Shown: positions 1-4,364 of the stretch, one piece after another
Numbering within the stretch: position 1 is the stretch's first letter
Layout of the letters: each line of letters starts with the position of its first letter
Source of the DNA: a virus
Taxonomy: Duplodnaviria > Heunggongvirae > Uroviricota > Caudoviricetes
Direction: 5' to 3' (one strand)
Length of the DNA: 4,364 nt
IMG/VR virus record: IMGVR_UViG_2534681675_000009
Program-made: the position numbers and the translations under genes
Notes under the pieces: generated by a model
Told to the model about the DNA's origin: nothing
The model's input: the letters and a program-made list of their open reading frames with translations, nothing else
Databases searched by the model: none

Positions 1-453
1 ATCGGCAGCGCCATTGGCGGTGCTGCCGGTGGCGGCTCATCAGCGTCAGGTGGTACAGCCATTCAGGCAGCTGCGGCGAAATTCCATTTTGCGACCGGAG
101 GATTTACGGGAACCGGCGGCAAATATGAGCCAGCGGGGATTGTTCACCGTGGTGAGTTTGTCTTCACGAAGGAGGCAACCAGCCGGATTGGCGTGGGGAA
201 TCTCTACCGGCTGATGCGCGGCTATGCCACCGGTGGTTATGTCGGTACACCGGGCAGTCTGGCTGACAGCCGGTCGCAGGCGTCCGGGACGTTTGAGCAG
301 AATAACCATGTGGTGATTAACAACGAAGGCACGAACGGGCAGATAGGGCCACAGGCGCTGAAGGCGGTTTATGACGTAGCCCGTAAGGCGGCAATGGATG
401 TTGTGACCGGGCAGATGCGCGATGGTGGTCTGTTCTCCGGAGGTGGACGATGA
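1..453 (+). CDS. H: Tail tape-measure protein, C-terminal fragment (5'-partial; frame 1 is open from nt 1, stop TGA at 451-453)
   Basis: Frame 1 is open from the window edge. Translation is Gly/Ala/Ser-rich (IGSAIGGAAGGGSSASGG...GNLYRLMRGYATGGYVGTPGSL...GGLFSGGGR*), typical of a tape-measure C-terminus. It sits immediately upstream of M-L-K-I-J, and its stop overlaps the M start (ATGA at 450-453). Recognised from memory as lambda gpH-like. Confidence 0.85.
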   Translation: MGSAIGGAAGGGSSASGGTAIQAAAAKFHFATGGFTGTGGKYEPAGIVHRGEFVFTKEATSRIGVGNLYRLMRGYATGGYVGTPGSLADSRSQASGTFEQNNHVVINNEGTNGQIGPQALKAVYDVARKAAMDVVTGQMRDGGLFSGGGR

Positions 454-779
454 AAACCTTCCGCTGGAAAGTGAAACCCGGTATGGATGTGGCTTCGGCC
501 CCTTCCGTCAGGAAGGTGCGCTTTGGTGATGGCTATTCCCAGCGTGCGCCTGCCGGGCTGAATGCCGACCTGAAAACGTACAGTGTGACGCTTTCCGTGA
601 CCCGGGAGGAGGCCCGGCATCTGGAGTCGTTTCTGGCAGAGCACGGGGGCTGGAAGGCCTTTCTGTGGACGCCGCCTTATGCATACCGGCAGATAAAGGT
701 GACCTGCGCAAAATGGTCGTCGCGGGTCAGTATGCTGCGTGTTGAGTTCAGTGCAGAGTTTGAACAGGTGGTGAACTGA
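450..779 (+). CDS. M: Minor tail protein M (tail tip assembly), 109 aa
   Basis: ATG at 450 overlaps the H stop. The 109-aa product (MKTFRWKVKPGMDVASAPSVRKVRFGDGYSQRAPAGLNADLKTYSV...) has the same length and position as lambda gpM. GC-rich, in phase with flanking genes. Confidence 0.9.
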   Translation: MKTFRWKVKPGMDVASAPSVRKVRFGDGYSQRAPAGLNADLKTYSVTLSVTREEARHLESFLAEHGGWKAFLWTPPYAYRQIKVTCAKWSSRVSMLRVEFSAEFEQVVN

Positions 780-1477
780 TGCAGGATATCCGGCAGGAAA
801 CACTGAATGAATGCACCCGTGCGGAGCAGTCGGCCAGCGTGGTGCTTTGGGAAATCGATCTGACAGAGGTCGGTGGAGAACGTTATTTTTTCTGTAATGA
901 GCAGAACGAAAAAGGTGAGCCGGTCACCTGGCAGGGGCGACAGTATCAGGCGTATCCCATTCAGGGGAGCGGTTTTGAACTGAATGGCAAAGGCACCAGT
1001 ACGCGCCCCACGCTGACGGTTTCTAACCTGTACGGTATGGTCACCGGGATGGCGGAAGATCTGCAGAGTCTGGTCGGCGGAACGGTGGTCCGGCGTAAGG
1101 TTTACGCCCGTTTTCTGGATGCGGTGAACTTCGTCAACGGAAACAGTGACGCCGATCCGGAGCAGGAGGTGATCAGCCGCTGGCGCATTGAGCAGTGCAG
1201 CGAACTGAGCGCGGTGAGTGCCTCTTTTGTACTGTCCACGCCGACGGAAACGGACGGCGCTGTTTTTCCGGGACGTATCATGCTGGCCAACACCTGCACC
1301 TGGACCTATCGCGGTGACGAGTGCGGTTATCACGGTCCGGCTGTCGCGGATGAATATGACCAGCCGACGTCCGATATCACGAAAGATAAATGCAGCAAAT
1401 GCCTGAGTGGCTGTAAGTTTCGCAATAACGTCGGCAACTTTGGCGGCTTCCTTTCCATTAACAAACTTTCGCAGTAA
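779..1477 (+). CDS. L: Minor tail protein L (tail tip assembly; C-terminal cysteine cluster), 232 aa
   Basis: ATG at 779 overlaps the M stop (TGATG at 777-781). The 232-aa product has the same length as lambda gpL. C-terminal Cys cluster (C173, C182, C205, C208, C212; nt 1295-1414) is consistent with the Fe-S-binding region reported for gpL. Confidence 0.9.
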   Translation: MQDIRQETLNECTRAEQSASVVLWEIDLTEVGGERYFFCNEQNEKGEPVTWQGRQYQAYPIQGSGFELNGKGTSTRPTLTVSNLYGMVTGMAEDLQSLVGGTVVRRKVYARFLDAVNFVNGNSDADPEQEVISRWRIEQCSELSAVSASFVLSTPTETDGAVFPGRIMLANTCTWTYRGDECGYHGPAVADEYDQPTSDITKDKCSKCLSGCKFRNNVGNFGGFLSINKLSQ

Positions 1478-1487
1478 ATCCCATTTT

Positions 1488-2231
1488 ATGACACAGACTG
1501 AATCAGCGATTCTGGCGCACGCCCGGCGGTGTTCGCCTGCGGAATCGTGCGGCTTCGTGGTGAGAACGCCGGAGGGAGACAGGTATCTTCCCTGCGTGAA
1601 TATCTCCGGTGAGCCGGAGGCGTATTTCCGGATGTCGCCGGAGGACTGGCTGCGGGCAGAAATGCAGGGTGAGATTGTAGCGCTGGTCCACAGCCACCCC
1701 GGTGGACTGCCCTGGCTGAGTGAGGCCGACAGGCGGCTGCAGGTGCAGAGTGATTTGCCGTGGTGGCTGGTCTGCCGGGGGGCGATTCACAAGTTCCGCT
1801 GTGTGCCACATCTTACCGGGCGACGCTTTGAGCACGGGGTGACGGACTGTTACACGCTGTTCCGGGATGCTTACCATCTGGCGGGGATTGAGATGCCGGA
1901 TTTTCATCGCGGGGATGACTGGTGGCGTAACGGCCAGAATCTCTATCTGGATAATCTGGAGGCCACAGGGCTGTATCAGGTGCCGTTGTCAGCGGCGCAG
2001 CCGGGCGATGTGCTGCTGTGCTGTTTTGGTTCATCTGTGCCGAATCATGCCGCCATTTACTGTGGTGACGGCGAGCTGCTGCACCATATTCCTGAACAAC
2101 TGAGCAAACGAGAGAGGTATACCGACAAATGGCAGCGACGCACACACTCCCTCTGGCGTCACCGGGCATGGCACGCATCTGCCTTTACGGGGATTTGCAA
2201 CGATTTGGCCGCCGCATCGACCTTCGTGTGA
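1488..2231 (+). CDS. K: Tail tip assembly protein K, two-domain (N-terminal JAMM/MPN-like metalloprotease motif + C-terminal NlpC/P60-like cysteine peptidase); 247 aa if started at the first ATG after L, with an alternative internal start at 1632 (199 aa)
   Basis: ORF in frame with the track entry 1407..2231; first ATG after the L stop is 1488 (MTQTESAILAHARR...). JAMM-type motif H-x-H-x7-S-x2-D seen directly in VHSHPGGLPWLSEAD (nt 1689-1730). NlpC/P60-like Cys context GVTDCYTLF (Cys at 1848-1850) and downstream His-rich NHAAIYCGDGELLHHIP. No clear Shine-Dalgarno before either start. Confidence 0.85.
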   Translation: MTQTESAILAHARRCSPAESCGFVVRTPEGDRYLPCVNISGEPEAYFRMSPEDWLRAEMQGEIVALVHSHPGGLPWLSEADRRLQVQSDLPWWLVCRGAIHKFRCVPHLTGRRFEHGVTDCYTLFRDAYHLAGIEMPDFHRGDDWWRNGQNLYLDNLEATGLYQVPLSAAQPGDVLLCCFGSSVPNHAAIYCGDGELLHHIPEQLSKRERYTDKWQRRTHSLWRHRAWHASAFTGICNDLAAASTFV

Positions 2232-2770
2232 AAACGGGAGCCGAAGCCATCCGGGCGCTGGCCACGCAGCTACCGTCGTTTCGCCAGAAACTGAATGAGG
2301 GCTGGTATCAGGTGCGCATTGCCGGGCGTGATGCAGGCGAAAACGAATTATCTGCCCGTCTTAATGAGCCGCTGGCAAATGGTGCCGTGATCCACATCGT
2401 ACCGCGTCTGGCGGGTGCCAAAAGTGGCGGTGTTTTTCAGGCAGTGCTGGGTGCGGCGCTGATTGCTACGGCAATCTGGATGCCGGGAATCAGTATCGCT
2501 TTCAGTGACATTCTCTTTTCTATGGGGGCAGCGATGACGCTTGGTGGTGTTGCACAGATGCTGGCCCCTAAACCCAAAACTCCACGTACACAGACAACGG
2601 ATAACGGCAAACAGAACACCTATTTCTCCTCGCTGGATAACATGGTTGCCCAGGGCAATGTCCTGCCTGTTCTGTACGGTGAAATGCGCGTGGGGTCACG
2701 TGTGGCATCTCAGGAGATCAGCACGGCAGATGAAGGGGATGGTGGTCAGGTTGTGGTAATTGGGCGGTAA
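2129..2770 (+). CDS. I: Tail tip assembly protein I, 213 aa
   Basis: ATG at 2129 lies 103 nt inside the 3' end of K in a different frame, an arrangement I recall for lambda K/I. Product begins MAATHTLPLASPGMARICLYGDLQRFGRRIDLRVKTGAEAIRALATQLP... and ends ...DEGDGGQVVVIGR, with a hydrophobic central segment. Stop TAA at 2768-2770. Confidence 0.85.
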   Translation: MAATHTLPLASPGMARICLYGDLQRFGRRIDLRVKTGAEAIRALATQLPSFRQKLNEGWYQVRIAGRDAGENELSARLNEPLANGAVIHIVPRLAGAKSGGVFQAVLGAALIATAIWMPGISIAFSDILFSMGAAMTLGGVAQMLAPKPKTPRTQTTDNGKQNTYFSSLDNMVAQGNVLPVLYGEMRVGSRVASQEISTADEGDGGQVVVIGR

Positions 2771-2842
2771 TATTATTTACTCATGTTCTAACTGATTTAA
2801 TATTTATATCGAATACTGATAATTATTCTGTTGGTTAGCTAT
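2771..2842 (+). promoter_or_regulatory. AT-rich putative promoter region for the inserted lipoprotein gene (exact -35/-10 not resolved)
   Basis: 72-bp strongly AT-rich spacer between the I stop and the lipoprotein ATG. Contains several -10-like hexamers, e.g. GATAAT at 2818-2823, about 20 nt upstream of the ATG. No convincing -35 (only weak TTTAAT/ATTTAA-type matches). Call rests on composition and moron architecture. Confidence 0.3.
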
Positions 2843-3181
2843 ATGAACAAAACGATTTTATTCTGCACGATTATTGCCTTAACAGGATGTAAATCTTTGG
2901 ATTACGTAAAATCCGGAAAACCTGTAATGGAAGGTAATTCATTAAAAAATATTGATGAATTGTCAGGCTGCATATCCAGACAATGGGCTGGTAATGGAAC
3001 ACCTATAACATCCCTTCCTATTGAGAATGGGGTAAGCCTTTTAGTTCCACAGGCTATGGGTGGGTACGATGTTGTGCTTGATATCAAAAAAGCAGGAAAT
3101 GGCAGTAGTTTTACTCTTTATGAACGAGTACCAGCATTAACGCCAAAAATTTTTGCTGATAGTGTTAATGCATGTAAATAA
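2843..3181 (+). CDS. Small predicted outer-membrane lipoprotein of unknown function (moron gene), 112 aa precursor, ~97 aa mature
   Basis: ORF-track entry 2831..3181 begins at TTG; the in-frame ATG at 2843 gives a canonical lipoprotein signal: MNK (n-region), TILFCTIIA (h-region), lipobox L-T-G-C (nt 2879-2890), then Lys at +2. AT-rich with A/T-ending codons, contrasting sharply with flanking tail genes. Two more Cys in the mature part (LSGCIS and NACK). No recognisable SD. Sequence not recognised by me. Confidence 0.7.
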   Translation: MNKTILFCTIIALTGCKSLDYVKSGKPVMEGNSLKNIDELSGCISRQWAGNGTPITSLPIENGVSLLVPQAMGGYDVVLDIKKAGNGSSFTLYERVPALTPKIFADSVNACK

Positions 3182-3205
3182 TAGTTAATCCTGCCGTAAC
3201 TCATG

Positions 3206-3233
3206 AGCCGCCTTTTGGGCGGCTTTGTCGTTT
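3206..3233 (+). terminator. Rho-independent terminator-like hairpin between the lipoprotein gene and J
   Basis: Perfect 7-bp stem AGCCGCC (3206-3212) / GGCGGCT (3218-3224) with 5-nt loop TTTTG, followed by T-rich tract TTGTCGTTT (3225-3233). It starts 25 nt after the lipoprotein stop and ends 15 nt before the J ATG. Oriented for + strand transcripts (no U-tract on the other side). Confidence 0.55.
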
Positions 3234-3247
3234 ATGGAGTGTGAGGA

Positions 3248-4364
3248 ATGGGTAAAGGAAGCAGTAAGGGGCATACCCCGCGTGAAGCGAAGGATAACCT
3301 GAAGTCCACGCAGTTGCTGAGTGTGATCGATGCCATCAGCGAAGGGCCGGTTGAAGGTCCGGTGGATGGATTAAAAAGCGTGCTGCTGAACAGTACGCCG
3401 GTGCTGGACAGTGAGGGGAATACCAATATCTCCGGTGTCACGGTGGTGTTCCGTGCAGGTGAGCAGGAGCAGACACCGCCGGAGGGATTTGAATCCTCCG
3501 GCTCCGAGACGGTGCTGGGTACGGAAGTGAAGTACGACACGCCGATTACCCGGACCATCACGTCTGCAAACATCGACCGTCTGCGCTTTACCTTCGGTGT
3601 GCAGGCACTGGTGGAAACCACCTCAAAGGGGGACCGGAATCCGTCGGAAGTCCGCCTGCTGGTTCAGATACAACGTAACGGTGGCTGGGTGACGGAAAAA
3701 GACATCACCATTAAGGGAAAAACCACCTCACAGTATCTGGCCTCGGTGGTGGTGGGTAACCTGCCGCCGCGCCCGTTCAGTATCCGGATGCGCAGGATGA
3801 CGCCGGACAGCACTACAGACCAGCTGCAGAACAAAACGCTCTGGTCGTCATACACCGAAATCATCGATGTGAAACAGGGCTACCCGAACACGGCACTGGT
3901 CGGTGTACAGGTGGACTCGGAGCAGTTCGGCAGCCAGCAGGTGAGTCGTAATTATCATCTTCGCGGGCGCATTCTGCAGGTGCCGTCGAACTATAACCCG
4001 CAGACGCGGCAATACAGCAGTATCTGGGACGGAACGTTTAAACCGGCATACAGCAACAACATGGCCTGGTGTCTGTGGGATATGCTGACCCATCCGCGCT
4101 ACGGCATGGGGAAACGTCTTGGTGCGGCGGATGTGGATAAATGGGCGCTGTATGTCATCGGCCAGTACTGCGACCAGTCAGTGCCGGACGGCTTTGGCGG
4201 CACGGAGCCGCGCATCACCTGTAATGCTTACCTGACAACACAGCGTAAGGCGTGGGATGTGCTCAGTGATTTCTGCTCGGCGATGCGCTGTATGCCGGTA
4301 TGGAACGGGCAGACGCTGACGTTCGTGCAGGACCGGCCGTCGGATAAGGTGTGGACCTATAACC
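3248..4364 (+). CDS. J: Tail tip host-specificity protein J, N-terminal ~372 codons (3'-partial, runs off the window)
   Basis: ATG at 3248 preceded by GGAG/GAGGA (3236-3247). Open frame to the window end with no stop. Translation MGKGSSKGHTPREAKDNLKSTQLLSVIDAISEGPVEGPVDGLKSVLLNSTPVLDSEGNTN... recognised from memory as a lambda gpJ-type N-terminus. Position immediately after I fits. Confidence 0.9.
   Translation, partial: MGKGSSKGHTPREAKDNLKSTQLLSVIDAISEGPVEGPVDGLKSVLLNSTPVLDSEGNTNISGVTVVFRAGEQEQTPPEGFESSGSETVLGTEVKYDTPITRTITSANIDRLRFTFGVQALVETTSKGDRNPSEVRLLVQIQRNGGWVTEKDITIKGKTTSQYLASVVVGNLPPRPFSIRMRRMTPDSTTDQLQNKTLWSSYTEIIDVKQGYPNTALVGVQVDSEQFGSQQVSRNYHLRGRILQVPSNYNPQTRQYSSIWDGTFKPAYSNNMAWCLWDMLTHPRYGMGKRLGAADVDKWALYVIGQYCDQSVPDGFGGTEPRITCNAYLTTQRKAWDVLSDFCSAMRCMPVWNGQTLTFVQDRPSDKVWTYN

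Follow-up and report, generated by a model that had tools for sequence, protein, structure and literature searches.

Tail gene K of a lambdoid prophage very probably starts 48 codons upstream of the annotated lambda start and encodes a complete predicted JAB/JAMM domain

Gene K of the prophage segment analyzed here very probably encodes a 247-residue protein with two peptidase domains, beginning at the ATG at position 1488, and positions 1488-1631 would constitute the true 5' end of the gene; this reading is drawn from comparative sequence analysis and from a structural model. Throughout, "the window" denotes the whole stretch of DNA that was analyzed (4,364 bases). The initial annotation, made from the letters of the window, had proposed that the 247-residue form is the real product and that the shorter K of 199 residues is an under-call. 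Matches to Pfam profiles, the residue E19, an AlphaFold2 model, dN/dS values, the continuity of the reading frame and the position of the start codon among homologues all agree with this proposal.

Organization of the tail-tip gene cluster

The window covers the tail-tip part of a lambdoid prophage, from the end of H to the start of J, and its DNA is 95-97% identical to the closest records, which come from E. coli prophages and lambda-group phages. The genes are arranged in the order M-L-K-I-(small ORF)-J, with L on one side of K, the ubiquitin-like I on the other, and J further downstream. In the list of ORFs, M occupies positions 450-779, and gene L, encoding the minor tail protein L of 232 aa, extends over 779..1477 on the plus strand and ends with a TAA stop at 1475-1477. 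The L product is near-identical to lambda L, and an equivalent CDS is annotated by PGAP in NZ_CP086678. As read in the initial annotation, 10 nt (1478..1487, plus strand) separate this stop from the ATG at 1488. Gene K itself (1488..2231, plus strand) comprises 247 codons and a stop, and its predicted product is a tail tip assembly protein composed of a JAB/JAMM and an NlpC/P60 domain.

Downstream, gene I encodes the ubiquitin-like tail assembly protein on the plus strand and, in the ORF list, extends from 2129 or 2168 to 2770. Its start is ambiguous: the lambda-style ATG at 2129 overlaps the 3' end of K by 103 nt, the ATG at 2168 is the choice of PGAP (the alignment with phrog_32 begins at residue 1 of this form), and a third option, found in other annotations, is a start that overlaps the K stop and yields proteins of 182-190 aa. 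Between I and J, a small plus-strand ORF of 112 aa (2843-3181) matches phrog_914 and is annotated by PGAP as the hypothetical protein WP_001332187. This ORF sits in an AT-rich island, with a GC content of 0.36-0.38 compared with about 0.58 around it; its product bears a lipoprotein-type signal, MNKTILFCTIIALTGC, and a terminator-like GC hairpin followed by a T-run was recognized by eye on its 3' side, at about 3207-3233. It looks like a moron, and lambda lacks it.

The K region shares about 95% DNA identity with lambda-group phages. The annotated lambda gpK (NP_040598, 199 aa) occupies the same position in the order H-M-L-K-I-J, and residues 49-247 of the window protein correspond to it. Compared with the lambda reference sequence, the window differs in its continuous K ORF, in the L-K spacer, which is longer by 5 nt (TTTTA; columns 25-29 of alignment A1), and in the small AT-rich gene between I and J.

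The reading frame of gene K

Positions 1488-2231 translate as 247 codons and a stop, with zero internal stops. The frame is thereby open from the ATG at 1488 through the internal ATG at 1632, in accord with the initial annotation. The internal ATG (1632..1634, plus strand) is codon 49 (M49) and is the start used in the 199-aa "lambda K" annotation; the 199-aa product read from it corresponds to lambda K. The motif HxHx7Sx2D, located at 1689-1730, was likewise correctly placed 19 codons after the internal Met (H68 versus M49). By a rough estimate, the chance that a 48-codon stretch is open at the GC content of the window is about 0.1-0.15. The open stretch alone is therefore insignificant, and the weight of the argument is carried by its conservation.

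A predicted JAB/JAMM domain that spans the extension

Residues 1 to about 105 of K are a predicted JAB/JAMM (MPN+) zinc metalloprotease domain, as judged from profile, motif and modelled fold. The Pfam profile Prok-JAB (PF14464; gathering cutoff, 25 bits) matches the 247-aa form with 52.4 bits, over profile positions 3-103 of 114. In contrast, the 199-aa form scores 23.1 bits, which is below the cutoff, and matches profile positions 63-103 only. This comparison of the long and short forms had been suggested with the initial annotation, and its outcome favors the long form. The 48 residues alone match profile positions 3-40 (E = 4.6e-5).

The best sequence match in the PDB is the JAMM structure 2KKS, which aligns to residues 7-105 of K. 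In this alignment PAESCG of K pairs with PNEACG of 2KKS, and ILAHARRCSPAESCG lies opposite MLAHARQALPNEACG. On this basis E19 (GAA, 1542-1544), which is part of the motif P17-A-E19-S-C21-G22 (1536..1553, plus strand), is identified as the Glu of EXnHS/THX7SXXD and thus, by sequence, as the JAMM catalytic Glu. Together with the zinc-binding part of the motif, H68-S-H70-x7-S78-x2-D81 (1689..1730, plus strand), it completes the JAMM signature in K: E19, H68-S69-H70, S78 and D81, arranged as E-x48-H-S-H-x7-S-x2-D. The motif Glu is present in the long form only. In the definition of the EXnHS/THX7SXXD motif, as worded in PMC300881, two His and the Asp serve as zinc ligands, and the Glu forms a hydrogen bond.

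The initial annotation had placed an upstream Glu in the extension, which is where E19 is found, but the residues that it named, E29 (in RTPEGDRY) and E42/E44 (in SGEPEA), are not conserved; among 77 full-length homologues these positions are mostly occupied by Gly, Asp or a gap. Since E19 also lies within the extension, the reasoning behind that proposal still holds. In JAMM proteins, the hydrogen-bond partner of the Glu is the zinc-bound water.

An AlphaFold2 model of K, computed on the family alignment (pLDDT 97, pTM 0.91), contains a helix (residues 3-15) and two strands (21-27 and 30-36) within the extension, followed by helix 51-60, strand 62-69, helix 79-88 and strands 92-96 and 99-103. 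According to the model, the 48-codon N-terminal segment (1488..1631, plus strand) would encode helix 1 and strands 1-2 of the JAB domain and, with E19, would supply its catalytic Glu. The best Foldseek match is PfJAMM1 (5LD9/5LDA), with 107-109 aligned columns, an rmsd of 2.5-2.6 and a TM-score on target of 0.67; the 199-aa form would retain only 57 JAB residues, fewer than these columns. Motif and fold are thereby common to K and to other prokaryotic JAB/JAMM proteins (PF14464), including PfJAMM1 (5LD9), AfJAMM and DSY2949 (2KKS). Unlike in those proteins, the domain is fused in K to an NlpC/P60 domain, and it is encoded in a phage tail cluster beside a ubiquitin-like protein.

Conservation and selection in the extension

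An exhaustive HMMER search returned 2,761 cluster representatives, and the alignments of the full-length ones (225-262 aa) begin at query residue 4-10. The family alignment was composed of 77 full-length homologues with 33-58% identity. Among its 23 family-wide conserved positions, six (P17, E19, C21, G22, N38 and F47; each kept in at least 90% of the 77) fall within the extension: G22 and N38 are invariant, E19 is kept in 76 of the 77, and P17 and C21 in 72 each. In the remainder of the JAMM motif H68, H70 and D81 are invariant in the 77 homologues, and S69 and S78 each occur in at least 90%. The N-termini of the same 77 proteins lie within -7 to +8 residues of M1.

Closer relatives comprised 85 loci, of which 80 were IMG/VR contigs and 5 were lambda records; together they represent 77 unique sequences. 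An uninterrupted ORF of 247 codons is present in 83 of the 85 loci, the exceptions being one nonsense codon and one frameshift, the latter in the lambda reference. The nonsense codon was observed in locus L048 (IMGVR_UViG_2537561603_000004), as a premature stop at K codon 60. Pooled over the 77 unique close relatives (Nei-Gojobori), codons 1-48 have a dN/dS of 0.21 and codons 49-247 one of 0.12. For the stretch of codons 1-48, a shift to the +1 or +2 frame raises the value to 2.3 or 2.4, respectively, and 30 of its 47 variable sites are third codon positions. The sequence comparisons indicate that purifying selection on the extension is confined to the K frame. The examination of 1488-1631 in homologues for frameshifts, stops or neutral evolution, which the initial annotation had recommended, accordingly met with none of these, as judged by ORF continuity and dN/dS.

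The position of the start is also maintained over larger distances. In 42 distant genomes (46-76% identity), among them Citrobacter, Proteus, Morganella, Providencia, Xenorhabdus, Pasteurellaceae and others, a start codon is located within -1 to +3 codons of M1, and the proteins measure 239-248 aa. These starts are usually separated by 1-12 nt from the end of the preceding ORF, presumably the L homologue.

These data bear directly on the reading embodied in the records NC_001416, HK629 and lambda imm21, in which the 199-aa product from ATG 1632 would be the sole K and 1488-1631 an untranslated or decaying leader. The SD-like sequence ahead of ATG 1632 speaks for this reading, as does the annotation of these records, but it is highly improbable. 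The supposed leader is subject to in-frame purifying selection and holds six family-wide conserved residues, including the predicted catalytic Glu; the short form fails the Pfam cutoff for JAB; and the lambda annotation goes back to the omission of a single base, which is described below.

Initiation signals upstream and downstream of ATG 1488

No Shine-Dalgarno (SD) sequence was detected before ATG 1488, the predicted duplex between the L-K spacer and the 16S tail having a value of +0.7 kcal/mol. The initial annotation had considered that neither start has an obvious SD, which is accurate for ATG 1488 but not for ATG 1632. The latter is preceded, at a distance of 11 nt, by an SD-like GGAGG (1616..1620, plus strand), located within codons P43-E44-A45, whose duplex with the 16S tail is worth -9.5 kcal/mol, similar to those of the M and I starts. 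The same GGAGG is marked as an RBS in lambda imm21 (OM418625).

For ATG 1488, the combination of a missing SD and a position 10 nt after the L stop makes termination-reinitiation coupling the most likely mode of initiation. Coupling to L is also suggested by the spacers of 4-12 nt across relatives and by the tight junctions within the cluster, and the short distances to the upstream stop in the distant genomes fit it as well. Ribosomes that have just terminated on L would then start at ATG 1488.

The length of the spacer varies among relatives: in the 75 with a measurable L-K gap it is 4 or 5 nt, versus 10 nt in the window. These lengths differ modulo 3, which implies that the stretch upstream of ATG 1488 does not stay in frame with K from one relative to the next. 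This disfavors a start still further upstream, at GTG 1407 or TTG 1440, which would yield proteins of 274 or 263 aa and overlap the end of L. The frame of the window is indeed open back to 1407, but neither codon is preceded by an SD and the N-termini of the homologues cluster at M1. Such starts are extremely improbable, and both candidates were rejected on the out-of-frame variation of the spacer.

Given a GGAGG at 11-nt spacing before ATG 1632 and none at 1488, some initiation at the internal ATG is plausible. Under dual initiation, the 247-aa protein from ATG 1488 would be accompanied by a nested 199-aa product, translated from ATG 1632 by way of the GGAGG at 1616-1620. This second protein would have NlpC/P60 as its only domain, along with a JAB remnant that does not fold. 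Such an arrangement is unlikely, although several observations are in its favor. The duplex is on par with those of the M and I starts, 75 of the 77 unique close relatives share ATG 1632 and all of them the GGAGG, and some phages have an NlpC/P60-only K homologue (PMC1779556). On the other hand, the GGAGG codons are constrained by the protein and leave only about two synonymous bases, so that their invariance at about 10% synonymous divergence proves nothing. Moreover, residues 49-105 form half of a single fold, and the 11-nt spacing exceeds the optimum for initiation in E. coli. Finally, the position of M49 is occupied by Ile in 50 and by Met in 12 of the 77 diverse homologues, which argues against a family-wide internal start. 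M49 directly precedes helix 51-60 of the JAB fold in the AlphaFold2 model and is probably an ordinary internal Met.

A more specific proposal, under which K of the E. coli lambda group is a nested pair whose long-to-short product ratio matters for assembly of the tail tip, is decidedly unlikely. Comparable nested pairs are S107/S105 and C/Nu3 of lambda. Under the preferred reading, in which the 247-residue protein is the product of K, the tryptic peptides distinctive of the long form would include CSPAESCGFVVR and YLPCVNISGEPEAYFR.

The NlpC/P60 domain

The second half of K, residues about 111-224, is a predicted NlpC/P60 cysteine peptidase domain, on the evidence of sequence and model. Pfam PF00877 matches residues 111-224 (1818..2159, plus strand), a papain-like peptidase domain, with 47.7 bits against a cutoff of 23. 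The residues expected of this family are C121 (1848-1850), H187 (2046-2048) and H199 (2082-2084), which are kept in 76, 76 and 77 of the 77 homologues, respectively. Foldseek matches for the C-terminal half of K are MepS (8XUP) and Spr (2K1G). The Cys121, His187 and His199 residues and the match to PF00877 are thus common to K and to NlpC/P60 (C40) peptidases like E. coli MepS/Spr. In contrast to MepS/Spr, K lacks both a signal peptide and a lipobox, and this points to an assembly factor that stays in the cytoplasm.

A probable one-base omission in the lambda reference sequence

In the lambda reference record, NC_001416, K is annotated at 14276-14875. An ORF opens upstream, at ATG 14133, whose first 45 codons are homologous to the extension of the window; it is thereafter out of frame and ends after 76 codons. 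The difference can be traced to a single base. The reference reads GAGGC-TATTTCC, whereas the window and the records KT232076, LC730321, PV340536 and OM418625, which are resequenced lambdas or lambda hybrids, read GAGGCGTATTTCC; J02459/NC_001416 lack one G after position 14266. This omission places the upstream 45 codons out of frame and results in the 199-residue reference K. The initial annotation had viewed the shorter K start in some older lambda annotations as an under-call. It is right in that 199 aa is too short, but the short form was also forced on annotators by the omission of the G from the reference.

In a collection of phage sequences, exact matches to the reference at this site were confined to J02459, NC_001416, OR474059 and OR974322. 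OR474059 is an engineered strain flagged UNVERIFIED. OR974322 is described as an isolate, lacks the G and has feature coordinates identical to those of NC_001416, which suggests a reference-guided assembly. By comparison, the span is 302 rather than 301 bases long in DE3, HK629, HK630, lambda imm434 and many others.

An additional source of lambda sequence was found in a scan of genome contigs: 20 contaminant contigs of lambda cover the site, and every one has the G. In ten of the 20, the full 1,447 nt of L-K are otherwise identical with the reference. These contigs (L094, L096-L098, L100, L101, L103-L105, L111 and others) are of low coverage and occur in unrelated bacterial assemblies, with hosts that include Neobacillus, Pseudomonas, Chromatium, Shewanella, Bradyrhizobium, Leeuwenhoekiella, Paenibacillus and Oceanobacillus. 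They are read as contamination with control DNA.

The additional base has also surfaced elsewhere. The lambda example of breseq presumably contains the entry "+G at 14,266, intergenic L/K". A table of the lambda-gt10 transgene in MutaMouse lists "14266 C>CG" in every copy, without comment, and the same table also gives 137 AG>A (PMC6760142). If 137-138 and 14266 are both errors of the reference, the deletion and the insertion cancel in length.

The simplest reading is that one base was omitted from the lambda record of 1982. The true K ORF of lambda would then also comprise 247 codons, starting at 14133. Alternatively, the G might really be missing from the sequenced cI857 S7 stock, and K would be produced by ribosomal frameshifting or as two polypeptides. 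Four records, J02459, NC_001416, OR474059 and OR974322, are consistent with a real absence, but two of them are compromised, OR474059 as an unverified, engineered sequence and OR974322 by coordinates equal to those of the reference. Furthermore, the base is carried by four resequenced lambdas or hybrids, by lambda-gt10 and by 20 of 20 contaminant contigs, ten of which are otherwise free of mismatches over 1,447 nt. A real absence of the G is therefore very unlikely. A genuine or programmed frameshift in lambda K was rejected, as every independently assembled lambda carries the G.

Distribution of long and short K annotations

The length assigned to K varies among annotated genomes. It is 199 aa in NC_001416, HK629 and lambda imm21, 211 aa in KT232076 and 247 aa in PV340536, and PGAP gives 247 aa in NZ_CP086678, the closest E. 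coli prophage. The UniProt entry for lambda K presumably also has 199 aa. Upstream of two 199-aa gene calls, which represent clusters of 4,936 and 1,684 sequences, the 48 codons are open and in frame, which marks those two calls as under-calls. Gene finders may favor an ATG preceded by an SD and so give rise to calls of 199 aa.

No published statement of a 247-aa lambda K was found in a search of the full-text literature. A published HHpred analysis of lambda K, treated as a protein of "199 residues", gave only the peptidase domain (PMC7291167). The 247-aa K is an annotation correction and not new biology, and current PGAP already uses the long form for E. coli prophages. A useful by-product is the documentation that a sequence error truncates the reference entry for lambda K.

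Implications for the function of K

The architecture of K, JAB followed by NlpC/P60, has been known since 2006, when Iyer, Burroughs and Aravind described the TAPK family, in which the two domains occur beside the ubiquitin-like TAPI (PMC1779556). The K protein of the window is an ordinary homologue. It shares with the TAPK family both the two-domain architecture and the I/J neighborhood; no difference was detected, and it is a typical member.

In lambda, gpK is needed for tail assembly (PMC12617516), and mass spectrometry found it to be absent from virions (PMC10721106). By analogy, we infer that K helps to assemble the tail tip without becoming part of the virion. Virions show only residues about 134-223 of gpI, and the way in which gpH is cleaved is unexplained in the literature. 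Iyer et al. predicted that the JAB domain of K releases the ubiquitin-like domain of gpI (PMC1779556), and by the same analogy the JAB domain of K in the window may process the ubiquitin-like gpI.

The correction has practical consequences for this line of work. Without its first 48 residues, the reference lambda K misses the predicted catalytic Glu and half of the JAMM fold, and the truncated protein has spread to further phage records (HK629, lambda imm21) and is in use in recent structural and bioinformatic papers on the lambda tail. Tests of the JAB domain on the cleavage of gpI or gpH that make use of the reference K would clone an inactive fragment. The activities proposed for K, processing of gpI and cleavage of gpH, would all need the N-terminal 48 residues.

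Follow-up and report, generated by a model that had tools for sequence, protein, structure and literature searches.

An AT-rich insert with a single lipoprotein gene between tail genes I and J of a lambdoid prophage

Introduction

What is a strongly AT-rich stretch of DNA doing between two tail genes of a lambda-type prophage, and what might the product of its one small gene do? The locus that raises this question lies in a window of 4,364 nucleotides, the whole stretch of DNA analysed here, which comes from a virus of the Caudoviricetes (IMG/VR record IMGVR_UViG_2534681675_000009). Segments of this kind are candidates for morons, a class of elements recognised by extra DNA, deviant base composition, a promoter and terminator of their own, and expression from the prophage (Juhala et al. 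2000, summarised in PMC3594210). In HK97 the original moron, gene 15, is flanked by the tail chaperone and tape-measure genes and encodes an inner-membrane superinfection-exclusion protein that blocks entry. An earlier note on the window had read the segment between I and J as a moron in the full sense, with a promoter, one gene and a terminator. Here we follow up that reading and consider the family to which the gene belongs, its distribution, and the function that its product might serve.

Results

The open reading frames of the window make up a lambda-type tail-tip module, recognised through Pfam matches, with M, L, K and I upstream of the insert and J downstream (Table 1). The open frame of gene I begins at 2129, and the start listed in the table is the one annotated in a near-identical RefSeq prophage; the start of J is preceded by a GGAG ribosome-binding site. 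The closest complete genome is that of E. coli 08-00022 (99.4-99.6% identity), in which the window is part of a lambdoid prophage adjoining potB and the insert gene is annotated just as a hypothetical protein.

Table 1. Features of the window in the order of their first positions.
Feature	Position	Strand	Basis
Gene M	450-779		Pfam
Gene L	779-1477		Pfam
Gene K	1488-2231		JAB and NlpC/P60 domains (Pfam)
Tail assembly gene I	2195-2770	+	Lambda_tail_I, E = 1.3e-23 (Pfam); start per RefSeq NZ_CP013662
Variable segment, ~450 nt versus ~33 nt in insert-less prophages	2767-3216	+	Alignments, GC, distribution
AT-rich leader, GC 0.22, weak Shine-Dalgarno	2771-2842	+	Median identity 97.2%, 60 copies
Lipoprotein precursor gene, 112 aa + stop	2843-3181	+	ORF; PHROG 914 full length; homologs; AlphaFold2
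Short 3′ spacer, lipoprotein stop codon to hairpin	3182-3204	+	Unalignable to lambda
G+C-rich hairpin and interrupted T-run, intrinsic-terminator-like	3205-3235	+	Scan; fold; homologous hairpin in lambda
Tail tip gene J, 5′ part, leaves the window	3248-4364	+	FNIII-A_GpJ, E = 2.6e-41 (Pfam); annotated gpJ

The abrupt change of base composition at the I stop codon, which the earlier note had judged by eye, is borne out by calculation. The GC content at 2771-3190 is 0.338, against a mean of 0.577 (sd 0.017, minimum 0.536) for all 3106 other 420-nt intervals (z = -14.1), and the lowest-GC interval of this length in the entire sequence begins at 2768. The left edge, which is the stop codon of gene I (2770), is sharp, with GC over 40 nt falling from 0.53 (2731-2770) to 0.17 (2771-2810); on the right the 40-nt value has recovered to 0.50 at 3181-3220, and the transition is over by about 3200. 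Codon usage, for which the earlier note had proposed a check, is foreign as well: GC3 is 0.248 in the insert gene versus 0.570 in I and 0.712 in J, lysine is encoded by AAA nine times and by AAG never, and leucine is written as TTA five times, TTG twice and CTT four times, with no use of CTG, a codon that occurs 10-20 times in each flanking gene.

Alignment agrees that the segment is extra relative to lambda. Clear lambda homology stops at window position 2766 and restarts at 3217, and the approximately 450 nt in between take the place of about 33 nt in the lambda, JS01 and O157 prophages; the AT-rich foreign part of this variable segment spans roughly 2771-3200 (about 430 bases). The I-J spacer as a whole measures 60 nt in lambda (MG1655 lysogen record) and in two other E. 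coli prophages. As had been claimed, the insert holds a single gene, one intact open reading frame on the plus strand. Minus-strand open reading frames of 43 and 61 aa within it were regarded as chance products, and an Rfam scan of 2500-3400 returned chance-level matches only and no structured RNA. Because the segment is not shared by all relatives and the GC discontinuity is real, the core of the moron idea stands, and two of the features that mark a moron, extra DNA and deviant base composition, are found in this insert.

The gene encodes a precursor whose N-terminus, MNKTILFCTIIALTGC, is a lipoprotein signal peptide with the lipobox LTGC. The signal peptide MNKTILFCTIIAL is followed by L-T-G-C, with the codon for Cys16 at 2888-2890 and Lys at position +2; an n-region and an h-region are present, and MNKTILFCTIIA-LTGC fits the lipobox pattern [LVI][ASTVI][GAS]C. 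An alternative TTG start at 2831 was ruled out, because every homolog begins at a Met aligned with the ATG at 2843. The lipoprotein-signal region of VirB7 (NCBIfam) matches residues 3-26, one family member matches LPAM_1, and UniRef names two homologs 'Lipoprotein'. Under the Lol sorting rule, lipoproteins without Asp at +2 go to the outer membrane. The +2 residue, Lys in the window protein and Ala, Ser or Thr in its relatives, is never Asp, and from this residue the protein is predicted to be sorted to the outer membrane. The mature domain of about 97 aa contains Cys43 and Cys111, which together with Cys16 are the only invariant residues across 52 diverse family members, and which probably form a disulphide; Pro27, Trp48 and Gly63 are nearly invariant. 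AlphaFold2 models the protein with a mean pLDDT of 84.9, and above 90 in the mature domain, as a small alpha/beta fold with the predicted topology helix-strand-helix-four strands-helix.

Comparison with databases identified the group to which the protein belongs. In PHROG 914, residues 1-112 align with positions 1-118 of a profile of 118 positions (E = 7.3e-33); the group carries no assigned function, so membership provides a name only. Beyond lipoprotein-signal matches, no Pfam family was found for the window protein at E <= 0.1 or for the 52 relatives at E <= 0.01, and NCBIfam gave nothing besides the VirB7 region. No PADLOC defence-system model matched at E <= 1, a profile search against PDB sequences found no solved structure for any relative, and the searchable literature mentions neither the RefSeq protein accession nor PHROG 914. 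The best fold match of the model is Flpp3, whose PDB entry title describes a virulence determinant of F. tularensis. For Flpp3 (DUF3568) and the N-terminal domain of BamC, identity to the window protein is 6-12% and the scores fall within what generic TBP-like or helix-grip folds give, and none of the 52 family members matches Pfam DUF3568.

Relatives are widespread, and they occupy several places in the tail operons of siphophages. A word search of 5.8 billion proteins found homologs of 50-62% identity in Klebsiella, Enterobacter, Kluyvera, Jejubacter and metagenomes, and an exhaustive profile search collected 115 clusters at 50% identity, nearly all of them 105-125 aa long. We sorted 87 loci into slot classes by their flanking genes. 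All E. coli alleles, which are at least 92% identical to the window protein, lie between I and J. The slot between K and I is used in Klebsiella, Kluyvera and metagenomic phages (48-59% identity) and in the isolated phages Fraca and LMessi (about 30%), and in HK97-like Enterobacter phages (51-52%) the gene sits between the tail chaperone gene (G/T) and the tape-measure gene. It is co-directional with the tail genes at 87 of 87 loci, and in every host, Klebsiella, Enterobacter and Fraca included, its GC content is below that of its flanks (0.41-0.44 versus 0.52-0.55). Family members at 27-30% identity are still found directly after K or before I. Some more distant members lie outside tail modules; several distant members sit on contigs too short to inform on context, and a scan of genome contigs for distant relatives yielded one locus. 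Among isolated phages there was no DNA match to the insert, protein matches were confined to Fraca and LMessi, and the Klebsiella allele had none. The presence of homologs in different slots of other phages' tail modules is the behaviour of a mobile, moron-type accessory gene, and horizontal acquisition of an accessory cassette by the I-J joint of a lambda-type tail operon best explains the segment, which would in that broad sense be a moron.

The regulatory parts of the original reading fared less well. For the promoter that had been placed in the AT-rich upstream region, a consensus scan of 2500-3400 found no plus-strand sigma-70 site. The top weight-matrix site, TTTACT (2776-2781) and TAATAT (2798-2803) separated by 16 nt, has a score of 8.1 that is matched by 44% of same-composition shuffles and is also reached within coding sequence elsewhere in the window. 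In the K-I slot the gene follows K by 32 nt with a strong AAGGAG ribosome-binding site, and in Fraca it lies 6 nt behind another open reading frame; a private promoter is therefore not a feature of the family, since such spacers leave no room for one. The best explanation is that the lipoprotein gene is transcribed at least within the late operon, and a weak promoter within the AT-rich leader may add some transcription during lysogeny.

A terminator-like structure does exist 3′ of the gene, as had been noticed, and it is an element of the backbone that is not specific to the insert. The hairpin GAGCCGCC-TTT-GGGCGGCTT at 3205-3225, with a 9-bp stem, scored as terminator-like by scan and fold. 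A homologous hairpin occupies the same position in the insert-less lambda, JS01 and O157 prophages, where a compensatory exchange of a G-C for an A-T pair distinguishes AGCCGCC/GGCGGCT of the window from AACCGCC/GGCGGTT of lambda, and a G+C hairpin with a T-run is present, too, in Klebsiella, Enterobacter and Fraca phages whose I-J spacers are empty. Because it is present in I-J spacers that lack the insert, the hairpin ahead of J marks a conserved joint in the tail operon, to be read as operon punctuation and not as evidence for a moron. In the slots between K and I and between T and H, which have no spacer in relatives, the lipoprotein gene comes with a similar hairpin, and in Fraca the hairpin after the gene and the one in the I-J spacer of the same phage are nearly identical. 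A reasonable but unproven account is that the cassette consists of gene plus hairpin and entered the I-J joint by recombination inside the resident hairpin. Of the moron reading as a whole, then, the extra foreign one-gene insert in a late tail operon stands, while the promoter is unsupported and the terminator had been misattributed to the insert.

Within E. coli the insert is a minority occupant of a very common backbone. Of 5426 complete E. coli genomes, 4524 contain the I-J backbone, at about 15,170 places in all, and 337 contain the insert, at 349 places. Among 60 E. coli copies of the lipoprotein gene, 57 are intact and three are frameshifted; the copies comprise 14 DNA alleles with 10 synonymous versus 6 nonsynonymous polymorphic sites, which argues for purifying selection on the gene. 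Per-base disruption, calculated from small numbers, is 1.5e-4 for the lipoprotein gene versus 6.6e-5 for J, and preferential retention of the gene in decaying prophages is thus unsupported, disruption being no rarer than in J; copies of the gene are intact in prophages with a truncated J. Median identity in E. coli is 98.5% for the lipoprotein gene (minimum 97.9%), compared with 84-100% for I and 92-99.6% for J, and an insert more uniform than its flanks is what one would expect of a young cassette moving in a mosaic backbone. Carriers include the ST95 ExPEC/APEC strains NU14, IHE3034 and O18, O104:H4, O55:H7 and the E. coli type strain ATCC 11775, and also strains whose sources were possum, koala, pigeon and soil.

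Two sets of allele comparisons bear on what the partner of the lipoprotein may be. Within a host group the lipoprotein hardly varies (98-100% identity), in contrast to the diverging J, I, K and tape-measure genes next to it. In E. coli the same lipoprotein accompanies four classes of J C-termini that are 43-65% identical to one another and 42-49% identical to lambda J, and it is found alongside I alleles at 69-100% identity; in Klebsiella a 100% identical lipoprotein is paired with J proteins at 54%, and in Enterobacter lipoproteins of 98-100% identity go with tape measures at 73%. The allele types themselves are sorted by host. The type found in the window occurs in Escherichia and Shigella only, a second in Klebsiella species only, and a third in Enterobacter, Citrobacter and Salmonella plus one or two E. 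coli contigs; neither the second nor the third was found in the 5426 complete E. coli genomes. The lack of covariation with the entry machinery and the tracking of host groups by allele types favour a partner in the host envelope over a partner in the phage. The lipoprotein may have such a host partner, a reading drawn from sequence comparisons in which phage host range is a confounder and one allele cluster spans Enterobacter, Citrobacter and Salmonella.

Discussion

The type of element described here, an AT-rich one-gene accessory insert that encodes an envelope protein within a lambdoid tail operon, is well known, and the lipoprotein family that it carries is uncharacterised. As to function, we lean tentatively toward an envelope-acting superinfection-exclusion or receptor-masking lipoprotein that would resemble Cor, Llp and Rtp45 by analogy and not by homology. 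This leaning draws on the lipobox and the three invariant cysteines, on purifying selection, on the co-directional position in three tail-module slots, one of them that of gp15, and on alleles that go with the host and not with the tail genes. The lipoprotein would bind a component of the host envelope, and incoming siphophages would thereby be hindered in adsorbing or in penetrating the envelope; a further effect may be to prevent the waste of progeny on debris. The hairpin before J would, under such a scheme, stop non-antiterminated transcripts that originate at a promoter in the leader.

The exclusion lipoproteins from which this analogy is drawn are small, disulphide-bonded proteins of the inner leaflet of the outer membrane, with genes beside tail or receptor-binding genes. 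From the periplasmic side, T5 Llp and Cor act on FhuA and Rtp45 on LptDE to block adsorption, and exclusion lipoproteins also keep progeny from adsorbing to cell fragments after lysis. Like Cor of phi80, N15, HK022 and T1-type phages, the window protein appears to be a small phage lipoprotein of the outer membrane that is encoded in the tail or fibre region. It differs in length, with a mature form of about 97 aa against a 77-aa Cor precursor, and in not being tied to one receptor-binding type. Homology with Cor was considered and rejected: an hhalign comparison of the family profile with Cor of Fraca covers the signal peptide and lipobox only (31 columns), so the mature domains of the two are unrelated, and as Fraca encodes both a family gene and cor, the former is not simply a substitute for the latter. 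With Llp and Rtp45 the window protein would share its proposed action, binding to the periplasmic side of an outer-membrane protein. Those proteins, however, are of about 6 kDa and have other folds, neither is among the best PDB matches of the window protein by sequence or structure, and their targets FhuA and LptDE match the receptor-binding protein of their own phage, whereas the window protein is uncoupled from J.

Among morons, that of HK97 gene 15 comes closest to this insert. Both loci consist of extra DNA of deviant GC content with one small envelope-protein gene, co-directional within the tail operon and followed by a hairpin and T-run, and the Enterobacter homolog of the window protein occupies the exact gp15 slot between chaperone and tape measure. 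In contrast, gp15 is a YebO-like inner-membrane protein, whereas the window protein combines a lipoprotein signal with a folded soluble domain, has no sequence relation to gp15 and no Pfam match. For gp15 a promoter and prophage expression have been demonstrated, whereas here no significant promoter was detected, and the hairpin in the window is that of the backbone.

One alternative to a prophage-expressed moron is a late lytic gene, read only from the Q-antiterminated late transcript, whose product could modify the envelope of the dying cell, for example by blocking receptors on debris and so sparing progeny, or by assisting release. This is in keeping with the embedding of the gene in the late operon at every sorted locus, with the close spacing and strong Shine-Dalgarno sequence behind K and the still smaller gap in Fraca, with the lack of a significant promoter here, and with the post-lysis role reported for exclusion lipoproteins; yet a gene purely internal to an operon would hardly be expected to have a 72-nt AT-rich leader and a poor ribosome-binding site, most relatives do without the gene, which is therefore dispensable, and it is intact where the prophage J is truncated. 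We consider this account rather unlikely. Another possibility is a lysogenic-conversion lipoprotein in the manner of lambda Bor, expressed from the prophage and altering serum resistance, adhesion or envelope stress tolerance, with no bearing on phages. Bor, too, is a lipoprotein of the outer membrane and the product of an accessory gene in a lambdoid prophage, and a foreign AT-rich cassette, enrichment in known pathogen lineages (ST95 ExPEC/APEC, O104:H4, O55:H7), the virulence-determinant title attached to the closest fold and the uncoupling of the lipoprotein from tail alleles would all be at home in such a scheme. The protein, however, does not match the Pfam Bor family (Lambda_Bor), and the genome position differs, the bor gene adjoining the lysis genes. 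That the gene stays in tail-tip modules even among relatives of 27% identity, in E. coli, Klebsiella, Enterobacter and Fraca as well as in metagenomic phages, is also at odds with a role unrelated to phages, as are the failure to detect a promoter, the lack of preferential retention and the carriers from possum, koala, pigeon and soil, and we regard a Bor-like role as unlikely.

Two further explanations carry little weight. The position between I and J, or beside I or K in other phages, might suggest a tail assembly factor or virion component, and lipoprotein genes are also paired with gpI genes in Pseudomonas phage AH14a and its satellite AH14b. An exported, lipid-anchored protein cannot, however, be a tail assembly factor of the cytoplasm, where tails are assembled and which the signal peptide and lipobox cause this protein to leave; the gene is moreover missing in lambda and in most relatives that share I and J at about 93% identity, is foreign in composition, and varies in slot among phages, which makes a structural role highly improbable. 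That the open reading frame is a decaying or non-functional remnant in AT-rich junk DNA is hardly credible: the three frameshifted copies and a per-base disruption not below that of J could be cited in its favour, but it is difficult to reconcile with 115 clusters of uniform length near 112 aa, three invariant cysteines, a confident predicted fold and polymorphism biased toward synonymous sites.

Within the exclusion reading that we favour, the form of exclusion deserves separate comment. The finding of one lipoprotein with at least four J receptor-binding classes speaks against masking of the phage's own receptor, unless these classes share a receptor. Exclusion in general is weakened by the failure to detect a promoter, by a per-base disruption no lower than that of J, by the presence of cor together with a family gene in Fraca and by those distant members that lie outside tail modules. 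The product of gene I is now viewed as a hub of the tail tip, with probable insertion into the outer membrane during infection, and for this reason the repeated pairing of lipoprotein genes with gene I is suggestive. One could imagine an unrecognised family of outer-membrane lipoproteins, dedicated accessories of lambda- and HK97-type tail-tip modules that are mostly encoded next to gene I or K, that would block penetration of the outer membrane by the incoming tail-tip hub (gpI and the tape-measure C-terminus) by way of a conserved host envelope component and independently of the receptor. Such post-adsorption exclusion at the outer membrane would differ both from receptor masking, as by Cor, Llp and Rtp45, and from inner-membrane exclusion, as by gp15; at present we hold it to be a doubtful proposition.

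Should the lipoprotein exclude phages, it would be a phage-resistance determinant, as yet unannotated, in about 6% of sequenced E. coli. Its carriers would include ST95 ExPEC/APEC, the O104:H4 outbreak clone and the species type strain, with related alleles in Klebsiella, Enterobacter, Citrobacter and Salmonella, and a determinant of this kind, missing from current defence-system catalogues, would bear on host-range prediction for phage therapy. If the function is ordinary or absent, this is just another hypothetical moron. In either case the family provides a clean example of one cargo gene at three different joints of the siphophage tail operon.

Other cargo is found at the I-J and K-I junctions as well. 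In an O111:H8 prophage the I-J spacer is a non-coding stretch of 236 nt. One K-I locus (L077) contains a 4.8-kb block with Bro-N and HTH genes and a second lipoprotein, which is unrelated and was ruled out as a paralog, and one I-J locus (L014) carries a gene for an 8xMP membrane protein.

A hairpin ahead of gene J

In all of the lambda- and HK97-type tail modules that we examined, with cargo or without it, a G+C hairpin with a trailing T-run lies directly 5′ of gene J, and a compensatory base-pair change separates the lambda hairpin from that of the window. The hairpin has the look of conserved punctuation in the late tail operon, and could act as an attenuator, an RNA stabiliser or a recombination joint. 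In phage Fraca, the hairpin that follows the lipoprotein gene, AAGCCACCttcgGGTGGCTTTTTTTATGG (within 9337-9391), is nearly identical to the I-J hairpin, AAGCCACCcccgGGTGGCTTTTTTTATGG (within 9992-10044). This near-identity suggests either that the joint was duplicated or that recombination inside the hairpins may have exchanged the cassette.

Hairpins ahead of gene J, and further cargo in the joints between tail genes
Feature	Locus	Coordinates	Slot
Pre-J hairpin and T-run	window	3205-3235	
Pre-J hairpin and T-run	L003	about 990-1020	
Pre-J hairpin and T-run	L007	9018-9045	
Pre-J hairpin and T-run	L011 (Enterobacter HK97-like phage)	14302-14328	
Pre-J hairpin and T-run	L005 (phage Fraca)	10008-10035	
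4.8-kb cargo block	L077	2100-6900	K-I
8xMP-family membrane protein gene (225 aa) and 46-aa ORF	L014	9217-10161	I-J

Other cargo at the tail gene joints

The I-J joint is used repeatedly as a cargo site for envelope proteins, as it holds an 8xMP-family gene in L014, a phage that also carries the lipoprotein between K and I. The K-I block of another compared locus, L077, contains Bro-N and HTH (CI-like) genes on both strands together with a lipoprotein homolog, immediately 3′ of which lies a second, unrelated lipoprotein gene (149 aa, 6406-6855). In E. coli O111:H8 (L091), I and J are separated by a 236-nt spacer (1182-1417) with two hairpins, one directly after the I stop codon and one, with a T-run, ahead of J. 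No credible ORF was found in this spacer, which may be what remains after a loss of cargo, or else non-coding in nature.

Gene I also adjoins lipoprotein-related genes in Pseudomonas phage AH14a and its satellite. AH14a carries gene I twice, and the copy outside the tail module adjoins a gene for a 93-aa structural homolog of the window lipoprotein, without a signal peptide as annotated; in the satellite AH14b, an I gene is followed by a lipoprotein gene (PMC4936722). Pairing of gpI with a lipoprotein may be general.

Signals in and around the lipoprotein gene

The 86-nt lipoprotein leader of the Enterobacter HK97-like phage contains an inverted repeat, CCTCCttacttctGGAGG (7960-8000), in which the Shine-Dalgarno sequence forms the right arm, an arrangement that may serve translational control. 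The E. coli leader lacks the repeat. On the minus strand of the AT-rich insert, promoter-like sites at window positions 3149-3178 (TTTACA-18-AAAAAT) and 2850-2882 (TTAAGG-16-TAAAAT) score as high as any plus-strand site. They are probably a by-product of AT richness; antisense transcription from them is possible.

State of the tail genes and spread of the insert

The open frame of I begins at 2129, within the 3′ end of K (1488-2231). With the start annotated in RefSeq (2195), the two genes overlap by 37 nt, as K and I do in lambda. J could be judged in 45 insert-bearing prophages (L001, 20478-23696, and the J ORFs of L018-L076). Nine of them have a truncated J, and three others have a 1084-aa J marked as incomplete in RefSeq. 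The likely explanation is either that many of the prophages are defective or that frameshift errors are present in some of the draft assemblies.

The metagenomic protein P0019 (193 aa), which is 100% identical to one third of the lipoprotein and also has a phosphopantetheine-binding domain (PF00550), was most likely produced by chimeric assembly or gene calling. In the search of E. coli genomes, the insert turned up in about 347 copies, one of which lay on a plasmid record rather than a chromosome, and a few genomes had up to three copies.

What the first reader, a model, noticed from the sequence alone, without database searches (positions are those of the whole stretch)
2771..2842. Putative autonomous promoter for the moron, and ambiguous TTG/ATG start
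The 72-bp leader is extremely AT-rich, with several -10-like hexamers (e.g. GATAAT 2818-2823) but no clean -35 and no Shine-Dalgarno before the ATG at 2843. The ORF track starts at TTG 2831 (MVSY-MNK...), but only the ATG start gives a canonical short positively charged n-region. Weak or absent SD with an AT-rich leader is common for horizontally acquired morons and may indicate A/U-rich (S1-dependent) initiation or a near-leaderless transcript. It could also make the region a target for H-NS silencing.
Basis: inference. Interest (0 to 1): 0.4.

Follow-up and report, generated by a model that had tools for sequence, protein, structure and literature searches.

The report
AT-rich leader of a prophage lipoprotein moron
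The 72-base AT-rich stretch is the front end of a small foreign gene cassette, encoding an outer-membrane lipoprotein, that sits between tail genes I and J of a lambda-like prophage; translation most likely starts at the ATG, and the sequence cannot show whether the cassette has its own promoter.

Summary
Every sequence statement in the finding checks out. The leader 2771-2842 is 72 nt at 22% GC, against 58% in the flanks. GATAAT lies at 2818-2823, TTG at 2831 and ATG at 2843, and neither start has a usable Shine-Dalgarno.

The stretch opens a ~430-bp insert placed directly after the stop codon of tail gene I. The insert is absent from lambda and all 109 matching phage records. It is present, always between I and J, in 337 of 5,426 complete E. 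coli genomes (O104:H4, 042, S88).

It encodes a 112-aa lipoprotein of an uncharacterised phage family (phrog_914) under strong purifying selection. In other enterobacterial prophages the family sits between other tail gene pairs (K|I, M|L, T|H).

ATG 2843 is favoured by homologue N-termini and by PGAP. Either start gives the same mature protein.

The promoter claim is unproven. The best sigma-70-like match is TTTACT-16-TAATAT (2776-2803). It is reached by 28-38% of shuffled leaders. Its hexamers are unchanged in the one divergent allele (P about 0.03), whereas GATAAT is changed there.

The downstream hairpin belongs to the lambda backbone, not to the insert.

Verdict: an ordinary moron, a new member of a known kind, of modest interest.

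The parts
2129..2770 (+). Tail assembly gene I (lambda I homologue). Its TAA stop at 2768-2770 is the left edge of the insert.
   Evidence: Pfam PF06805 Lambda_tail_I, E=1.3e-23. Aligns with lambda I up to the stop codon.
2771..3204 (+). Inserted cassette (moron) of about 430 bp. It replaces about 20 nt of the lambda I-J spacer.
   Evidence: All 109 matching phage records lack it: 384 bp in the record against 801 bp of query. No DNA match to it among the phage records. Alignments with lambda and with the moron-less prophage of strain MS20654. GC 22-37% against 57-58% in the flanks.
2771..2842 (+). The finding itself: a 72-nt AT-rich leader (22% GC) with no Shine-Dalgarno.
   Evidence: Divergence from allele L125 is 17/72, lower than the synonymous divergence of the ORF (0.41); Fisher P=0.024.
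2776..2803 (+). Best sigma-70-like candidate (P1): -35 TTTACT 2776-2781, 16-nt spacer, -10 TAATAT 2798-2803. Predicted start near 2810-2812.
   Evidence: Top PWM score on the + strand of the window (10.9), but the next best, inside a gene, scores 10.6 and 28-38% of shuffles reach it. Both hexamers and the spacing are invariant in 99 loci, including divergent L125; P=0.029 to escape 17 substitutions.
2796..2823 (+). Predicted start near 2830.
   Evidence: PWM score 8.3. GATAAT is AATGAT in L125.
2781..2846 (+). Predicted imperfect AU-rich hairpin of the leader RNA. It pairs 2781-2786 with 2841-2846 (covering the ATG) and 2788-2796 with 2830-2838 (covering the TTG).
   Evidence: The ribosome-binding region is 18% unpaired against 42% in shuffles (2% of shuffles are as low). 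No two-sided compensatory changes are seen, and the fold is not kept in L125.
2831..2833 (+). Alternative in-frame TTG, the start of the mechanical ORF call.
   Evidence: Invariant in 99 loci, so the comparison is uninformative. No SD.
2843..3181 (+). Lipoprotein gene: 112-aa precursor, stop TAA 3179-3181. ATG 2843 is the favoured start.
   Evidence: PGAP start in 08-00022, 042, S88, HUSEC2011, EA2 and ETEC4069. phrog_914 matched over its full length, E=7e-33. pN/pS=0.10 against L125. Confident AlphaFold model, pLDDT 84.6.
2843..2890 (+). Signal peptide (MNKTILFCTIIA) plus lipobox L-T-G-C. Cys16 is at 2888-2890 and Lys is at position +2.
   Evidence: Read directly from the sequence. Cys16 is invariant in 36 family members. 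Outer-membrane sorting is inferred from the +2 rule (no Asp at +2).
3205..3235 (+). Terminator-like hairpin (GAGCCGCC-TTTT-GGGCGGCTT) followed by an interrupted T-run (TGTCGTTTAT). It belongs to the lambda-type I-J spacer, not to the insert.
   Evidence: Best terminator-like site in the window, 9 pairs of which 6 are G-C. Folded. A homologous hairpin is present in lambda and in moron-less MS20654.
3248..4364 (+). Tail tip gene J, N-terminal part; it runs off the window.
   Evidence: Pfam PF24801 FNIII-A_GpJ, E=2.6e-41. Good SD, -11.4 kcal/mol.

Best explanation
The 72-nt stretch is the 5' untranslated flank of a horizontally acquired cassette of about 430 bp (a moron). The cassette sits directly after the stop codon of tail gene I and just before the hairpin that lambda-type phages already carry ahead of J.

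The cassette encodes a 112-aa precursor of a small lipoprotein from an uncharacterised phage family. The protein is probably outer-membrane and periplasm-facing.

Translation starts at ATG 2843 without a Shine-Dalgarno. It presumably relies on the A/U-rich, weakly structured leader and is therefore probably inefficient.

The gene lies inside the late operon, so it is transcribed with the tail genes during lytic growth. This is inferred from the known lambda late transcript.

In addition, I think it most likely that a weak sigma-70 promoter inside the insert gives low-level expression from the repressed prophage. The best candidate is TTTACT 2776-2781 / TAATAT 2798-2803, with a start near 2810 and a 5' UTR of about 32 nt. 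Such a transcript would be stopped, at least partly, by the resident I-J hairpin at 3205-3235.

Shown here: the insert and its edges, the gene, the missing SD, and the preference for the ATG. Inferred: the promoter, the prophage expression and the terminator function.
For: Insert and edges:
- define it.
- It is present, always at I|J, in 337 of 5,426 complete E. coli genomes.

Real gene:
- pN/pS is 0.10 against the divergent allele.
- 34 columns are invariant among 11 homologues.
- 124 cluster representatives were found in 1.84 billion proteins, with Cys16, Cys43 and Cys111 invariant in an alignment of 36.
- The structure model is confident.

ATG start:
- PGAP uses it.
- Homologue N-termini align from it.

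No SD.

Constraint on the leader:
- 17/72 differences from L125 against a synonymous divergence of 0.41; Fisher P=0.024.
- P1 hexamers and spacing are untouched in 99 loci; P=0.029.

Moron logic:
- Deviant GC content, with a promoter and terminator for expression from the repressed prophage, define morons. HK97 gp15, a moron inside the tail operon, is expressed from the prophage (PMC3594210).
- Every family member, at whatever insertion site, is followed by a G+C-rich hairpin with a T-run. That only matters for transcripts not modified by Q.
Against: - The promoter-like score is what an AT-rich 72-mer gives by chance, and the standard scan finds no site.
- AT-rich DNA is intrinsically full of -10-like hexamers (abstract of PMC3688479).
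- No promoter-like element is shared across the family. Relatives at K|I have leaders of only 30-32 nt with strong SDs, as expected for late-operon expression alone.
- The conservation argument rests on a single divergent allele and was made after the candidate was chosen.
- The hairpin downstream belongs to the lambda backbone and exists where there is no moron. It is therefore not evidence for a separate transcription unit here.
- No transcript data were available.
Confidence: 0.5

Rival explanations
1. There is no autonomous promoter. The gene is expressed only as part of the Q-dependent late transcript. The AT-rich leader is simply the foreign flank that arrived with the gene, and the lipoprotein acts late in infection, not in the lysogen.
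For: - Promoter-like matches are at chance level.
- K|I relatives have 30-32-nt leaders with no room for a promoter, and strong SDs.
- The downstream hairpin is a backbone feature.
Against: - The leader diverges more slowly than synonymous sites, and the P1 hexamers are untouched.
- In the long read-through RNA, the start codon of this allele is predicted to be fully paired and has no SD. That is a poor design for a gene expressed only from that RNA.
- Other morons in lambdoid late operons are expressed from the prophage (PMC3594210).
Confidence: 0.3
2. GATAAT 2818-2823 is the -10 element. Transcription starts near 2830, giving a near-leaderless mRNA with 12-13 nt before the ATG.
For: GATAAT matches 5 of 6 consensus positions, and TTTAAT lies 16 nt upstream (score 8.3).
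Against: - The -35 matches only 3 of 6.
- GATAAT is AATGAT in L125, and 3 further changes lie just downstream.
- The predicted start is not at an AUG, so the RNA would not be truly leaderless.
- The score is lower than that of P1 and of several sites inside genes.
Confidence: 0.1
3. Translation starts at TTG 2831, giving a 116-aa precursor (MVSYMNK...).
For: - It is the first start codon of the open frame and is invariant in 99 loci.
- The resulting 19-residue signal peptide would be normal in length.
Against: - It has no SD either (-2.3 kcal/mol).
- TTG is a rare and weak initiator in E. coli (general knowledge).
- Homologues in seven other lineages share nothing upstream of the aligned Met, and there the SD precedes that Met.
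- L125 has a radical Ser-to-Lys change among the three extra codons.
- PGAP chooses the ATG.
Confidence: 0.1

Closest known systems
Morons of lambdoid phages as defined by Juhala/Hendrix, for example the HK97 gene 15 moron between the tail chaperone gene and the tape measure gene (PMC3594210)
   Same: - Extra DNA at an intergenic point of the tail operon.
- Deviant low GC.
- A single small envelope-protein gene followed by a terminator-like hairpin.
- The Enterobacter relative of this gene (L008) sits at the same kind of site as HK97 gene 15, between the tail chaperone gene T and the tape measure gene H.
   Different: - The protein is unrelated to gp15, which is an inner-membrane protein rather than a lipoprotein.
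- A promoter is not demonstrable here.
- The hairpin after this copy belongs to the lambda backbone.
- No phenotype is known.
Cor (phi80/N15) and Llp (T5) superinfection-exclusion lipoproteins
   Same: A small outer-membrane-type lipoprotein encoded next to the receptor-binding tail gene of a siphovirus. Authors commonly invoke the analogy for lipoprotein genes in tail modules (for example PMC4936722).
   Different: - No sequence family match.
- The identical lipoprotein allele occurs with at least three different J receptor-binding ends, 41-64% identical.
- Relatives sit one to four genes away from J.
Lambda lom and bor (late-region accessory genes expressed in lysogens)
   Same: Envelope-protein genes embedded in the late operon of a lambda-type prophage. 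lom follows J in the same prophages.
   Different: Unrelated proteins at a different site. Expression of this gene in lysogens is untested.
DUF3568 lipoprotein Flpp3 of Francisella, and the N-terminal domain of BamC (fold level only)
   Different: Sequence identity is only 6-10%, and many unrelated proteins with this common fold score similarly. No functional inference is justified.

Membership tests
Moron (lambdoid phage accessory cassette) | Extra DNA at an intergenic position, absent from closely related phages | tested here: met
   Absent from all 109 matching phage records, from lambda and from the MS20654 prophage. The edges fall at the I stop codon and at the I-J hairpin.
Moron (lambdoid phage accessory cassette) | Base composition different from the surrounding genes | tested here: met
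   Leader 22% GC and ORF 37% GC, against 57-58% in the flanks.
Moron (lambdoid phage accessory cassette) | Own promoter | tested here: inconclusive
   No site at 9 of 12 matches or better. The best pair has 8 of 12 and is reached by 28-38% of shuffles. Its hexamers are conserved in one divergent allele, P=0.029.
Moron (lambdoid phage accessory cassette) | Own terminator | tested here: inconclusive
   A terminator-like hairpin follows at 3205-3235, but it is homologous to the hairpin of moron-less lambda-type spacers. Relatives at other sites each have a hairpin with a T-run just downstream.
Moron (lambdoid phage accessory cassette) | Expressed from the repressed prophage | not testable with these tools
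   No transcript data. dRNA-seq reads exist for O104:H4, but only plasmid start sites were published (PMC5066232).
Bacterial lipoprotein precursor | Positively charged n-region, hydrophobic core, and lipobox [LVI][ASTVI][GAS]C | tested here: met
   M-N-K / TILFCTIIA / L-T-G-C16. The Cys is invariant in 36 family members. Tested by pattern only; no dedicated predictor was available.
Sigma-70 promoter (consensus definition used by the scan tool) | At least 4 of 6 matches in each hexamer and 9 of 12 in all, with a 16-18 nt spacer | tested here: not met
   No hit in 2771-2842. TTTACT/TAATAT gives 4+4 = 8 of 12.
Leaderless mRNA | Transcript 5' end at the A of an AUG start codon | tested here: not met
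   The starts predicted from either candidate -10 (about 2810 or about 2830) lie 32 or 12 nt before the ATG. This is a prediction, not a mapped end.
Cor/Llp-type receptor-blocking lipoproteins | Sequence or fold relationship to Cor or Llp | tested here: not met
Cor/Llp-type receptor-blocking lipoproteins | Tied to the phage's own receptor specificity | tested here: not met
   The same protein (WP_001332187.1) occurs with J C-termini only 63-64% identical (042, S88 and HUSEC2011 against EA2). A second allele (WP_153274582.1, ETEC4069) occurs with a J C-terminus 41-46% identical to those.
Intrinsic terminator | G+C-rich stem-loop followed directly by a U-run | tested here: met
   9 pairs, of which 6 are G-C, then TGTCGTTTAT. 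It is the top site in the window. The U-run is interrupted, so efficiency is uncertain.

The most novel reading that the evidence does not exclude
The leader may act as a switch that depends on where the transcript began.

In the long Q-dependent late RNA, the 5' arm (2781-2796) is present and pairs with the start region (2830-2846). This closes a start codon that already lacks an SD.

A transcript begun at the internal promoter, near 2810, lacks that arm and is open. The lipoprotein would then be made in the lysogen but kept low during tail synthesis.

Other family members show anti-SD pairings of the same kind: TCTTCT/AGGAGA (L003), TCTTTTGT/ACAAGGGA (L004), CCTCC/GGAGG overlapping a -10-like TAACCT (L008), and ATCCCT/AGGGAT (L009, L014).

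Occlusion of the ribosome-binding region is stronger than in shuffles for the window (P=0.02), L003 (0.04) and L014 (0.013). The combined value over 8 lineages is P=0.011.

Against this reading:
- It was formulated after seeing the fold.
- Three lineages show no effect.
- The divergent allele L125 does not keep the pattern.
- There are no two-sided compensatory changes.
Probability: 0.1. Interest if true: 0.5.

Novelty: new member of a known kind. Interest (0 to 1): 0.25.

Why it matters
The promoter and start-codon question is routine annotation detail. It matters little for the protein, because both starts give the same mature lipoprotein.

The surroundings have modest value:
- An unstudied small lipoprotein gene sits in the tail operon of lambda-like prophages in about 6% of complete E. 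coli genomes.
- These include the O104:H4 outbreak lineage, EAEC 042 and the meningitis strain S88.
- Its RefSeq locus tags are out of series in 042, S88, HUSEC2011 and 08-00022, which suggests (not checked) that earlier annotations missed it.
- Its relatives occupy four different tail-gene junctions in other enterobacteria.

If it is expressed in lysogens it is a candidate lysogenic-conversion or phage-exclusion factor, and that is cheap to test.

Tried and rejected
1. **Lambda's I-J spacer as a deletion remnant of this moron.** MAFFT aligned lambda CAAAATGTTTTAT with window 2848-2861. A local-alignment test shows 19% of shuffled queries score as well. Rejected.
2. **H-NS motif.** No match to TCGATAAATT (which I took, from my own knowledge, as the H-NS high-affinity consensus) at up to 2 mismatches in the leader. 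The 3 matches elsewhere in the window are at the chance level.
3. **Known RNA families.** No Rfam match in the window at E up to 1.
4. **Covariation in the leader hairpin.**
   - 96.9% of cells pair, but the structure was derived from one of these sequences.
   - Changes are one-sided only. By my own tally of the per-pair table, about 11 of 17 keep a pair, roughly what transitions give by chance.
5. **Promoter shared across the family.** Best scores in the 200 nt upstream of 12 members range from 7.0 to 11.5, with no common position.
6. **More divergent I|J alleles, to test conservation.** Only one was found (L125), and it is absent from complete E. coli genomes.
7. **Function.**
   - Pfam, NCBIfam and PADLOC gave nothing.
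   - The search of PDB chain sequences gave nothing.
   - The viral fold library gave one uncharacterised Pseudomonas phage protein.
8. **Literature.** The protein accession appears in no held paper. No published start-site map was found for the chromosome of a strain carrying the gene.
9. **Searches that failed for technical reasons.**
   - The afdb50 fold library was not installed.
   - The genome-contig scan returned only one locus.
   - P0006 is not on record.
   - PMC3430355 is not held.

Full report
**What the window is.** It holds the distal tail genes of a lambda-type phage in lambda order.
- The end of H; M (450-779); L (779-1477); K (1488-2231); I (2129-2770); then a small AT-rich ORF; then the start of J at 3248.
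- The finding concerns the 72 nt between the I stop codon and the small ORF.

**Check of the observation.** All coordinates are exact.
- TAA 2768-2770 ends I. The spacer 2771-2842 is 72 nt at 22% GC. GATAAT is at 2818-2823, TTG at 2831 and ATG at 2843.
- The ORF is 37% GC and the flanks 57-58%.
- The consensus scan finds no sigma-70-type site in the spacer.
- The best duplex between the 20 nt upstream and the 16S 3' end is -2.7 kcal/mol for the ATG and -2.3 for the TTG. The same measure gives -9.4 to -14.2 for M, L, I and J.
- The statement 'AT-rich, -10-like hexamers, no clean -35, no SD' is therefore correct.

**What it is.**
- Lambda and 108 other phage records match the flanks but lack about 417 bp in between. 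Nothing in the phage collection matches the insert at the DNA level.
- Alignment with lambda and with a moron-less E. coli prophage (MS20654) puts the left edge directly after the I stop codon. The right edge lies at the 5' side of a hairpin that these phages already carry before J.
- The insert is found in 337 of 5,426 complete E. coli genomes, in every locus examined between I and J. These include O104:H4 (2009EL-2050, HUSEC2011), EAEC 042 and S88.
- In 042, S88, HUSEC2011 and 08-00022 its RefSeq locus tag is out of series. This suggests, but I did not check, that it was added after the first annotation.

**The gene is real.**
- Against the one divergent allele found (L125, from a metagenome), pS is 0.41 and pN is 0.041.
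- The product is a 112-aa lipoprotein precursor: M-N-K, a hydrophobic core, lipobox L-T-G-C16, and Lys at +2. By the +2 rule this predicts outer-membrane sorting.
- It matches phrog_914 (unknown function) over its full length. It matches nothing in Pfam, NCBIfam or PADLOC.
- A profile search of 1.84 billion representatives finds 124 clusters of similar size. Cys16, Cys43 and Cys111 are invariant in an alignment of 36, which suggests a periplasmic disulfide; that is my inference.
- The AlphaFold model is confident (pLDDT 84.6). It is a small alpha/beta fold resembling the DUF3568 lipoprotein Flpp3 and the BamC N-domain, at 6-10% identity. No function follows from this.

**The cassette moves.** Homologues at 48-62% identity were found in prophages of Klebsiella, Kluyvera and Enterobacter and in metagenome contigs.
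- They lie between K and I (L003, L004, L009, L011, L014), between M and L (L010), and between the tail chaperone gene T and the tape measure gene H (L008).
- T|H is the site described for the first named moron, HK97 gene 15 (PMC3594210).
- A more distant relative (31% identity) lies between K and I in the cultured phage Fraca.
- Each copy is AT-poorer... rather, lower in GC than its flanks and is followed by a G+C-rich hairpin with a T-run.

**Start codon.** PGAP uses the ATG in all six genomes inspected.
- All homologues align from that Met as M-x-K, and nothing upstream is shared.
- In the seven other lineages an SD precedes that Met.
- The TTG is invariant in 99 E. coli-type loci, so it cannot be excluded by comparison.
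- The three extra codons carry a Ser-to-Lys change in L125.
- I favour the ATG at roughly 9 to 1.
MVSYMNK... would also be a workable signal peptide. The mature protein is identical either way, so N-terminal mass spectrometry of the processed form cannot decide the question.
- The missing SD is peculiar to this E. coli lineage and is not a family trait.

**Promoter.** The best sigma-70-like arrangement is TTTACT (2776-2781), a 16-nt spacer, and TAATAT (2798-2803).
- It scores 10.9, which is top of the window's + strand. A site inside gene L scores 10.6.
- 28% of mononucleotide and 38% of dinucleotide shuffles of the leader do as well.
- Seven -10-like hexamers are present against 4.8 expected (P=0.19).
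- Sequence alone therefore gives no evidence beyond AT-richness. That fits the point that the -10 hexamer is itself AT-rich, so such DNA is hard for RNA polymerase to read specifically (abstract of PMC3688479).

Comparison adds a little.
- The leader differs from L125 at 17 of 72 positions, fewer than synonymous sites do (Fisher P=0.024).
- None of the 17 differences falls in the 12 hexamer positions of TTTACT/TAATAT (P=0.029).
- This is one comparison, and it was made after the candidate was picked.

Across the family no promoter-like element is shared, and the K|I copies have only 30-32 nt of leader.

**The hairpin downstream (3205-3235).**
- It is the best terminator-like site in the window.
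- It is homologous to the hairpin in lambda (AAACCGCC-TGC-GGGCGGTTT) and in MS20654, which have no moron.
- It cannot be counted as the moron's own terminator, although it would serve as one.

**Likely mechanism.**
- The gene is certainly within the late transcript (inference from lambda).
- I put about even odds on an additional weak promoter in the leader, TTTACT/TAATAT rather than GATAAT, giving low expression in the lysogen. I put about 0.3 on late-only expression.
- Translation without an SD probably relies on the A/U-rich leader (ribosomal protein S1; general knowledge) and is likely weak.

**A side observation.** In the long RNA the leader is predicted to fold so that the ATG is fully paired.
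- The ribosome-binding region is 18% unpaired against 42% in shuffles (P=0.02). It opens to about 52% if the RNA starts at 2811.
- Several relatives have anti-SD pairings, and the combined value over 8 lineages is P=0.011.
- L125 does not keep the pattern, and there is no two-sided covariation.
- I record this as a low-probability idea only.

**Function.** A Cor/Llp-like receptor block is the usual guess for a lipoprotein gene beside the receptor-binding tail gene (for example PMC4936722).
- The identical protein occurs with J C-terminal domains only 63-64% identical. A second allele occurs with one 41-46% identical.
- Function stays open.

**Verdict.** This is an ordinary new member of a known kind.

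Noticed in passing
L003, L004, L009, L011, L014 (K|I); L010 (M|L); L008 (T|H); window 2771-3204 (I|J): The same small lipoprotein gene family occupies four different intergenic junctions of lambdoid tail operons in different enterobacteria. Each copy has lower GC than its flanks and a terminator-like hairpin just downstream. T|H is the site described for the HK97 gene 15 moron.
   Followed up: partly
window 3205-3235; L002 (lambda) about 490-525; L132 (MS20654): Lambda-type phages without any moron carry a conserved terminator-like hairpin in the 60-nt I-J spacer, inside the late operon. The stem differs between lambda and this window by A-T to G-C at one pair and by the loop. I did not establish its role in lambda.
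   Followed up: partly
L003 3971-4000; L004 2969-3000; L008 2970-2995; L009 and L014 leaders: Leaders of several relatives contain a short sequence complementary to their own Shine-Dalgarno: TCTTCT/AGGAGA, TCTTTTGT/ACAAGGGA, CCTCC/GGAGG, ATCCCT/AGGGAT. Occlusion is stronger than in shuffles in some lineages but not all.
   Followed up: partly
L130 (E. coli 042) 9073-9411; L133 (S88) 5074-5412; L134 (HUSEC2011) 5074-5412; L001 (08-00022) 20084-20422: In these four reference genomes the gene carries an out-of-series RefSeq locus tag (for example EC042_RS30590 between RS07240 and RS07245). This suggests the original annotations missed it. It is called only 'hypothetical protein'.
   Followed up: no
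L130, L133, L134, L135, L136 (J genes): Prophages carrying the same lipoprotein allele have J proteins 97-99% identical over the first 800 residues. The last 160 residues, the receptor-binding end, are only 41-64% identical between groups. This shows recombination within J downstream of the moron.
   Followed up: partly
window 1478-1490: Gene K starts at ATG 1488, 10 nt after the L stop codon, also without a recognisable Shine-Dalgarno (TAAATCCCATTTTATG). This is probably translational coupling. A missing SD is therefore not unique to the moron in this window.
   Followed up: no
L125 562-586: In the divergent allele, the A-to-G change homologous to window 2821 creates an extra in-frame ATG eight codons upstream (MIGLLVKYMNK...). 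It is probably not used.
   Followed up: no
L014 1635-2144; L011 4217-5161: Other accessory genes share these tail-operon junctions. A KilA-N domain gene lies just upstream of the lipoprotein gene in L014/L015. An 8xMP-family gene plus a 46-aa ORF lie between I and J in L011.
   Followed up: no
L001 20489-23707: In strain 08-00022, the closest match to the window, J is annotated as a pseudogene lacking its C-terminus. That prophage is probably defective, yet the lipoprotein gene is intact.
   Followed up: no
window 3149-3178, minus strand: One of the only two promoter-like hits of the consensus scan (TTTACA-18-AAAAAT) lies at the 3' end of the moron and points antisense into it. The overall count (2 found, 2.6 expected) is at chance.
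   Followed up: no
window 2969-2971 and 3173-3175 (Cys43, Cys111): Besides the lipidated Cys16, two further cysteines are invariant in 36 family members. This suggests a conserved disulfide, as expected for a periplasm-facing protein. I did not check it in the model coordinates.
   Followed up: no

Follow-up and report, generated by a model that had tools for sequence, protein, structure and literature searches.

A small open reading frame between the tail assembly gene I and the tail tip gene J of a lambda-like E. coli prophage is a real, conserved gene belonging to a lipoprotein family that is uncharacterised. There is good evidence, from the reading frame itself and from the alignment of its homologues, that the product is a lipidated, disulfide-bonded extracytoplasmic domain. 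The sequence-only reading had proposed that this protein masks the receptor used by the J of the same phage, and the comparison of loci presented here does not support a tie between the lipoprotein and that receptor. Our leading reading, held tentatively and with somewhat less than even confidence, is that the protein may act at the envelope as a factor of phage exclusion or protection, without being matched to the receptor-binding domain of J. On present evidence the gene amounts to an ordinary 'hypothetical moron' whose anatomy is well defined, rather than to a demonstrated new mechanism, and what is new here, as judged from sequence and model comparisons, is a sequence family and a fold among the phage-borne envelope lipoprotein morons.

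The window, by which we mean the whole 4,364-nt stretch of DNA that was analysed, comes from the tail-tip portion of a late operon of lambda type, with every feature on the + strand. It contains no RNA gene of any Rfam family, and its features are as follows.

to 453, + strand: end of the tape-measure gene, assigned by position
450 to 779, + strand: M (Pfam Phage_min_tail)
779 to 1477, + strand: L (Pfam Phage_tail_L)
1488 to 2231, + strand: K (Pfam Prok-JAB and NLPC_P60)
2129 to 2770, + strand: tail assembly gene I, the upstream neighbour (Pfam Lambda_tail_I, E 1.3e-23)
2771 to 3203, + strand: low-GC insert (moron), from the I stop codon to the backbone hairpin (GC content and lambda alignment)
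2771 to 2842, + strand: AT-rich 72-nt leader with a weak Shine-Dalgarno sequence
2843 to 3181, + strand: coding sequence of the prolipoprotein, 112 aa, PHROG 914 (open reading frame and profile match)
2843 to 2887, + strand: signal peptide, residues 1-15, with predicted cleavage before Cys16 (read from the sequence; the Cys column is invariant in 63 homologues)
2879 to 2890, + strand: lipobox L-T-G-C, with Cys16 the residue predicted to be lipid-modified, then Lys (+2) and Ser (+3)
2969 to 2971, + strand: codon of Cys43, one of the invariant pair, in predicted helix 37-50
3173 to 3175, + strand: codon of Cys111, the invariant penultimate residue, at the end of predicted helix 103-111
3205 to 3225, + strand: GC-rich hairpin with a T-rich tail, lambdoid backbone (terminator-like scan; also in lambda)
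3248 to 4364, + strand: tail tip gene J, first 372 codons, the downstream neighbour (Pfam FNIII-A_GpJ, E 2.6e-41)

The Pfam matches of the two neighbours place the lipoprotein gene between I and J, immediately 5' of J as had been read from the sequence. The start of I lies within the 3' end of K, in a different frame and with an overlap of 103 nt (2129-2231), which confirms the lambda-type organisation; in lambda the equivalent overlap runs from the start of I at 14773 to the end of K at 14875. The receptor-binding C-terminus of J falls outside the window, and full-length J in related loci has 1084-1160 aa.

The gene lies in a segment of foreign character. GC content is 33-39% over about 2701-3200, as against 56-60% in the flanks, and in the alignment to lambda 15375-15560 homology is lost at the I stop codon and regained at ~3204, so that ~430 nt have replaced ~20 nt of the lambda I-J spacer. 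The backbone finds matches in 4,537 of 5,426 E. coli genomes, the insert in only 337. A moron, in the sense of Juhala and Hendrix, is said to be extra DNA that is absent from collinear relatives, deviant in composition and equipped with its own promoter and terminator. The insert at 2771-3203 is extra DNA of deviant base composition, and lambda is without it, so that the description of the gene as a moron stands; it is a horizontally acquired accessory gene that has entered the spacer between I and J in the tail operon of a lambda-like prophage.

Signals for independent expression are another matter. On the + strand no promoter reached the threshold of the consensus scan, a relaxed sigma-70 scan of the leader gave 8 of 12 matches at best (e.g. 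TTTACT-17-AATATT at 2776-2804), and nothing rose above the chance level. Antisense reading frames at 2871-3002 and 2902-3087 and a minus-strand promoter-like site at 3178-3149 have no support, 1 promoter-like site having been found against 2.0 expected by chance. The hairpin at 3205-3225 was considered as the insert's own terminator and rejected: because lambda itself has this hairpin between I and J, it is part of the backbone and not of the insert. It is followed by TTTGTC(G/A)TTTATGGAG, just 5' of the J ribosome-binding site, and is conserved with lambda (J02459 ~15470-15495, our locus L077). It lies within the late operon, and its candidate roles are mRNA processing or stability, attenuation, or translational coupling of J. 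No terminator precedes the lipoprotein gene, which shares its strand with the tail genes, and it should therefore at least be co-transcribed with the late tail operon, which is the safe conclusion to draw from the layout; the gene may also be expressed in the lysogen.

The reading frame opens with ATG at 2843 and closes with TAA at 3179-3181, giving a 112-aa product that begins MNKTILFCTIIALTGC and continues KSLD... A TTG at 2831 is not supported as an alternative start because the homologues begin at the MNK/MKK position. The signal sequence, MNKTILFCTIIA-LTGC, has Lys3 in its n-region, a hydrophobic core of 10 residues and the lipobox L13-T14-G15-C16, which fits the strict pattern [LVI][ASTVI][GAS]C, as do 56 of the 63 homologues. 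The mature lipoprotein is 97 aa long and has two more cysteines, Cys43 and Cys111; these features, with the Lys at +2, are all as the sequence-only reading had described them. According to the E. coli Lol rule an Asp at +2 is the signal for retention in the inner membrane, and since Asp is absent at that position, here and in all 63 family members, the earlier prediction of outer-membrane sorting is upheld at the level of sequence. We therefore infer a location in the outer membrane, facing the periplasm. Because the steps of E. coli lipoprotein biology are established, we expect that the prolipoprotein would be exported by Sec, lipidated at Cys16 and then cleaved by signal peptidase II, and that the mature form would be stabilised by a Cys43-Cys111 disulfide and sorted by Lol to the outer membrane.

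The cysteines are also what the family has most strictly kept. In the 63-sequence alignment C16, C43 and C111 are the sole invariant residues, with P27, W48 and G63 nearly so; exactly three cysteines are found in 58 of the 63 members, the last of them is the penultimate residue in 60, and the median mature length is 97 aa. Cys43 and Cys111 are thus, on the pattern of conservation, the probable disulfide partners. Beyond this, identity between members is no higher than 20-38%, the core being conserved and the surface very variable.

The protein belongs to PHROG 914, a family whose annotation is 'unknown function': the match is full-length, with residues 1-112 aligned to positions 1-118 of the 118 in the profile (E 7.3e-33). 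Homologues at 48-62% identity occur in Klebsiella, Enterobacter, Kluyvera and Jejubacter, and an exhaustive profile search returned 125 cluster representatives at E<=1e-3, nearly all of 105-125 aa; two repetitive proteins of 782 and 1,047 aa among them were treated as spurious, and all the others are shorter than 160 aa. A second, word-indexed protein search added few distant members. Searches of Pfam, NCBIfam and PADLOC gave no meaningful family match for any member, the sole NCBIfam match being VirB7 at E 0.08 over the signal peptide only and the PADLOC anti-phage defence models yielding zero families at E<=10, and sequence and profile searches of the PDB gave matches at the level of the signal peptide only. 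In the library of papers searched, neither the accession nor the topic of tail-operon lipoprotein morons led to a study that mentions the protein. The suggestion that it may represent a new family holds in so far as no curated family covers it and fails in so far as it was already catalogued as PHROG 914.

Of 5,426 complete E. coli genomes, 337 (~6%) carry near-identical DNA, at 349 places in all, where the product is always annotated 'hypothetical protein' (WP_001332187.1). The DNA of the gene has no match in any deposited phage genome; at the protein level the deposited phages hold only homologues of ~30% identity, in the temperate phages Fraca and LMessi, and a scan of genome contigs gave a single locus, in Kluyvera. 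Some E. coli copies are apparently frameshifted or truncated (P0002, P0007 and P0018; L062 3279-3613, L063 10001-10335 and L064 10001-10338), the match to the query stopping part-way and the C-termini being scrambled, and in a minority of prophages the gene is apparently in decay.

Within the enterobacterial clade (>=48% identity) the gene is always found in a siphophage tail operon and co-oriented with it, at three insertion points. About 60 E. coli loci have it between I and J; Kluyvera, Klebsiella and several IMG/VR contigs have relatives (48-59% identity) between K and I, as do Fraca and LMessi with their homologues of ~30% identity; and Enterobacter-type HK97-like prophages have relatives, again at 48-59% identity, between the tail chaperone gene T and the tape-measure gene. 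In the K/I slot the gene starts ~40 nt after K, with a strong Shine-Dalgarno sequence and nearly no upstream spacer. That it has stayed among the tail genes at all three points suggests that linkage to, or co-expression with, these genes has been selected for; morons of unrelated function also occupy tail-operon slots, however, and position alone is therefore weak evidence.

Several of these loci have features of their own. In Fraca (L002 8725-8994) and LMessi (L003 8647-8994) the homologue is the second gene of a two-gene K/I cassette, the upstream reading frame of which encodes 90-115 aa (...GYVCGYVNAKNSYGAYTGKKPYYV...) and has no Pfam match. The K/I slot of L065 (6063-10911) holds an island of ~4.8 kb, a large cargo region in the middle of the tail-tip module, with several reverse-strand reading frames, a CI/Cro-type HTH gene (9515-9898), the lipoprotein homologue and a 149-aa reading frame. 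In the Klebsiella K/I-slot prophages L085, L086 and L088 (from 7054) J is a giant protein of 3,100-3,367 aa with CBM_4_9 in addition to FNIII-A_GpJ and Phage_Tail_Tip domains.

Llp and Cor both act on FhuA and are, to our knowledge, the only understood families of phage-encoded exclusion lipoproteins in E. coli siphophages. The protein described here is like Llp and like Cor of phi80, N15, HK022 and T1 in being a small lipoprotein, in having an intramolecular disulfide and a location in the outer membrane (both predicted here), and in the place of its gene, which is the tail or receptor-binding region of a siphophage; it also ends in Cys-Lys as Cor does. Small disulfide-bonded outer-membrane lipoproteins are the established format among E. 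coli siphophage exclusion factors (PMC9586334). The resemblance is one of format only, and the fold is different. With Llp from T5, Cor from phage Fraca and Bor from lambda as comparison sequences, the hhalign probability for the mature parts was 0.0% for Llp, 0.6% for Cor and 0.1% for Bor/Iss, and the full-length alignments were confined to the signal peptide for Llp (19 columns) and Bor/Iss and to the signal peptide plus linker for Cor (29 columns); in the PDB profile search Llp (8a60_B) was likewise matched over residues 1-19 only, at E 1.3. The mature-part comparisons rule out membership of the Llp, Cor or Bor families, so that the lack of similarity to Bor noted earlier is borne out and, with signal peptides removed, extends equally to Llp and Cor. 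Bor/Iss of lambda is also a prophage-encoded accessory outer-membrane lipoprotein of ~100 aa, but Bor lies on the opposite strand beside the lysis genes, whereas the gene studied here is on the same strand as the tail operon in which it lies. [quoted passage not shown]

On the sequence-only reading the lipoprotein would mask the outer-membrane receptor to which J of this phage binds, in the way that FhuA is blocked by Llp and Cor. The receptor-binding part of J is its C-terminus, and the lipoprotein gene lies at the 5' end of J, ~3.4 kb away from that part. We compared J among 37 loci that carry the same lipoprotein allele (98-100% amino acid identity) and in which J is open to its stop codon and longer than 900 aa. 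Their C-termini fall into four multi-locus types plus one singleton: type A in 25 loci, type B in 6, type C in 3, type D in 3, and the singleton in one locus (L053, 993 aa). Between types the first 900 residues are 89-99% identical and the last 150 only 20-61%, and the last 150 are 18-43% identical to those of lambda J. Type C is without the lambda-type C-terminal domain. The somewhat over-represented type A (25 of the 37 complete lipoprotein-linked J genes) is what masking would have in its favour here, but its C-terminal DNA occurs in 3,397 E. coli genomes and takes up 7,624 places in them, as against 349 places for the lipoprotein, so that >95% of type-A J genes in E. coli are without a lipoprotein of this type; the same C-terminal DNA is present in many deposited phages as well, e.g. 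VT1-Sakai.

The 1,084-aa type C J of L001 (20478-23732), also found in L028 and L033, is called a pseudogene 'missing C-terminus' by PGAP. It is intact and has the same end (...VIRVRMGRLF) in three independent loci, resembling the end of the Fraca-type J (...VLRVQIGKLTGVF), and on this comparison it probably represents a true form of J, one that depends on receptor-binding proteins encoded downstream, and not a pseudogene.

Receptor masking, which would block superinfection and the loss of progeny on cell debris, thus appears to us an unlikely explanation. What speaks for it is that the lipoprotein shares the format of Llp and Cor (PMC9586334), being small, predicted to reach the outer membrane and predicted to have a conserved disulfide, that its gene adjoins J in the tail-tip module, and that late co-transcription with the tail genes would suit the protection of progeny. 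Adjacency to J, from which masking had been argued, does not support it, since the known exclusion lipoproteins are encoded downstream of gpJ or beside the gene of the receptor-binding protein (PMC9586334); Cor, for example, is downstream of J, whereas this gene is upstream of it and its relatives are at K/I or T/tape-measure. The claim is not upheld by the other comparisons either: one and the same allele accompanies at least four J C-terminal types, one of them devoid of the lambda-type domain, the relatives use other slots, a Klebsiella relative is combined with the giant J of different architecture, and no sequence similarity to Llp or Cor is left once the signal peptide is removed. Three loci, L002 (Fraca), L065 and L074, have both the lipoprotein homologue and, downstream of J, a true Cor gene; there the lipoprotein is not the FhuA masker.

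Independence from the receptor-binding type of J and coexistence with Cor fit a target other than the receptor of J, and it is on these grounds that we lean towards exclusion or protection at the envelope without a match to J. Superinfection exclusion in the broad sense is a plausible candidate role. The protein might bind a conserved host envelope protein that other phages use, or it might block a post-adsorption step common to lambdoid tails, e.g. the periplasmic passage of the tip or tape measure, in which case its effect would be analogous to that of HK97 gp15 or of the Gram-positive lipoprotein Ltp. HK97 gp15 is a superinfection-exclusion moron, a YebO-like inner-membrane protein that is not a lipoprotein and whose gene has a promoter of its own, active in the lysogen, and its slot in HK97 is that between T and the tape-measure gene (PMC3594210). 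Both are foreign genes in a lambdoid tail operon, and the Enterobacter-type relatives of the lipoprotein sit in exactly the gp15 slot, which, together with the siphophage exclusion format of a small disulfide-bonded outer-membrane lipoprotein (PMC9586334), argues for exclusion of this kind. The likeness established between the two is that of the insertion slot only, gp15 being an inner-membrane protein and not a lipoprotein. Against exclusion stand the lack of homology or of any convincing fold match to an exclusion protein, the lack of a match among defence-system models and of a convincing promoter of its own, and distant members that lie outside tail modules, one of them in a housekeeping neighbourhood (see below). 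About ten complete E. coli genomes, moreover, carry 2-3 copies of the insert in different prophages (3 in NZ_CP010240.1, 2 in NZ_CP012625.1), which speaks against a strong exclusion of phages that themselves have this gene.

A narrower version, in which the protein would represent a new Gram-negative class of exclusion lipoproteins that, instead of masking a receptor, intercepts the incoming lambdoid tail tip, tape measure or K peptidase in the periplasm, beneath the outer membrane, and so is a functional analogue of Ltp and HK97 gp15, strikes us as improbable; if true, it would explain the three tail-operon slots, the independence from J type and the coexistence with Cor.

The predicted fold gives a class and no function. 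An AlphaFold2 model from a 12-sequence alignment is confident (pLDDT 83.6, pTM 0.75) and consists of a short helix, a strand, helix 37-50, four strands and helix 103-111. Foldseek against the PDB returned nothing at E<=1e-3, the best structural neighbour being Flpp3 (E 6e-3, TM 0.52), and against viral models gave one good match, to an uncharacterised protein of Pseudomonas phage phiAH14a (TM 0.70/0.83). The resemblance to Flpp3/DUF3568 of Francisella tularensis and to the N-terminal domain of BamC is weak, with an identity of only 6-10%, and many helix-grip or TBP-like domains that bear no relation to it (DUF302, KA1, START/Bet v 1) reach similar scores, so that the match to Flpp3 and BamC is one of fold class. 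The model indicates a small helix-grip or TBP-like alpha+beta domain. Flpp3, which we take to be an outer-membrane lipoprotein, was deposited as a Francisella tularensis 'virulence determinant'.

Three distant members (22-28% identity) were found in three contexts, namely divergently oriented in a phage replication module, on an integrative island, and on the opposite strand in a small phage or satellite. A further one, of 23% identity, is present on two independent metagenome contigs (L092 258-620 and L093 1279-1641) with uvrB adjacent and in convergent orientation with a GspH/FimT-like pseudopilin gene, a conserved and non-mobile neighbourhood. Given this member beside a gspH-like gene and uvrB, the family also takes in chromosomal housekeeping lipoproteins and the fold has a role outside phages as well; to judge from these neighbourhoods the fold is a general bacterial envelope lipoprotein domain that phages have acquired, similar to the derivation of HK97 gp15 from YebO (PMC3594210). 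The islands and chromosomal housekeeping contexts point to a general envelope role and so lend something to the view that the gene serves the host as a lysogenic-conversion factor, giving serum or complement resistance, stress tolerance or help in colonisation in the manner of Bor/Iss and Lom; a moron-like low-GC insert in ~6% of complete E. coli genomes from many sources, and Flpp3 as the best structural neighbour, are in line with it. We consider this unlikely overall, if less so than receptor masking.

Less probable still, in our judgement, is that the protein is a periplasmic inhibitor of, or immunity protein against, an enzyme or toxin that attacks the envelope; the candidate targets would be a peptidoglycan hydrolase (including an incoming NlpC/P60-JAB K), a T6SS effector, a colicin or a tailocin. 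In its favour, the lipoprotein is small, is predicted to be periplasmic and stabilised by a disulfide, combines a conserved core with a very variable surface, is carried on mobile elements and in many relatives is encoded directly 3' of K (Prok-JAB and NLPC_P60), but no similarity to known lysozyme inhibitors or immunity families was found, nor a cognate toxin gene nearby, and the link to K is purely positional and missing in the I/J and T/tape-measure slots.

The family is common in Klebsiella and Enterobacter prophages and is present in ~6% of complete E. coli genomes. If its members exclude phages, as we tentatively propose, they would affect the host range of phage therapy in clinically important Enterobacteriaceae and could reveal a new target or step of exclusion; if they instead contribute to host fitness, the gene would be another widespread lysogenic-conversion gene.

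Follow-up and report, generated by a model that had tools for sequence, protein, structure and literature searches.

A terminator-like stem-loop between a lipoprotein moron and tail gene J in a lambda-type late operon

The stretch of DNA analyzed here (4,364 nucleotides of IMG/VR virus record IMGVR_UViG_2534681675_000009, Caudoviricetes; hereafter, the window) carries a stem-loop a few nucleotides upstream of the tail gene J. The conservation and covariation of this hairpin in related phages are the strongest evidence that it is more than a chance fold. What we observed is a hairpin of defined structure, position, and orientation, which is conserved and covaries among relatives, whose allele in the window is linked to an insert, and which stands at a site where other inserts have repeatedly landed. 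We assign a probability of about 60% to the following reading: the hairpin is the prophage copy of a resident, selectively maintained I-J hairpin of the intrinsic-terminator type; a moron of ~430 bp lies 5' of its stem; the end of I, the moron, and the hairpin allele form one block; and the hairpin would insulate the moron from the tail genes in the lysogen. Other readings of its origin and role are weighed below, where the evidence that bears on them is given.

RESULTS

Layout of the window

A lambda-type tail operon fills the window, from the end of H through M, L, K, and I to the start of J (Table 1). I and J are separated by 477 bp in the window versus 60 bp in relatives. The flanks of this gap are ~92 to 94% identical to lambda, 434, and many lambda-like phages, whereas the GC content is 34% in 2771-3190 versus ~57% in the backbone. 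The gap DNA is thus extra DNA of deviating composition between otherwise adjacent genes, which is how a moron is recognized. The original prediction had described 3191-3247 as a GC-normal stretch of 57 bp, set apart from the AT-rich insert. Its GC content is indeed 54% against 34%, but this contrast is largely caused by the GC stem itself, and the spacer of insert-free lambda has only 47%. Positions 3194 and 3195 within it are polymorphic among insert-bearing copies.

Table 1. Coordinates of the features of the tail operon and of the I-J gap in the window
Feature	Position	Strand	Basis or remark
M	450-779		ORF list
L	779-1477		ORF list
K	to 2231		ORF list
I, tail tip assembly gene	2129-2770	+	~92% nucleotide identity to lambda I; 5' part overlaps K
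AT-rich leader of the insert with candidate sigma-70 promoters	2771-2842	+	PWM scores, GC content of 34%
Moron gene, 112-aa lipoprotein, phrog_914	2843-3181	+	ORF and phrog match
3' untranslated spacer of the moron	3182-3204	+	no homology to lambda I-J spacer (alignment with lambda, 434, and PhiR49)
Terminator-like stem-loop, GAGCCGCC-UUUUG-GGCGGCUU	3205-3225	+	fold, terminator scan, inverted repeat, insert linkage, covariation
Interrupted U-rich tail, UGUCGUUUA	3226-3234	+	common to insert-free I-J spacer
Ribosome-binding region of J: GGAG 3236-3239, GAGGA 3243-3247	3236-3247	+	
J, tail tip/host specificity gene, 5' part	3248-4364	+	ATG at 3248

Structure of the stem-loop and its tail

The arms AGCCGCC (3206-3212) and GGCGGCT (3218-3224) form a 7-nt inverted repeat with 100% complementarity around the loop TTTTG (3213-3217), exactly as the original prediction had placed them. 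Two wobble pairs, G3205.U3225 and U3213.G3217, extend the helix to nine pairs and reduce the loop to 3 nt. Folded alone, 3200-3236 gave −15.4 kcal/mol, compared with −6.85 ± 2.36 kcal/mol in dinucleotide shuffles (z = −3.62), and none of 200 shuffles was equally stable. Six of the seven perfect pairs are G-C and the loop is 3 to 5 nt long, which agrees with the GC-rich stem of ~5 to 14 bp and the short loop of intrinsic terminators. A terminator scan ranked the hairpin first of six terminator-like sites in the window, a number of sites that is no excess over shuffles (3.6 ± 2.0 expected).

The sequence that follows the stem is less typical. A U-rich tail is present (UUGUCGUUUA, 3225-3234), but the term "T-tract" used in the original prediction was generous, since the tail is interrupted after the two or three U that abut the stem. 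The U-run CUUUGUCGUUUA has three U before a G, one or two of which can pair, and five of its first eight positions are U. As a U-tract, CUUUGUCGUUU is weaker than the T6-T7 runs at the other sites of the same moron family, and the tail has a C/T polymorphism at 3229. A crude score of the d'Aubenton-Carafa type, computed with Vienna energies, was positive (7 to 18), but it depends strongly on the stem boundaries, known terminators score near zero with it, and we use it only qualitatively.

The hairpin is intergenic, on the + strand, 24 nt past the lipoprotein stop, and co-oriented with the lipoprotein gene, as a terminator of that gene should be. It is terminator-like on the + strand only: in the reverse complement the stem is followed by ATGAGTTACGG, with no T-run. 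The two ribosome-binding motifs of J lie immediately 3' of the hairpin, as had been noted before; GGAG, the Shine-Dalgarno sequence, is 11 nt past the stem and 8 nt ahead of the ATG. Close to it, T3240 is specific to the insert haplotype. The Rfam 15 covariance models gave no match at E ≤ 1 across the whole window, and our literature search turned up nothing on the I-J hairpin of lambda.

The same hairpin in insert-free relatives

A hairpin of the form AAACCGCC-TNCG-GGCGGTTT+TGTCGTTTATGGAG was found 22 nt ahead of the J ATG in every insert-free relative examined, namely, lambda, 434, more than 60 IMG/VR loci, Shigella, and Citrobacter. The original prediction held that absence of the hairpin from such relatives would make it part of the moron; it was present in all of them. 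Lambda has AAACCGCC-TGCG-GGCGGTTT, then TGTCATTTATGGAGCGTGAGGA, then the ATG, and the spacers of 434 and PhiR49 have the lambda stem with a TCCG loop. The curated record of 434 (OL657226.1) labels the hairpin "terminator" at 15466-15485, corresponding to ~15466-15485 in lambda (J02459). Only two terminators are annotated within Nu1..J in that record, the other one lying between D and E, and the equivalent GGAG is marked as an RBS. The window hairpin agrees with that of 434 and lambda in position, in strand, in its 8-bp GC-rich stem with the core CCGCC/GGCGG, in the 22 nt between stem and ATG, and in the tail and ribosome-binding region (TGTCGTTTATGGAG...GAGGA ATG). Its constant distance from the J ATG, its homologous tail, and its place after the I stop and before the J RBS make it the positional orthologue of the hairpin of these phages.

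The stem of the insert-free form hardly varies. A search with the I protein in IMG/VR yielded 80 loci, and the hairpin with an invariant stem was present in all 60 that have a spacer of 59 to 60 nt; Shigella and E. ruysiae loci have the same hairpin. Across 49 unique insert-free spacers, none of the 16 stem positions varied. Elsewhere in the spacer, 15 of 44 positions did so (Fisher p = 0.006), as did 59 of 100 third-codon positions within the neighboring 150 nt of I and J (p = 3e-6). This set was chosen by the hairpin pattern, with at most two mismatches, and its invariance is therefore partly built in. When IMG/VR spacers were extracted independently, the stem was again invariant. In Citrobacter werkmanii and C. 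meridianamericanus, the hairpin and TTGTCGTTT are identical to the E. coli form at 27 of 27 positions, although the J protein is only 66% identical and the remaining spacer cannot be aligned.

Distant lineages and covariation

Hairpins at the I-J junction extend beyond the close relatives of lambda. Among 77 IMG/VR loci of the Klebsiella/HK022 type with a callable J start, all 27 distinct I-J spacers bear a hairpin here, usually GGCCACC-TNGC-GGTGGCT followed by T7 and ATGG, right before J. The exceptions are AGCCACC in four inserted loci, an ACCGCC stem in one locus, and two variants with one stem mismatch. Kluyvera has AACCACC-TGCG-GGTGGTT, and locus L186 has GGCCACC-TTTG-GGTGGCT. An I-J hairpin is also present in HK022 and mEp043, where it abuts the J start directly; in Serratia phage OS31, with ~14 nt from the T-run to the ATG; in the Stx-type phage JLK-2012, ~40 nt upstream of J; and in virulent T1, directly past the I stop and ~50 nt ahead of J. 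I and J overlap in Burkholderia phage Bcep176, and there is no hairpin.

In an alignment of 17 distinct hairpins, 95.6% of the cells were paired, compared with 30 to 60% when the 3' partners were slid by 1 to 3 columns. Since these hairpins were hand-picked and trimmed on the hairpin, the pairing is partly built in, and the informative parts are the switches and the conservation of position. Two pairs covary on both sides (GC in 10 and AU in 6 hairpins for columns 3-19; AU in 10 and GC in 7 for columns 6-16), and all four combinations occur. In this hand-picked set, the helix is kept up across lineages by compensatory changes.

Linkage of the window allele to the insert

Compared with the canonical stem, the window has G for A at positions 1 and 3 of the 5' arm and a compensating C for T at 3223, so that A-U is replaced by G-C in the stem. 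The loop, UUUUG, is 1 nt longer than the canonical UNCG-type tetraloop (UGCG in lambda and UCCG in 434), and the stem is preceded by the 3' untranslated region of the moron, as opposed to an 18-nt spacer in lambda. The window hairpin is thus not the allele of the insert-free E. coli relatives that a spacer inherited in place would have.

Between 15 insert-bearing and 58 insert-free haplotypes, the fixed differences cluster at 2758-2769 and 3203-3240. Those at the end of I (2758, 2764, 2767, and 2769), where 2758-2770 reads GTAATTGGGCGGTAA versus GTGATTGGTCGCTGA, are all synonymous or in the stop codon. Outside the clusters, J has none farther in, and I has just one more fixed difference farther back, at 2706, and a partial one at 2662. 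The insert-linked 3' end of I is ...ATTGGGCGGTAA, and the insert-linked hairpin allele is AGCCGCCTTTTGGGCGGCT. An exact search for this allele gave 59 matches in IMG/VR, all with the insert, and 42 in JGI metagenomes, of which 40 had the insert and 2 were in unrelated soil contigs; the latter indicate that such terminator sequences are generic. The gapped pattern ATTGGNCGNTRA-N(8-38)-GCCGCCTTTTGGGCGGC for the insert-free allele had no match in IMG/VR and JGI metagenomes, and the I-end allele, searched alone, found insert-bearing loci only.

Because the fixed differences are clustered and the allele is seen only with the insert, the comparison of haplotypes indicates that ~2758-3240 (from the last codons of I through moron, hairpin, and tail to the Shine-Dalgarno sequence) is a block imported as one piece, the hairpin together with the moron. 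Of 5,426 complete E. coli genomes, 334 have the block; among deposited phage genomes, none does. The original prediction had considered that the moron might have inserted precisely between the I stop and a pre-existing hairpin; a precise insertion at the I stop does not hold, because the 18-nt 5' spacer of lambda is gone and 3191-3204 is unmatched in lambda. The accompanying suggestion that 3191-3247 is the ancestral I-J spacer survives in one respect, the homologous hairpin with the same register and tail in insert-free relatives, but fails in another, as the allele is linked to the insert and 3191-3204 has no counterpart in the lambda spacer.

Two further observations were set aside. Direct repeats flanking the insert (ACTCATG at 2779 and 3199; TTGGGCGG at 2760 and 3215) were considered as a target duplication or microhomology and rejected, since 11 such families occur in the same 521 bp, which leaves them indistinguishable from chance. 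The invariance of the hairpin among insert-bearing copies (0 of 21 sites) is uninformative, as merely 5 to 9% of insert sites vary anywhere.

The I-J gap as a site of cargo genes

Inserts of at least four kinds reach to within a few nucleotides of the stem: the phrog_914 lipoprotein gene, sodC, the genes of the HK022 gp22/23 type, and a reverse-strand gene of 183 aa. The hairpin stays beside J in L231 and L269, where HK022-like inserts have entered on its 5' side, and genes 22 and 23 of HK022 itself occupy the I-J gap, labeled "moron gene product" in AF069308, with the hairpin after them. This annotation means that the moron content of the I-J gap is already on record. In the Klebsiella-type lineage, I-J inserts of 667 and 867 bp with reverse-strand genes keep the hairpin. 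A reverse-strand sodC (phrog_1975) lies in the I-J gap of Citrobacter locus L163, where the canonical hairpin is kept beside J, and in the E. coli O157-type loci L061 and L077, where it is disrupted and a different hairpin (AATCACCG...CGGTGATT) follows the I stop. Independent morons (the Citrobacter sodC, HK022 gp22/gp23, and the inserts of L231 and L269) have thus landed 5' of the hairpin and left it beside J, which supports the earlier proposal that it pre-existed at the site. Judging from the loss of the canonical form before an intact J start in L061 and L077, the I-J hairpin is not indispensable.

The lipoprotein gene and the origin of the hairpin allele

The product of the moron gene has the lipobox LTGC with Cys16 and matches phrog_914 with E = 7e-33; it matched no Pfam, NCBIfam, or PADLOC family. 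Its AlphaFold2 model has a pLDDT of 84, and the best PDB match, the Francisella lipoprotein Flpp3, is weak (TM 0.52, E = 6e-3). No paper on this protein (WP_001332187) was found in the literature. Two candidate promoters in the leader, TTTACT-16-TAATAT (2776-2803) and TTTAAT-16-GATAAT (2796-2823), have some of the best scores in the window with a crude PWM, in DNA that is AT rich; a stricter sigma-70 consensus scan gave no + strand promoter in 2771-2842. The gene has no terminator other than the hairpin at 3205-3225.

Homologues of the lipoprotein with 50 to 62% identity occur in Klebsiella, Kluyvera, Enterobacter, and Jejubacter. Their genes are found at the K-I junction (L180, L186, and L188; Klebsiella and Kluyvera) and at the T-H junction (L184; Enterobacter), where the lambda genes overlap, and each of these copies is followed by a GC hairpin of its own plus a T6-T7 run, right before the RBS of the next gene. 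Of 78 Klebsiella-type loci, 75 have inserts of many kinds at K-I, most of which end in such a hairpin, and the 3 insert-free ones have a 31-nt spacer and no hairpin; the T-H junction was judged from the overlapping T and H of lambda alone. By this comparison, the K-I hairpin clearly belongs to the cargo. The T-H slot is that of HK97 gene 15, the first moron described, and a moron, as defined in print (PMC3594210), brings a promoter and a terminator of its own. In the K-I copies, the lipoprotein gene starts ~30 nt past K with no convincing promoter, which weakens the case for autonomous expression of phrog_914 lipoproteins.

In the window, the single hairpin after the lipoprotein gene coincides with the resident I-J hairpin, and its source can be read in two ways. 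It is conceivable, at odds of clearly less than even, that the stem-loop, wholly or in its 5' part, is the terminator of the moron itself, which replaced or recombined with the resident hairpin; the 5' arm, the loop, and C3223 would then come from the cassette, and the tail and the RBS from the backbone. The cargo hairpins of the homologues at K-I and T-H and the hairpin-free K-I spacers speak for such an origin, as do the presence of one hairpin rather than two, an allele that departs from a stem-loop otherwise invariant from E. coli to Citrobacter and was never seen without the insert, and a sequence 5' of the stem that is unrelated to the lambda spacer. Some moron terminators, such as AACCGCCGTCAGGCGGTTTTTTT in L231, closely resemble the I-J hairpin, a likeness that would favor a crossover within the stem, and a crossover between cassette and resident hairpin would explain a single allele-specific stem with a backbone-type tail. 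However, the resident hairpin has exactly this tail and this spacing to the J ATG, and the allele, with GC at both covarying pairs, is within the range of the I-J hairpins of other lineages, such as that of L186. Moreover, the synonymous changes imported at the end of I make the I-J hairpin of the donor an equally good source. Since the changes in I are synonymous only, they imply a donor that had the cassette downstream of a diverged I, which would be a diverged lambda-like phage already holding the cassette behind its own I. The window hairpin may be the I-J hairpin of that donor, and the resident hairpin of the donor lineage is the origin toward which we lean. The function would be alike under either origin.

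DISCUSSION

The combination of a moron gene, a terminator-like hairpin, and a late gene can be placed in the life cycle of a lambda-like prophage. On our preferred reading, that of a resident I-J hairpin serving as the terminator of the moron, an unmodified RNA polymerase would start in the AT-rich leader in the lysogen, transcribe the lipoprotein gene, and terminate, at least partly, at the hairpin and its U-rich tail, which would keep J and the downstream late genes silent. By analogy with lambda, the hairpin probably stops the lipoprotein transcript in the lysogen. Q-modified polymerase reads through terminators across the lambda late operon; during lytic growth, such a polymerase coming from pR' would pass the hairpin, and J would be translated from the GGAG Shine-Dalgarno sequence. 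Recombination within I and J on either side would spread the block among E. coli lambda-like prophages. What we infer here from the established biology of lambda are the activity of the promoter, the efficiency of termination, and the read-through under Q.

Insulation in the lysogen cannot be the sole role of the hairpin, because it is also present in virulent T1. This presence, together with the strong conservation in insert-free phages, suggests a further or different role in the late transcript, such as a barrier at an mRNA 3' end or a control of J dosage. Taken further, the hairpin would be an ancient and maintained punctuation element of lambda, HK022, Stx, Serratia, and T1 phages that chiefly controls the amount of J through mRNA 3'-end formation or processing or through translation, and its 5' base would be a privileged docking point for morons. 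On that account the main role would go beyond simple termination, as Q-modified polymerase ignores terminators; we regard it as doubtful.

Even less probable, in our view, is a hairpin that acts mainly at the RNA level in the late transcript, either as a 3'-end barrier that stabilizes the upstream tail mRNA or as a 5' stabilizer or translation modulator of J, and that helps to balance J against the tail proteins encoded upstream. A terminator should be ignored by Q-modified polymerase, yet the hairpin is conserved and covaries in insert-free phages; it exists in T1, and it always lies directly upstream of the Shine-Dalgarno sequence of J. The predicted probability that this sequence is unpaired also differs, being 0.16 for the lambda allele and 0.79 for the window allele. 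The lower stem predicted for lambda, in which the 5' spacer sequesters the Shine-Dalgarno sequence, is not supported by the haplotypes, in which the combinations U.G, U-A, CxA mismatch, and C-G all exist, and we rejected it. In addition, every lineage has a T-run after the stem, a feature that is specific to terminators and needless for a stability hairpin. A hairpin with no function of its own, being a relic terminator of an ancient moron or a conserved linker for the recombination of I and J modules, is very unlikely: mosaic joints at the spacer (a J of 44% identity joined right past the hairpin and GGAGCGT in L176; J replaced just past the hairpin in L052), the repeated insertion at the site, and the E. 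coli sodC-type loci that manage without the canonical hairpin would suit it, but compensatory changes keep the helix across lineages otherwise differing in sequence, the stem does not vary whereas the genes on both sides differ widely at synonymous sites, and the Citrobacter form is identical to that of E. coli despite the divergence of J.

We compared the arrangement in the window with known morons and lysogenic-conversion genes. The classical morons, as reportedly set out by Juhala et al. in 2000, are gene 15 of HK97 and genes 20, 22, and 23 of HK022. Like these, the window has an extra gene of deviating GC content between normally adjacent tail genes and a terminator-like hairpin at the border, and HK022 genes 22 and 23 are even situated in the same I-J gap and followed by an equivalent hairpin, AGCCACC-TTCG-GGTGGCT+T7. 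The window differs in its cargo, a phrog_914 lipoprotein gene, and in having a candidate promoter only. Also unlike the morons of HK97 and HK022, its gene points the same way as the late operon and can thus use the resident hairpin for its only terminator. The sodC morons of L061, L077, and L163 share the insertion site, and L163 also shares the hairpin beside J, but sodC is on the opposite strand and the hairpin is disrupted in the E. coli loci.

The lambda genes lom and bor are lysogenic-conversion genes that are bracketed by terminators in or next to the late operon. In the 434 record, terminators are annotated on both sides of a lom-like gene just downstream of J, at 18940-18966 and 19615-19642. 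The logic of the window may be likened to this one, with an envelope protein expressed in the lysogen that would be insulated from the tail genes by terminators read through under Q. The protein family and the position are different. According to the literature, lom is expressed in lysogens; the expression of the window lipoprotein is predicted.

The window hairpin is a new allele and a new context of a known kind of element, predicted as a terminator in 434 and associated with a moron site in HK022, and the architecture is that of an ordinary moron; current understanding is unchanged by it. Beyond the original prediction, the comparison adds that the hairpin before J is strongly conserved and covaries, that the position just 5' of it has repeatedly taken up cargo genes, and that the phrog_914 lipoprotein cassette occurs at three different junctions of the tail operon. 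These features may be of use in prophage annotation, for marking cargo slots and terminators inside tail operons. If the mechanism is true, the window would be another case of a temperate phage that fits cargo expressed in the lysogen into its long late operon and leaves that operon undisturbed, by placing the cargo before a terminator that stops ordinary polymerase but not the antiterminated form.

Cargo at the tail-operon junctions

Prophages of E. coli and Citrobacter carry a sodC moron in the same gap between I and J that holds the lipoprotein gene in the window. The canonical hairpin, that is, the form found in insert-free relatives, is retained in the Citrobacter sodC copy (L163) and is reduced to a remnant, GCGGTCGTTATATGG, in the E. 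coli sodC copies (L061 and L077), which also have a second hairpin, AATCACCG...CGGTGATT followed by GCTTT, after the I stop codon. In the tail modules of the Klebsiella/HK022-type loci, an even more heavily used cargo site is the K-I junction, with inserts of 367 to 891 bp and of many different kinds in 75 of the 78 loci. The majority of these inserts end in a GC hairpin and a T-run placed directly before the ribosome-binding site (RBS) of I, and all three insert-free loci of the 78, which have a 31-nt spacer (e.g., L270), lack a hairpin. The coordinates of these and other features are collected in the table.

Coordinates of cargo genes, hairpins, and associated features in the window and in the loci compared with it
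Feature	Locus	Coordinates	Position or note
K-I junction insert	L193-L272 (Klebsiella/HK022-type)	Mostly ~370-890 nt 5' of position 1501	K-I
sodC moron (Cu/Zn superoxide dismutase, phrog_1975)	L061 (E. coli)	2693-3393	I-J gap, reverse strand
sodC moron	L077 (E. coli)		I-J gap, reverse strand
sodC moron	L163 (Citrobacter)	3148-3860	I-J gap, reverse strand
phrog_914 lipoprotein gene	Window	2843-3181	I-J
phrog_914 lipoprotein gene	L180	2501-2839	K-I
phrog_914 lipoprotein gene	L184	2501-2842	T-H
phrog_914 lipoprotein gene	L186	2501-2815	K-I
phrog_914 lipoprotein gene	L188	2501-2839	K-I
112-aa lipoprotein gene	L322 (Serratia phage OS31)	527-865	Between K and I
22-codon ORF	Window	3234-3302	Overlaps J start; out-of-frame ATG (3234-3236) within conserved TTTATGG after stem
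Region with strong terminator-like hairpin, AACCCGC-CTTGC-GCGGGTT+T8	L319 (phage T1, virulent)	1480-1562	Directly after I homologue
Second annotated terminator of structural operon (Nu1..J)	L316 (phage 434)	6100-6120	Between D and major capsid gene E

Hairpins, joints, and variants

Hairpins at gene boundaries were also found in other phages. In T1, a TATAAT-like box follows the hairpin, about 45 nt before the tail fiber gene, an arrangement that suggests a transcription-unit boundary at I/J even without lysogeny. The D-E terminator of phage 434, the only one annotated in its structural operon besides that at I-J, is a second hairpin inside the operon that stands directly before the RBS of a gene.

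Mosaic joints fall exactly at the I-J spacer in two loci: in L176 (E. coli ECMA0423), a J of just 44% identity comes directly after the canonical hairpin and GGAGCGT, and in L052, unrelated DNA takes the place of J directly after the hairpin. In E. coli c1-17, the I-lipoprotein-J region (NZ_CP189959, 1932697-1934093) is split by an IS1 element. One insert-bearing contig (L192, ~11640-11660, minus strand) has an additional C in the 5' arm of the hairpin (GAGCCCGCC), which would be predicted to bulge the helix; the extra base could reflect either true variation or a sequencing error in a homopolymer. The TTTATGG motif recurs 3' of hairpins in many lineages; the 22-codon ORF that begins within it in the window is probably meaningless, because it has no Shine-Dalgarno sequence of its own.

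Among the matches in genome contigs, L150-L162, L166, L167, L174, and L178 carry lambda-identical DNA, including the lambda-specific TGTCATTT tail. These contigs are short, several are labeled with approximately 1x coverage, and they occur in assemblies of unrelated organisms, among them Neobacillus, Pseudomonas, Chromatium, Shewanella, Bradyrhizobium, Leeuwenhoekiella, and Paenibacillus. Almost certainly, these sequences are contaminating lambda DNA in publicly available genome assemblies.

The phrog_914 lipoprotein

The phrog_914 lipoprotein gene is mobile cargo, carried at three tail-operon junctions (I-J, K-I, and T-H) across different Enterobacteriaceae. Cys43 and Cys111 of its product are invariant, in addition to the lipobox Cys16. 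The protein's AlphaFold2 model reaches a pLDDT of 84, and its best-ranked PDB match, Francisella Flpp3, is weak. The lipoprotein of Serratia phage OS31 looks like a distant relative: its layout resembles that of the window's protein, with a C-terminal Cys and a Cys-containing motif that reads QCLAPKW where the window has GCISRQW, and its gene is followed by a hairpin, AACCCGC-TCCG-GCGGGTT+T5. Because the phrog_914 gene adjoins tail-tip genes, receptor masking and superinfection exclusion are candidate roles for the lipoprotein.
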